A DNA stretch of 64,000 nucleotides, taken from positions 727 through 64,726 of the forward strand of contig WRBI01000009.1 in NCBI GenBank assembly GCA_009784625.1, given 5' to 3'. This DNA comes from Oscillospiraceae bacterium. GTDB lineage: Bacteria; Bacillota; Clostridia; Oscillospirales; Ruminococcaceae. Below, one piece after another: positions 1-64,000 of this stretch (positions are counted from its first letter, which is position 1; each line of letters starts with the position of its first letter). Below the pieces are notes generated by a model. The model saw only the letters and a program-made list of their open reading frames with translations, ran no database searches and was not told the origin of the DNA. The position numbers and the translations under genes were made by a program.

Positions 1-2
1 AG

Positions 3-431
3 CGATATTACGACTGGCTGGACAGAGCCGGTGAAGACATCACCGCGGCCGGGATGCTCGCACAAAACGACATCTGCTATAACTTGGCTGCTTTTCACTG
101 TCAACAGACGATCGAAAAGGCGCTCAAGGCGTATATTCTGCTCAAGACGGACGCGCTGCCGGACGGACACAACCTGCTCTGGCTTTGTAAGCGGGCCATG
201 CGTTATGATCCAATTTTTGGCGAGTGGATGGATAAAAGTGCCGCTTTGAGCAGATGCTATATCGAGACGCGTTACCCCGCCGACCTGCCCCTTGAGATTG
301 ACTACGCCAAAGTGATGGCGTACTATCGCATGGCCAAGGCAATGTACTTATTCATCTGTGCGGAAGTGGACAGCATCTTGGACCAAAACCGGGGCCACCC
401 GGCGCAAAACCCAAACAAAGCGGGAGGTTGA
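3..431 (+). CDS. HEPN domain protein, 5' end cut by the window edge
   Basis: The frame is open from nt 3 (RYYDWLDRAGEDITAAGMLAQ...). AFHCQQTIEKALKAYIL, GHNLLWL and ETRYP blocks match the HEPN (MNT/HEPN toxin-type) pattern. Stop is TGA at 429-431. Confidence 0.7.
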   Translation, partial: RYYDWLDRAGEDITAAGMLAQNDICYNLAAFHCQQTIEKALKAYILLKTDALPDGHNLLWLCKRAMRYDPIFGEWMDKSAALSRCYIETRYPADLPLEIDYAKVMAYYRMAKAMYLFICAEVDSILDQNRGHPAQNPNKAGG

Positions 432-436
432 TCACA

Positions 437-895
437 GTGAGCAAATACCTTGTGCGATATTTGATTTTTTTGGCCCCCGCGCTCTTGGCTTCTTATCTTT
501 TAGATGTCCGCCAGGCCGTTGTACAGATTATCCTTTGGTTTTTGGGCTTTGTCTTTTTGATTTGTTGGACGGTCAGCACCGGGATGTTTGCTTACAACAG
601 CCCGCGCGGGGCGCTTGCTTTTATCTTTGGGTACTTTGGGTTGTCTTCGCTGTTGATCAGGGGTTTGCATCAGGCGTCTTTCCGCTCGGCCGGTTATCTG
701 ATTTTCGACCATGTGGCCGGTGCAATCACTTATCGGCCGCTGTACATGCTCTATCTGACCCTGGTTGACAGCGGAGTGATGGCCGAGATGTGGGTAGCCG
801 GAATTGTGGCCGGATGCTGTCTGGCCGGCTTTTTGTGCGGCCTTGTTTACCGCCAGATACGGCCCAACCCTTACCGCCCTACTTTTTCGAGTTAA
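437..895 (+). CDS. Small multi-pass membrane protein (4-5 predicted TM helices), unknown function
   Basis: A GGGAGG RBS at 422-427 precedes GTG 437; an alternative TTG at 428 overlaps the HEPN stop. Hydrophobic stretches include YLIFLAPALLASYLL, VVQIILWFLGFVFLICWTV, ALAFIFGYFGLSSLLI and MWVAGIVAGCCLAGFLCGLVY. Confidence 0.55.
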   Translation: MSKYLVRYLIFLAPALLASYLLDVRQAVVQIILWFLGFVFLICWTVSTGMFAYNSPRGALAFIFGYFGLSSLLIRGLHQASFRSAGYLIFDHVAGAITYRPLYMLYLTLVDSGVMAEMWVAGIVAGCCLAGFLCGLVYRQIRPNPYRPTFSS

Positions 896-949
896 CCCAA
901 AAACATGGGCGAGAGAATTCTCCCGCCCATCATTTGTTGTGTTGCTGCG

Positions 950-2188
950 TTAACGGTTCATGGTCAGCGCTGAGCGGAGCAGTATTCCGAAAGCGCGGCC
1001 AAATGTCATCCGGTCAATTCCGTCCCCGGCGGTTAGCGGGTAGCTGCCGATCAATGCGCCCTCGACCATTACATCTACCCGGCCCAGCGTCTGCCCGGGA
1101 TAAACCGGCGCCTCGACGTTTTCAGCCAGGGTGATCACTTGTTCCAGCAGGTCTTGCTGCCCGCGTTCGACCAGGTAACTGCCCGGCGGGTCAAAGACCG
1201 GGGTAACCGATTCCGAAACCCCATGCAAGACCGGTACCGGGGTGAGCTCTGCGGCGATGGAGGGCGGGGTGACCGAAGTGAAGTTGGCAAAGCCGAAGTC
1301 GAGTAGCCCGCGCGCCGCCGCAAAGCGGGAGTCTGAGTTGGGGGCACCCATCACCACGGCCACCAGCGAGAGGTTATCCCGAGTGGCGGTGGCTGACAGA
1401 CAGCTGCCCGCCTGCCCGGTTGTTCCGGTTTTGAGTCCGGTTGCGCCCTGATAAAATCGAACCAGGCGGTTGGTGTTGACCAGCTGGGTCTCACCGCCCC
1501 GCAATTCATCCATCCAGATAGTTGAGTATTCCTTGATCAAGTCAAACGCGATCAGCTGCCGGGAGGCGATGGCCACATCCCGCGCGGTGGTCATATGACC
1601 CTCTTCGTCCAGGCCGGTGACGTTGCGAAAGTGGGTGCCGGTCATCCCCAGCTCGGCGGCGCGGGTGTTCATACGGTCCACAAAGGCCATTTCACTGCCG
1701 GCGATGTGCTCGGCCAGCGCAAAGGATGCGTCGTTCGCGCTGGCAATGGTCACCGCCCGCAAAAGCTGATCAACGGTCATCTCTTCCCCCACCCGCAGCC
1801 AGATCTGGCTGCCGCCCATGGAGGCCGCGTCCTCGGATGTCGTGACCATATCATCCAGGACGACCGCGCCGCTTGTGACCGCCTCCATGATCAAAAGCAA
1901 GGTCATGACCTTTGTGATGGACGCGGGGGCGACTTGTTCGTCGGCATTTTGCTCGAACAGGACCCGGCCTGAGTGCTGGTCGATCAAGATGGCTGAGCGG
2001 ACAGGCAAATCCTCGCTGAGGACCCCGCTGATCGGTATGGCATCCGGCCACTGTTCGTCGTCGCCCAGGCTTAAGTATACTTCTTGTGTCGGCTGGGGGG
2101 TCAGGTCTTCTTTTCCAAAGGCAAGGCCGCTGACCGGCCCGACCGCCAGCGCAAAAGCCAGCAGGCTCGCCGCGATTTTCTTAACCAT
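950..2188 (-). CDS. D-alanyl-D-alanine carboxypeptidase (low-MW PBP, S11 family)
   Basis: Carries SxxK (ASITKVMT), SxN (SANDAS) and KTG (LKTGTT) motifs plus a signal peptide MVKKIAASLLAFALAV. Start was moved to ATG 2188 because a GAGGTG RBS lies 5 nt upstream. Confidence 0.9.
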   Translation of the reverse strand: MVKKIAASLLAFALAVGPVSGLAFGKEDLTPQPTQEVYLSLGDDEQWPDAIPISGVLSEDLPVRSAILIDQHSGRVLFEQNADEQVAPASITKVMTLLLIMEAVTSGAVVLDDMVTTSEDAASMGGSQIWLRVGEEMTVDQLLRAVTIASANDASFALAEHIAGSEMAFVDRMNTRAAELGMTGTHFRNVTGLDEEGHMTTARDVAIASRQLIAFDLIKEYSTIWMDELRGGETQLVNTNRLVRFYQGATGLKTGTTGQAGSCLSATATRDNLSLVAVVMGAPNSDSRFAAARGLLDFGFANFTSVTPPSIAAELTPVPVLHGVSESVTPVFDPPGSYLVERGQQDLLEQVITLAENVEAPVYPGQTLGRVDVMVEGALIGSYPLTAGDGIDRMTFGRAFGILLRSALTMNR

Positions 2189-2316
2189 AACAACACCTCG
2201 TCGCAAGAATTGGCTTGACTGTAATAATGTATGCGGCCAAACTGTAAAAGATGCTAAAGCCTGACCGCGGGCGGGCGATAATAACTATGTAGGTATTACA
2301 ACAGGGAGGGTTTATC

Positions 2317-2949
2317 TTGCCCATTTATGTAAATGTCATCATCTTTCTTTTGGTCTGTGGGATTGTCAGCTGTCTGATCGCGATGTTTGTGCTCATTTCG
2401 CGGGGCGAAAAAAAGCTGAATGTCAGACGGCTGCCGCCCATTGAGGCATGTCCGCTGCTCGGCGAAAAACACATCGAGCTACAAGAAGACTTGAGCGCCA
2501 TCAGCGAAAAACTGGGTCTGCAAACCTATGTCAAGATCAGTGTGGGCGACTTTGTCGAGGCCAGAGACTTGGGCATCCGGCAGAAATGGCGGGACGCGCT
2601 TGCCCAGTACAAGATCGACTTTGCGATCTGTGACCCGCGCACCAATAAAATTTTGCTGGCTGTCTTTCCGGTAGAGCCGGACAAGCCCCCGGAGGCCAGT
2701 CAAGAGATCGTCATCAAAGCGCTGGATCAGGTGGAGATCCCCCATCTGCAACTGGGCAACTATAACCGCGGCGGCCTTGAAAAAGCGCTGAAAGAGCGGT
2801 TGGGTTCAGCTTTGCCTGAACCGCCGCCCAAGAAGAAAGGCAAATCGCCGCCATCCCAAAACGCCGGTGAGCAGCCGGAGGCCGCCCAACCGGTAGCGCA
2901 AGCGGCCGCACCGCCGCCCACACCTGAAGCGGCAACTGCGGAGGGCTAA
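2317..2949 (+). CDS. Membrane-anchored protein with a DUF2726-like (nuclease-fold related) domain and a Pro/Ala-rich tail
   Basis: TTG start follows an AGGGAGGG RBS. It has an N-terminal TM helix, a block YVKISVGDFVEA...YKIDFAICDPRTNKILLAVFPVE recalled as DUF2726-like, and a C-terminal PEPPPKKKGKSPP...AAPPPTPEA tail. Confidence 0.5.
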   Translation: MPIYVNVIIFLLVCGIVSCLIAMFVLISRGEKKLNVRRLPPIEACPLLGEKHIELQEDLSAISEKLGLQTYVKISVGDFVEARDLGIRQKWRDALAQYKIDFAICDPRTNKILLAVFPVEPDKPPEASQEIVIKALDQVEIPHLQLGNYNRGGLEKALKERLGSALPEPPPKKKGKSPPSQNAGEQPEAAQPVAQAAAPPPTPEAATAEG

Positions 2950-2952
2950 CTC

Positions 2953-4254
2953 GTGACCAAACCTTTAAACTACCAGCAAGCGGTCGACTTTATCCACTCG
3001 ATTGCCAGGTTTGGCAGTATGCCCGGGCTTGAGCGGGTTCGCCTGCTTCTTGAGCGGATGGGCAATCCGCAAAAGAGCCTCAAATTCATACATGTGGCCG
3101 GGACAAACGGCAAAGGCTCAACCTGTTCTATGATCAGCCAGGCGCTGCGGGAGGCCGGTTACAAGACCGGGCTGTACATCTCGCCCTATGTGCTTGACTT
3201 TCGCGAACGGATTCAGATCGACAACCAAATGATTGAACCGGAAGAGTTTGCCTGCTCGGCCACTCTGGTCAAAGGCCACTGGGATGCGCTGAACGCGATC
3301 GGTGAAATGCCGTCTGAATTCGAGACACTGGTGGCCGCCGCCTTTGACTACTTTGTCCGCAAACAGGTGGACATCGTCGTCCTCGAAGTGGGGATGGGCG
3401 GCCGGCTGGACGCGACCAACATCATTGACCCGCCGCTGGTTTCGGTGATCACCAGCCTTGGGATGGATCACATGGAGTACTTAGGCAACACAATCGACAA
3501 GATCGCCTTTGAAAAGTGCGGGATCATCAAACCCGGCGCGATCACGGTCTGTTATCCCGAACAGGAGCCGGAAGCAATGGCAGTCATCGAGCGGCGTTGT
3601 CGCGAAGAGGGCAACGAGCTGATTTTGCCCGCCCGCCCGATTGTCAAAGAGATGAATTTTTTCGGCACGCAGATGGTTTATAACGGGCTGTCGCTGAATG
3701 TGCCGCTGATCGGCGCACATCAAGTCAAGAACGCGTCGGTGGCGCTGGCCGCCCTCAAAGCTTTGGGGGAGCGGGGATTCCCGGCAAGTGACGGGCAGAT
3801 TGCGCGCGGCATTGGGCAAGTGTCCTTTCCCGCCCGTCTGGAGGTGCTTGGCCGCGATCCGCTGACTGTGCTGGATGGCGCGCACAACCAGAGCGGGGCG
3901 CAGGTGCTGGGCAAAGCGCTTGAGATGCTGCGCGGCAAAAAGATTCACGCGGTGATGGGGATGCTCTCCAACAAAGACGTAGCTGGCGTACTGGCCGAAA
4001 TTCTGCCACACTGTGAGAGTTTGACCACCCTGCCTGTAGACGGCGCACCAATGAATATGGGGCTTAGCCCTGAGCAGTTGGCCGATATGGCCAGCCCTTA
4101 CTGCGAGGCGCGGCACATCGCCGGCGATGTGCCGTCAGGCCTCAAAGCGGCATATGCACGCTGTGGCAAAGATGACGTACTGCTGGTTTGTGGCTCACTC
4201 TATCTGGCGAGTACACTGCGGCCGCTGATGATCGCGTTGGCAGAGAATAAATAA
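2953..4254 (+). CDS. folC: Folylpolyglutamate synthase / dihydrofolate synthase
   Basis: Mur-ligase P-loop HVAGTNGKGST; 433 aa; FolC-like throughout. Confidence 0.92.
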   Translation: MTKPLNYQQAVDFIHSIARFGSMPGLERVRLLLERMGNPQKSLKFIHVAGTNGKGSTCSMISQALREAGYKTGLYISPYVLDFRERIQIDNQMIEPEEFACSATLVKGHWDALNAIGEMPSEFETLVAAAFDYFVRKQVDIVVLEVGMGGRLDATNIIDPPLVSVITSLGMDHMEYLGNTIDKIAFEKCGIIKPGAITVCYPEQEPEAMAVIERRCREEGNELILPARPIVKEMNFFGTQMVYNGLSLNVPLIGAHQVKNASVALAALKALGERGFPASDGQIARGIGQVSFPARLEVLGRDPLTVLDGAHNQSGAQVLGKALEMLRGKKIHAVMGMLSNKDVAGVLAEILPHCESLTTLPVDGAPMNMGLSPEQLADMASPYCEARHIAGDVPSGLKAAYARCGKDDVLLVCGSLYLASTLRPLMIALAENK

Positions 4255-4315
4255 CAAGATGTTGAAAATTATTATGTATCAACATTGAGTTGTTGAAAAA
4301 TAACACAAAAACAAT

Positions 4316-4352
4316 ACAGAGTGTTGACAATTCAAATTTGTCAACACTCTGT
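4316..4352. terminator. Bidirectional intrinsic terminator between convergent folC and argF
   Basis: A 15-bp stem ACAGAGTGTTGACAA / TTGTCAACACTCTGT has T-rich flanks on both strands. A smaller hairpin ATGTTGA..TCAACAT lies at about 4259-4285. Confidence 0.75.
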
Positions 4353-4370
4353 TGTTTATTGCGGTCAGGT

Positions 4371-5279
4371 TTACTTGTCTTTGAGCAGGGTGACCAGCAC
4401 GGCTTTTTGGGCGTGCAGGCGGTTTTCGGCTTCGTCGATAATCTCGGGATGGGCATCCATGATCTCGGCGGTGATCTCTTCACCGCGGTGAGCGGGCAGG
4501 CAGTGGAGGACGATGGCGTCCGGTTTTGCGTGTGTCATCAGGCTGTCGTTGACCTGGAAGCCTGCGAATGCTTTCCGGCGGGCTTCGGCCTGGTCGCCCT
4601 GATCCATCGAAGTCCAAACATCGGTGACGACCACGTCGGCGTCTTTTACCCCCGCGTGGATGTCGTCGGTGATTTTGAACGCGGGGTTGTCTTTTGCAAA
4701 AGCCATTACGTCCGGGTGCAGCTTGTCGTAGCCCTTGGGCATGGCCATGACCACTTCCATCCCGACTTTGAGGCCGCCGACGGTCAGTGAGTTTGCCATG
4801 TTGTGCCCATCGCCGACAAAGCACATTTTCAGGCCGCTGAGTACTTTTTTGTGTTCGCGGATGGTCATCAGGTCGGCGAGCACCTGACAGGGGTGGAAGG
4901 AGTCGGTCAACCCGTTGATGACCGGAATACTGCCGTATTTGGCAAGGTCCTCAACGTCGCTCTGCTTGAATGTGCGGATCATAATCCCGTCAATATAGCG
5001 GGAGAGGACTTTGGCGGTGTCTTCGATCGGCTCGCCGCGGCCCAGCTGTAAATCGTTGGCCGACAGGAATAGCGGATAGCCGCCCAACTGAACCATCCCC
5101 ACCTCAAAGCTGACCCGTGTGCGGGTTGAGGATTTGGTAAATATGAGCCCGAGGGTCTTGCCTTTCAGGTGGTGGTGTTCGACCCCGTTTTTGGTCTCGT
5201 ATTTGAGCTGGTCGGCCATGTTGAGCAGGCCAATGATCTCGTCACCGGTCAAGTCAAGCAGTTTGAGTAAATGTTGCAT
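4371..5279 (-). CDS. argF: Ornithine carbamoyltransferase
   Basis: STRTR, HPCQ and HCLP motifs; 302 aa. Confidence 0.95.
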   Translation of the reverse strand: MQHLLKLLDLTGDEIIGLLNMADQLKYETKNGVEHHHLKGKTLGLIFTKSSTRTRVSFEVGMVQLGGYPLFLSANDLQLGRGEPIEDTAKVLSRYIDGIMIRTFKQSDVEDLAKYGSIPVINGLTDSFHPCQVLADLMTIREHKKVLSGLKMCFVGDGHNMANSLTVGGLKVGMEVVMAMPKGYDKLHPDVMAFAKDNPAFKITDDIHAGVKDADVVVTDVWTSMDQGDQAEARRKAFAGFQVNDSLMTHAKPDAIVLHCLPAHRGEEITAEIMDAHPEIIDEAENRLHAQKAVLVTLLKDK

Positions 5280-5300
5280 TGGTAACGCGCCTCCTTGGAT

Positions 5301-6482
5301 TTATTGAAATGTTTTAAACACTTGGGTTAGGATGTCCAGCCCGGCATCCAACTCGGCTTTGGTGATGGTCAGCGGCGGCAAAAACCGCAGGCGGTCTTTG
5401 GCGGTGAGCAGCAACAGTCCACGCTCCAGGCAAACCGCGGTAACATCCGAATTTTTGATCCCGTCAGCCAGCGCCGCGCCCAGCATCAGGCCCTTGCCGG
5501 ATACCTCGGTGATCTCGGGTATGGATTCCAGCTTTTCGCGCAGGTAATCGCCTTTGTGGGTGACTTCGGCTAAGAGCGCGTCGTCTATCATATCCATCAC
5601 GGCGTTTGCGCCCGCACAGCAGATGGGGTTTGCTCCGAAAGTAGAGCCGTGATCTCCCGGGCCGAGTGTGGCTGCCAGCTTTTCGCCGAACAGAACCGCG
5701 CCGATTGGCAATCCGCCGCCCAGCCCTTTGGCCAGTGTGACCAGATCGGGCTTGACCCCGTAGTGTTCGATGCACAGGAACTTGCCGGTTCGCCCGACCC
5801 CGGTCTGGATTTCATCCACCATCAGCAGGATATCCCGCTCCGCGCAGAGCGCGGCGACTGCGGCCATATAGTCCGGCTCAACCGGTATTACCCCGCCCTC
5901 GCCCTGTATGCACTCAAGCAGGATCGCGCCGACTTTGCCGGTGCACTTTTTGCGCAGGCTGGCGATGTCGTTGATCTCAGCAAAGGCAATCCCGGTCAGG
6001 AAAGGCCCGAAGTGTTTGTGGTATTGCGGCTGCCCGGTGGCTGAGAGGGAGGCCATTGTCCGGCCATGGAAAGAGTTTGCGAGGCATAAAATCTCGCTGC
6101 GCTCGTTGGGATAGTGGTCACTCATGTACTTGCGGGCGGTTTTGATGGCGCACTCGTTTGCCTCTGTCCCCGAATTGGAGAAGAAGACCCGCGACATACC
6201 GGTTCGCGCGCAGAGTTTTTCGGCCAGTTCGATCATAGGCCGGGTGTAGTAAAGGTTGGAGACATGCGCGAGTTTGGCCGCCTGCTCGGTGACCGCGCGC
6301 ACCCACGCGGGATTGGCGTGCCCGACCGAGACCACCCCGATCCCGGACGAGAAATCGATCAGCTCTTTCCCCTGTGCGTCGGTGAGGGTTGCCCCGACAC
6401 CTGACTCGATCAGGGTTTGCTGCCGGGCGTAAGTACCCGCGATGTGTGCCGCGTCTTTCCCGCGCAATTGCTCAAAGGTCAT
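5301..6482 (-). CDS. argD: Acetylornithine aminotransferase (class III PLP)
   Basis: 393 aa with class-III aminotransferase blocks (SNSGTEANE, DEIQTG, TLAKGLGGG). Sits inside the arg operon. Confidence 0.93.
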   Translation of the reverse strand: MTFEQLRGKDAAHIAGTYARQQTLIESGVGATLTDAQGKELIDFSSGIGVVSVGHANPAWVRAVTEQAAKLAHVSNLYYTRPMIELAEKLCARTGMSRVFFSNSGTEANECAIKTARKYMSDHYPNERSEILCLANSFHGRTMASLSATGQPQYHKHFGPFLTGIAFAEINDIASLRKKCTGKVGAILLECIQGEGGVIPVEPDYMAAVAALCAERDILLMVDEIQTGVGRTGKFLCIEHYGVKPDLVTLAKGLGGGLPIGAVLFGEKLAATLGPGDHGSTFGANPICCAGANAVMDMIDDALLAEVTHKGDYLREKLESIPEITEVSGKGLMLGAALADGIKNSDVTAVCLERGLLLLTAKDRLRFLPPLTITKAELDAGLDILTQVFKTFQ

Positions 6483-6504
6483 GTTATCCCGCCTTTGTGT
6501 GATT

Positions 6505-7368
6505 TTATACTCTGAACATAGTCCCGATGCCCTCGTTGGTCATCAGTTCGATCAGAATCGAGTGTGGGATTCGCCCGTCAATGATAAACGCTTTTTTGAC
6601 CTCCTGCCGGACAGCCAGCACACAGCTCTCGATTTTGGGGATCATCCCGCCTGAGATGATGCCGTCCCGGATGAGTGCGGGTACATCGCTGATGTTGACT
6701 TGGTGGATGAGTGTGCTCTCATCGCTGCGGTCGGTCAAAAGCCCGGCTACGTCGGTCATCAGAATCAATGTCTCGGCTTTGAGCGCACCGGCAACAGCGG
6801 CGGCGGCCGTGTCCGCGTTGATGTTGTAGACGTTCCCTTCGCTGTCCCCGCCGACGGTTGAGATGACCGGGATGTAGCCCCCGGCCAGTTGGTCGTGAAT
6901 GACGGACGCGTTTACCTCGGTGATCTCGCCGACATAACCAAGATCGACGTCGCCCCCCATTTTTTTAGCGGTGATCAGCCCGCCGTCCAGCCCGCAAAGA
7001 CCGATGGCTTTGCCGCCGTTCCGGGTGAGCAGGCCGACCAAATCTTTGTTGGTTTTGCCCGCCAGCACCATCTGCACGACTTTGGCGGTTTCTTCATCGG
7101 TGTAGCGCAGGCCGTTTACGAATCTGCTTTCCATATTCATCTGGCCGAGTGTGGCGCTTATTTCAGGGCCGCCGCCATGTACCAGAACGACTTTGATTCC
7201 AATCAGTGAGAGCAGCACAACGTCGCTCATCACAGCCTGTTTAAGCTCGTCGCTCTGCATGGCGTTTCCGCCGTATTTGATGACCACAACTTTGCCGAAA
7301 TACTTTTGGATGTAAGGCAACGCCTGAATCAGAACATTTGCTACCGTTTTGTTGTCGATGTCTATCAT
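6505..7368 (-). CDS. argB: Acetylglutamate kinase
   Basis: 287 aa with VIKYGGNAM and VLVHGGGP motifs; arg operon context. Confidence 0.95.
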   Translation of the reverse strand: MIDIDNKTVANVLIQALPYIQKYFGKVVVIKYGGNAMQSDELKQAVMSDVVLLSLIGIKVVLVHGGGPEISATLGQMNMESRFVNGLRYTDEETAKVVQMVLAGKTNKDLVGLLTRNGGKAIGLCGLDGGLITAKKMGGDVDLGYVGEITEVNASVIHDQLAGGYIPVISTVGGDSEGNVYNINADTAAAAVAGALKAETLILMTDVAGLLTDRSDESTLIHQVNISDVPALIRDGIISGGMIPKIESCVLAVRQEVKKAFIIDGRIPHSILIELMTNEGIGTMFRV

Positions 7369-8591
7369 GTGCGATAATCTCCGTTAATCTTTACATAGTC
7401 GTAGCTCAGGTCACAGCCCCAGGCCACCGCGCCGCCATCCGCCTGATTTAGCTCAACCTGAATTTCAATTTCTTCGCAGGCGAGAACTTTCGCCGCCTCG
7501 TCCTCCGAGAAAGGTAGCCCCCCGCCATTTTGGTAAACGGTGACCTCCCCGCCCTGTGAAACCAGTGTGACTTTAGTCCCGGCCGGGTCGAAGTCGGCGC
7601 TCGCATAGCCCATAGCGCAGAGAATCCGGCCCCAGTTGGCGTCCTCGCCAAACATCGCGCACTTGACCAGATTAGAGCAGATGATCGACTTGGCAAGTAC
7701 ACCTGCGGTTTTGTCGTCGACAGCGCCGGTCACAATGCACTCAAGCAGTTTGGTCGCGCCCTCGCCGTCCCGGGCCATAATCCGCGCGAGATAGATACAG
7801 ACGTGTGTGAGCGCTTTTACAAAGAGATCGTAATCTTCGCCGTGACCGGTGATCTCGTCATTGCCGGCCAAACCGTTTGCCAAAATCGCGCACATGTCGT
7901 TGGTCGAGGTGTCGCCGTCTACACTGACCATGTTAAATGTTTTTGGGACGACCATCCCCAGCGCTTCTTTGAGCATGTCGGATGAGACGGCTGTGTCTGT
8001 GGTCAAAAAGGCGAGCATAGTGGCCATGTTCGGGTGAATCATCCCCGAGCCTTTTGAGATTCCGCCCAGTGTACAAACTTTGCCGTTTAGCTCGAAAGAT
8101 ACGGCCACTTCTTTTTCCCGCAGGTCGGTGGTCATGATGGCTCTGGCCGCTGCCTTACTGCCGGCCGGCTGTGCGCTGATCCCCTTGACCAGTTCGGTCA
8201 TCGCGCCCTCAATGAGTGAGACATTCAGCGGCTGGCCGATCACTCCGGTGGATGCGACAATCACATCCACCGGGCTTAAGTTCAGCGCATTGCCGGTCAG
8301 GTCACACATTCGCTCGGCCACCTGTACCCCGTCGGCATTGCAGGCGTTGGCGTTCCCGCTGTTGCAGATGATGGCCTGTGCCGCGCCGTCTTCCAGATTG
8401 CCTTGTGTAACCTGAATGGGTGCGGCCTGTACTTTGTTGGTGGTATAGCTGGCCGCCGCCGTACAGGGTACTTTGCTGTAAATCAGAGCCAGGTCACTCT
8501 TGTCCGTGCGTTTTGCCAGTCCACAGTGGACGCCCCCAGCCAGAAACCCGCCGGCCGCGCAAACGCCGCCCTCAACCTGTTTGATTGACAT
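7365..8591 (-). CDS. argJ: Bifunctional ornithine acetyltransferase / N-acetylglutamate synthase
   Basis: ArgJ family with the autoprocessing-site region ATMLAFLTTD. Start set at ATG 8591 (RBS AAGGGAG 8 nt upstream); the ORF track's 8609 start would lie inside that RBS. Confidence 0.93.
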   Translation of the reverse strand: MSIKQVEGGVCAAGGFLAGGVHCGLAKRTDKSDLALIYSKVPCTAAASYTTNKVQAAPIQVTQGNLEDGAAQAIICNSGNANACNADGVQVAERMCDLTGNALNLSPVDVIVASTGVIGQPLNVSLIEGAMTELVKGISAQPAGSKAAARAIMTTDLREKEVAVSFELNGKVCTLGGISKGSGMIHPNMATMLAFLTTDTAVSSDMLKEALGMVVPKTFNMVSVDGDTSTNDMCAILANGLAGNDEITGHGEDYDLFVKALTHVCIYLARIMARDGEGATKLLECIVTGAVDDKTAGVLAKSIICSNLVKCAMFGEDANWGRILCAMGYASADFDPAGTKVTLVSQGGEVTVYQNGGGLPFSEDEAAKVLACEEIEIQVELNQADGGAVAWGCDLSYDYVKINGDYRT

Positions 8592-8642
8592 ATGATGAAC
8601 TCCCTTCAATCACGAATGTTACGATAGGTTCTTTTCCCCACC

Positions 8643-9602
8643 CTATTGTAACACAAGTCCGGTGTCTTCGGGAAGACCAAAAGAGATATTCATGCACTGA
8701 ATCGCGCCGCCTGACGCACCTTTTCCCAAATTATCGAACCGGGCGGCCAGAATGGCCCGCTCGCGGTTCCCGCAGACGAATATTTCCAGATCATCCCGGC
8801 CGGCCAGTGCCTGCGCATCCAGCATGGTTTCAGGCAGGGATTCCTCTGCCTGCCAGCCGCGGACTTTGACCAGCTTTTGCCCGGCATAATAATCAGAGAA
8901 GAATTGGTGGAGTTCTTGCGCGCTGAGCGGTTTTTGCAACAGTCGCAGGTGAATGGGAACAGTGACCACCATCCCGGCGTAAAAGTCGGCGATGATCGGA
9001 TTGAAAGCCGGCGGGTGGGCAAGCCCGGATATCTTTTGCATTTCGGGTAAGTGTTTGTGGTTTTGTGTGAGCGCGTATTGGCGGGGGATGGCGTATTCCA
9101 CCGGCCGGTCAGATTGACCATACGCGGCAATCACCGCTTTGCCCGCCCCGCTGAAACCGGTGATCGAGTGAGCGGTAAAAGGGTAGTCGGGCGGCGCGAT
9201 TCCCGCCGCAGCCAGCGGCGCAGCCAGCAAGTTAAACCCGGTAGCGTGACAGCCGGGTACACAGATGCGGTTTGCCGCCGCAATCTGCTCCCGCCGGGCG
9301 GTTGAAAGCTCGGGCAGGCCGTAAGTCCAATCATCGAGTACTCGGTGGGCGGTGGATGCGTCTATGATCTTTACGTTCGGGCTGGTGATTCCGGAAACAG
9401 CGGCCTTTGCGGCTGCATCAGGCAGGCAGAGAAAGACAAGGTCGGCGGCATTCGAAATTTTAGCCTTGGCCGCCTCGTCTTTGCGCAGAGCCGGGTCAAT
9501 CGAAAGGAGCGTCACGTCAGTCCGGCCGCTCAGCCGCTCGGCCAGCCGCAGCCCGGTCGTTCCCTCGCCCCCGTCAATAAATACGCGAATCGGCATGGTC
9601 AA
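8643..9602 (-). CDS. argC: N-acetyl-gamma-glutamyl-phosphate reductase (short, type-2 form)
   Basis: 319 aa with GGEGTTG NAD-binding and PGCHATG active-site Cys. First gene of the argCJBDF string. Confidence 0.92.
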   Translation of the reverse strand: MTMPIRVFIDGGEGTTGLRLAERLSGRTDVTLLSIDPALRKDEAAKAKISNAADLVFLCLPDAAAKAAVSGITSPNVKIIDASTAHRVLDDWTYGLPELSTARREQIAAANRICVPGCHATGFNLLAAPLAAAGIAPPDYPFTAHSITGFSGAGKAVIAAYGQSDRPVEYAIPRQYALTQNHKHLPEMQKISGLAHPPAFNPIIADFYAGMVVTVPIHLRLLQKPLSAQELHQFFSDYYAGQKLVKVRGWQAEESLPETMLDAQALAGRDDLEIFVCGNRERAILAARFDNLGKGASGGAIQCMNISFGLPEDTGLVLQ

Positions 9603-9791
9603 TCCGTCCTTATAATCATGTTTTAATTTGACGCAAATCGCGCCCGAATTAATATTTATACCTTATTATTGTTATTATTATACACAAACATCTGGGGAAT
9701 TTCAAGTATGTGGCGTATATATATTCTGTGTTTAGTAATTTTGTACACAACTACAAGATCACAGCAACTGTCCACTGTAAATTGTCAACTG

Positions 9792-11330
9792 CTAACTGCC
9801 GCCCCAATACTTGCGATCCAGACTGCGCATCTGAATGGCCTGGGCGATGTGGCTTGTCCCGATTAAACCGGCGCCGTCCAGGTCGGCAACTGTCCGCGCG
9901 ACCTTTAAGATGCGACCGTACCCGCGCGCGCTCAAGCCCATCCGGTCAAAAGCGGCGGCCAGCATTTTTTCGGCCGCGCTCTCCATCCCGCAAGCTTCAT
10001 CAAGCAGGGCGGGCGGTATGTATGCGTTGCAGCTGACGCCGTTCGGTGCGTTTTTAAAGCGGTCGTGCTGAATTTTTCTGGCGGTGCAGACCCGCGCGCG
10101 AACATCGGCTGAACTCTCCTCTTTTTGGGTGGCGGTCAGTTGCTGATATTCGACCGGCAAAACTTCCATATGGATATCAATCCGGTCGAGCATAGGGCCG
10201 GATACCCGCCCAAGGTATCGGCTGATCGCGCTCTGTGCGCAGTTGCAGGGCTTGGTCGGGTGGCCGAACAGGCCGCAGGGGCAGGGGTTCATGGCGGCGA
10301 CCAGCATGGTTCGGCTGGGGTAACTCAGCCGCTGGCGCACCCGCGAGATGGTGACTATTCCGTCCTCAAGGGGCTGGCGCAGAACTTCGATGGCGTGCTT
10401 GTGGAACTGCGGCAGTTCGTCCAGAAAGAGTACCCCGGCGTGGGCGAGCGAGATATCCCCCGGCCGGGCGTGGGGGCCGCCCCCGATCAGCGAAGCCGGC
10501 GAAACGGTGTGGTGGGGGGATCGAAAAGGCCGGTCTTCGATCAGTGCGATATCGGGCGGCAGCATCCCGGCGACCGAGTGGATTTTTGTGACCTCGATCG
10601 ACTCTTCTAAAGTCATGGGCGGCAGGATGGAGGGCAGCCGCTTGGCCAACATACTCTTTCCGGTGCCGGGCGGGCCGATCAGCAGCATGTTGTGCCCGCC
10701 GGCCGCTGCGACTTCCAGTGCGCGTTTGGCTTCGGCCTGTCCCTTGACGTCGGCAAGGTCGGGGAGGTAACCCTGCGCGGATTTGCTCCCGGTGCTCAGA
10801 CTCTGTGCCGGGGACAGCGGCGTCCCGTTTTTGAAGTAGTCGACGACATCCCGCACGTGTTCGGCGCAGAGTACTTCGACCCCGGCGGCCACCGAAGCCT
10901 CTGCCGCGTTCCGGGCGGGGATGATTACCCGGTTATAACCCAGCTTGCCCGCATCCAGTACCATGGGCAAAACACCCGGCACTCCGCGAAGCTCACCGGA
11001 CAGCCCAACTTCGCCGATCACTGCGGTGCCGGTAAAGTCGAGGGATTCATACCCGCAGGCTACCAGCAAACCGAGCAGGATGGGCAAATCGTAGACCGAG
11101 CCTTGCTTTTTGGTGTCGGCCGGGGCCAGGTTGGCCACCAGTTTTGACATCGGCGCGGGATAACCCATATTTTGGATGGCCGAGCGCACCCGCTCTTTGG
11201 ACTCTTTGACCGCCGCATCAGGCAGGCCGACAATGTCAAACCCCGGCATGGCCCGCCGGGAGTCGACCTCAACCGAGACAAGGTAAGGCGTGATCCCGCT
11301 TAAACCAAAGCTGGCAAGTGAGCTGAACAT
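9792..11330 (-). CDS. comM: YifB/ComM family Mg-chelatase-like AAA+ ATPase
   Basis: LIGPPGTGKSM Walker A, FLDELPQF Walker B, and a C-terminal ChlI-like domain. Start moved to ATG 11330 (MFSSLASFGLSG...), giving the usual length of about 512 aa. Confidence 0.9.
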   Translation of the reverse strand: MFSSLASFGLSGITPYLVSVEVDSRRAMPGFDIVGLPDAAVKESKERVRSAIQNMGYPAPMSKLVANLAPADTKKQGSVYDLPILLGLLVACGYESLDFTGTAVIGEVGLSGELRGVPGVLPMVLDAGKLGYNRVIIPARNAAEASVAAGVEVLCAEHVRDVVDYFKNGTPLSPAQSLSTGSKSAQGYLPDLADVKGQAEAKRALEVAAAGGHNMLLIGPPGTGKSMLAKRLPSILPPMTLEESIEVTKIHSVAGMLPPDIALIEDRPFRSPHHTVSPASLIGGGPHARPGDISLAHAGVLFLDELPQFHKHAIEVLRQPLEDGIVTISRVRQRLSYPSRTMLVAAMNPCPCGLFGHPTKPCNCAQSAISRYLGRVSGPMLDRIDIHMEVLPVEYQQLTATQKEESSADVRARVCTARKIQHDRFKNAPNGVSCNAYIPPALLDEACGMESAAEKMLAAAFDRMGLSARGYGRILKVARTVADLDGAGLIGTSHIAQAIQMRSLDRKYWGGS

Positions 11331-11438
11331 GACCGATTCCCCCCGCATTTGAATGATCGCAATCTGGCGACATTTTTCGACACAATCTATTATACAGGTT
11401 AATTTTGGCAATGGCAACGATGATCTGGCAGATTCCCC

Positions 11439-11467
11439 TTGACAATTGGGGATTTAGCGGGTAGAGT
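11439..11467 (+). promoter_or_regulatory. Sigma-A type promoter for pgcA
   Basis: TTGACA (11439-11444), 17-nt spacer, TAGAGT (11462-11467), about 25 nt upstream of the start codon. Confidence 0.5.
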
Positions 11468-11491
11468 TTGATAGGGTAAAGGAGTGATCAC

Positions 11492-13210
11492 ATGACAAAC
11501 GAGCATATATTATATAAATTATGGCTGAAAAAAACGGCAGCCGACGCACAGGCGCAAAAAGATCTAAAAGGCATTGCGGGGAATGAAGCTGAAATCGGCG
11601 ACCGGTTTTATCGAGAGCTGAGTTTTGGGACAGCCGGCCTGCGAGGGATTATGGGGATGGGCATCAACCGGATGAACCGCTACACGGTTGGCCGCGCTAC
11701 CCAGGGTTTTGCCAAATATCTGCACAGCAAAAAAACTGAAAACCCGTCGGTGGCCATCGCTTATGACAGCCGTCTCAATTCAAAGGAGTTTGCCCGCTAC
11801 GCCGCCGGGGTGCTGGCCGCGAACGGCGTAAAAGCACTGATCTACAAAGAATTGATGCCGACCCCCGCACTCTCTTACGCCATCCGGGAGCTGGGCTGTG
11901 ACGGTGGAATCAACATCACGGCCAGCCACAACCCGGCCGCTTACAACGGCTACAAAGCCTACGACGCTTCCGGCTGTCAGATCGGCCCTGAGATCGCCGA
12001 CGTAGTGCAAAAATCCATCCTTGAGACCGACCTGTTCTCCGGCGTTGAGACGATGGATTTCGATGCGGCTCTTGAAAAAGGGCTGGTGGAATTTATCCCG
12101 CAAAGCTTTGTCGAGCGGTATCTCGACCGAGTCTGCGCCGAAGCGCTACAGCCCGAGATCTGCAAAGAGGCGGGGCTAAAACTGATTTACACCCCCCTGA
12201 ACGGCGCGGGGATGAACTGCGTGAGTGCCATCTTTGCCCGTTTAGGAATCAAGGATGTCCACAATGTACCCGAGCAGGTCGCGCCGGACGGGAACTTCCC
12301 GACCTGCCCGTACCCCAACCCCGAGATCAAAGAAGCGCTCAGCCTTGGCCTCAAGCTGGCCGCCGAGAAAAAAGCGGATATCCTGATCGCCACCGACCCC
12401 GACGCTGACCGGGTGGGCGCGGCCGTTCCGGATGGCGAAGGCGGCTACCGGATATTCACCGGCAACGAGGTCGGAATCCTGTTGCTCGACTATATCTGTA
12501 AGACCCGCAAAAAGCTGGGAAAAATGCCGGATAAACCGGTTGCGGTGCGCTCGCTGGTCTCTTCCCGGATGGCCGACGCGGTCGCGGCGCACTACGGGGT
12601 CGAGATGGTCAAGGTGCTGACCGGTTTCCGGTTTATTGGCGGGGTGATTGCCGGGCTGGAAGAAACCGGCCGGGCCGACAGCTTTATCTTCGGCTTTGAG
12701 GAGAGCTGCGGTTATTTGACCGGCGGTTTTGTGCGGGATAAAGACGCGGTCAACGCCGTTTTGATGCTGACCGAGATGGCCGCCGCTTACAAGCTGGCAG
12801 GCAAAACTCTGGTTGATGCACTAGAAGAGCTATACACACAGTTTGGTGTATGGAGCAGCGAAGTGGACAACTTCGCCTATGAGGGCGAGAGCGGAATGAA
12901 AGCGATGGCCGGGATTATGGAGGGCCTGCGCAAACAACCTCCGGTTGAGATTGCCGGTGACGCGGTCGGCGAAACGCTTGATTATAAGCAGGGTGCGCGA
13001 TATGCCGGCGATGGCTGGTCGCCGGTCGATCTCCCCAAAACCGACATGGTTGAGCTAAAGCTTAAAAACGGCAACTCGATCATCATCCGACCATCCGGCA
13101 CCGAGCCTAAGATTAAAATTTATTACGTGGTTACCGGAAAAGGTCATCAAAGCGTTGCACAAAAAAACAGGGACTACAGAGCCGCCTGCGCAAAGATTGT
13201 GGGCAGATAA
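11492..13210 (+). CDS. pgcA: Alpha-phosphoglucomutase / phospho-sugar mutase
   Basis: TASHNPAAYNGYK active-site loop, ILIATDPDADR and RPSGTEPKIKIYY blocks. 572 aa and collinear with B. subtilis PgcA as recalled. Confidence 0.88.
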   Translation: MTNEHILYKLWLKKTAADAQAQKDLKGIAGNEAEIGDRFYRELSFGTAGLRGIMGMGINRMNRYTVGRATQGFAKYLHSKKTENPSVAIAYDSRLNSKEFARYAAGVLAANGVKALIYKELMPTPALSYAIRELGCDGGINITASHNPAAYNGYKAYDASGCQIGPEIADVVQKSILETDLFSGVETMDFDAALEKGLVEFIPQSFVERYLDRVCAEALQPEICKEAGLKLIYTPLNGAGMNCVSAIFARLGIKDVHNVPEQVAPDGNFPTCPYPNPEIKEALSLGLKLAAEKKADILIATDPDADRVGAAVPDGEGGYRIFTGNEVGILLLDYICKTRKKLGKMPDKPVAVRSLVSSRMADAVAAHYGVEMVKVLTGFRFIGGVIAGLEETGRADSFIFGFEESCGYLTGGFVRDKDAVNAVLMLTEMAAAYKLAGKTLVDALEELYTQFGVWSSEVDNFAYEGESGMKAMAGIMEGLRKQPPVEIAGDAVGETLDYKQGARYAGDGWSPVDLPKTDMVELKLKNGNSIIIRPSGTEPKIKIYYVVTGKGHQSVAQKNRDYRAACAKIVGR

Positions 13211-13221
13211 AGCACGGTCTA

Positions 13222-13250
13222 TTGACAAACATTCGCAACTGTGCTATCAT
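13222..13250 (+). promoter_or_regulatory. Sigma-A type promoter for the T-box leader
   Basis: TTGACA (13222-13227), 17-nt spacer, TATCAT (13245-13250). Confidence 0.6.
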
Positions 13251-13261
13251 CATTCACATAA

Positions 13262-13506
13262 ATTCAGAGAGAGACTCCGTCCAGTCGGAAACCTTGTCAG
13301 AGAGCCGGTCGCCGTGGCTGAAAGCGCCGGTCAGGGGAGTAGTGGAACGGGCAACACTCTTTCGGTGATTCTAAAACTGTCCGTGTGCACAAATACAGTC
13401 GCCGCGGACAAATATTAAAGTTGGGCGCTAAGCGTCAATGTGGGTGGCACCGCGGGAGATTTCTCGTCCCTCAAAAGCAGCAATGTTTTTGAGGGATTTC
13501 TATTTT
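13262..13506 (+). promoter_or_regulatory. T-box riboswitch leader; candidate specifier AAC (Asn) at 13353-13355
   Basis: Elements seen: AGAGAGAG at the Stem I base; an AGTA box at about 13338; GC-AAC-A abutting CTCTTT, which can pair with AGAGAG; T-box sequence AATGTGGGTGGCACCGCGGGAG (13437-13458); terminator TCCCTCAAAA/TTTTGAGGGA (13467-13496) plus TTTCTATTTT. Confidence 0.85.
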
Positions 13507-13523
13507 GTCTGGAGGTTTTGGGA

Positions 13524-15263
13524 ATGAATAAGTACAGAACACACAACTGTGGAGAACTCGACAAAGGCAGCGTCGGTCAGCGGGTTAGGCTGGCCGGTTG
13601 GGTTGACACAATCCGCGACCACGGCGGGGTGGTTTTTTTGGACCTGCGCGACCATTACGGGATGACCCAGGTTGTGGTCAACGACGAGAACCTGATTAAA
13701 GGCATTGGCCGCGAGTTTGTGGTCAGCGCCGAGGGCGTTTTGCAAGAGCGGGCGGCCGACACGGTCAACCCGAAACTGACAACCGGCGAAGTCGAATTAA
13801 AAGTTGAGAGTGTCGAAATTTTAGGCGAATCTCACCGCCAGCTCCCTTTCGAAATCGCGCACTCGACACAAACCCGCGAGGATGTTCGACTCAAATACCG
13901 ATTCCTCGATTTGCGCAATCCGGAGCTTCACCAAAATATCGTAATGCGCTCGAAAATCACCAATTATCTGCGCGCAAAAATGGAGGAACTCGGCTTCTTG
14001 GAGTTCCACACGCCGATCTTGACATCCTCTTCACCGGAGGGCGCGCGGGACTATCTTGTTCCCAGCCGCAAGCATCACGGCATGTTCTACGCACTGCCCC
14101 AAGCGCCCCAGCAGTTTAAACAGCTTTTGATGGTTTCCGGATTTGACCGGTATTTCCAGATCGCGCCTTGTTTCCGGGATGAGGATGCCCGGGCCGACCG
14201 CTCGCCCGGTGAGTTTTACCAGTTGGATTTTGAGATGGCGTTTGCCACGCAGGAAGATGTTTTCGCGGTGGCCGAAAAAGTAATGTGCGACACATTTTCG
14301 CACTTTTCCGACAAAAAAGTCAGCCCCGCGCCGTTTAAGCGGATACCGTTTGCCGAGGCTATGTTAAAGTATGGGACAGACAAACCGGATTTACGAAATC
14401 CGCTGTTAATTGAGGATTTAACCCAGTTCTTTTCGGGGGTGGGTTTTGCGCCATTTAGGGGTAAACCTGTGCGCGGAATTGTTGCGCCGGGCTGCGCGAA
14501 ATCCTCCAAGTCATTCTTCGAAAAAATGCTTGCGTTCGCTACCGAAATAGGGATGAAAGGGCTGGGTTACATCTCCGTTTTAGAAGGGATGGAGCTCAAG
14601 GGTCCGATTGTAAAATTCCTTTCTGCACAGCAGCAAAAAGAGTTAATTGACTCACTTTCGCTCAAAGAATATGACACACTATTCTTTATCTGTGATTTGC
14701 CGAAACTGGTGGATAAACTGTCTGGTCAAATACGCGCAGAACTCGGAAAAAGATTGGATTTAATCGCGACAGACTCGTTTGAATTTTGTTATATCACCGA
14801 CTTTCCGATGTTTGAGGCAGATGAAGAAACCGGTGCGGTTGCGTTCACGCACAACCCGTTCTCAATGCCGCAGGGAGAAATGCAGGCACTCGAAAGCATG
14901 GACCCGCTTGAAATCAAAGCATATCAATATGATATTGTGTGTAACGGGGTCGAACTCTCGTCGGGTGCAGTTCGCAATCATCGACCTGATGTGATGATCA
15001 AAGCGTTCGAAATCGCGGGTTATTCAAAAGAAGTAATTGAGAGCAAATTTTCGGCACTTTTTAATGCCTTCCACTACGGCGCTCCGCCTCATGCAGGTAT
15101 GGCGCCCGGGCTTGATCGCATAGTTATGCTGCTCACCGGAGAAGAGAGTATTCGCGAAGTCGTCGCGTTCCCAATGAACAGCAATGCGCAAGATTTATTA
15201 TTGGGTGCGCCGTCTTCTGTCACAGAGCAGCAGCTTCGCGATGTTCACATTAAAATCAGGTAA
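13524..15263 (+). CDS. aspS: Aspartyl-tRNA synthetase, bacterial type; probably non-discriminating given the operon context
   Basis: Start at ATG 13524 (MNKYRTHNCGEL). Class II motifs FRDED, QLDFEM and GLDR are present; 579 aa. The ORF-track extension to 13440 runs through the T-box terminator. Confidence 0.93.
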   Translation: MNKYRTHNCGELDKGSVGQRVRLAGWVDTIRDHGGVVFLDLRDHYGMTQVVVNDENLIKGIGREFVVSAEGVLQERAADTVNPKLTTGEVELKVESVEILGESHRQLPFEIAHSTQTREDVRLKYRFLDLRNPELHQNIVMRSKITNYLRAKMEELGFLEFHTPILTSSSPEGARDYLVPSRKHHGMFYALPQAPQQFKQLLMVSGFDRYFQIAPCFRDEDARADRSPGEFYQLDFEMAFATQEDVFAVAEKVMCDTFSHFSDKKVSPAPFKRIPFAEAMLKYGTDKPDLRNPLLIEDLTQFFSGVGFAPFRGKPVRGIVAPGCAKSSKSFFEKMLAFATEIGMKGLGYISVLEGMELKGPIVKFLSAQQQKELIDSLSLKEYDTLFFICDLPKLVDKLSGQIRAELGKRLDLIATDSFEFCYITDFPMFEADEETGAVAFTHNPFSMPQGEMQALESMDPLEIKAYQYDIVCNGVELSSGAVRNHRPDVMIKAFEIAGYSKEVIESKFSALFNAFHYGAPPHAGMAPGLDRIVMLLTGEESIREVVAFPMNSNAQDLLLGAPSSVTEQQLRDVHIKIR

Positions 15264-15296
15264 GTGATGACAGAAACACACGATTGATAGGAGGTC

Positions 15297-15578
15297 ATGA
15301 GCTTGTTGGAAATCAGTAAATATGAATCTTTGACAAAACTTAATTTGACTGAAATTGAGCGCACACAGATCGAAAAAATCGCAAATAAATTGATTGTAAG
15401 TTTTGAAGATTTACGCGAAATTGATACGAAGAATGTTGAACCACTGGTCAGTGTTTTGGTTTTGCAAAACGTTCTCAGAGAAGATATAAATGTGAAGTCG
15501 ATATCACGTGAAGAACTTTTGTCTAATGCCCCCGAACAATACGGCGGGTACTTCCAAGTCCCGAAAACTTTGGATTAG
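15297..15578 (+). CDS. gatC: Asp/Glu-tRNA amidotransferase subunit C
   Basis: 93 aa with AGGAGG RBS. GatC pattern VEPLVSVL..NVLREDI...NAPE...FQVPK. Confidence 0.9.
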   Translation: MSLLEISKYESLTKLNLTEIERTQIEKIANKLIVSFEDLREIDTKNVEPLVSVLVLQNVLREDINVKSISREELLSNAPEQYGGYFQVPKTLD

Positions 15579-15588
15579 GAGGATATGT

Positions 15589-16698
15589 ATGGAGCGTTTT
15601 GTGAGAAGTGAATCGGCTGGAAAAAAAGATGCAGTTGCGCTTGAACAATGCATCATGGAAAAAGGAAAACCGGCAACTTCGGGTTCGAAGATGCTGAATA
15701 ATTTTACTGCACCATTCGACGCTGAAGTTGTATCCAGATTGAATGCAACTGACACATCGATTGCTGGAAGAGTGGAAATGCGCGAGTTTGCAGTTGGAGG
15801 GAGTTTTTTCGACACGCAATTTGGATCGCCCGCAATTGAGGCTTTACTTGCCGGTGATGCTGGTTTTGCGTTGTGCAGTGATGTTTTCGGCGAGATACGA
15901 AGCAAAGCGCCGATGGCTGGGCTGGCATATATTCACCCCACTTATGGCTCAGTTTCGCGATATGGATTGATTCCGCTTGCCGCGTCAATGGATCAGATTG
16001 GCGTGCTCTGTAAGGGCTTGGAAGCTGGCTTTCAGCTGCTCTCAAAGATTGCTGGAAGTGACCTGAAAGACGGCGCAATGTTGTCCGAAAAAGAGTATGA
16101 ATATACAAAAATCAATCGTCGGCTGAGAATAGGAATTCCGACAAAAATAGTTGCGCTTGCAAGCGAAGCTGACCAAACTGCAATCAAAAGTTTTTGTGCA
16201 AATTTTGAAACAGAAAATATTGACTTAACGCATTTTGAGATCGCCAAGCAAGTGATGACAATTCTTGCTTTCGCGGAGGCTAGTAACAATATAAGCCGTT
16301 ATGATGGAATCAAATTTGGTTATCGTGCAAATGAATACAAAAACTTGGAGGAATTATACGTGAGAAGCCGCAGTGAGGGCTTCGGATTACCAGCGAAATT
16401 GGCGGCAATTATGGGAACTTATGTGCTTTCAAGAGATCAGTACGAATCTTATTATGAAAAAGCGATGAAGGTTCGCAGACTCATTAAAAACTCTTTTGAA
16501 TTTGATAAATATGACCTCATCGTGTTGCCTTTATCAATCAGCGATGATGCTTATGAAAATCTCTCATTATATGCTTTATCTCCGCTTGCCGGATTGCCTT
16601 CGGTCTCATTTCAATATGAAGGTCAAGGAATACAGTTGATCGCAAATTCTAAAGATGAAAATGCGCTAATAACTGCTTGGGAGGTGGCGCAAGCATGA
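15589..16698 (+). CDS. gatA: GatA-like amidase-fold subunit, shortened and apparently lacking the Ser-cisSer-Lys amidase signature
   Basis: AGGAGG RBS 5 nt before ATG 15589, and an ATGA overlap with gatB. GatA-like blocks: SKMLNNF, PFDAEVV, MREFA, HPTYGSVSRYGL, SMDQIG, RYDGIKFGYR, SEGFG. The GGSSGGS loop is absent, and GGS-IRQPA reads FGE-IRSKA. Confidence 0.8.
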   Translation: MERFVRSESAGKKDAVALEQCIMEKGKPATSGSKMLNNFTAPFDAEVVSRLNATDTSIAGRVEMREFAVGGSFFDTQFGSPAIEALLAGDAGFALCSDVFGEIRSKAPMAGLAYIHPTYGSVSRYGLIPLAASMDQIGVLCKGLEAGFQLLSKIAGSDLKDGAMLSEKEYEYTKINRRLRIGIPTKIVALASEADQTAIKSFCANFETENIDLTHFEIAKQVMTILAFAEASNNISRYDGIKFGYRANEYKNLEELYVRSRSEGFGLPAKLAAIMGTYVLSRDQYESYYEKAMKVRRLIKNSFEFDKYDLIVLPLSISDDAYENLSLYALSPLAGLPSVSFQYEGQGIQLIANSKDENALITAWEVAQA

Positions 16699-18131
16699 AG
16701 TACGAAATTGTAATGGGACTTGAGGTTCATGTTGAACTTTCAACTCAATCGAAATTATTTTGCGGATGCTCGGCGAAGTTTGGCGCGGATGCAAATGATA
16801 ATGTGTGCCCGGCTTGTGCTGGAATGCCTGGAATGCCAGCCGTGACCAATCAAAAAGCTGTCGATTTGGGGATTGATGCGGCAATTGTCACAAACAGCCA
16901 GATCACGCGAACGATGACATTTGATAAGAAAAATTACTTTTATCCCGACCTGCCGACCAGTTATCAGATTACACAATGGTTTGCGCCGATTTGTCGCAAT
17001 GGTTGGGTAGAAATTGAAACGGAGCGCGGGAAAAAGAAGATCACTTTAAAACAAATTCACATCGAAGAAGACGCGGGAAAAATGGTTCATGACGCCAGGA
17101 GCGGAACATCGATGTTAGATTTCAATAGGACCTCGGTTCCATTGATTGAAATTGTCAGTAATCCGGACTTTCGTGATGCTGAAGAAGTAATCGACTACCT
17201 TGAAAAGCTGCGCGCTTTACTCAGTTTCGCGGGCGTTTCTGATTGTAAAATGCAGGAAGGTTCGATGCGATGTGATGTGAACATTTCAGTTCGCCCAGCC
17301 GGCTCAGAAAAACTGGGTGTGCGAACCGAAATGAAGAATATGAACTCGCTTAAAGCAATCACGGCTGCGATCGCTTTTGAGGCAAACCGGCATATTGACG
17401 CGATTGAAACCGGCAGCGAAGTGCTCATTCAGGAGACTCGCGGCTGGGATGATGATAAAGGCATCACTTTCTCGATGCGCGAAAAAGAAGATGCAACCGA
17501 CTATCGCTATTTCCCAAATCCGGAACTGATGCCGATTGTGATTAGCGACGAGTGGATCGAGCGGGTGCGGTCAAGTTTACCTGAGACTTCGCAAGACAAA
17601 TTTGTGCGAATGACACAGACTTTAGGTTTACCGGAATACGACTCAAGTATCATCACCCGAAGCAAGGCGCTCGCCGATATTTTTGACCAGACAATGGCTC
17701 ATTTCGATAAACCGAAAGAAGTTGTGAACTGGATAATTGTCGAACTTTTAGGGATCGCAAAAGGCGATAACAAAGGTGAAGATGATATCAGGATTGACTG
17801 CAGAAAGTTCGCGGACCTCATCCGGCTGGTTGATGAAAAAGCGATCAATCGCAATGTCGGAAAGAAACTGTTAATTAAGGTTCTTGAAGAGGATGTCGAT
17901 CCTGAAAATTATGTGAAAGAGCACGGCTTGGGGATGCTCACCGATACTTCGCTGATCGACAAAGCCGTAAGCGAAGTATTGGCTGAAAATCCCAAATCGG
18001 TCGCAGAATTTAAAGAAGGAAAACTAAAAGTCGTCGGGTTTTTGATGGGACAGATCATGAAGAAAATGGGCGGCAAAGCAGACCCGGAAGCAGTCAAAAG
18101 TATTCTGCAAAGCCAGCTGGATCAGCTTTAA
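16695..18131 (+). CDS. gatB: Asp/Glu-tRNA amidotransferase subunit B
   Basis: MKYEIVMGLEVHVEL, NYFYPDLPTSYQITQ, IHIEEDAGK and DYRYFPNPEL blocks, plus a C-terminal YqeY-like tail. 478 aa and looks intact. Confidence 0.93.
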   Translation: MKYEIVMGLEVHVELSTQSKLFCGCSAKFGADANDNVCPACAGMPGMPAVTNQKAVDLGIDAAIVTNSQITRTMTFDKKNYFYPDLPTSYQITQWFAPICRNGWVEIETERGKKKITLKQIHIEEDAGKMVHDARSGTSMLDFNRTSVPLIEIVSNPDFRDAEEVIDYLEKLRALLSFAGVSDCKMQEGSMRCDVNISVRPAGSEKLGVRTEMKNMNSLKAITAAIAFEANRHIDAIETGSEVLIQETRGWDDDKGITFSMREKEDATDYRYFPNPELMPIVISDEWIERVRSSLPETSQDKFVRMTQTLGLPEYDSSIITRSKALADIFDQTMAHFDKPKEVVNWIIVELLGIAKGDNKGEDDIRIDCRKFADLIRLVDEKAINRNVGKKLLIKVLEEDVDPENYVKEHGLGMLTDTSLIDKAVSEVLAENPKSVAEFKEGKLKVVGFLMGQIMKKMGGKADPEAVKSILQSQLDQL

Positions 18132-18141
18132 ACACATGAAT

Positions 18142-18178
18142 AATGGCGGCAATCGTAGCTCCAACGATTGCCGCCATT
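18142..18178. terminator. Bidirectional terminator between convergent gatB and dnaJ
   Basis: A 14-bp stem AATGGCGGCAATCG / CGATTGCCGCCATT with a 9-nt loop. Confidence 0.75.
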
Positions 18179-18186
18179 TGCGTTAT

Positions 18187-19344
18187 TCAGATGCCCATCG
18201 CATCCTTGATTTTTCCCATGAAGCCTTTGCGTTTCTCGTAGTTTTTCTCACCAACCATCCCGTCGAACGTCTTAAGCGCTTCTTTTTGTTTTGCACTCAA
18301 ACCGCGCGGGACTTCCAAAAGTACGCGAACGTATTGCTCGCCGCGACCGCGGCCGTTGACGTAAGGCACACCTTTGTTGCGGAGCCGGAAAGTCGTGCCT
18401 GGTTGTGTCCCCTCGGGGATGTTGTAGCTGACTTTTCCGTCCACAGTGGGGACTGTGATCTCATCGCCCAGCGTCGCCTGCGCGAATGTGATCGGAATCT
18501 CGCACCAGATATCAAATCCGTCCCGTTCGAAAATCGGGTCAGGGCGCACACTCACCCGCACCAGGCAATCGCCGGCTGGGCCGTTGTTGAGGCCGTGATC
18601 GCCTTCACCGCGCAGGACAAAACTTTGGCCGTCGTCAATCCCGGCGGGAACGTTCACCTCAATGCTGCGTGTGGCGCGTACCCGGCCTTTTCCGACGCAA
18701 GTTTTGCAGGGGCTGGTGACGACCGTGCCCTTTCCGCCGCAGCGCTGACAGGCTTTTGAGCTTTGCATAACCCCAAACGGCGTGCGGGAGGTGACTTTGA
18801 CCTGCCCGGTTCCCGCGCACTCGGCGCAGGTTTCGGGGGATGTGCCGGCCGCTGCACCCGACCCGCCGCACTCTTTGCAGTTTTGCAAGCTGGTCACGCT
18901 GATCGTTTTTTTAGCGCCTTTGACCGCTTCCATAAAGTCGAGCGGCATTTGTATCTGCACATCGCTGCCCTTGATCGGGGCTTTGGGGTTGCGGGCACGG
19001 CCGCCTCCGCCGAATCCACCGCCAAAAAAGTTGTCGAAAATATCGCCCAGGTCTTCAAAACCAAACCCGCCGCTGTATCCGCTAAAACCACCGCCCGGCC
19101 CGCCGCCGTAAGAGGGGTCGACCCCGGCGTGGCCAAACTGGTCATACTTCTGCCGTTTCCCCGAGTCGGATAAGACCTCATAGGCCTCGCCGACTTCTTT
19201 AAATTTGACTTCCATCTCTTTGTTGTCCGGGTTCAGGTCGGGGTGGTACTGTTTGGCCAGCTTTCGGTAAGCCTTTTTGATCTCATCTTCCCCCGATGTT
19301 TTCGAGACACCCAATACCTCATAATAATCCCGTTTGTCAGGCAA
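18187..19344 (-). CDS. dnaJ: Molecular chaperone DnaJ
   Basis: J-domain with HPD (KQYHPDLN), a G/F-rich region, and four CxxCxGxG zinc repeats. Confidence 0.96.
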
Positions 19345-19371
19345 TTGTTACCACCTCATTCGCAATGAACA

Positions 19372-19480
19372 AGTTACAATTAACAATTAACAATGACGGA
19401 TTCGCTTTGCGAGTATTATATAAATATAATCGCGAAGCGATACCATCATTGTTAATTGTACATTGTACATTGTTAATTGG
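19372..19480. repeat. Long imperfect palindromic intergenic element, copy A (dnaK-dnaJ spacer)
   Basis: Layout: arms of 8-nt words (ACAATTAACAATTAACAATGA / TCATTGTTAATTGTACATTGT...); GC boxes TCGCTTTGCGA / TCGCGAAGCGA; AT-only apex ATTATA-TAAA-TATAAT. Confidence 0.8.
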
Positions 19481-21325
19481 CTATTTGTCTTCTTTCACTT
19501 CGGTGTAGTCGGCGTCGACATAGCCATCGTCACCGGCGCCATTCGGGTTGTAATTTTCCGCGCCCATATCCGGGATAGGCCCGCCCTCCGGCTGTGCCGC
19601 CTGATACAGCTTGGACGAAACCTCGTACAGCGCTTTTTGCAGCTCTTCCTGTTTTGCCTTTATCGCATCCATATCACTGCCGGTCAAAACTTGTTTGAGC
19701 GCGTCTTTCTTTTCGTTTAATGTGGCTTTGTCCTCGTCGGTGACCTTTTCGCCGCTCTCGCTGATCAGCTTTTCAGTCTGGAAGATCGCGCCGTCGGCAT
19801 TGTTGCGCACGTCCGCTTCTTCCCGGCGGATTTTGTCCTCGGCGGCGAACTGCTCAGCCTCGCGGATTGCTTTGTCGATGTCGTCTTTGCTCATGTTGGT
19901 TGAGCTGGTGATGGTGATGTGCTGCTCTTTGCCGGTGCCAAGGTCTTTGGCCGAAACATTTACGATGCCGTTTGCGTCGATGTCAAAAGTAACTTCGATC
20001 TGAGGTGTACCGCGCGGCGCGGGCGGGATGTTGTCCAGATGGAAGCGGCCCAAAGTCTTGTTGCCGCTGGCCATTTCGCGCTCGCCTTGCAGGACATGGA
20101 CTTCGACCGAGGTTTGCCCGTCGGCGGCAGTCGAGAAGACCTGGCTCTTCTTGGAGGGGATGGTGGTGTTGCGGTCGATGATTTTGGTGAACACGCCGCC
20201 AAGCGTTTCCAGCCCGAGGGAGAGGGGGGTGACGTCCAGCAGGAGCAGGCCTTTGACGTCGCCGCCCAGCACGCCGCCCTGGATGGCCGCGCCCATAGCC
20301 ACGCACTCGTCCGGGTTAACGCCTTTGAACGGCTCTTTGCCCATAAAATCTTTGACTGCGTCCTGCACGGCGGGGATTCTGGTTGAGCCGCCGACCAGCA
20401 GTACCCGCTGAATCTCAGCCGGCTTAAGCCCCGCGTCGTTTAGCGCTTGGCGGACCGGACTCATGGTCTGGTCAACCAGATCGGCGGTCAGCTCGTTGAA
20501 TTTTGCCCGTGTAATGTTTACGTCCAAATGTTTGGGGCCGGATGCGTCGGCGGTAATAAACGGCAGGTTGATGTTGGCGCTGGCCATTCCGGAAAGTTCG
20601 ATCTTGGCTTTCTCGGCGGCCTCTTTCAGCCGCTGCATAGCCATTTTGTCGCCGCGCAGGTCGATCCCGCTGTCTTTTTTGAACTCGCTGGCCAAGAAGT
20701 CGATGACCCGCTCGTCAAAGTCATCGCCGCCCAGCTTGTTGTTGCCGGCGGTGGCCAAAACCTCCTGCACGCCGTCCCCCATCTCAATGATGGAAACATC
20801 AAATGTGCCGCCGCCAAGGTCGTATACCATGATTTTTTGGTCCTGCTCTTTGTCGATCCCGTAGGCAAGCGCGGCGGCGGTCGGTTCGTTGATGATCCGC
20901 TTTACGTCCAGCCCGGCGATTTTGCCCGCGTCTTTGGTTGCCTGCCGCTGTGCGTCGGTGAAGTAGGCGGGGGTTGTGATGACCGCCTCAGTGACCGGGT
21001 GGCCAAGATACGCTTCGGCGTCCGCTTTCAGCTTTTGCAGCACCATGGCCGAAACCTGCTGGGGTGTGTAGCCCTTGCCGTCGATTTTGACATTGTAGTC
21101 GGTGCCCATATGCCGCTTGATGCTCATGACTGTCCGATCGGGATTGGTGACCGCCTGCCGTTTGGCAACCTGGCCGACCATGCGCTCGCCGTCTTTGTTG
21201 AACGCGACGACTGACGGGGTGGTGCGCGAGCCTTCAGCGTTGGCGATTACGACGGTCTCGCCGCCTTCCATTACCGCTACGCAAGAGTTTGTGGTTCCAA
21301 GGTCGATTCCAATTATTTTACCCAT
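19481..21325 (-). CDS. dnaK: Molecular chaperone DnaK (Hsp70)
   Basis: 614 aa with [17 protein letters not shown] and [11 protein letters not shown] motifs. Confidence 0.98.
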
Positions 21326-21371
21326 TGTATTATCCTCCTGATATTCTACTTATTATTAAGTTTGTTTATCT

Positions 21372-21902
21372 TTAGTTCGCGGTCTGTACCATGGCGTGGC
21401 GAAGGACTTTTTCGCCGAGCTTGTAGCCCTTTTGCAGGACTTGCGCGATCACGTTCTCGCCCAGCGCTTCGTCTTCAATATGCATGACGGCGTGGTGCTT
21501 TTCGGGATCAAACGCTTCGCCGACCTCGCCGAAAGGCTCTACGCCCAGCGAGACCAGCGTCTCACTGAAGTTTTTCTCAATCATTTCAAAACCTTTGGCA
21601 AACTCGTCGCTTGCGCAGTCGTACTGCCTTGCCCGCTCAAAGTTGTCCTGTACAGGCAATAGCTTTACAAGCACGGAAGCGGTGGCGTTGCTGTAAATTT
21701 CGTCTTTCTCCCGGGAAGTGCGCTTGCGGAAATTGTCGTACTCGGCCATCAAGCGCAGATGCCGGTCTTGCAATTCGTCATGTTTTTCCTGGATGAGGTC
21801 AATCGCGCTTTTGGGCTCGATTTCCTCTTCGGCGGCGGCTTGTTCGGCTTCGCTTTCGATTGCTTCGTTTTCTATTCTTTCTGCTTCATATTCGTTTGTC
21901 AA
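21372..21902 (-). CDS. grpE: Nucleotide exchange factor GrpE
   Basis: 176 aa with TTG start after an AAGGGGA RBS. Matches the GrpE pattern (RLMAEYDNFRKR..., C-terminal beta domain). Confidence 0.9.
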   Translation of the reverse strand: MTNEYEAERIENEAIESEAEQAAAEEEIEPKSAIDLIQEKHDELQDRHLRLMAEYDNFRKRTSREKDEIYSNATASVLVKLLPVQDNFERARQYDCASDEFAKGFEMIEKNFSETLVSLGVEPFGEVGEAFDPEKHHAVMHIEDEALGENVIAQVLQKGYKLGEKVLRHAMVQTAN

Positions 21903-22206
21903 GTTTAAAGTCCCCTTTCGACCTTAACTATTTTTTATTGCGATTAATTGTTGGATATACCGGCCTGTCTGGTACAAAAAGAAAGGAAAGCCCAAAGTAA
22001 GGCTTATGATATATTTTACGTGCGCATCGGTTGCTGCGGCACGCTTTGCCGATTGAAACTCCTGATTTAGCAAAGCTGCCATTCATCGCCAGTACAAGGA
22101 ATCCGCTTGTCAGCGCATTGCTTGCAAAGCCCTTTTCCACAGCTTTGACAAGCGGCTGCGCTAACCGGATTTTCGTGATGGTAACAGTTTATCGCGGCGT
22201 TGTCTC

Positions 22207-23241
22207 CTAATCTCGCGCCAGTGTCTCGGTCATCAAATCGCCCAACGTGCGGGCGAAATATTCAAGATGCGGAATCAGGCGGGCATAGTCGATTCTCACA
22301 GGGCCGATCAGCCCGACCGTACCGGCCGGCACGCCGTCCACCTCATAGCCGGTCATAACTACCGACGAGTCGCTCAGTTCCATGCTCTGATTCTCTTTCC
22401 CGATGATGATCTTAAAGTTTTGGCGCTCACCACCGGTCGAGAAGAGGGCGTGCAGGCTGTCCCGGTTTTCAAGCATCAGCAAGAGGTCGCGCACCAGCCG
22501 GTTCAGCTCGCCGTACTCCAAAAGTTTGGCCGAACCGCTCACGTAGTACTGGCCGTCTCCCATCTCTTTGCAAAGCTCAAAAATAGCCGAGAGGATGGGG
22601 TTGAAGATCCGTGAATACTCGCCCAGGTTGACCGCCATCGCACTGAGGTAGGAAGAGGAGACGTCGTCGATGCTCATCCCGCCCAGCCGCGCGTTCGAGA
22701 ACTTATTAAAGAACTCGACCAGCTTGTCGCTGACCAGAAAATCAACCCGGCAGACTTTGTTGCGGATCATCCCGTTTGACGCGATCAGCAGGATAACCAC
22801 CGTGTTCGACCCGGCTGCAATCAGCTCCAGCCGCCGGATGTGTACCGTCTTTGGCGTGATCGAAGAAGTCACCGTTGCGCAGTTGGTGTAGCTGGAAAGC
22901 GCGCCGGCCGCGTCTTCAAGCAATTTATCCGGGTCGGGGTTGTGTACGTTAAAGAGTGAGTCGATTTCACCCCGCTCCTGCGGGGTGAGCGGCGCCGGCC
23001 GCATCAGGGAATCAATGTATTCCCGGTAGCCCAAGTGTGAGGGCACCCGTCCGGCCGAAGTGTGCGGCTGTTCCAGATAACCCATCTCAAACAACCAAGC
23101 CATGTCACTGCGCACAGTGGCGGGGGATACATTCAGCCCGAGCTTGCCGGTCAACAGCTTTGAGCCGACCGGCTCACCGGTGTGGATGTACGTTTCCACA
23201 ATGGCGGCCAAGATCGCCTGTTTGCGGTCACTCAGCCTCAT
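22207..23241 (-). CDS. hrcA: Heat-inducible transcription repressor HrcA
   Basis: Winged-helix N-terminus (RKQAILAAIVETYIHTGEPVGSK). Start set to ATG 23241 (GGAG 8 nt upstream). A CIRCE operator lies upstream. Confidence 0.93.
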   Translation of the reverse strand: MRLSDRKQAILAAIVETYIHTGEPVGSKLLTGKLGLNVSPATVRSDMAWLFEMGYLEQPHTSAGRVPSHLGYREYIDSLMRPAPLTPQERGEIDSLFNVHNPDPDKLLEDAAGALSSYTNCATVTSSITPKTVHIRRLELIAAGSNTVVILLIASNGMIRNKVCRVDFLVSDKLVEFFNKFSNARLGGMSIDDVSSSYLSAMAVNLGEYSRIFNPILSAIFELCKEMGDGQYYVSGSAKLLEYGELNRLVRDLLLMLENRDSLHALFSTGGERQNFKIIIGKENQSMELSDSSVVMTGYEVDGVPAGTVGLIGPVRIDYARLIPHLEYFARTLGDLMTETLARD

Positions 23242-23317
23242 GTTCATCACTCCGATTATCGATTGACAGTCTGAAAACCCCATCGCGATCGCTTTTTCGT
23301 ATTCTCAATTACTGTGA

Positions 23318-23344
23318 TTAGCACTCTACACTATCGAGTGCTAG
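23318..23344. promoter_or_regulatory. CIRCE operator (HrcA binding site)
   Basis: TTAGCACTC-N9-GAGTGCTAG compared with the consensus TTAGCACTC-N9-GAGTGCTAA. It lies about 75 nt upstream of hrcA. Confidence 0.93.
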
Positions 23345-23469
23345 ACCTACTTTATCACTTTTATTCCCTTTTGTCAATACACTTCATAGATTGTTTACAT
23401 AGTCGCCCTCAAAAAAGCGTTGTTGCAGCGGCGCGCTGAGTTGTGAATACAGGTTCTTAGACGCAGAAA

Positions 23470-23498
23470 GACAAGGGCGACAACTTTCCGCCCTTGTC
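23470..23498. terminator. Intrinsic terminator following the small membrane-peptide ORF
   Basis: A 10-bp stem GACAAGGGCG / CGCCCTTGTC, followed on the minus strand by TTTCTGCGTC. Confidence 0.6.
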
Positions 23499-23516
23499 AT
23501 TATTCTCTGATCATCG

Positions 23517-23666
23517 CTAGAACATCCACGCATCGTCCTGGATTGCGGCCAGTTTGCGCTTTTCTTGCATGTTTTTGTAAAGTTTTAGGATCAGGCGCTG
23601 GGCTAGAAATACGCTGGCCCCGCCGACAACAACCACCGCAACCCACCTTAGCACCGTACGCATCAT
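23517..23666 (-). CDS. Unlisted 49-aa single-pass membrane peptide
   Basis: Hand translation gives MMRTVLRWVAVVVVGGASVFLAQRLILKLYKNMQEKRKLAAIQDDAWMF. It starts 32 nt downstream of the 191-aa gene and a terminator follows. It is below the ORF-track length cutoff. Confidence 0.5.
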   Translation of the reverse strand: MMRTVLRWVAVVVVGGASVFLAQRLILKLYKNMQEKRKLAAIQDDAWMF

Positions 23667-23698
23667 TACTCTCGCACCCTTTCTTTAAAGTCGCCCCT

Positions 23699-24274
23699 CT
23701 AAAATGTTGCCACCGTAAACTTACCCATACAGTCTGTCCGATAAGGGTCGCCCCAAAAATCGGCGGGGTAAAAGCTGCCCATATGCGACCATCCGGGCCC
23801 GGGCGCAAGCTTATAAAAGTTGCCGGGAAAAACATCCCCCGGCTTAAGGCTGCACCCACCGCCCAGCGAAGCGAGCCAATCAAGCGGCAGTGCGGCCAAA
23901 GAGCCCCAGTAGATGCCCTGTAAATCTTCACCGTTGTGCGGGTGGGGAACAAACCCCTGGGGTGGGTTTATCGCCCGCTCTTTGCCGTTTTCAAGCAAAG
24001 AGAAAGTAAACCCGGATTCCGGCCGCGTCGAAACGGCTAAAGCCAGCTCAGGCCGGTCGGGGAAGAGATAAAATACCCCGCGCAGCTCGCTCCCCTCCGG
24101 CGGCGAGACCTCGAACGCCCAAAGGCGCAAGAAGAGCGTGCGGTCATCCAAACAGATGTTGCACTGGGCGTAGGGCTTGTAATCGCGCTTTTCAAGCGGG
24201 TAGTCTTTGATTACCGCCACGGGCAGCGACTCAAGCTGAGAAAGCGAGGAAATCGGAAAAACTTTAAAGGACAT
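23699..24274 (-). CDS. Hypothetical 191-aa protein (possibly a CBM9-like beta-sandwich; weak recall)
   Basis: Clean ORF downstream of argS with no signal peptide. Family assignment is from memory only. Confidence 0.6.
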   Translation of the reverse strand: MSFKVFPISSLSQLESLPVAVIKDYPLEKRDYKPYAQCNICLDDRTLFLRLWAFEVSPPEGSELRGVFYLFPDRPELALAVSTRPESGFTFSLLENGKERAINPPQGFVPHPHNGEDLQGIYWGSLAALPLDWLASLGGGCSLKPGDVFPGNFYKLAPGPGWSHMGSFYPADFWGDPYRTDCMGKFTVATF

Positions 24275-24299
24275 ATGCAGTCTCCTTATATGACGCGGG

Positions 24300-26000
24300 T
24301 CACATGCTTTCGGGCGCGCCGATCTTCATGAGGGCCAACGTGTTCGCGAGCGCCGATTTGGCGCTTATACAAAGTCGAAGCCTGGCCTGCATCAGCGCTT
24401 CGTCCTCCACTTGTACCCGGCACTCGCCGTAAAACTTGTGCAGTGCGGTGGCCAAATCCATGGCGTAGCGGGTGAGTGAGCTCGGGTCAAGCCGGGCGGC
24501 CGCGCCCGAAATCTCACCGGGCAGCTGCGCGATCTTGCGAATAAGCGCAATCTCGGCGGGGTCGGTCAATAACAGCAGCTCTTCCCGGCTGACATCGCGG
24601 GGTGATGTCCCGCCCTCGGCCAGCTTTTTGAGGATAGAGCATATCCGCGCGTGGGCGTACTGAACATAAAAGACCGGGTTCTGCGAAGTCTGTTCAACGG
24701 CCAGGGAAAGGTCGAAATCCATGGACGCGCCCGGCTGGTGCATGTTAAAGAAGAACCGGGCGGCGTCAGCGGGGACCAAATCCAGCAAATCGCGCAAGGT
24801 CACACTGGCCCCGCTGCGCTTACTCATCCGGTAAGGTTCGCCGTCTTTCATCAGCCGCACCAGTTGCATGAGTACGATATCGAGCGCGTCCCCACTCAGG
24901 CCGACCGCGTCCATCGCGCCTTTCAGCCGGGCGACATGGCCGTGGTGATCGGCCCCCCAAACGTTGACCACCCGGTCAAAGCCGCGCAGGGCAAACTTGT
25001 CGTAATGGTAAGCGATGTCGGCGGCGAAATATGTCGAGTTTCCGTTCTGGCGGATGAGGACCTCATCTTTCTCGGCCCCGAACACGGTTGCCTTATACCA
25101 GAGCGCGCCGTCTTTCTCATAAGCCAGCCCCTTGTTCTTCAAGATGCCGACAACCTTGTCCACCTGCCCTGTTTTATGCAGTTCACTCTCCATGAACCAG
25201 AGATCATACTCGATCCGGTAGTCTGAAAGATCCCGCTTTAGCGCCGCGATGTTTTCAGGCAGGCCAAAGTCGGCCAACGCCTGCTTTTGCTCTTCGTCTG
25301 AGAGTGCGAGCAGCTTGTCCCCGTGTTGTTCGGCGTACCGACCGGCCAGAACTTTGATGTCGTCGCCCTGGTAGCCGTCCTCCGGGAACGAAACCGCGTT
25401 CTCTCCCTTAAAGATTTGCAGATACCGCGCCTGCAGCGAGACGCCGAACTTCTCAATTTGATTGCCCGCATCGTTGACGTAAAACTCCCGCGCAACCTGA
25501 TAGCCGGAGGACGCGAACGCGGCGGCCAAACAGTCGCCGATCGCCCCGCCCCGCGCGTTTCCCATATGCATCGGCCCGGTCGGGTTGGCCGAAACAAACT
25601 CGATCATCACTTTTTTGCCGGCGCCCTCGTCTGTTTTGCCGTAATCTTCGCCGAGCGCGGTGACGGTTTCGAGCACCTGTGCGTACCAGTCTTCTTTCAA
25701 AAAGAAGTTGATGAACCCCGGCCCGGCCATCTCGGCTTTGCTGAAGTGGGTGCCTTCCAGTTCAAGCTGTTCCAAAAGAATAGCGGCAATCTTTGGCGGC
25801 GCCATCTTAAAGGCCCTGGCCCCTGCCATCGCGATGTTGGTGGCAAAGTCGCCATGGGTAACGTCCCCGGGGATTTCAACCACAAACGCAGGGAGTTCCC
25901 CGGCCGGAAAAAGCCCGGCCGCCTGTGCCTTTTCGACCGCGCCGACAACCAATGTCCGCGCTTGAACGGATGCGTCTTTGATTAAATCTTTTACCATCAT
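24300..26000 (-). CDS. argS: Arginyl-tRNA synthetase
   Basis: 566 aa with a class I HIGH-like motif (ANPTGPMHMGNARG) and a C-terminal anticodon-binding domain. Confidence 0.96.
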   Translation of the reverse strand: MMVKDLIKDASVQARTLVVGAVEKAQAAGLFPAGELPAFVVEIPGDVTHGDFATNIAMAGARAFKMAPPKIAAILLEQLELEGTHFSKAEMAGPGFINFFLKEDWYAQVLETVTALGEDYGKTDEGAGKKVMIEFVSANPTGPMHMGNARGGAIGDCLAAAFASSGYQVAREFYVNDAGNQIEKFGVSLQARYLQIFKGENAVSFPEDGYQGDDIKVLAGRYAEQHGDKLLALSDEEQKQALADFGLPENIAALKRDLSDYRIEYDLWFMESELHKTGQVDKVVGILKNKGLAYEKDGALWYKATVFGAEKDEVLIRQNGNSTYFAADIAYHYDKFALRGFDRVVNVWGADHHGHVARLKGAMDAVGLSGDALDIVLMQLVRLMKDGEPYRMSKRSGASVTLRDLLDLVPADAARFFFNMHQPGASMDFDLSLAVEQTSQNPVFYVQYAHARICSILKKLAEGGTSPRDVSREELLLLTDPAEIALIRKIAQLPGEISGAAARLDPSSLTRYAMDLATALHKFYGECRVQVEDEALMQARLRLCISAKSALANTLALMKIGAPESM

Positions 26001-26035
26001 TGCTTTGTCGAACGCTCCTTAATTTGCTCAGTCTT

Positions 26036-26479
26036 CTATGCTTTAAGGACGCTTGAAGACGGCATTTTTATGTGGATATACATCTCGTTTTCGCTTGAAT
26101 ACATCGAATTGAAGTCGAGGGAATATTTGATCTCCAGGTTGCCGCCCTTGTCGGTCAGCGAGCTTTTGATCTTGCTGCCAAGAACGCCAACCAACAAGTC
26201 GCCGCAGCCAACGTCGTAGTGGCACTGATGCCGAACCCCCCGCTCAACAATCAACTGGGAGTTTGCACTGCCTGTCCGCTCGAGGGTGACCATTTTCTCT
26301 TCCTCGACTTTTAGCGTGGTGGTCGAGCCCTCAAAGCCGGTGGCTTCGCTTTCTTCATAACAAATATAGTAACAGCCTTTGCGCTTATAATATTGGCCGG
26401 TGGTGAAAAGTTCGATCACATCGCGGTCGTCTTCGCTGTTGTATACGCCCTTGATGCTGATCAACACATCCTTTTTCAC
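26036..26479 (-). CDS. DUF1934 (YwiB-like) beta-barrel protein
   Basis: 147 aa. Sits in the position immediately upstream of argS that I recall as typical for this family in Firmicutes. Sequence pattern LISIKG...ELFTTG.YY.K...YYI.YEES. Confidence 0.8.
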   Translation of the reverse strand: MKKDVLISIKGVYNSEDDRDVIELFTTGQYYKRKGCYYICYEESEATGFEGSTTTLKVEEEKMVTLERTGSANSQLIVERGVRHQCHYDVGCGDLLVGVLGSKIKSSLTDKGGNLEIKYSLDFNSMYSSENEMYIHIKMPSSSVLKA

Positions 26480-26503
26480 AGGTTACCCCCTTGTTCGGTT
26501 GCT

Positions 26504-26705
26504 AGGGCGTGTTGACACAAAGCTGAACGCCCGTATTTTGGTGAATTTTGAGCCTTTCTTCGTTGTCGTTACAAAGTACCGACGATGAGCGCCCATACAG
26601 CGAAGAGTCTCAGCGGAATACATATAGTATTCCTTCCTCTTCCGCCTTGAAATGCTCGAAAATTCACTCAAAATCCGTGCATTCCCATTTGTGTCAACAC
26701 ACCCT
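26504..26705. repeat. About 200-bp imperfect inverted-repeat element (MITE-like or long structured RNA)
   Basis: Outer arms AGGGCGTGTTGACACAAA (26504-26521) and TTTGTGTCAACACACCCT (26688-26705) are 17/18 complementary. Inner tier GTGAATTTTGAGC (26541-26553) pairs with GCTCGAAAATTCAC (26654-26667). The apex contains GGAATAC-TATAT-GTATTCC. Confidence 0.7.
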
Positions 26706-26787
26706 GGAAAACATGTAGAACGAAAGGCAAGCGAATCCCGATGCCTACAAATGACGAAAGTGTTGTCAAGAGGGGGATAAGGCACAG

Positions 26788-26826
26788 GGCGCCGCCCCCA
26801 AAGCGGCGTTTTAGTTGCTTTTTTGC
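26788..26826 (+). terminator. Orphan plus-strand intrinsic terminator with no annotated plus-strand gene upstream
   Basis: Stem CGCCGC/GCGGCG with loop CCCCAAA, followed by TTTTAGTTGCTTTTTT. On the minus strand the same hairpin is preceded by A-runs, so it would terminate plus-strand transcripts only. Confidence 0.55.
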
Positions 26827-26934
26827 CTGTGGAAAAAGTAACCGGCGCTTGGGACAGAGTCCCATTGAAGCTCTTAAAGCCCAAACAATGAAACCCTGAG
26901 ACGCAGATAGACACAAGGTCAACAGCCCACTAGC

Positions 26935-26988
26935 ATTATACCATGAGCACAGCCATGGTATAATTGGCCATCGCCGTAGGCGCGGCCA
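26935..26988. other. Two additional stable hairpins downstream of the ddl terminator
   Basis: ATTATACCATG-N8-CATGGTATAAT (26935-26964) and TGGCCATCGCC-GTA-GGCGCGGCCA (26965-26988). Confidence 0.6.
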
Positions 26989-26999
26989 TTAAAATCCGT

Positions 27000-27029
27000 A
27001 TAATGTTCACGCCTTTCAGTGAACATTAT
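27000..27029 (-). terminator. ddl intrinsic terminator
   Basis: An 11-bp stem ATAATGTTCAC / GTGAACATTAT, followed on the minus strand by ACGGATTTT. It lies 12 nt after the ddl stop. Confidence 0.7.
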
Positions 27030-27040
27030 ATCACATAAGA

Positions 27041-28108
27041 TCAAGAATCGGAAGAGCGTTCGAGCGCGTATTCGAGCAAAGCCGAAATCAAGCGGCTGTA
27101 AGCCATCCCCGAAGCCTCAAACAGCTTGGGGAACATGCTGATCGAAGTAAAACCGGGGATGGTGTTGATCTCGTTGAGCAAGACCTCACCGTCAGCCTTT
27201 AAGAAAAAATCAACCCGCGCGAAACCCTCACAACACATGACTTTATAAGCTTTGGCGGCGATTTCCCGCATACGTGCGGCGGCCGCTTCGTCAATCTCGG
27301 CGGGTATGTAAAGCTTTGCGCTGTCGTCCAGGTATTTGGCCTCGTAGTCGTAAAATCCGGCGGTCGGCACGATTTCGCCCGTCATCTGCGCGATGATCGG
27401 GGTCTCGTTCCCGATGGCTGAGCACTCGATCTCCCGGCCGATGACTTCTTGTTCGACCACCACTTTTTTGTCATGTTCAAAGGCAAGCGCCAGCGCTTCG
27501 GCCAGTTCGGCACTGTTCTCCGCCCGGCTGACCCCAACCGACGAACCCGCGTTGGCAGGCTTGACAAACATGGGATACCCCAGCTCAGCAGCCAGGCGGC
27601 GTTCCAGCCCGGCAAAGTCGGCCATCTCACCTTGATAAACAACCATAAGTCCGGTCTTTTTGATCCCTGCTCCGGTTAGCAGGGAATGGGCAACCCCTTT
27701 GTCCATGCAAAGCGCGCTCGACAATACGCCGCAGCCCACATACGGGATCCCGGCCAGCTCCAAAAGCCCCTGGATGGTTCCGTCCTCGCCGTTTTTGCCG
27801 TGCAGGACACCGAATACAACGTCCAGCTTGACCGGCTGCGGGCCGTCTTCTTCCAGAAGCAAAAGCCCGCCGTGGCTGCGGTCAGGGGAGATGACAGCCG
27901 GTATTGTCTGCCCCGAAGCCTCCCACTGCCCGGTTGGGATGCGCGACTGCTCGCCCTGATAACAGAGCCACCGCCCGTCTTTGGTAATCCCCAGCATGAC
28001 CACGCTGTACGCCGATCTGTCAATATTTTCAAGCACCGAAAACGCCGAGCGCAGCGAAACCTCGTGCTCGCTGCTCACCCCGCCAAACACGATACACAAT
28101 GTCTTCAT
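27041..28108 (-). CDS. ddl: D-alanine--D-alanine ligase
   Basis: Start at ATG 28108 (MKTLCIVFGGVSSEHEVSLRS) with a GGAGGT RBS. ATP-grasp fold; 355 aa. The ORF-track extension to 28324 has no support. Confidence 0.95.
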   Translation of the reverse strand: MKTLCIVFGGVSSEHEVSLRSAFSVLENIDRSAYSVVMLGITKDGRWLCYQGEQSRIPTGQWEASGQTIPAVISPDRSHGGLLLLEEDGPQPVKLDVVFGVLHGKNGEDGTIQGLLELAGIPYVGCGVLSSALCMDKGVAHSLLTGAGIKKTGLMVVYQGEMADFAGLERRLAAELGYPMFVKPANAGSSVGVSRAENSAELAEALALAFEHDKKVVVEQEVIGREIECSAIGNETPIIAQMTGEIVPTAGFYDYEAKYLDDSAKLYIPAEIDEAAAARMREIAAKAYKVMCCEGFARVDFFLKADGEVLLNEINTIPGFTSISMFPKLFEASGMAYSRLISALLEYALERSSDS

Positions 28109-28229
28109 GCCAATACCTCCTAACGCTATGCAATTTACAATGATACCACAAATCCGACCGAGAGAAAAGCCGAAATCACGGTATTGTATACAACATATGC
28201 GCAATCCGGCAAAAATTTTCCAAAGCAGC

Positions 28230-28258
28230 TTGACTGTCCAGCCAATATATGCTATAGT
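28230..28258 (+). promoter_or_regulatory. Sigma-A type promoter for rpmG-secE-nusG
   Basis: TTGACT (28230-28235), 17-nt spacer, TATAGT (28253-28258). Confidence 0.55.
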
Positions 28259-28404
28259 TGTATCACCTGAAAAGGGTTTATTTTTTTGTGCAAAAAAGCA
28301 TAGACAAATAAATCGGGGAAACAAGGGCGCGAGAGCGCATGGTGAAGCGTTTGTCGCCGCTCTGTTGTTTTCTATTTTCTAACTACGAACTGGAGGGCCT
28401 TAAC

Positions 28405-28554
28405 GTGAGAGTGAAAGTTACACTTTCTTGCACTGAGTGCAAACAACGCAATTACAACACCATGAAGAACAAAAAGAACGACCCCGACCGCCTGGAAATG
28501 AGCAAGTTCTGCCGTTTCTGCCGCAAACACACACCTCATAAAGAAACGAAGTAA
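28405..28554 (+). CDS. rpmG: 50S ribosomal protein L33
   Basis: GTG start after a GGAGGG RBS. (M)[48 protein letters not shown]; 49 aa. Confidence 0.93.
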
Positions 28555-28590
28555 TATCGCGGTAACAGCGTGGAAAGGTAGTGTTTTATT

Positions 28591-28824
28591 GTGTCTAACC
28601 AAAACACAGGCGCCGAGGCCGTCAAAAAGCCGGGCGTATTCAGCCGGATTGGCCGCGGCTTTAGAAATATGCGCGGCGAGATGAGCCGCGTAGTCTGGCC
28701 CAGCCGCAAACAGGTCATGAACAACACCGCCGTTGTGCTCGTCTTTATGGCGATCGCGGCGGTGATCATCGGCGGATTTGACACCGGGCTTTCCTGGATT
28801 CTCAGGCAGGCTTTTGGCGCGTAA
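28591..28824 (+). CDS. secE: Preprotein translocase subunit SecE
   Basis: 77 aa with GTG start. Conserved RGEMSRVVWPSRKQV followed by a single TM helix. Confidence 0.9.
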   Translation: MSNQNTGAEAVKKPGVFSRIGRGFRNMRGEMSRVVWPSRKQVMNNTAVVLVFMAIAAVIIGGFDTGLSWILRQAFGA

Positions 28825-28842
28825 CGTAAAAGGGGCGAAGTA

Positions 28843-29361
28843 ATGTCTGACGCCAAGTGGTATGTGGTACACACCTATTCCGGGTACGAGAATAAAGTGG
28901 CCACCAACATCGAAAAAGCGGTTGAAAACCGCAAGCTCCACGATCTGATTCAAGAAGTGCAAGTCCCCACCGAGACTGTTGTCGAGGTCAAGGACAACAA
29001 AAAGCGGGAAGTCGAGCGCAAGATATACCCCGGCTATGTGATGGTCAAGATGATTATGACCGACGACAGCTGGTATGTCGTCCGCAACATACGCGGGGTG
29101 ACCGGTTTTGTCGGCCCGGGCAGCCGCCCGGTTCCGCTTAGCAACGAAGAAGTGGCCAAGCTGGGCGTCGAGACCAAAGAGATTGTGGTCGATTTCGCGG
29201 TTGGCGACTCGGTCAAAGTATCCGCCGGGTATCTCGAAGGCTTCATCGGCACGGTTGAATCAATCGAGCTGGAAAAAGAAATGCTGCACGTGTCCGTTTC
29301 CATGATGGGCAAGGACGTACTGGTCGAGCTTGGGCTGGATCAAGTACAGACATTGAGCTAG
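28843..29361 (+). CDS. nusG: Transcription termination/antitermination factor NusG
   Basis: 172 aa with KWYVVHTYSGYENKV NGN domain and a C-terminal KOW (GDSVKVSAGYLEGFIGTV). Confidence 0.96.
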   Translation: MSDAKWYVVHTYSGYENKVATNIEKAVENRKLHDLIQEVQVPTETVVEVKDNKKREVERKIYPGYVMVKMIMTDDSWYVVRNIRGVTGFVGPGSRPVPLSNEEVAKLGVETKEIVVDFAVGDSVKVSAGYLEGFIGTVESIELEKEMLHVSVSMMGKDVLVELGLDQVQTLS

Positions 29362-29368
29362 TTTTCTT

Positions 29369-29480
29369 CAATTAACAATTATCAATTAACAATGAATGTA
29401 TCGCTACGCGATGATTTTAAGTAATGTCTGCGGTAGCGGACGCCATCATTGTTAATTATTAATTGATAATTGTTAATTGC
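29369..29480. repeat. Long imperfect palindromic intergenic element, copy B (nusG-rplK spacer)
   Basis: Arms CAATTAACAATTATCAATTAACAATGA / TCATTGTTAATTATTAATTGATAATTGTTAATTG. GC boxes ATCGCTACGCGAT / TGCGGTAGCGGA. Same architecture as copy A. Confidence 0.8.
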
Positions 29481-29552
29481 TGAATGTGGGAGAGGCCATG
29501 CCGCTTGCGGCTTGCCCTCGCCAACACCACTATATTTGGAGGTTAAAAGCAA

Positions 29553-29978
29553 ATGGCACAAAAGGCAATCGGCTTTATCAAGCTGCAAATCCCTGCGGGC
29601 AAAGCAACGCCCGCGCCGCCGGTCGGCCCGGCCCTCGGCCAACACGGCGTAAACATCATGCAATTCACCAAGGACTTCAACGAGCGCACAAAAAATGATA
29701 TTGGGCTGGTTATTCCGGTCGTTATCACCGTCTACGCTGACCGCTCGTTCAGCTTTATCACCAAGACCCCGCCCGCCCCCGTCTTGATCAAAAAGGCACT
29801 CGGGATCGACAAAGCCTCGGGCGAGCCGAACAAAACAAAAGTCGGAACCCTCAAAAAAGATCAGGTCAAAGCGATCGCCGAGCAAAAAGCACCCGACCTC
29901 AATTCGGGCAGCATAGAGGCCGCTATGAGCATGATCAAAGGCACTGCCCGCAGTATGGGCATCCTAGTGGAAGAATAG
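29553..29978 (+). CDS. rplK: 50S ribosomal protein L11
   Basis: 141 aa; [28 protein letters not shown]. Confidence 0.97.
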
Positions 29979-29990
29979 GGGGCGGGGTAA

Positions 29991-30686
29991 ATGAAAAGAG
30001 GAAAAAAATACAACGAGAGCCAAGCTCTCTTTGATCGCGTGACTCTGCACGATATCACCGATGGTTTGGGCGTTTGCCTGAAGACCGCCAAAGCCAAGTT
30101 CGACGAGTCGGTCGAGTTGCATGTGCGTTTGGGCGTTGACTCCCGCCACGCAGACCAACAGGTTCGCGGTGCGGTTGTACTTCCCAACGGAACCGGTAAA
30201 AGTGTGCGCGTATTGGTATTCTGCAAAGGCGACAATGTGGCCGCCGCCCAGGAGGCAGGCGCCGAGCATGTTGGTGCAGAAGACATGGTAGAACGGATTC
30301 AAAAAGAGGGCTGGATGGAGTTCGACGTGGTCATCGCATCCCCCGACATGATGGGTCTGGTTGGCCGTTTGGGTAAAATTCTCGGCCCGCGCGGGTTGAT
30401 GCCGAACCCCAAAGCCGGTACTGTAACCCCCGATGTCGCCAAAGCGGTCATCGACGCCAAAGCCGGTAAGATCGAGTATCGCTTGGATAAAACCAACATC
30501 ATCCACTGCCCGATCGGAAAAGTTTCGTTCGGTGTTGAGAAGCTTCAAGAAAACCTGGCCGCGCTGATGGATGCCATCGTCAAAGCAAAGCCAGCCGCCG
30601 CCAAAGGGCAATACGTCAAGAGCTGTGTGGTGGCCTGCACCATGGGCCCCGGCGTAAAGATCAATCCTTCGCGGTTCATTCCTTAA
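29991..30686 (+). CDS. rplA: 50S ribosomal protein L1
   Basis: 231 aa; L1 family throughout. Confidence 0.97.
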
Positions 30687-30703
30687 TCGAAAAGCAGATG
30701 CAA

Positions 30704-30733
30704 AAACATCTTCCGACCGGGAGATGTTTTTTT
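30704..30733 (+). terminator. rplA intrinsic terminator
   Basis: Stem AAACATCT / AGATGTTT with a 10-nt loop and a T7 tail. Confidence 0.75.
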
Positions 30734-30784
30734 GCGCCGATTTGTGAATCTTCGTTTGCAATTCACATTTATATGATAATAATG

Positions 30785-30820
30785 AACAGCGCAGGCCACA
30801 AAAACGTGACCTGCGCTGTT
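30785..30820 (-). terminator. tsf intrinsic terminator
   Basis: An 11-bp stem AACAGCGCAGG / CCTGCGCTGTT, 10 nt after the tsf stop, with a T-rich minus-strand tail. Confidence 0.7.
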
Positions 30821-30830
30821 TGTCTGACTA

Positions 30831-31733
30831 TTACTGCATCATACCGGCGACTTCGTCCGCGAAGTTCTCTTCTTTCTTCTCAAGGCCTTCGCCTTTTTCG
30901 AAGCGGGCGAATTTGATAACTTTGATTGCGCCGCTAAGGCTTTCGGCAGTCGCTTTGGTGTATCCGGCCACCGACTGGTCGGGGTCTTTGACAAAAGGCT
31001 GCTCAAGCAGGCAGAACTCTTTGTAGTACTTGCTGATTCGCCCGGCCACCATCTTTTCGGCGATGTTTTGGGGTTTGCCCTCGTTCATCGCTTGGGCGGT
31101 GAGGATTTCTTTCTCCTTGGCGATGGTCTCTTCGGGAACGTTTTCTTTCCCGACGTAAAGCGGGCCGGCCGCCGCGATCTGCATAGCTACGTCTTTGGCG
31201 TAAGCTTCGAACTCGGGTTTGCCGCCCAGGTCAGTCTCAAAGTTGACCAGGACGCCGATCCGGCCGCCGCCGTGTACATAGCTGATGTTCGTACCCTCAT
31301 ATCGGACAAAGCGGCGGATTTTGATGTTTTCGCCGATGACCAGAATCTTTTCGCGCAGTGTGTCAGCAACCGACTCGCTGCCACCCGCGATGGTCAGGGC
31401 AAGAAGCGCGTCCACGTCGGCGGGGTTCTGATCGAGGATGGTCTGGGCAACGGTGTCTACAAAGGACATAAAATCCGCGTTTTTGGCGACAAAGTCGGTC
31501 TCGGCGTTGACTTCAACGGCTACGCCGACATTGCCTGCGGTTTTGGAAAGGACAACGCCTTCGGCGGCAATCCGTCCGGCTTTTTTGGCGGCGGCGGACA
31601 ACCCTTTTTCCCGAAGAAGCTGGATAGCCGCTTCCATGTCACCGTTCGCTTCGGTCAAAGCTTTTTTGCACTCCATCATGCCAACGCCGGTTTTTTCACG
31701 CAGCGCTTGAACATCTTTCGCTGTAAAGGCCAT
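30831..31733 (-). CDS. tsf: Elongation factor Ts
   Basis: 300 aa; UBA-like N-terminus VQALREKTGVGMMECKKAL. Confidence 0.97.
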   Translation of the reverse strand: MAFTAKDVQALREKTGVGMMECKKALTEANGDMEAAIQLLREKGLSAAAKKAGRIAAEGVVLSKTAGNVGVAVEVNAETDFVAKNADFMSFVDTVAQTILDQNPADVDALLALTIAGGSESVADTLREKILVIGENIKIRRFVRYEGTNISYVHGGGRIGVLVNFETDLGGKPEFEAYAKDVAMQIAAAGPLYVGKENVPEETIAKEKEILTAQAMNEGKPQNIAEKMVAGRISKYYKEFCLLEQPFVKDPDQSVAGYTKATAESLSGAIKVIKFARFEKGEGLEKKEENFADEVAGMMQ

Positions 31734-31779
31734 TCTAAATAACTCCCTCTATATCAATCTCATTGTGTGTTGTTGTCAA

Positions 31780-32538
31780 TTAAAATTGTTTTGCCGCTTC
31801 GGCTTTTTCTTCGGCGTGGTCGGCTTCTTCCTGCTCGGCTGCTGCTGCTGCATCCATACCTTGGCGGCCTTCGATCAAGGCGTTGGCCATCACCTGGCTG
31901 ATCAGCTTAACGGCGCGGATCGCATCGTCGTTGCCCGGGATGATATAGTCGATGTCGTCCGGGTCACAGTTTGTGTCAACGATGGCGACAACCGGAATAT
32001 CCAGCTTTTTGGCTTCGGCAACCGCGATTTTTTCTTTACGCGGGTCAACGACGAACATAGCGCCCGGCAGTTTGTCCATTGTCTTGATGCCGCCCAGGAA
32101 CTTCTCAAGCTTCTCGATTTCGAGGTTGAGCTTGGCGACTTCTTTTTTGGTCAGGGCGTCGAATGTGCCGTCCTCCTGCATGGTGCGCAGGCGGGCAAGG
32201 CGGTTGATCCGGGTGCGGATGGTGCTCCAGTTGGTCAGCATCCCGCCCAGCCAGCGGGCGTTTACATAGTGCGCCCCGGCGCGGATCGCCTCTTCGCGGA
32301 TCGAGTCACCGGCTTGCTTTTTTGTTCCGACAAAGAGCAGGGTCTGCCCGTTCTCGGAAATCTCGCGGACAAAATTGTATGCGTCCTCAAGTTTCTTAAC
32401 GGTCTTTTGCAGGTCGATGATGTAGATCCCGTTGCGCTCGGTGAAGATATAAGGCGCCATTTTTGGGTTCCACCGTCTGGTTTGGTGCCCGAAGTGTACA
32501 CCGGCTTCCAGCAGCTGTTTCATGGATACGATGCTCAT
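31780..32538 (-). CDS. rpsB: 30S ribosomal protein S2
   Basis: Start at ATG 32538 ([27 protein letters not shown]) with an AAAGGAGG RBS. 252 aa with an acidic C-terminal tail. The ORF-track extension to 32772 is leader sequence. Confidence 0.96.
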
Positions 32539-32662
32539 TTTTACAAATCCTCCTTTGGTTGTGTCCGCCGCCGGGTGGATATCTTCCGGCAAAGCCCGCA
32601 AAAACCGCAGGCCACCTTGCCGAACCGCACCCAGCGTGTGGAATGTTTGACGTGTATCGTTC

Positions 32663-32691
32663 AATATACCATATTTTTCGCGCAAATGCAA
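32663..32691 (-). promoter_or_regulatory. Sigma-A promoter (extended -10) for rpsB-tsf, followed by a leader of about 115 nt
   Basis: On the minus strand: TTGCAT, 17-nt spacer, TATATT preceded by TGG. The leader can form nested helices GGGTG..CACCC and CGGCAA..TTGCCG. Confidence 0.55.
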
Positions 32692-32804
32692 CTGATTTTC
32701 TCTTATGAGTGCCAAAATTTGTTTTTTTGTTACCGGGTGTAATGTTTGGCGGTGCGTGCCGGTTTTATTCACGAAAGGATATTGCCGGAGCCTGTACTTT
32801 CCTC

Positions 32805-32833
32805 TTGGTTTTTTGGCCGGGGTGTGTTATAAT
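32805..32833 (+). promoter_or_regulatory. Candidate extended -10 promoter for the surface-protein gene
   Basis: TTGGTT, 17-nt spacer, TG-T-TATAAT (32828-32833). Confidence 0.4.
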
Positions 32834-32904
32834 GTATCTGGACTGTAGAGTATGGGATATTGTTTCCCCGGCTCTACTCCCAAAGCTTTTGGAGGGCTTG
32901 AGAG

Positions 32905-35900
32905 ATGAAACGTATACTTAGCTTACTGATTGCCGCTATCATGGTGGCCACAATTTTACCGATTGACGCCGACGCGCGATTTCCCGGGCGGCCGCGGCCG
33001 ACTCCGCCTCCCCAAACGAGTGAGGAGGCCCCCGCGCCAACGCCGCCGGCACCGCGACCGGCGCCGCGCACAGCCACGCCTGCGCCCGCGAACGAGGTGA
33101 CGCCTGTGCCTGCGGATGACCCTGACCCGCCGCCGGTACCGGGGCCGTGGACGGTGACGTTTAATACCGGACGCACTGACTGGACTGTACAACCGTTAAC
33201 CGGCACTACAGCTGTTGTGAATGGCGCGTTCATTACTGAGCCGACCGCCGGTCGCCCTACACCCGCTGATTATACATTTGAGGGCTGGTATGATGGCCCC
33301 AATTTCACCACTGCGACCCGATGGGTCTTTTCCACGATGCCCGTAACAGGAGATTTGAATCTTCATGCGCGGTGGGAACCAGTCATGCGTAGAGTTGACT
33401 TTGTTACTGGCTCGGGTAGCGGAGATCCAAATTCTCACGCAATGATTCATCACGGCACTCAGATCCCTCCTATCCATTTGATGTCACCTCTCCCAATCCC
33501 AGACCCGGTTCACAGTTCCCTCGATTTGTGGCGATTTGATGGTTGGTACAATGGTGATACCCGATGGGTGTCAGGTAATCCCGTAACCGAAAACATCACG
33601 TTAACCGCACGGTGGACACAACGATTCCTTGTCGAGTTTAGACCGAATGCCAATGTGCCAGCCGCAGGAGAACTTACTCCTACATCTCAAACGGGGGCTC
33701 TATCAAATGGGAGTTTGTTTCGTCGTGTCCCTAGCGGTGATACAATAGCTGACTCAGGCCCTTGGCCTACAGTTCGATCCACCCACCCTGAATATGGATT
33801 TGAAGGGTCTGTTGCGAATCGAAATCGCTGGAGTAACAGCAGAAACGAAAACCCTAATATGTGGCGCGAAAATGTCAATGGCACTTTGGCGACTACAGAT
33901 TTACTTCCCAACACCCCAGTTACCCGTAATATGGTGATAGACGCCATATGGCTTCCGGTACATATAGTCACTTTAGATCCCAGCGATGGTGGTTTTGTGG
34001 GTGACTCAGAAACCAGAAGAGTTGTCCATAACGATCAGATTGGAGCACTTCCGATGCCCAGCCGTGCCGGGCATCGCTTTCTCCGGTGGGAGACAACCGG
34101 CGGCACTGTATATACGGCAACCACGCAAGTCGAGCTTGGTACGGGTGTGCTTATGCCGCAAGCATTAACGCTTCGCGCCATATGGACGAATCAAGCCGCT
34201 TCGCACGAAGTTACATTCGAGTTAGATGGCGGCAACATTAACGGGAACACTGACGATGTTATACGAATTGTTGCCAGCGGTGGGATCGTGCAACCACCCC
34301 TGCCGCCGGTACGCGATGGCTTTAGGTTTCTCGGGTGGACTTCGGAGACAGCTCTCCAGTTGCCTATAACCGCCGATAGAACCTTTACAGCCCGATGGGA
34401 AACTGCCCCCGGTCCGTGGGATGTTATGTTTAATCTAGGCCCCGGTACACAGACCGGCGGTGGTGCGCTTGTACAAAGCATTAATCATAACGCTGGCGCA
34501 ACGCTTCCGACCGCAACGCGGACGGGTTATTTTCTTAACGGCTGGCAATCTACACCGACCGGTATGTTTACGAATCAGATCACAGGTAACGTTATGTTTA
34601 CCGCTATATGGGAACCAACCGGCGCAGGCGGTGGAGGCGGCGGAAACGGCGGTGGCACAGACCCCGGCGACCCCGGCCCCGACCCAGGCACTCCCGGTGC
34701 CGGTCAATTTCAAGTTACCTTTATCCCGAACGGCGGTACCCGCACCGGCGGCGGTGCGCTTGTGCAAAACATCAATAGCGGCGCGGCGGCACAGCTTCCG
34801 ACCATTACCCCGCCAAGCGGTCAGGAGTTTGTCAGCTGGCAGTCCAACGTGGCCGGCATGACGCCCGGCAACATCACCGGCACTGTCACGTTTACCGCCC
34901 AGTGGAGGCCGGCAGGCGGAGGTGGCGGTGGCGGCGGTGGCGGAACCGGCACAACCGGCGGCCGCATCACCGGCGTCAACACCGGCAGCAATCTTGATTT
35001 GGGCAACAACATCTTCTTCCACCGGCGGGGCAGCAACACGGCCATGACCGGCAGCTGGGAGAGCAACATCGACGACACCCGCCCGGGGGATGAATTGCGC
35101 ATCCACCTTCACCCCGACATGTTTGAGTGGGCAGATGGCAATCAGCCCCAGTTTGTTACCCGAAATCATTTGGCCAGCGCAAACCCCAGAATCACGGCGG
35201 GCTTTAACAGAACCGGCTTTGACGCGGTGCGCGATGTTGAGATCAGAAACGGCGCGAACGCGAACGCAAACGCGATCTTGGTTGTGCGCTTTGTCGATTC
35301 GTTCAACAGCACCCGGGACAGAAACTACCGCGCGACCATCTTCCTGCGGGAAGGCAACCGCCGGATCGGCGCAACCGACCTGTCGGTCGACGGGTATATG
35401 CGCGTGAACGCCATGTACGTGGACAGCTACGACGATCTCGATCAAATTGACGGCCGCTGGACGCTGGACATGAGAGACAGTGAATACTCGGTTATCGCGG
35501 TGGGCAGCCGGACATTCCGCCGGGTGGATATCCTGCTCGATTACGGGGTAACGGTTATCACCCCGCTGCCGGCCAACCGCAATGTTGCGATCAGCACAAA
35601 CATGAACGAATCAAACCGCGATGAAGAAGTATATCTGCGGTACAACGCGGTGGTCTCACATGTGCATATCGAGCAGACCGGCCTGAACACCGCGAGCGCA
35701 AGGGTCCGGATCGATATTGACGAACACCCGATGGCCTGGTCGAGCAGGGCGCTTTCTATCCTGCCGATCAACATGCTGACCCTTTCGGTTCACTCGGGGA
35801 TCATGAGCACAAACGCAGGCCGCGGCTTCTTCCTGTATGACCGCGAGCGCAGGTTTGTCGGCCCGGCCGACCGCGAGGTCGACTTCTCGTCAACTTTCTA

Positions 35901-36051
35901 CATTACCGACCGGCGGATCAATATGAGCACCACCGGCGGCAGTGTTGGCATTGAAGACCCGCCGGAGGTTCCCAACTTCCCGACTTTGCCGGCCCCGCCT
36001 CCCGGCACCGGAAACAACAACATGAACCCAAGTACAGGCAGAGACGAATAA
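32905..36051 (+). CDS. Large secreted protein: signal peptide, Pro-rich spacer, about 7 Listeria-Bacteroides (Flg_new/InlB B-repeat type) modules, poly-Gly linkers, and a C-terminal domain of about 370 aa with unknown function
   Basis: Signal peptide MKRILSLLIAAIMVATILPIDADA. Recurrent modules F.GW....T.W......VT.N..L.A.W (for example FEGWYDGPNF...NLHARW, FRFLGWTSE...TFTARW). Linkers GAGGGGGGNGGG and AGGGGGGGGGGTG. A terminator follows directly. Confidence 0.8.
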   Translation: MKRILSLLIAAIMVATILPIDADARFPGRPRPTPPPQTSEEAPAPTPPAPRPAPRTATPAPANEVTPVPADDPDPPPVPGPWTVTFNTGRTDWTVQPLTGTTAVVNGAFITEPTAGRPTPADYTFEGWYDGPNFTTATRWVFSTMPVTGDLNLHARWEPVMRRVDFVTGSGSGDPNSHAMIHHGTQIPPIHLMSPLPIPDPVHSSLDLWRFDGWYNGDTRWVSGNPVTENITLTARWTQRFLVEFRPNANVPAAGELTPTSQTGALSNGSLFRRVPSGDTIADSGPWPTVRSTHPEYGFEGSVANRNRWSNSRNENPNMWRENVNGTLATTDLLPNTPVTRNMVIDAIWLPVHIVTLDPSDGGFVGDSETRRVVHNDQIGALPMPSRAGHRFLRWETTGGTVYTATTQVELGTGVLMPQALTLRAIWTNQAASHEVTFELDGGNINGNTDDVIRIVASGGIVQPPLPPVRDGFRFLGWTSETALQLPITADRTFTARWETAPGPWDVMFNLGPGTQTGGGALVQSINHNAGATLPTATRTGYFLNGWQSTPTGMFTNQITGNVMFTAIWEPTGAGGGGGGNGGGTDPGDPGPDPGTPGAGQFQVTFIPNGGTRTGGGALVQNINSGAAAQLPTITPPSGQEFVSWQSNVAGMTPGNITGTVTFTAQWRPAGGGGGGGGGGTGTTGGRITGVNTGSNLDLGNNIFFHRRGSNTAMTGSWESNIDDTRPGDELRIHLHPDMFEWADGNQPQFVTRNHLASANPRITAGFNRTGFDAVRDVEIRNGANANANAILVVRFVDSFNSTRDRNYRATIFLREGNRRIGATDLSVDGYMRVNAMYVDSYDDLDQIDGRWTLDMRDSEYSVIAVGSRTFRRVDILLDYGVTVITPLPANRNVAISTNMNESNRDEEVYLRYNAVVSHVHIEQTGLNTASARVRIDIDEHPMAWSSRALSILPINMLTLSVHSGIMSTNAGRGFFLYDRERRFVGPADREVDFSSTFYITDRRINMSTTGGSVGIEDPPEVPNFPTLPAPPPGTGNNNMNPSTGRDE

Positions 36052-36059
36052 TTACACAC

Positions 36060-36085
36060 AAAGCCCCGGCATTTGCCGGGGCTTT
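36060..36085. terminator. Bidirectional terminator between the surface-protein gene and the convergent 130-aa gene
   Basis: Stem AAAGCCCCGGC / GCCGGGGCTTT with loop ATTT. Confidence 0.8.
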
Positions 36086-36131
36086 GTTCTTTGGATTATA
36101 GAGAACCCTCGACTATGCCGGGGGATATTTA

Positions 36132-36524
36132 CTATGCATATCTTCCGCGCTCTTCCCGCACCAGTTTTTCAATTGGAGCGAAAGGGGCGGATATCTGCCC
36201 CATCCCCATAAAATCAAGCGAGAGCATGAGAAACCGCCCGCTCGCCCGCAAGTACGCGACCACCGTTCCCTGGCGGCGGTTGCCGTCCAGCCCTTCCAGG
36301 CGGATGCCTTGTTCGGCTTGTTTTTCTTGTAGAGATATCTGTACCGCCTCGTGAGCCAGCCGCTCAAGCGGCCGATAAGGGACAGTGACCCGGTAGCTGC
36401 CCTTACACTCAAGAGTGAGGGTTTCGCGCATCCCGCTGCCCGAAATGATCGCGGTTACTTCGACTTGACGGGGGCGTTCATCATCCCCGCCGAGATAGCC
36501 CACCAGTTTGGCTGCTCTGCTCAT
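36132..36524 (-). CDS. Hypothetical 130-aa protein
   Basis: Clean ORF. ATG 36524 (MSRAAKLVGYLGG...) was preferred over the TTG-initiated extension to 36626, which has no RBS. No family recognised. Confidence 0.5.
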   Translation of the reverse strand: MSRAAKLVGYLGGDDERPRQVEVTAIISGSGMRETLTLECKGSYRVTVPYRPLERLAHEAVQISLQEKQAEQGIRLEGLDGNRRQGTVVAYLRASGRFLMLSLDFMGMGQISAPFAPIEKLVREERGRYA

Positions 36525-36619
36525 TTCTTCATCACCCAATAAAAGAATACCCCAAAACGTGCAAATAAACAAGTGGGCGCCGGGATATACTAACGCAAAT
36601 ATTCCGGGAGGAAATAGCG

Positions 36620-36766
36620 ATGGCAAAAGCCGGTATGCGCCGACCCGACCCCAAAGAGCCCCACGGAACGCAAAGCAACAAGAAAACCAAGATCAAAAAG
36701 AACGAGGTCCCGCCTGTCCCCGAACTGCAAGGCAAAGTAAAAAGTGGAAAAGACAACGCAAAGTAA
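36620..36766 (+). CDS. Unlisted 48-aa highly basic small protein
   Basis: GGGAGG RBS 7 nt before ATG 36620. Sequence MAKAGMRRPDPKEPHGTQSNKKTKIKKNEVPPVPELQGKVKSGKDNAK. An intrinsic terminator follows immediately. Confidence 0.55.
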   Translation: MAKAGMRRPDPKEPHGTQSNKKTKIKKNEVPPVPELQGKVKSGKDNAK

Positions 36767-36769
36767 ACG

Positions 36770-36798
36770 CAGAGCGCCAGGTTAACCCCGGCGCTCTG
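36770..36798 (+). terminator. Terminator of the small basic ORF
   Basis: A 9-bp stem CAGAGCGCC / GGCGCTCTG followed by TAACTTTATT. Confidence 0.65.
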
Positions 36799-36823
36799 TA
36801 ACTTTATTGTAATGTGATTATGC

Positions 36824-36852
36824 TTTACATAATATTCGCTATTTGGTATAAT
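36824..36852 (+). promoter_or_regulatory. Sigma-A promoter (extended -10) for the M20 peptidase gene
   Basis: TTTACA, 17-nt spacer, TGG-TATAAT (36847-36852). Confidence 0.6.
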
Positions 36853-36896
36853 TAGGTGCTGAAAATGATAACTGTATAGCGGGAGATGTGTTTGTG

Positions 36897-37988
36897 ATGA
36901 GTGAATCTCGTCTGTTAGAACGTTTTTTTAGATATGTTTCCTGTGCGAGCGAATCAGGGAATGAGAAGCAGTTCTGTGAGCTGCTTGAGAGTGAACTCAA
37001 GGCCGTGGGGATGGAAATTATCCGGGATGAGGTCGGCGAAAAAGTCGGCTCAAACGGCTGGAACATATACGCCTGCCTGCCGGGCGAGGGCGAGCCGATC
37101 CTCTTTAGTGCGCATATGGACACCGTGCCAAACGGCATTGAGATTGCGCCGGTGGTCAGCGGCGGCATAGTCCGCTCGGCGGGAGAAACCATTCTGGCCG
37201 CCGACGACAAATCGGGGATTGCCCCGGTGGTAGAGGCGCTGCAAATTATCAAAGAAGAAAACCGGACACATCGCCCGGTTGAAGTGCTTTTTAGTGTCTG
37301 TGAAGAAGTCGGCCTGCTCGGCTCAAAATACGCCGACTACTCGAATGTAAAGAGCAAACAGGCCATCGTACTCGACAACGGCAGACACGGCAGTGTGGTC
37401 AACAATTCGCCGGCGAAACTTGAGCTGCACGTCAAAGTTACCGGCAGAAGCGCGCACGCGGCGGTTCAGCCGAGTAAAGGGGTCAACGCCATCAAAGCGG
37501 CGGCGGCCGCCATCGCAAAGATACCCAGCGGGGAGGTGGACGACCAAACCGTGATGAATGTAGCCAACTTCCTTTCACCCGGCAAGAGCAATGTTGTACC
37601 GGATAAAGCCAGCTTTGACCTGGATATGCGCTCCTTTGACAACGACCGGCTGGAAACACACGTCGAAAACGTAAAGGCCGCTTTGCGCGAGGCCTGCGAA
37701 GAGATTGGCGCGAGCTTTGAAGTCGAGATCGACCGGCAGGCTGAAATCTTGTTTGTTCCACCCGAGAGTGAATTGATCGCGCGGTTAGGTGAAGTTTACG
37801 GCGCACTCGGGATAGAGCATAAAATTGAGCGCACATATGGCGGGTCGGACGCTACCTGGATATTCCAAAACGGGATCGATGTGGTCAACATCGGCACCGG
37901 TATGGCCGATGTCCACTCAAGCGAAGAACATATTTCGGTAGCAGACCTTGAGACAACGCTGAAGATTGTGCTTGCAATGACCGAGTAG
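36897..37988 (+). CDS. M20/M25/M40 family metallopeptidase, peptidase T-like
   Basis: MSESRLLERFFRYVS N-terminus, HMDTVP, and DDKSGIA metal ligands. About 363 aa. ATG 36897 is preferred over GTG 36888 on RBS spacing. Confidence 0.85.
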   Translation: MSESRLLERFFRYVSCASESGNEKQFCELLESELKAVGMEIIRDEVGEKVGSNGWNIYACLPGEGEPILFSAHMDTVPNGIEIAPVVSGGIVRSAGETILAADDKSGIAPVVEALQIIKEENRTHRPVEVLFSVCEEVGLLGSKYADYSNVKSKQAIVLDNGRHGSVVNNSPAKLELHVKVTGRSAHAAVQPSKGVNAIKAAAAAIAKIPSGEVDDQTVMNVANFLSPGKSNVVPDKASFDLDMRSFDNDRLETHVENVKAALREACEEIGASFEVEIDRQAEILFVPPESELIARLGEVYGALGIEHKIERTYGGSDATWIFQNGIDVVNIGTGMADVHSSEEHISVADLETTLKIVLAMTE

Positions 37989-38073
37989 GCAAGAGTTATG
38001 TTTCGCGGCGCAGTCTTGCCGCGTTTACATAAAAGCAAATATACTTATCATGAATAATTGGGAGGAAAAGAAA

Positions 38074-39261
38074 ATGTTCAAGAAGACCTGTATCTTAATG
38101 CTTGTGGTTCTGCTGGTTATGACCGGCTGCCGCGCGGCAGCCCCGGCGCCTGCCCCTGCCGACACTCCGGCTCCGGCCGTTGGGCAAACCGCCGACGATC
38201 TTGCCGAAGCCAACGAAGACTGGATCATCGGCATCATGACCGGTACTGTTTCCCAGAACGAAGAAGAGTTTATGGCCGCTATGAAAATGCAGGAAAGACA
38301 CGGCGCCGACAGAATCCTTCACGTCACTTACCCCGACCGCTTTAGTGATGAAATGGAAACCGTCATTGCCCAGGTCGTCAGCCTTGCCGACCAAGGCGCA
38401 CAAGCCATCATCATCTGCCAGGCTGTTCCCGGCACAATCCCCGCCATCCAAAGGGTGCGCGAGCGTTTCCCTGAAATTCTCTTTGTGGTCGGAACCATCA
38501 TGGAACCCCCCAGAGACATCGCCGGGGCCGCTGACGTGGTTCTGCAGCTCGACGATATCGGTACCGGTATCACCATCATGGAAATGGCCGCACAAATGGG
38601 GGCAGAGACCTTTGTTCACTACTCCTTCCCCCGCCACCTCGGCATTGAAATGATCGCCCTGCGCCGCGACAACCTGATGGCCACCGCTGAGCGCCTTGGT
38701 ATTGAGTTCGTTGACGTTATGGCTCCGGACCCCACCGGTGACGCCGGTCTTCCCGGTACCCAAATGTTCATTATGGAAGATGTACCCAGACAAGTTGCCG
38801 ACCTTGGCCCGAATACGGTCTTCTACGCAACCAACTGCGGTATGCAAGAGCCCCTTATCCGCGGCGTTCTTGAAAACGGCGCACTGTACGTGCAGCCCTG
38901 CTGCCCCAGCCCCTACCACGCATTCCCCGCGGCTATGAACATCTCCACTGCCGGCCATGAGGGCGACGTTGACTTCATGCTTGAGCAAATCCGCCTGTCC
39001 GTTGCCGCAGCCGACATGGCCGGCCGCGTATCCAACTGGCCGGTACCGGTCAACATGCTGATCATCGAAGCCGGCGTTGATTACGCCATCAACTGGCTTG
39101 AGGGCAACACCAACGGACGCATGGATTCCACGGCTGTTCGCGCGTCTATTAACAGAGTGGCCGCCGAATACGGAACAACCGTTAACATCCGCATGATGGA
39201 AGACGATCAGGGGACATTCGAGAACATGTTCCTGCTCATTTCTGAAAATGTAGTTTTCTAA
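38074..39261 (+). CDS. Lipoprotein, putative ABC-transporter substrate-binding protein (DUF3798-like, type I periplasmic-binding fold)
   Basis: GGGAGG RBS 8 nt before ATG 38074. Lipobox LLVMTGC followed by an Ala/Pro linker. First gene of the ABC operon. The DUF3798 assignment is from memory. Confidence 0.7.
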   Translation: MFKKTCILMLVVLLVMTGCRAAAPAPAPADTPAPAVGQTADDLAEANEDWIIGIMTGTVSQNEEEFMAAMKMQERHGADRILHVTYPDRFSDEMETVIAQVVSLADQGAQAIIICQAVPGTIPAIQRVRERFPEILFVVGTIMEPPRDIAGAADVVLQLDDIGTGITIMEMAAQMGAETFVHYSFPRHLGIEMIALRRDNLMATAERLGIEFVDVMAPDPTGDAGLPGTQMFIMEDVPRQVADLGPNTVFYATNCGMQEPLIRGVLENGALYVQPCCPSPYHAFPAAMNISTAGHEGDVDFMLEQIRLSVAAADMAGRVSNWPVPVNMLIIEAGVDYAINWLEGNTNGRMDSTAVRASINRVAAEYGTTVNIRMMEDDQGTFENMFLLISENVVF

Positions 39262-39277
39262 GAACACTTAAAGCGGA

Positions 39278-39297
39278 GGGGGGCTAATCAGCCCCCC
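39278..39297 (+). other. Intra-operon GC hairpin after the binding-protein gene
   Basis: GGGGGGCT-AATC-AGCCCCCC with no adjacent T-run. This is the type of hairpin that often boosts binding-protein mRNA stability in ABC operons. Confidence 0.4.
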
Positions 39298-39363
39298 AAA
39301 CCGCCGTTTAAACGTATTTTCAGCTCCCATGAACACCAAAGCTTTTTGTGGAGGAGAGTAACC

Positions 39364-40953
39364 TTGTCGGAAGAGTTTGTACTGGAACTAGAAAACATAA
39401 GCAAAGAGTACAGCGGCAACCCTGTGCTTAAAAACGTTTCGCTCTCGGTTAAGCCGGGCGAAATATACGCCTTGATCGGCGAGAACGGCGCAGGCAAATC
39501 AACACTTATGAATATCCTTTTCGGGATGAGCGTAATTCACGAGACCGGCGGATTTACCGGCAAGGTAAAAATCGGCGGACAAGAGGCTAAGTTCACCTCG
39601 CCCGCCGATGCAATGCTGGCTGGAATCGGGATGGTGCATCAGGAATTTATGCTGATACCCGGCTTTACCATAGTTGAAAACATCAAGGTGGGGCGGGAAG
39701 AAACCCTGCCCACCATCGCCAGCCGGGTCTTTGGAAAAAGTTTGGAGCGGTTGGATACAGAGCGAATGGCGGCTGATGCGCGCAAAGCCCTGGACGCCAT
39801 CGGGATGGACATAAACGAATTTACCCGGGTGGCTGGCCTGCCGGTCGGGTATATGCAATTCGTCGAAATTGCCCGGGAAATCGACAAAGAAAATCTGAAG
39901 CTGCTTGTCTTTGACGAGCCGACCGCTGTTTTGACCGAAAGCGAGGCTGAACAACTTTTGTCGGTTATGCAGTCCCTGTCCGACAAGGGGATCGCCATCA
40001 TCTTTATCACCCACCGCCTGTCCGAAGTCATGGCGGTTGCCAGACGGATGACCGTTCTGCGGGATGGGGAAGTGGTCGCGTCCAAGCCGATCGCCCAGAC
40101 CGATGTGGTCGAGATCGCCGAGCTGATGGTTGGCCGCCGGATCGAAAAGCTTGTGGACGATGAGAGCCGCTCGGTTGCCCCCGATGAAAACGCTGAGATC
40201 GCTGTCAAGGTAAGGGACTTGTTTGTGGACATGCCGGGCGAGATGGTCAAAGGGGTCGATCTGGATATCCGCAAAGGGGAGATATTCGGAATCGGCGGTC
40301 TGGCCGGCCAGGGCAAGGTCGGGATTCCCAACGGGATTATGGGGATGTCCCCGGCCAGCGGTACGGTCGAAGTTTTCGGCGAAAAGGTAACTTTTTCGAA
40401 GCTGGGCGACGCGTTGAGCAAAGGTGTCTCTTTCGTGTCGGAAGACCGGCGGGGCGTCGGCCTGCTGATCGGGGAAAGCATCGCGCACAACATCATCTTC
40501 AACACCATGACCGTCAAGGGCGGATTCCTCGGTCTTGGCAAAATTATCAGCCACCATCAAGTCCGCGCCCACGCCCAAAGTATGATTGAGCTGTTGGATA
40601 TCCGCTGTGTGGGCGGTTCTCAGCGGGTGGGCAGCCTTTCGGGCGGCAACCAGCAAAAGGTCTGTCTGGCCGCCGCGCTCACCCTCAAGCCCCGGCTGCT
40701 CATCGTCTCCGAGCCGACTCGGGGGATTGACATCGGCGCGAAAAAGCTGATTATGGAATACCTGACAAAACTGCGCAACGAAGAGGGGCTGACCATCATC
40801 ATGGTCAGCAGCGAGCTGGCTGAGCTGCGCAGTGTCTGCGACCGGATTGCGATTGTGTCGGAGGGCAAAGTGTCGAGTATCCTCCCGCCCGAAGCGCCGG
40901 ACGCCGATTTTGGCCTGGCTATGAGTGCAGTCGGAAGCAAGGAGGTGGAGTAG
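39364..40953 (+). CDS. ABC transporter ATP-binding protein with duplicated ATPase domains (sugar/nucleoside CUT2-type)
   Basis: TTG 39364 lies 7 nt after GGAGGAG. Walker A GENGAGKST; two signature motifs including LSGGNQQK; about 529 aa. Confidence 0.88.
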   Translation: MSEEFVLELENISKEYSGNPVLKNVSLSVKPGEIYALIGENGAGKSTLMNILFGMSVIHETGGFTGKVKIGGQEAKFTSPADAMLAGIGMVHQEFMLIPGFTIVENIKVGREETLPTIASRVFGKSLERLDTERMAADARKALDAIGMDINEFTRVAGLPVGYMQFVEIAREIDKENLKLLVFDEPTAVLTESEAEQLLSVMQSLSDKGIAIIFITHRLSEVMAVARRMTVLRDGEVVASKPIAQTDVVEIAELMVGRRIEKLVDDESRSVAPDENAEIAVKVRDLFVDMPGEMVKGVDLDIRKGEIFGIGGLAGQGKVGIPNGIMGMSPASGTVEVFGEKVTFSKLGDALSKGVSFVSEDRRGVGLLIGESIAHNIIFNTMTVKGGFLGLGKIISHHQVRAHAQSMIELLDIRCVGGSQRVGSLSGGNQQKVCLAAALTLKPRLLIVSEPTRGIDIGAKKLIMEYLTKLRNEEGLTIIMVSSELAELRSVCDRIAIVSEGKVSSILPPEAPDADFGLAMSAVGSKEVE

Positions 40954-42024
40954 ATGGATTCGATCAAAAGAGCGGTAAACAGCTTTGGTCTGCCGCGGGT
41001 GATCATCCTTGCATTTTTCGTCTTCTTACTTGGGATGGCGGCCTTTTATGACCTCGGGATTCCCGCGTTGTTGGGTGATGTCATTCGTCGTTGGGGAATG
41101 TTCGGTATTCTGGTTCTTGCGATGGTTCCGGCTATCCAGTCGGGAATCGGGCCAAATTTCGGTGTTTCGATCGGCATTATCGGCGGCCTGTTAGGTTCGC
41201 TGATCAGCATTGAGATGCGGGATATGGGCTACTTTGAGGCGACCGCCAACCCGGAAGTAGTCTCGGTGATCATCGCGTTGATCTTCGCCATTGTTTTCGC
41301 CGGCATCTTTGGCTTTTTGTACGGACTTTTGCTCAACCGGGTCAAAGGCAGTGAGATGGTGGTTTCGACCTATGTCGGGTTTTCGATGGTCGCGCTCTTT
41401 AATATCATGTGGCTGCTTTTGCCTTTTCGCAGCGGTACATCCATCTGGCCGATCGCGGGCGAGGGACTTCGGACAACCATCAGCCTGGCCGACGACTTCG
41501 GCGGGGTCTTCAACGATCTGCTCGCATTTGAGCTAGGCGATATGAGTGTGCCGACCGGGCTTTTGCTCGTTTTCTTCCTGTGTTGTTTTCTGGTTTGGCT
41601 CTTTACCCAAAGCCGAATCGGGATGATGATGCGCGCGGCCGGTTCCAACCCCAACTTCGCCAGGGCGGCGGGTATCAACGTAAACAAGATGCGGGTTCTC
41701 GGCACCACACTTTCAACCATTCTCGGCGGGATCGGGATTGTCGCCTTTGCCCAGAGTTTCGGGTTTTTGCAGCTGTACAATGCGCCGCTAATGATGGGCT
41801 TTACCGTTGTGGCCTCTGTGCTGGTCGGTGGTGCAAGCGTTGTCAACGCCCGGATATTCAACGTACTGCTCGGCACATTCCTTTTCCAGGGGATTCTGAC
41901 AGTCGCTATCCCGGTCGCTAACCAGATGGTGCCCGAGGGCAACCTCTCAGAAATTTTGCGGATGATCATCTCGAACGGCATCATCCTTTACGCCCTGAGT
42001 AAATCAAGGGAGGCGACAAGATGA
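40954..42024 (+). CDS. ABC transporter permease (CUT2/BMP-type)
   Basis: 356 aa multi-pass protein. Its start codon abuts the ATPase stop. Confidence 0.85.
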   Translation: MDSIKRAVNSFGLPRVIILAFFVFLLGMAAFYDLGIPALLGDVIRRWGMFGILVLAMVPAIQSGIGPNFGVSIGIIGGLLGSLISIEMRDMGYFEATANPEVVSVIIALIFAIVFAGIFGFLYGLLLNRVKGSEMVVSTYVGFSMVALFNIMWLLLPFRSGTSIWPIAGEGLRTTISLADDFGGVFNDLLAFELGDMSVPTGLLLVFFLCCFLVWLFTQSRIGMMMRAAGSNPNFARAAGINVNKMRVLGTTLSTILGGIGIVAFAQSFGFLQLYNAPLMMGFTVVASVLVGGASVVNARIFNVLLGTFLFQGILTVAIPVANQMVPEGNLSEILRMIISNGIILYALSKSREATR

Positions 42025-43505
42025 GTATACTAAACAAAGTGGGCAAATATCTTGCCAAAAACAACGTCACTGTGCTCTTTGTCATCCTCTGTCTGCTCGC
42101 TTACCACTATTCGACGTTTACCCTCCCGACCCTGTTTGAAGAGCTGTTTATCCGGATCGGGCGAAACACATTTCTTGTGCTCAGCCTGCTCATCCCCATT
42201 ATCGCGGGACTGGGACTGAACTTCGGTATTGTCATCGGAGCCATCGCCGCCCAGATCGCCATTTTTGTGGTTGTTTTGTTTGGCGGGTCGGGTTTTACCG
42301 GTATCTTGTGGGCGGTGGCCATCTGCACCCCGCTGGCCGTCTTCTTCGGGTATCTGGTCGGCAGCCTGTTTAACAAGATGAAAGGTACCGAGATGATCGG
42401 CGGCTTGGTGGCCGGGTTCTTCTCAGACGGGATATACCAGTTCATCTTCCTGTTTATGCTAGGCGGGGTTATCGTCGTCAACGCGCCTGACCTGATGATT
42501 GCAACCGGTGTGGGCGTGCGGAACATCATCAACCTGGACGGAAATTTGCGCCAGGCCATCGACAATATGCCGATGATCAACATTATAGACGCGGCCTTTT
42601 ACGCGATCACCGCCATCTGCGCCATTCTGATTATCTTCCGCCTTGCCAAGAAGCGGGACTTGCAGATCAAGAAGCTGCTTAAGGCGTTTCTGCCGGTGGC
42701 CATTTTGTGGGCGGCCAGTTGGATCCCCGCGGTCGGCGCATTTATGTCCGCCCCCCGTCTTCTGCTGCTCTACGCGATTGAGTTCGGGGTGGCCGGCGCG
42801 GTTATCTACCAGCTTTGGAAAATCTTTGCGTCCAAGGTGTTGGACAAGAATCCGGAGCTGCCTAAAATGCGGCTGGTGTATATGGGGGTCGCGGGCGGCG
42901 TTTACGCGATCACCTTTATCCCCGCCATGTATGAGGCGCTGTCCATGGTCAACCTGCCTGTGTTGACTTACTTGATTATCGCGGCACTGTATATGTTCAT
43001 CCCCTGGTTTATGAACACAAAGCTGGGGCAGGATATGCGCACGGTCGGCCAGGACCGCGCGGTGGCCACTTCGTCGGGGATCAATGTCAACAAAGTGCGG
43101 ATTATCGCGATGATCATGTCCACCGTGCTGGCAAGTTACGGGCAGATCATATCCCTGCAAAACATCGGTACAGTGGCGACTTACGGCTCGCACATCGCGG
43201 TCGGGTTGTATTCGATCGCGGCACTCTTGGTTGGCGGCGCGTCGGTACAGCGGGCGACCACCAAACAGGCTGTGCTGGGGATTGTCCTCTTCCACACCAT
43301 GTTTATCCTCTCGGCCAATGCGGGCGCCCAGTTGTTGGGCAACGCGCAGATCGGCGAGTTCTTTAGGGTGTTTGCAGCTTACGGCGTTATCGCGGTTGCG
43401 CTGGCCATGCACGCGTGGTCAAGGCGAAAAGGCGGCCAGACGCTTGGCTTGCCCGCCGCTACTGTTGTCGTACCGGCAAAGCCGCCGGAGAGCGGTTCAA
43501 AATAG
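42021..43505 (+). CDS. ABC transporter permease, unusually long (494 aa)
   Basis: ATGA overlap with the upstream permease. Multi-pass protein with an extra central segment compared with its partner. Confidence 0.85.
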   Translation: MSILNKVGKYLAKNNVTVLFVILCLLAYHYSTFTLPTLFEELFIRIGRNTFLVLSLLIPIIAGLGLNFGIVIGAIAAQIAIFVVVLFGGSGFTGILWAVAICTPLAVFFGYLVGSLFNKMKGTEMIGGLVAGFFSDGIYQFIFLFMLGGVIVVNAPDLMIATGVGVRNIINLDGNLRQAIDNMPMINIIDAAFYAITAICAILIIFRLAKKRDLQIKKLLKAFLPVAILWAASWIPAVGAFMSAPRLLLLYAIEFGVAGAVIYQLWKIFASKVLDKNPELPKMRLVYMGVAGGVYAITFIPAMYEALSMVNLPVLTYLIIAALYMFIPWFMNTKLGQDMRTVGQDRAVATSSGINVNKVRIIAMIMSTVLASYGQIISLQNIGTVATYGSHIAVGLYSIAALLVGGASVQRATTKQAVLGIVLFHTMFILSANAGAQLLGNAQIGEFFRVFAAYGVIAVALAMHAWSRRKGGQTLGLPAATVVVPAKPPESGSK

Positions 43506-43514
43506 CCCATAAAA

Positions 43515-43539
43515 AAAGCCCGCCTAATTGGCGGGCTTT
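43515..43539. terminator. Bidirectional terminator shared by the ABC operon and the convergent lipid-kinase gene
   Basis: AAAGCCCGCC-TAATT-GGCGGGCTTT flanked by an A7 run and a T-run. It overlaps the last codons of the minus-strand gene. Confidence 0.8.
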
Positions 43540-44474
43540 TTCGCGCGTGTTCGTTTTTTCTTATCGTTTGGCTTGGGGACGATGATCTCAATCGCTTTTT
43601 GACAAACGGCGACTTCCACGACCTTTAGGCTGCCGCCGAACTCCCCGTCTACCGACCAGCCAAGCGGCCTTTCGCCGACAAATCGCGCCTTTCTCACCTT
43701 GCGCAAGACAAAAGACGGATCAAGTATCCCCTTGCCGCCCAACATGGCCGAGATTACGCTGCCCAAAGTTTCCATACTCTGGATTTTTCGCAGGAGAAGC
43801 AGATCAAACAGCCCGTCGTCCAAGCAGGCATCCACCTCGCCGGGCAGGGGAAACCCGCCGACTGAGCGCGAATTTGAAATCATCCCGAGGATAAAGTCGT
43901 CTTCGATCACTTCACCTTCCAACTCGACCCGACAGTGATGATGATTGATGTTGCCCAATTTCTTGACGCCTTCAAGGAAATAAGCGGTCTGGCCGAACAT
44001 GTTCTTCAGATTTTGTGGGGTGTCGTAAGAAACGTCGGCGAACAACCCGAACGCGGCCACATAAGTGAAGAAGCCGTCCTGGAATCTGCCCACATCAACC
44101 GGGACAATGTTGCCGCTCATTACAGTGTCCGCGCCCAAAACCGGGTCGGAAGAAAGGCCGTGTGTGGCCGCGAAATCGTTGACTGACCCGGACGGAATAT
44201 AACCGAGCAAAGGCCGGCGGTCAAGCTGCATCAAGGCGTTGACAACTTCGTTCAGTGTGCCGTCCCCGCCGGTGCAGACCAGATAATCGAACGCGTACGC
44301 CCGCTCAAGGGCGATCTGATAAGCCTCCCGCGGGCCGGAAGTCGGGTGGGCGGTCACCGCAAAACCGCCTTTGGTAAAGCGGTCGACCACCTCAAAAAAG
44401 TAAGGGACAAAGCTGCCCTGCCCGGCCGCCGGATTAATGATTAGCAGCATGGTTTTTGCCGCCAACTCGCTCAC
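43524..44474 (-). CDS. Diacylglycerol/lipid kinase family protein (YegS/BmrU/DagK-like)
   Basis: LLIINPAAGQG and TGGDGTLNEV motifs; 316 aa. Confidence 0.88.
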   Translation of the reverse strand: MSELAAKTMLLIINPAAGQGSFVPYFFEVVDRFTKGGFAVTAHPTSGPREAYQIALERAYAFDYLVCTGGDGTLNEVVNALMQLDRRPLLGYIPSGSVNDFAATHGLSSDPVLGADTVMSGNIVPVDVGRFQDGFFTYVAAFGLFADVSYDTPQNLKNMFGQTAYFLEGVKKLGNINHHHCRVELEGEVIEDDFILGMISNSRSVGGFPLPGEVDACLDDGLFDLLLLRKIQSMETLGSVISAMLGGKGILDPSFVLRKVRKARFVGERPLGWSVDGEFGGSLKVVEVAVCQKAIEIIVPKPNDKKKRTRAKKPAN

Positions 44475-44485
44475 CTCCTCACCGC

Positions 44486-46135
44486 CTATAGCTTAAAGCT
44501 GTCTTTCAGTGTGACAATCCGGTTAAAAGTATTCGGGTGGCGCGAGTCGGCGCAAAAATAACCCGACCGCACAAACTGGAACCGGTCACCCGCATCAGCG
44601 CCCGCCAGCGAAGCCTCAAGCTTACAGCCTTTTAGATGGGTTAATGAGTTTTGGTTGAGATAGTCGAGATAGTTGGCCCCCTCCTCGACATCGCCGACGT
44701 TTTCAAGGGTGAACAGGCCCTCATAAAGCATCAGGTCAGCCTCAACCGCGTGCGCCGCGCTCACCCAATGGATGGTACCCTTGACTTTGCGGCCATCGGC
44801 GGGGGTGTTGTTCCGGGTCTCAAGGTCGGCAGTGCAGATCAGCTCAGTCACGTTGCCTGCGTTGTCGGTGACCACCTGCTCGCACTTGACGATGTACGCA
44901 CCCATCAGCCGAACCTCGCCGCCCTCGCGCAGCCGCTGATATTTGGGCGGCGGGGCAAGCGAAAAATCCTCGCTTTCAATATAAAGGGTGCGGCTGAATA
45001 TGACCTCGCGGCTGCCTGCGTCTGGATCAGTCGGGTTGTTGGGGATGGGGAAAGTCTCTGTCTTATCCTCCGGGTAGTTGGAGATGGTCAGCTTAATTGG
45101 CTGGGATATCGCCATCCGGCGGGGGGCTTCGCGGTTGAGCTCTTCCCGGATGCAGTATTCAAGCAGGCGGATGTCGACCACCGAGAATGTCTTGGCCACT
45201 CCGGCCCGTTTGACAAACTCGACGATCGAACCGGGGGTGTAACCCCGGCGGCGAAGACCGCAAAGGGTGGGCATACGCGGGTCGTCCCAGCCGTCTACCC
45301 GGCCGGTCTCGACCAGTTCGCGCAAATACCGCTTGCTCATGACCGTATAGGTGATGTTCAGCCGGGCAAACTCGTACTGGTGAGGCGGGTGTTCAAACCC
45401 GATATTCTCGACCACCCAGTCGTAGAGCGGGCGATGGTTCTCAAACTCAAGGGAACACAGCGAGTGTGTAATGCCTTCCAGCGCGTCCTGGATGGGGTGC
45501 GCGTAGTCGTAAAGGGGATAGATGCACCATTTATCCCCCTGTCGATGATGGGTCACATGCAGAATCCGGTAGATGGCTGGGTCACGCATGTTCATGTTGG
45601 GCGAAGCCATGTCGATCTTGGCCCGCAGTGTCCTTGCCCCGCCCTCAAACTCGCCGGCCTTCATCCGCTCAAATAGGTCAAGGTTCTCTTCGGGGGTGCG
45701 GTTCCGGTAAGGGCTTTCTTTGCCCGGTTCGGTCAAAGTACCGCGGTATTGGCGCATCTCTTCGGCAGTTAAGTCGCAGACGTATGCTTTGCCGTCTTTG
45801 ATCAGCTTGACGGCGAACTCGTAACAGCGTTCAAAGTAATCGGAGCCGTAAAAGATCCCGCCGTCGGGGACAGCGCCAAGCCAGCGCAAATCCTCCTCAA
45901 TCGAGCGGACAAACTCCTCCTCCTCGTTGACCGGGTTGGTGTCGTCATAGCGCAGGTTAAACCGCCCGCCATATTTTTTGGCGGTGCTGTAGTTGATCCA
46001 GATGGCTTTGGCACTGCCGATATGCAGGTAACCGTTGGGCTCTGGCGGAAACCGGGTGTGAATCTCACGTTTAAAACCGCCGGCCAAGTCCGCGTCAATA
46101 ATATCATGAATAAAGTTCGGAAAAAGCTCGCTCAT
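44486..46135 (-). CDS. glnS: Glutaminyl-tRNA synthetase
   Basis: 549 aa with HIGSAKA (HIGH) and VMSKR (KMSKS) motifs, and GlnRS-type C-terminal beta-barrels. Confidence 0.95.
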   Translation of the reverse strand: MSELFPNFIHDIIDADLAGGFKREIHTRFPPEPNGYLHIGSAKAIWINYSTAKKYGGRFNLRYDDTNPVNEEEEFVRSIEEDLRWLGAVPDGGIFYGSDYFERCYEFAVKLIKDGKAYVCDLTAEEMRQYRGTLTEPGKESPYRNRTPEENLDLFERMKAGEFEGGARTLRAKIDMASPNMNMRDPAIYRILHVTHHRQGDKWCIYPLYDYAHPIQDALEGITHSLCSLEFENHRPLYDWVVENIGFEHPPHQYEFARLNITYTVMSKRYLRELVETGRVDGWDDPRMPTLCGLRRRGYTPGSIVEFVKRAGVAKTFSVVDIRLLEYCIREELNREAPRRMAISQPIKLTISNYPEDKTETFPIPNNPTDPDAGSREVIFSRTLYIESEDFSLAPPPKYQRLREGGEVRLMGAYIVKCEQVVTDNAGNVTELICTADLETRNNTPADGRKVKGTIHWVSAAHAVEADLMLYEGLFTLENVGDVEEGANYLDYLNQNSLTHLKGCKLEASLAGADAGDRFQFVRSGYFCADSRHPNTFNRIVTLKDSFKL

Positions 46136-46151
46136 CGTGCATCCCCTTCAC

Positions 46152-46260
46152 TTGTCAGTTGATAGTTGACAGTTATGGTATCCGCTGCGCGGATATTGTT
46201 TTCATCATCGCTTAGCGATGCATTTACTGTCAACTTTTCACTTTCCACTGTCAACTGTCA
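46152..46260. repeat. Long imperfect palindromic intergenic element, copy C (glnS upstream region)
   Basis: Arms TGTCAGTTGATAGTTGACAGTTATGG / CATTTACTGTCAACTTTTCACTTTCCACTGTCAACTGTCA. GC boxes ATCCGCTGCGCGGAT / ATCGCTTAGCGAT. Same layout as copies A and B with transition-shifted arm words. Confidence 0.75.
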
Positions 46261-46309
46261 TTATAACACACCGGCAAGTGGACAAGCAAGAGCGTATCGG
46301 TCGCACCCT

Positions 46310-46341
46310 AAGTAAAGCGAAAGGCCGCCGGTTTGGCGGCC
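46310..46341 (-). terminator. sigG intrinsic terminator
   Basis: On the minus strand: GGCCGCC-AAACC-GGCGGCC followed by TTTCGCTTT. It lies 9 nt after the sigG stop. Confidence 0.8.
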
Positions 46342-46349
46342 AAGGTAAC

Positions 46350-47117
46350 TTACAGCTGTTTTTTAATCCGGATGAGCGCCGACTTTTCCAATCGGGATAC
46401 TTGCGCTTGACTGATACCGATTTCCTGCGCAACCTCCATCTGTGTTTTGCCCACAAAAAAGCGCAGGGAGAGAATCTTCTTTTCGCGGTCTTCTAAGTTT
46501 TCGATGGCCTCTTTAAGAAAGATTTCGTCCAGCCAGTCTTTGTCGCTCTGCTTGTCGCCGACCTGGTCCATGACAAAGATGGTGTCGCCGCCGTCCGAGT
46601 AGGCCGGCTCGTATAGGCTGAGCGGTTCGACAATCGCCTCAAGCGCGAGCACAACGTCTTCTTTTTTCATCTCCATCTCTTTGGCGATTTCCTCGACAGT
46701 CGGGTCGCGGCCGGTGTCGGCGGTCAGGCGCTCTTTGACCTGCATGGCTTTGTAAGCGGTGTCCCGCAGTGACCGGCTTACCCGAATGGCATTGTTGTCG
46801 CGCAGATATCGGCGGATTTCCCCGATAATCATCGGTACGGCGTAGGTAGAAAATCGAACATTCAGCCCGGTGTCAAAATTATCGATGGACTTGATCAGCC
46901 CGATGCACCCGACTTGGAAGAGGTCGTCCAGGTTTTCGCCCCGGTTGGTGAACTTTTGCACCACGCTGAGCACTAAGCGCAGATTGCCGCTGACCAGCAG
47001 GTTGCGCGCCTCTTTGTCCCCTTCTTTGATCTTGTGGAGCAGCTCCAGTTTCTCGCTTTCCTTGAGCACTTTCAGCTTGGACGTGTTCACGCCGCAAATC
47101 TCAACTTTGTTGATCAT
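46350..47117 (-). CDS. sigG: Sporulation sigma factor SigG
   Basis: MINKVEICGVNTSKL..., GNLRLVLSVVQKF, DDLFQVGCIGLIKSIDNFD, FSTYAVPMIIGEIRRYLRDNN and GISQAQVSRLEK are nearly collinear with B. subtilis SigG as recalled. ATG 47117 follows a GGGGGAG RBS. Confidence 0.9.
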   Translation of the reverse strand: MINKVEICGVNTSKLKVLKESEKLELLHKIKEGDKEARNLLVSGNLRLVLSVVQKFTNRGENLDDLFQVGCIGLIKSIDNFDTGLNVRFSTYAVPMIIGEIRRYLRDNNAIRVSRSLRDTAYKAMQVKERLTADTGRDPTVEEIAKEMEMKKEDVVLALEAIVEPLSLYEPAYSDGGDTIFVMDQVGDKQSDKDWLDEIFLKEAIENLEDREKKILSLRFFVGKTQMEVAQEIGISQAQVSRLEKSALIRIKKQL

Positions 47118-47273
47118 GCAAACCACTCCCCCATTTCGGCCGATTATCTATACAAGTATTGGCCGGTACAGAAGCGCTGATGCAACGCATATTTTGGCAA
47201 ATTTTAGCGGTTTTCAAAAATCCGCGCCATCATCAGGCCTTTGCGGAATCCTGCCTTTTTTAAGCAGCCGGAC

Positions 47274-47302
47274 TTTACAAGCCGGGTAACTTCATGTAGA
47301 AT
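47274..47302 (+). promoter_or_regulatory. Sigma-A type promoter for pyrH-frr
   Basis: TTTACA (47274-47279), 17-nt spacer, TAGAAT (47297-47302). Confidence 0.55.
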
Positions 47303-47357
47303 GGAGAAGATATGTTTTTATCAAAGTGCGCAGACGTTAAACACTAGGAGTGATTGC

Positions 47358-48068
47358 ATGAGCCTTGCCTACAAACGGATTCTTTTGAAGCTCAGCGGGG
47401 AGGCGCTGGCTGGGCCGTCCCGGTTTGGACTGGACAACGACACCGTTCGCGAGATTGCGGCCAGCATTCGGGATTGCGCCGGCACAGGCGTTCAGATCGG
47501 CATTGTTGTGGGCGGCGGAAACTTTTGGCGGGGCAGAAGCGGCGGCGGAATGGACCGCACCCGCGCCGACCATATGGGGATGCTGGCTACCGTCATGAAC
47601 GCCCTTGCCTTGGCGGACGCGCTTGAGGCCCTTTATGTGAAAGTGCGCGTACAATCGGCCATCGTCATGCAGCAGATCGCTGAGCCGTACATCCGCAACC
47701 GGGCAGTCCGGCATATGGAAAAGGGGCGGGTGTGTATTTTCGGCTGTGGCACAGGCAACCCATTCTTCTCGACCGACACGGCGGCGGCCCTGCGGGCGGC
47801 CGAAATCGACGCGGATATCATATTTAAAGCATCCGTTGTTGACGGTGTTTACGACAGTGACCCCAACACAAACCCGAACGCTCAAAAATTTGAGCAAATC
47901 ACCTTTACTCAGGTCCTTTCAGAAGGGCTGGCCGCTATGGATTCAACCGCGGCATCTATGTGCAAAGATAACGGCATACCGGTAAGGGTTTTCAGTCTGC
48001 GTGATCCATCCAACATCCTGCGGGCATTGCAGGGCGAAAACATCGGAACCATTGTAAAGGAGGCATAA
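47358..48068 (+). CDS. pyrH: UMP kinase
   Basis: Start at ATG 47358 ([17 protein letters not shown]) after a TAGGAG RBS; 236 aa. Confidence 0.96.
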
Positions 48069-48074
48069 ACGACC

Positions 48075-48629
48075 ATGGAAGACCTGGTACAAGCAATGAA
48101 AGGCAAGATGCAAAAATCAGTCGAACACTTTGAGGCCAGCCTGGGCAGCATCCGCGCGGGGCGGGCCAATCCGGCGCTGCTTGATCGAGTCACGGTCGAC
48201 TATTACGGAACGCCCACACCCATCCAGCAGATGGCGGCTGTCTCGGTGTCCGAGGCGCGCATCCTCATCATTCAGCCCTGGGATAAATCCTCAATGGGCG
48301 CGATTGAAAAGGCCATACTCAAATCCGACCTGGGCATCAACCCATCCAACGACGGGAATGTCATTCGCATCGCTTTCCCACAACCCACCGAAGAGCGGCG
48401 CAAAGAACTTTGTAAACAGGTGAAGACGATGGCCGAAGAAGCCAAGGTATCTGTCCGCGCCATCCGCCGGGATGCGGTTGACAAAGCCAAGGCTCAAAAG
48501 AAGGCCAGCGAGATTACCGAAGATGACCTCAAAGACATCGAAAAAGAGATTCAAACCCTGACCGACAACAGCTGTAAGGACGTGGACAAAGTCGCAGCCG
48601 CCAAAGAGAAGGAAATTCTTGAAATATAA
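48075..48629 (+). CDS. frr: Ribosome recycling factor
   Basis: 184 aa; RAGRANPALLDRVTVDYYG. Confidence 0.97.
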   Translation: MEDLVQAMKGKMQKSVEHFEASLGSIRAGRANPALLDRVTVDYYGTPTPIQQMAAVSVSEARILIIQPWDKSSMGAIEKAILKSDLGINPSNDGNVIRIAFPQPTEERRKELCKQVKTMAEEAKVSVRAIRRDAVDKAKAQKKASEITEDDLKDIEKEIQTLTDNSCKDVDKVAAAKEKEILEI

Positions 48630-48709
48630 GACACCAGACAAAACAAGCAGGAGAGCTGAAGGCGACCGCCTTTGGCTTTTCTGTGCAGTCATCGTTGACG
48701 GAGTGTATT

Positions 48710-49426
48710 ATGGCAAAGAGCTTTGAAATTGATAAACTGCCGCGACATGTGGGGATTATTATGGACGGGAACGGGCGGTGGGCTGCCCACCGCGGCCTGC
48801 CCCGCAGTTACGGGCATAAAATGGGCGCCGATGCTTTCGGGCGCTGCGTTCGCCACGCCAAGCTGCGCGGGATTGGGTACTTGACCGTCTACGCTTTCTC
48901 GACCGAGAACTGGAACCGCCCATCCGAAGAAGTCCGCGGGATCATGGACCTTTTGCGCAGCTACTTAAAAAACGCCGACAACTACAAAAAAGAAAATGTC
49001 CGCACCCGCGTGATCGGTGACCTGTCTCAACTGGATGAGGATTTGCGCCAAATGATTGTTCGGGTGGAAGAAAACAGTGTGGCCAACGACGGCATCAACT
49101 TAAACATCGCGCTCAATTACGGCGGCCGGGATGAGATCGCAAAAGCGGCCAGAGAGGCGGCCAAGCGGCTGATGGCCGGTGAAATCGCCCTCCAGCAGAT
49201 TGACGCGGCAATGATTACAGGCGGACTGTACACGGCCGGCCAACCGGACGTTGACCTGATCATCCGCACCGGCGGCGAGTCGCGGCTGTCAAACTTTCTG
49301 CTTTGGCAGAGCGCGTATGCCGAACTGATCTTTACGGGTACACACTGGCCGGACTTTAACGGCGAACACTTTGACCGCGCCCTCAAAGAGTATGCCGCCC
49401 GTCAGCGCCGAATGGGCGGAGTTTAA
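48710..49426 (+). CDS. uppS: Undecaprenyl diphosphate synthase (isoprenyl transferase)
   Basis: HVGIIMDGNGRWA, FSTENWNRP and RTGGESRLSNFLLWQ motifs. ATG 48710 follows GACGGAG. Confidence 0.95.
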   Translation: MAKSFEIDKLPRHVGIIMDGNGRWAAHRGLPRSYGHKMGADAFGRCVRHAKLRGIGYLTVYAFSTENWNRPSEEVRGIMDLLRSYLKNADNYKKENVRTRVIGDLSQLDEDLRQMIVRVEENSVANDGINLNIALNYGGRDEIAKAAREAAKRLMAGEIALQQIDAAMITGGLYTAGQPDVDLIIRTGGESRLSNFLLWQSAYAELIFTGTHWPDFNGEHFDRALKEYAARQRRMGGV

Positions 49427-49459
49427 GCCGTTGACAGAAAGGCGGTAAAAGGAAAACAG

Positions 49460-50281
49460 GTGATCGCGATGCTTTTAAGGTTTGTTACCACGCTGGGTTT
49501 GCTGGCTGTTCTTGGGGTGGTCGGTTTCTTTCTCGACACCATGCTGCTCAATGTCTTCATCCTGCTGGTCTCGGCTCTGGGCGTCTTTGAAGTAATGCGG
49601 GCAACCGGGCTGTCGGCCCGGCGTGACCTTACACTGTTGGCACTGACAGGGGCGATGGTGATACCGCTGGTCGGCTTCAGTGCTCTTGCCACTCCTATGA
49701 TATACCTCATTGTGTTCAGCTATTTTCTTCTGCTGGTTAAAAAATACGGAAAACTGCGGCTGATAGATTGCGCGATGGCGCTCTTGTTCGGTACGGTTAT
49801 CCCGCTTTCGTTTGCCTGCGCCATCTTCTTGCGGGATACACACGGGGCGCAGGCCGGCGGGTTTTACATCCTGCTGGCGTTGACAGCGGCTTGGGCAAGT
49901 GATACCGGCGCTTACTTTGCCGGCCGGTTTTTGGGCAAGCACAAACTGGCCCCGGTGGTCAGCCCAAAGAAGACGATTGAGGGCGCGGTCGGCGGTGTGG
50001 CCGTCTGCACCGGAATGATGATCTGGATAGGCGTCGGTTACCAAAACATGTTCGGCGGGCAGGTCAACATGATCGAGCTGGCCATCATCGCACCGATTCT
50101 TTCGGTGATCGGTATGTTCGGCGATCTTTCCGCTTCGGCAATCAAGCGCGAGTACGGGGTCAAAGATTTCGGCAACATTATGCCCGGCCACGGCGGGGTG
50201 CTTGACCGGTTTGACAGCGTGCTCTTCACACTGCCTGCTGTCTACCTGATATCCACCCACCTGCCGCTGATTGTCACATAA
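49460..50281 (+). CDS. cdsA: Phosphatidate cytidylyltransferase
   Basis: Multi-pass membrane protein with the C-terminal signature SAIKREYGVKDFGNIMPGHGGVLDRFDS. The start (GTG 49460 or ATG 49469) is uncertain. Confidence 0.9.
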   Translation: MIAMLLRFVTTLGLLAVLGVVGFFLDTMLLNVFILLVSALGVFEVMRATGLSARRDLTLLALTGAMVIPLVGFSALATPMIYLIVFSYFLLLVKKYGKLRLIDCAMALLFGTVIPLSFACAIFLRDTHGAQAGGFYILLALTAAWASDTGAYFAGRFLGKHKLAPVVSPKKTIEGAVGGVAVCTGMMIWIGVGYQNMFGGQVNMIELAIIAPILSVIGMFGDLSASAIKREYGVKDFGNIMPGHGGVLDRFDSVLFTLPAVYLISTHLPLIVT

Positions 50282-50322
50282 CCTTGAGATTTTTATCATA
50301 AACTCCAGTGAGGGCGTGTGGA

Positions 50323-51471
50323 ATGGATTTACAGGGTCGAAAGCTGGCCATACTGGGATCAACCGGGTCAATCGGAACGCAGACGCTGGCTGTCTGCCGG
50401 GACCTGGGGCTGTGCCCTGTCGCGCTGACCGGCGGGTCTAACATCGAGCGGCTGGAGTCACAGGCCAGAGAGTTTCGCCCCGCGCTGGTCGCTGTTGCCG
50501 ACCCGCGCGCGGCCGCCCAGCTCAAGATCGCGCTGGCTGACACAGACGTCCGGGTACTGGCGCAGGACGGAATGATCGAAGCCGCAACGCTGCCAAGCGC
50601 TGACGTGATTGTCGGCGCAGTGGTCGGGATTGCCGGGCTGGCACCCGTTTTAGAAGCGGCCAAAGCGGGGAAAACCATCGCGTTGGCCAACAAAGAGCCG
50701 CTTGTGGCCGCCGGCAGACTGGTCATGCAGACAGCGCGCGAGCATGGCGGAAAAATCCTTCCGGTAGACAGTGAGCACAGCGCCATTTTCCAATGTTTAC
50801 ACGCGGGCGAGCGGGATGATGTGACCGGCATTTTTTTGACCGCGTCGGGCGGGCCGTTCTTTGGCAGATCGCGCGAAGAGCTGCTGAACGTCACCCCGCA
50901 GGAGGCGGTCAAGCACCCCAACTGGGCGATGGGCGCAAAAATCTCGGTGGACAGTGCCACCCTGATGAACAAGGGGCTGGAGTTGATTGAAGCTGTCCAC
51001 TTGTTCGACCTGACACCCGGCCAGATTGAAATCGCGGTGCACAGGCAAAGCATCCTGCACTCGGCCGTTTATTTTTCGGACGGCAGCCTGATCGGCCAGA
51101 TGAGCAAGCCGGATATGCGCTCGGCCATACAATACGCGCTGACCTATCCCCGCCGCTGGCCGGTGGCCGGGCTGGAACGGCTTTCCCTGACAGAGATTGG
51201 CTCGTTAACTTTCGAAAAACCGGATAAAGACACATTCACCTGTCTGGCCGCCTGCGAAGAAGCCGCCAATCGGGGTGGGCTGTACCCCGCGGCGGTAAAC
51301 GCCGCGAATGAGGCCGCTGTCGCCCGGTTCTTGAAAGGCGAGATGACGTTTTTGCAGATAGGCGATGCGCTGGGCGAGCTGCTCGGGCGGATGGGAATCA
51401 CCGGCGAAGCAGATATGGAAAGCGTCTGCGCCATAGACGCACAGGCGCGGGCGTTTATCAAAGAAATATAG
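50323..51471 (+). CDS. dxr: 1-deoxy-D-xylulose 5-phosphate reductoisomerase
   Basis: LAILGSTGSIGTQTL NADPH-binding site, DSEHSAIFQC, and NKGLELIEA. Confidence 0.96.
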   Translation: MDLQGRKLAILGSTGSIGTQTLAVCRDLGLCPVALTGGSNIERLESQAREFRPALVAVADPRAAAQLKIALADTDVRVLAQDGMIEAATLPSADVIVGAVVGIAGLAPVLEAAKAGKTIALANKEPLVAAGRLVMQTAREHGGKILPVDSEHSAIFQCLHAGERDDVTGIFLTASGGPFFGRSREELLNVTPQEAVKHPNWAMGAKISVDSATLMNKGLELIEAVHLFDLTPGQIEIAVHRQSILHSAVYFSDGSLIGQMSKPDMRSAIQYALTYPRRWPVAGLERLSLTEIGSLTFEKPDKDTFTCLAACEEAANRGGLYPAAVNAANEAAVARFLKGEMTFLQIGDALGELLGRMGITGEADMESVCAIDAQARAFIKEI

Positions 51472-51502
51472 CGTATATGTTATTTGAAAAGGTGGTCAGT
51501 CC

Positions 51503-52546
51503 ATGAACGTGATGACAATCCTGGTGGCTTTTTTGGCCTTTAGTTTGCTCATCTTTGTCCACGAGTTGGGACATTGCATTACGGCTAAACTCAGCGGGAT
51601 ACAGGTCAACGAGTTTGCGCTGGGTATGGGTCCCAAGATTTTTTCGTTTAGACGCGGCGATACGGTGTACGCTTTGCGCCTCTTCCCAATCGGCGGCTTT
51701 TGCGCGATGGAGGGAACAGACGAAGAGAGCAGCAATCCGCGCGCGTTCGGCAAAGTCAAGCTCTGGAAGCGGGCGGTGACTCTGGTCGGCGGGTCGGCCA
51801 TGAACCTGATTCTCGGTTTTGTTCTGCTCGTTATTCTGACCGCCAATCTCAACCTGATCGGAACAAATCAGGTCAACCGGTTTCACGAGGCGGCCACCAG
51901 CAACCAGTGGCTGCAAGAGCTGGATGTTATCACCCGGGTAAACGGCAGCCGGGTGCGGACAGCCAACGACATCCTCTACGAGTTTTCGCGCTCGCGGGAT
52001 GGGGTTGCCGATATCGAAGTTGTCCGCGACGGCGAGCGAATCCTGCTGACCGGTGTGACTTTCCAGATGCACGAGATCGAGGGTGTGTCGTTTATGGTGC
52101 GCGACTTTGTGTTCGTGGGGGTGCCGGTCACAGCCGGAAACCTGCTCACCAACGCGTTTAACTGGACAATATCGGTCATCCGCATGGTCTGGGGCTCACT
52201 GGTTGACTTGGCCACGGGGCGGTACGGGTTCCACCAGATGTCCGGGCCGATCGGGGTGACCGGCGCAATCGGGGAGGCGATGGCTTCCGGCCTTGAGACC
52301 AGCATACGGGACGGGATTATCAACCTGCTCTATCTGGTCAGCGTGATCACCGTCAACTTGGGCGTATTTAACCTACTGCCCTTCCCCGCGCTGGATGGCG
52401 GGCGGCTGCTCTTTTTGGGGATTGAGGGCGTTTTCCGAAGACCGGTACCCGCCAAGTTTGAAGCGATCGTAAACACGGCCGGGTTCTTCTTGTTGATCGG
52501 GCTGATCATAATGGTCACAGTCAACGACGTCTTCAGATTGTTTTAA
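51503..52546 (+). CDS. rseP: RIP site-2 metalloprotease RseP/RasP (M50)
   Basis: HELGH in TM1, a central PDZ-like segment, and a C-terminal NLLPFPALDGG motif. Confidence 0.93.
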   Translation: MNVMTILVAFLAFSLLIFVHELGHCITAKLSGIQVNEFALGMGPKIFSFRRGDTVYALRLFPIGGFCAMEGTDEESSNPRAFGKVKLWKRAVTLVGGSAMNLILGFVLLVILTANLNLIGTNQVNRFHEAATSNQWLQELDVITRVNGSRVRTANDILYEFSRSRDGVADIEVVRDGERILLTGVTFQMHEIEGVSFMVRDFVFVGVPVTAGNLLTNAFNWTISVIRMVWGSLVDLATGRYGFHQMSGPIGVTGAIGEAMASGLETSIRDGIINLLYLVSVITVNLGVFNLLPFPALDGGRLLFLGIEGVFRRPVPAKFEAIVNTAGFFLLIGLIIMVTVNDVFRLF

Positions 52547-52638
52547 GCTGAGTCGTCGGAGCTGTTGGGGCGCTCGACGACGGTATTTTGATGCTGAGTC
52601 GTCGGAGCTGTAGGGGCACTCGACGACGGTATTTTGAG
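52547..52638 (+). repeat. Tandem direct duplication (2 x 46 bp) of a hairpin unit between rseP and ispG
   Basis: Unit GCTGAGTCGTCGGAGCTGTTGGGGCGCTCGACGACGGTATTTTGAT occupies 52547-52592 and is repeated at 52593-52638 with 3 mismatches. Each unit holds a GTCGTCG/CGACGAC stem followed by TATTTTG. Confidence 0.9.
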
Positions 52639-52646
52639 GTAGTGGA

Positions 52647-53750
52647 ATGCGCAAAAACACACGAAAAATTATGGTGGGGGGGCTGGCCGTCGGCGGCGGG
52701 GCCCCCGTTTCGGTTCAGTCGATGCTCTGCGCACCGCCCGGGGATATACCGGCCAACACTGTACAGGCGGCCGCGCTTGAGGCGGCCGGATGTCAGGTTT
52801 TGCGGGTGGCCATCCCGGACAGGACAAGCATCCCGCTGATTCCGGCCATCAAGCGGGCGGTAAACATCCCGCTGGTGGCCGACATTCACTTTGACTACAA
52901 GCTGGCTCTCGAGTCGGTCGCGGCGGGTGTCGACAAAATCCGGATTAATCCCGGAAACATCGGCGGGGAAGACCGGGTGGCCCAAGTTGCCAGAGCCTGC
53001 CGCGAAAAGGGAATCCCCATCCGCGTCGGAGTAAATGCCGGCTCGCTGGAAAAAGAGGCCCTCGCCCGCCACGGCGGCCCCACCCCGGCGGCCATGGTTG
53101 AGAGCGCCCTAAACCAGATTGGGATGCTCGAGCGGCATGACTTTTACGAGATCGCGGTCTCGCTCAAATCCAGCGATGTGGCCGGCACGGTCGCGGCCTG
53201 CCGCCTGTTTGCCGAAGTGAGCGATTATCCTCAGCATATCGGGGTAACCGAATCGGGGACCGAGCGGATGGGCACCATCAAGTCAGCCATCGGGATCGGC
53301 AGCCTGCTGCTGGACGGAATCGGCGACACCATCCGGGTTTCGCTGACCGCCGACCCGGTGGCCGAAGTCAAAGCGGGAATCGACATCCTGCGGGCGGTTG
53401 GGCTGCGCGGCGGGGTGAATGTGATCTCCTGCCCAACCTGCGGGCGGTGTAAGATTGACCTGATCGCTCTGACACAGTCGGTTGAATCGGCCATGTCTGA
53501 ACTGGCGGGTGACCTGACGGTGGCGGTGATGGGCTGCGCGGTCAACGGGCCGGGCGAGGCCGCCCACGCTGACATCGGGGTAGCGGGCGGGGATGGCGAG
53601 GGACTGCTCTTCGCGGGCGGAAAAGTCATCGAAAAAGTACCACAGAATGAGATTTTACCGCGACTGGTAACACTGGCTAAAGAGATGATCGCTAAAAACC
53701 TTGTACATAAGCGAGAAATGCCGGCGCTTTCGCCGGACAAGGAAAATTGA
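52647..53750 (+). CDS. ispG: 4-hydroxy-3-methylbut-2-enyl diphosphate synthase
   Basis: 367 aa, GcpE family, with Cys ligands in SCPTCGRC and GCAVNGPGE. Confidence 0.96.
   Translation: MRKNTRKIMVGGLAVGGGAPVSVQSMLCAPPGDIPANTVQAAALEAAGCQVLRVAIPDRTSIPLIPAIKRAVNIPLVADIHFDYKLALESVAAGVDKIRINPGNIGGEDRVAQVARACREKGIPIRVGVNAGSLEKEALARHGGPTPAAMVESALNQIGMLERHDFYEIAVSLKSSDVAGTVAACRLFAEVSDYPQHIGVTESGTERMGTIKSAIGIGSLLLDGIGDTIRVSLTADPVAEVKAGIDILRAVGLRGGVNVISCPTCGRCKIDLIALTQSVESAMSELAGDLTVAVMGCAVNGPGEAAHADIGVAGGDGEGLLFAGGKVIEKVPQNEILPRLVTLAKEMIAKNLVHKREMPALSPDKEN

Positions 53751-64000: not shown

Follow-up and report, generated by a model that had tools for sequence, protein, structure and literature searches.

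A conserved unit with the order promoter, T-box(Asn) leader, aspS, gatC, gatA' and gatB lies in the window, by which we mean the whole 64-kb stretch of DNA that was analysed (Table 1). gatA' is flanked by intact gatC and gatB genes; an AGGAGG motif (15578-15583) is positioned directly after the gatC stop, 5 nt ahead of the gatA' ATG, and the TGA stop of gatA' overlaps the gatB start codon as ATGA (16695-16698). A first-pass annotation had described a 369-aa gatA paralogue without an amidase catalytic signature, with a ribosome-binding site (RBS) after gatC and an ATGA overlap with gatB; the reading frame, RBS and overlap all held, and every peptide string that it quoted is present in the translation. 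The term 'paralogue' is unsupported, as gatA' was the only gatA seen in the 64-kb window; the scan of window ORFs with Pfam and NCBIfam detected no second canonical gatA, asnS, asnA/B or second aspS, and the rest of the genome was unseen. Its statement that GatC and GatB are intact also held, both proteins scoring above their equivalog cutoffs. For GatB, TIGR00133 gave 528.7 bits against a cutoff of 314.8, and the GatB_N (380.7 bits) and GatB_Yqey (138.4 bits) domains were both recovered, such that the intact GatB, YqeY tail included, and the intact GatC expected of a GatCAB are present. The gatC-gatA'-gatB order and its translational coupling were found at every locus examined; physical assembly of the products is inferred only. 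At present, databases name genes of the gatA' type 'GatA' or 'amidase family protein'.

Table 1. Coordinates of the features of the aspS-gatCA'B locus and of glnS in the window.
Feature	Position	Strand	Evidence or description
Sigma-70-type promoter-like site	13222..13250	+	TTGACA, 17 nt, TG-extended TATCAT; consensus match only
T-box leader (tRNA-sensing riboswitch), upstream of aspS	13258..13474	+	RF00230 37.2 bits, E = 6e-7
Specifier codon AAC (Asn) in Specifier Loop, followed by purine A13356	13353..13355	+	cmscan alignments
Conserved T-box sequence GGGTGGCACCGCG, antiterminator bulge	13442..13454	+	Invariant in six-leader alignment
Intrinsic terminator of leader, 14-bp stem and T-rich tail	13466..13507	+	GTCCCTCAAAAGCAGCAATGTTTTTGAGGGAT then TTCTATTTTG
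aspS, bacterial-type AspRS with GAD domain	13524..15263	+	579 aa; NF001750 775.7 bits (cutoff 443)
gatC, intact	15297..15578	+	93 aa; TIGR00135 71.4 bits (cutoff 47.1); PF02686 64 bits
gatA', shortened, catalytically dead GatA homologue (pseudo-glutaminase)	15589..16698	+	369 aa
Codon GAA, Glu19, in catalytic Lys column (S. aureus Lys79)	15643..15645	+	Pairwise, profile and multiple alignment
Codon GAG, Glu102, in nucleophile Ser column (S. aureus Ser178)	15892..15894	+	Pairwise, profile and multiple alignment
gatB, intact kinase/transamidase subunit	16695..18131	+	478 aa; NF004012 599.6 bits (cutoff 338)
glnS, glutaminyl-tRNA synthetase	44486..46135	-	TIGR00440 669.6 bits (cutoff 425.8)

The promoter-like site, which matches 11 of 12 consensus positions and carries a TG ahead of the -10 hexamer, is the best such site of the region and is located 8 nt upstream of the leader. 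At gathering thresholds Rfam yielded no match in the window, and the T-box was found only in E-value mode; in a local search, the match spanned the whole RF00230 model (positions 1-219). Leaders across the loci scored 30.5-52.4 bits (E 1e-8 to 4e-3) and did not reach the gathering threshold of RF00230 (93); the T-box leaders of aspS-gatCA'B loci are divergent members of this family. The leader has the architecture expected of a T-box, consisting of a Stem I Specifier Loop, an AGAGA element, GGGUGGCACCGCG, and a competing antiterminator and terminator, the latter overlapping the 3' side of the former. All six aligned leaders carry 'GCAAC' and then a purine, as do four further loci (10 loci in total), and the UGGC of the T-box sequence would, by the established T-box mechanism, pair with a GCCA-3' acceptor end. 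Homologous leaders were recovered at L004, L006, L007, L011, L089 and L094, and the same motifs at L091-L093; no T-box was present upstream of aspS in L095 and L096, relatives without gatCAB. T-box and gatCA'B are co-present or co-absent around a syntenic aspS.

The AspRS of the operon contains the Pfam domains tRNA-synt_2, tRNA_anti-codon and GAD; relatives without gatCAB carry aspS in a syntenic position, at 84% identity. That this AspRS is non-discriminating is inferred and not shown: when AspRSs linked and unlinked to an amidotransferase were compared, only two unremarkable columns differed (A24S and Q371R), with no signature of non-discrimination. aspS adjoins gatCA'B and is co-transcribed with it. 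A GatCAB would further be expected to act on a tRNAAsn bearing a U1-A72 pair; no tRNA gene was found in the 64-kb window. Among the loci examined there was no conserved extra operon gene able to supply a glutaminase, and no donor gene was conserved within or adjoining the operon. The glnS product carries the tRNA-synt_1c, 1c_C and 1c_C2 domains and its nearest named homologues are from Oscillospiraceae and Anaerotruncus (77-80% identity); as a GlnRS is encoded in the window, the amidotransferase would therefore be needed only for Asn-tRNAAsn, and not for amidation of Glu-tRNAGln. Horizontal transfer of the whole cassette was suggested by base composition (GC of 0.46 in the operon versus 0.55-0.58 in the flanks), and was later weakened because AspRS and GatB are closest to those of the nearest relative, L094, and because AspRS is syntenic with that of gatCAB-less relatives and shows no chimerism in any block of 100 aa, which leaves the GC3 trough unaccounted for.

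GatA' is recognizably a GatA homologue with an amidase fold. Pfam Amidase (PF01425) scored 135 bits (cutoff 27), and the GatA equivalog model TIGR00132 scored 229.3 bits, below its cutoff of 481.1, with a match beginning at model position 63. The best PDB sequence matches were GatA chains (E 1e-54 to 1e-27; approximately 31-33% identity), and the blocks PTYGxVSRYGL..SSxDQIG, RYDGxxYGYR and R.EGFG are common to GatA' and canonical GatA. A single-chain AlphaFold (AF2) model had a pLDDT of 90.4, and its top structural matches in Foldseek were again GatA chains (TM 0.86-0.89). A search of a plasmid collection returned nothing beyond canonical GatA at approximately 35% identity.

GatA' was aligned to the GatA proteins of S. 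aureus (2df4) and A. aeolicus (3h0l) by phmmer, by a family profile and by multiple alignment. Residue 18 of GatA' pairs with S. aureus residue 78, and approximately 55-60 N-terminal residues are therefore missing; the first-pass estimate had been about 65. The first-pass annotation had held that the catalytic lysine could not be placed; this is corrected, as the column is placeable and is occupied by Glu19, in the context LEQ versus the IKD of canonical GatA, and the residue is Glu, Asp or another non-lysine in 62 of 62 short-form clusters. Its further claims, that the signature block is some 15 residues shorter without a GGSSGG loop and that a glutamate replaces the nucleophile, both held: a gap of approximately 15 residues deletes 'NPW...PGGSSGGS' and with it the cis-Ser (S. 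aureus Ser154), and Glu102 (CSDVFGEIR versus GSDTGGSIR) falls in the column of Ser178, the GatA nucleophile (PMC2330236). Across the short-form family the Ser178 column varies (E, K, Q, R, V, A, G and others), and the cis-Ser/oxyanion loop is either deleted or replaced by unrelated inserts. Beyond what had been noted before, Arg358 is replaced by alanine and Asp425 lies inside a deletion (S. aureus numbering); these residues correspond to the glutamine-binding R334 and D418 of yeast (PMC4027206). Deletions have also removed several of the loops, and the N-terminal helices, that close off the substrate pocket.

Pairwise, family-profile and multiple alignment recovered no catalytic-triad residue in GatA'. 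The Ser-cisSer-Lys triad (Ser178, Ser154 and Lys79) and both glutamine-binding residues of a GatA are gone, in agreement with the claim of a lost catalytic signature, and the glutaminase half required for the coupled hydrolysis of Gln (or Asn) by a GatCAB is absent from the sequence. With triad, Arg358, Asp425 and pocket loops lost, GatA' cannot serve as the glutamine-hydrolysing subunit, the function by which GatA is defined. These alignments show, without biochemical data, that GatA' is a pseudo-glutaminase which has lost every residue needed for splitting glutamine.

The short dead form is widespread. A survey of relatives yielded more than 100 clusters at 90% identity (about 60-62 at 50%), with more than 100 homologues whose architecture is identical to that of GatA'; a protein identical to GatA' was found on contigs of three independent samples. 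Carriers belong to Oscillospiraceae, Defluviitaleaceae, Caldicoprobacterales and other anaerobic Clostridia, and all are MAGs or metagenome contigs. Dead GatA forms of full length (P0155, P0183 and P0192) are also located in gatCAB operons. The short dead GatA form is represented neither among solved structures nor by a dedicated NCBIfam model, and it is not described in the literature searched; queries of that literature for inactive, degenerate or pseudo-GatA, truncated clostridial GatA, or ammonia-dependent GatCAB gave nothing relevant.

Two independent close pairs gave gatA' dN/dS values of 0.117 and 0.122 (gatB, 0.05-0.06); when the window was compared with L094, saturation of synonymous sites left no usable value. 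Across 36 family members 48 columns are invariant. GatA' retains 54 of 135 canonical near-invariant columns versus 110 of 128 for GatB, and at equal GatB divergence it is 15-20 identity points further diverged than canonical GatA. Among the blocks retained is PTYGTVSRYGL..SSMDQIG, which reportedly carries the tunnel-lining residues Arg200, Ser208 and Asp211 (Nakamura et al. 2006). Acidic and basic residues that are still conserved are D98, R104, R124, D135, E230, R237, D239 and K270. All residues conserved in at least 85% of short clusters are identical to the canonical GatA residue, and for this reason GatA' has no new active site; that candidate was ruled out, no conserved residue being specific to the short family. 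The dN/dS values, the size and conservation of the family and the confident model show that GatA' is functional and kept under purifying selection, not decaying, and that, judged from sequence alone, the constraint upon it is relaxed yet specific. The suggestion of a decaying second copy thus failed on two dN/dS estimates of 0.12, a large conserved family, a confident model and intact coupling. In GatB, family-specific swaps, mostly conservative, occur at canonical near-invariant sites, for example SEPD to SNPD and Q233H.

Canonical GatCAB, as in S. aureus (2DF4) and A. aeolicus (3H0L), has the same gatC-gatA-gatB order, and the GatB and GatC proteins of the operon score as equivalogs of its subunits. 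GatA' shares the fold of canonical GatA (TM 0.88); the canonical protein, in contrast, possesses the N-terminal ~60 residues, the triad, Arg358, Asp425 and the pocket loops, all of which GatA' lacks, and evolves more slowly relative to GatB. A clostridial AspRS gene is likewise joined to gatCAB in the aspS-gatCAB operon of C. acetobutylicum (Saad et al. 2012, J Biol Chem 287:20382), which is reported to be under a T-box answering tRNAAsn and to serve tRNA-dependent synthesis of Asn/Asn-tRNAAsn (Saad et al. 2012). The extra AspRS and GatCAB copies of that species have been linked to the switch from acidogenesis to solventogenesis (PMC4206432). The C. acetobutylicum GatA is presumably canonical, unlike the shortened, dead GatA'.

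NH4Cl substitutes for glutamine in transamidation by yeast mitochondrial GatFAB; the N-terminal domain of GatF covers the glutaminase site, and its truncation raised NH4Cl-driven transamidation (PMC4027206). The transamidase half can thus run on free ammonium with the glutaminase step bypassed, and this activity can rise when the glutaminase site is uncovered or destabilised (PMC4027206); those, however, were engineered mutants with an active GatA, whereas in GatA' the loss arose naturally, is complete and has become fixed in evolution. AtzE-AtzG (PDB 6C62), a 'vestigial' GatA/GatC-derived complex and GatCAB offshoot in which a part was retained for a structural reason, matches the fold of the GatA' model (TM 0.76-0.78, Foldseek). 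Its situation is the reverse, in that the amidase is active and GatB was lost, whereas gatCA'B combines a dead amidase with an active-looking GatB. AsnA (versus AsnB) and NH3-dependent NAD+ synthetase follow the same logic of dispensing with a glutaminase and using free ammonia; NadE would be a parallel to an ammonia-dependent GatCAB. Genomes with AsnA use AsnRS, making Asn-tRNAAsn formation independent of glutamine (PMC2330236). Enzymes of the AsnA type simply have no glutaminase domain, whereas in GatA' the dead domain is kept as a separate pseudoenzyme subunit.

The explanation that we favour, by a modest margin and in the absence of biochemical data, is that the operon encodes an amidotransferase for Asp-tRNAAsn that uses free ammonia as its amide donor and retains GatA' as a structural subunit. 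A structural-only A subunit and an ammonia-dependent amidotransferase had been offered as separate readings; they are mutually compatible and are joined here. GatA' would no longer hydrolyse glutamine, and we therefore propose that the amide nitrogen would come from free NH3/NH4+. The operon would act as an Asn-tRNAAsn supply module, turned on by uncharged tRNAAsn: AspRS would place Asp on tRNAAsn, and GatB would phosphorylate, then amidate, the tRNA-bound Asp. GatA' would be a non-catalytic partner that, together with GatC, folds and stabilises GatB and probably still contributes GatA's half of the ammonia tunnel; NH3/NH4+ may enter via the opened, vestigial glutaminase pocket, or straight at GatB. 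The linkage to aspS and to a tRNAAsn-sensing T-box fits a role in Asn-tRNAAsn supply, an inference from sequence alone, and the complex of three proteins, the retained tunnel, the non-discriminating AspRS and the ammonia donor are likewise all inferred, not shown. To our knowledge, free ammonia has not been demonstrated to sustain GatCAB activity in vivo. Counting against the ammonia model are the possibility that the genome outside the window codes for a canonical gatA, a GatD-like asparaginase or some further donor enzyme, and the family-specific replacements in GatB, which are of undetermined effect.

It remains possible that GatB and GatC use an active donor subunit encoded elsewhere, such as a canonical GatA or a GatD-like asparaginase/glutaminase, with GatA' acting as a non-catalytic subunit of an alternative, regulatory or competing kind. 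Only 64 kb of the genome has been seen, some Clostridia, for example C. acetobutylicum, have several gatCAB copies (cited in PMC4206432), and an asparaginase gene adjoins aspS in the related L096. L096, however, is entirely without gatCAB; gatA' is coupled to gatB by the ATGA overlap and co-conserved with it in all loci, neither the operon nor its immediate surroundings hold a conserved donor gene, and the GlnRS encoded in the window leaves a canonical GatCAB unneeded for Gln-tRNAGln. Less likely is a complex that no longer amidates, in which GatC/A'/B would bind or phosphorylate Asp-tRNAAsn for sequestration, quality control or another tRNA-bound product. Loss of the nitrogen-supplying half could signal a changed reaction, and some near-invariant GatB positions bear lineage-specific substitutions. 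Against this, GatB keeps the large majority of its near-invariant residues (110/128) with mostly conservative changes, scores far over its equivalog cutoffs and has a dN/dS of 0.05-0.06; by reading of the translation, without binding data, it retains His12, Glu124/125 and Glu152, the expected Mg2+-binding residues, and the tRNAAsn-sensing T-box and aspS linkage suit a supply of Asn-tRNAAsn.

We consider it very unlikely that GatA' is still a hydrolase, freeing ammonia by a non-canonical mechanism or from another substrate. The amidase fold is kept and acidic and basic residues such as D98, R104 and K270 are conserved, but the short family has no new conserved polar residue, its nucleophile column is variable, the cis-Ser/oxyanion loop is deleted or replaced, and the pocket-closing loops and N-terminal helices are deleted. 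That the gene is a pseudogene in decay, or an error of sequencing or assembly, is all but excluded. The protein is short and without catalytic residues, and the GC3 of gatC and gatA' is unusually low in this genome; however, the identical protein from three samples and the hundreds of intact homologues of the same length speak against an error, as do the dN/dS of 0.12, the confident fold prediction, and the conserved RBS and stop/start overlap.

GatCAB is the textbook case in which an ammonia tunnel links a glutaminase to a tRNA-bound reaction, and its GatA glutaminase subunit is regarded as indispensable and considered a drug target. A dead yet selected GatA' implies either that transamidation can proceed in vivo with free ammonia or that some unknown donor provides the nitrogen. 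Active, full-length dead and shortened dead GatA form a natural series from catalytic subunit to scaffold, and four genes and one leader RNA define the material for a direct test. Metabolic reconstructions that count gatA' operons as glutamine-dependent GatCAB would misstate nitrogen flow. Should the preferred ammonia reading be true, the supply of Asn-tRNAAsn would be tied to environmental ammonia and not to the glutamine pool. A bolder reading, for which we see the case as evenly balanced, is that of a lineage-wide, naturally glutamine-independent, T-box-controlled GatCAB that makes Asn-tRNAAsn from ambient ammonia and whose A subunit became a pseudoenzyme stepwise, losing, on the same balanced evidence, its catalytic residues first and then its pocket loops and N-terminal helices; if true, nitrogen would here enter the genetic-code machinery by a new route.

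GatA', the 369-residue GatA homologue encoded between gatC and gatB, fails the tests which define the GatA enzyme, namely the catalytic triad, the residues that bind substrate and the cutoff of the equivalog model, as inferred from sequence alone. The GatA equivalog model TIGR00132 gave 229 bits against a cutoff of 481, in a match starting at model position 63. The losses were mapped by phmmer and by a 36-member family profile, both against PDB sequences, and by MAFFT alignment with canonical GatA taken from fetched genomes, and all three were concordant (S. aureus GatA numbering is used for canonical residues). The N-terminus is shorter by about 55-60 residues; Glu19 (LEQC) occupies the column of the catalytic Lys79 (IKDN); a deletion of about 15 residues takes out the GGSSGG cis-Ser loop; and GSDTGGSIRQP has become CSDVFGEIRSK, with Glu102 in the column of Ser178, the nucleophile of GatA (PMC2330236). 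The Gln-binding Arg358 is replaced by Ala, and Asp425 (R334 and D418 are the yeast equivalents of this pair; PMC4027206) lies within a deletion. The first-pass annotation had proposed loss of the catalytic signature; this held, and extends to Arg358 and Asp425, and the lysine column, which it could not place, is now placed. Its label of "paralogue" is unproven, only the window having been seen of the genome. Some family members carry inserts of unrelated sequence exactly at the deleted cis-Ser loop site, including one of about 35 residues (locus L010) and a repetitive DAV/DAG-rich stretch in the homologue P0103; these are consistent with an unconstrained surface linker.

Short GatA' is a conserved family. 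A word-indexed search returned >100 clusters at 90% identity, of 340-385 aa and 47-59% identity to the query, with source names of 'amidase family protein' or 'GatA'; when 1.84 billion representatives were searched exhaustively by HMM, about 62 clusters (50% identity) had the short dead architecture and ranked ahead of canonical GatA. An alignment of 36 members holds 48 invariant columns. Two independent close pairs gave dN/dS (Nei-Gojobori) of 0.117 and 0.122 for gatA', with 0.054-0.064 for gatB, 0.043-0.063 for aspS and 0.14-0.21 for gatC. The AlphaFold2 model (pLDDT 90.4, pTM 0.90) is disordered only at the former cis-Ser loop site, and its top PDB structure matches are GatA chains (TM 0.86-0.89). 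On this evidence of conservation, constraint and confident fold, the earlier suggestion of a decaying second copy failed.

At canonical columns that are >=95% conserved, GatB of GatA' operons keeps 110/128, and GatA' 54/135; at equal GatB divergence, identity between two GatA' proteins is 15-20 points below that between two canonical GatA proteins. Wherever a residue is conserved in >=85% of the 62 short clusters, canonical GatA conserves that same residue; these clusters contain no new conserved polar residue, and there is therefore nothing to suggest a replacement active site. The blocks kept are PTYGTVSRYGL..SSMDQIG, AE.SNN.SRYDGIKFGYR, R.EGFG..K and YY.KA.K.RR.I. The ammonia tunnel of S. 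aureus is reportedly lined by Arg200, Ser208 and Asp211 (Nakamura et al. 2006), which we take to be carried by the first block, as a lead rather than a result. GatB of the window and of loci L004-L013 shares replacements at canonical near-invariant positions (L48P, P49A, G147S, E156N, turning SEPD to SNPD, Q233H, R78K and S93T); a remodelled A-B interface or tunnel is one possible explanation.

Coordinates of features in the window and in other loci (L numbers, loci compared with the window; P numbers, GatA homologues from the profile search)
Feature	Location	Strand	Remarks
Arginine biosynthesis cluster	4371-9602	-	argC, argJ, argB, argD, ornithine carbamoyltransferase; upstream of comM and pgm; synteny with L094 and L095
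Promoter	13222-13250		near-consensus; upstream of aspS
T-box leader	13258-13474		upstream of aspS; below Rfam gathering score, whole model covered; T-box sequence GGGUGGCACCGCG
Terminator	13466-13497		14 bp; upstream of aspS
aspS	13524-15263	+	AspRS score well over curated equivalog cutoff
gatC	15297-15578	+	score well over curated equivalog cutoff
gatA'	15589-16698	+	AGGAGG 5 nt 5' of ATG; stop overlaps gatB start (ATGA)
gatB	16695-18131	+	score well over curated equivalog cutoff
1048-aa protein	32905-36051	+	sole recognised domain PF09479 (Listeria-Bacteroides repeat); probably surface protein
GlnRS gene, bona fide	44486-46135	-	TIGR00440, 669.6 bits vs cutoff 425.8
gatA' with insert	L010 5863-7224
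P0155	L089 5001-6359		452 aa; N-terminus kept; Lys to Asp, Ser to Glu; T-box-aspS-gatC-gatA*-gatB operon
P0183	L087 5001-6425		474 aa; Lys to Asp; gatC-A*-B
P0192	L086 1149-2624		491 aa; Lys to Gln, GGAAGGG, Ser to Cys; gatC-A*-B
pgm-aspS	L095 9001-13366		no T-box or gatCAB
pgm-aspS	L096 661-5228		no T-box or gatCAB; asparaginase gene (PF00710) convergent with aspS
Gut-1 RNA match (RF01706)	L011 11162-11232	-	sub-threshold, 44.5 bits vs gathering score 50; downstream of operon, Oscillospiraceae MAG

The order aspS-gatC-gatA'-gatB repeats in unrelated neighbourhoods; one sub-clade (L008, L010, L012, L013) has gatC-gatA'-gatB without aspS. In the aspS leader, the codon columns of the Rfam T-box model match AAC, then a purine, and 'GCAAC' plus purine is invariant in 6 aligned leaders and found in 4 further loci (10 in total). 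AAC is an Asn codon, and the operon should therefore respond to uncharged tRNAAsn, a mode of regulation we infer to be likely. Close relatives were located via the adjoining pgm gene: L094 (AspRS 88% identical) has both the T-box and gatC-gatA'-gatB, and L095 and L096 (AspRS 84% identical) have pgm-aspS in the same place with neither, so that T-box and amidotransferase genes are present or absent jointly, around an aspS that looks vertically inherited. The short-GatA' family is linked to a bacterial-type AspRS, unlike canonical gatCAB operons linked to a class II synthetase, of which many were seen in Lachnospiraceae and other Clostridia. At loci L014, L017, L019 and L021-L029, a gene for a 440-480-aa class II synthetase, 25-32% identical to bacterial AspRS, lies 5' of gatC and is likely an archaeal-type AspRS or AsnRS.

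GC3 falls along aspS from 5' to 3' (0.69, 0.64, 0.61, 0.51, 0.48, 0.48) and is 0.39 in gatC, 0.38 in gatA' and 0.48 in gatB, a trough restricted to the operon (13524-18131); the neighbours pgm, dnaJ, dnaK, argS and comM have 0.67-0.74, and other family loci lack such contrast. AspRS and GatB nevertheless look vertically inherited; whether local replacement or AT-biased drift, both possible, caused the trough is unresolved. Divergence from L094 is also much greater for GatA' (58% identity) and GatC (64%) than for AspRS (88%) and GatB (87%).

The window also encodes GlnRS, whose nearest named homologues are from Oscillospiraceae and Anaerotruncus (77-80% identity), which assigns the host to this group. 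Glu-tRNAGln amidation is therefore unneeded, and the sole amidotransferase task left is Asp-tRNAAsn to Asn-tRNAAsn; the same reasoning has been applied to bacteria with both GlnRS and GatCAB (PMC4206432).

The canonical nitrogen source is gone from GatA', and the operon has no additional conserved gene. As predicted from sequence, GatB appears fully competent and the operon's regulation points to a role in Asn-tRNAAsn supply. The simplest reading, which we hold somewhat more likely than not, is that GatA' would be kept as a structural partner required by GatB, with free ammonia as the putative amide donor; complex formation, tunnel, AspRS specificity and nitrogen donor are all inferred. GatA, GatC and GatB are mutually dependent for folding and assembly (PMC2330236, PMC4027206), and NH4Cl sustains transamidation once the glutaminase is bypassed (PMC4027206). 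The N-terminal domain of GatF covers the glutaminase site, and its truncation raised NH4Cl-driven transamidation (PMC4027206); by analogy, the loss of the N-terminal helices, the cis-Ser loop and the pocket loops from GatA' would open up its former glutaminase pocket.

An unlinked donor subunit working with GatB and GatC is possible, as the genome beyond the window is unseen, although the operon holds no further conserved gene. A non-amidating role for the complex is unlikely given the apparent competence of GatB and a regulatory logic pointing to Asn-tRNAAsn supply. Less likely still is a non-canonical hydrolase, against which stands the absence of new conserved polar residues in the short clusters; a pseudogene or artefact is all but excluded by the large conserved family, the dN/dS of both pairs and the confident model.

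Also recovered by the profile search were GatA homologues, full-length or intermediate, that sit in gatCAB operons and are dead in their catalytic columns; glutaminase loss thus seems to extend beyond the short family. Among these, from other metagenomic bacteria, GGSSGG is altered to GGAAGGG or lost. A crude neighbour-joining tree groups 40 short clusters in a single clade, which the homologues P0155 and P0146 adjoin; stepwise reduction of GatA would fit, tentatively, the tree being rough and the sample biased towards the query profile. There is no dedicated NCBIfam model for short GatA' and no PDB structure of the short dead form, and the literature searched (subscription journals outside) yielded neither an account of a dead or shortened GatA nor a list of GatA tunnel residues. 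In C. acetobutylicum, GatCAB is reportedly paired with a non-discriminating (ND) AspRS and controlled by a T-box (Saad et al. 2012, cited in PMC4206432), and the GatA' system, its AspRS specificity being inferred, would work like such a pairing.
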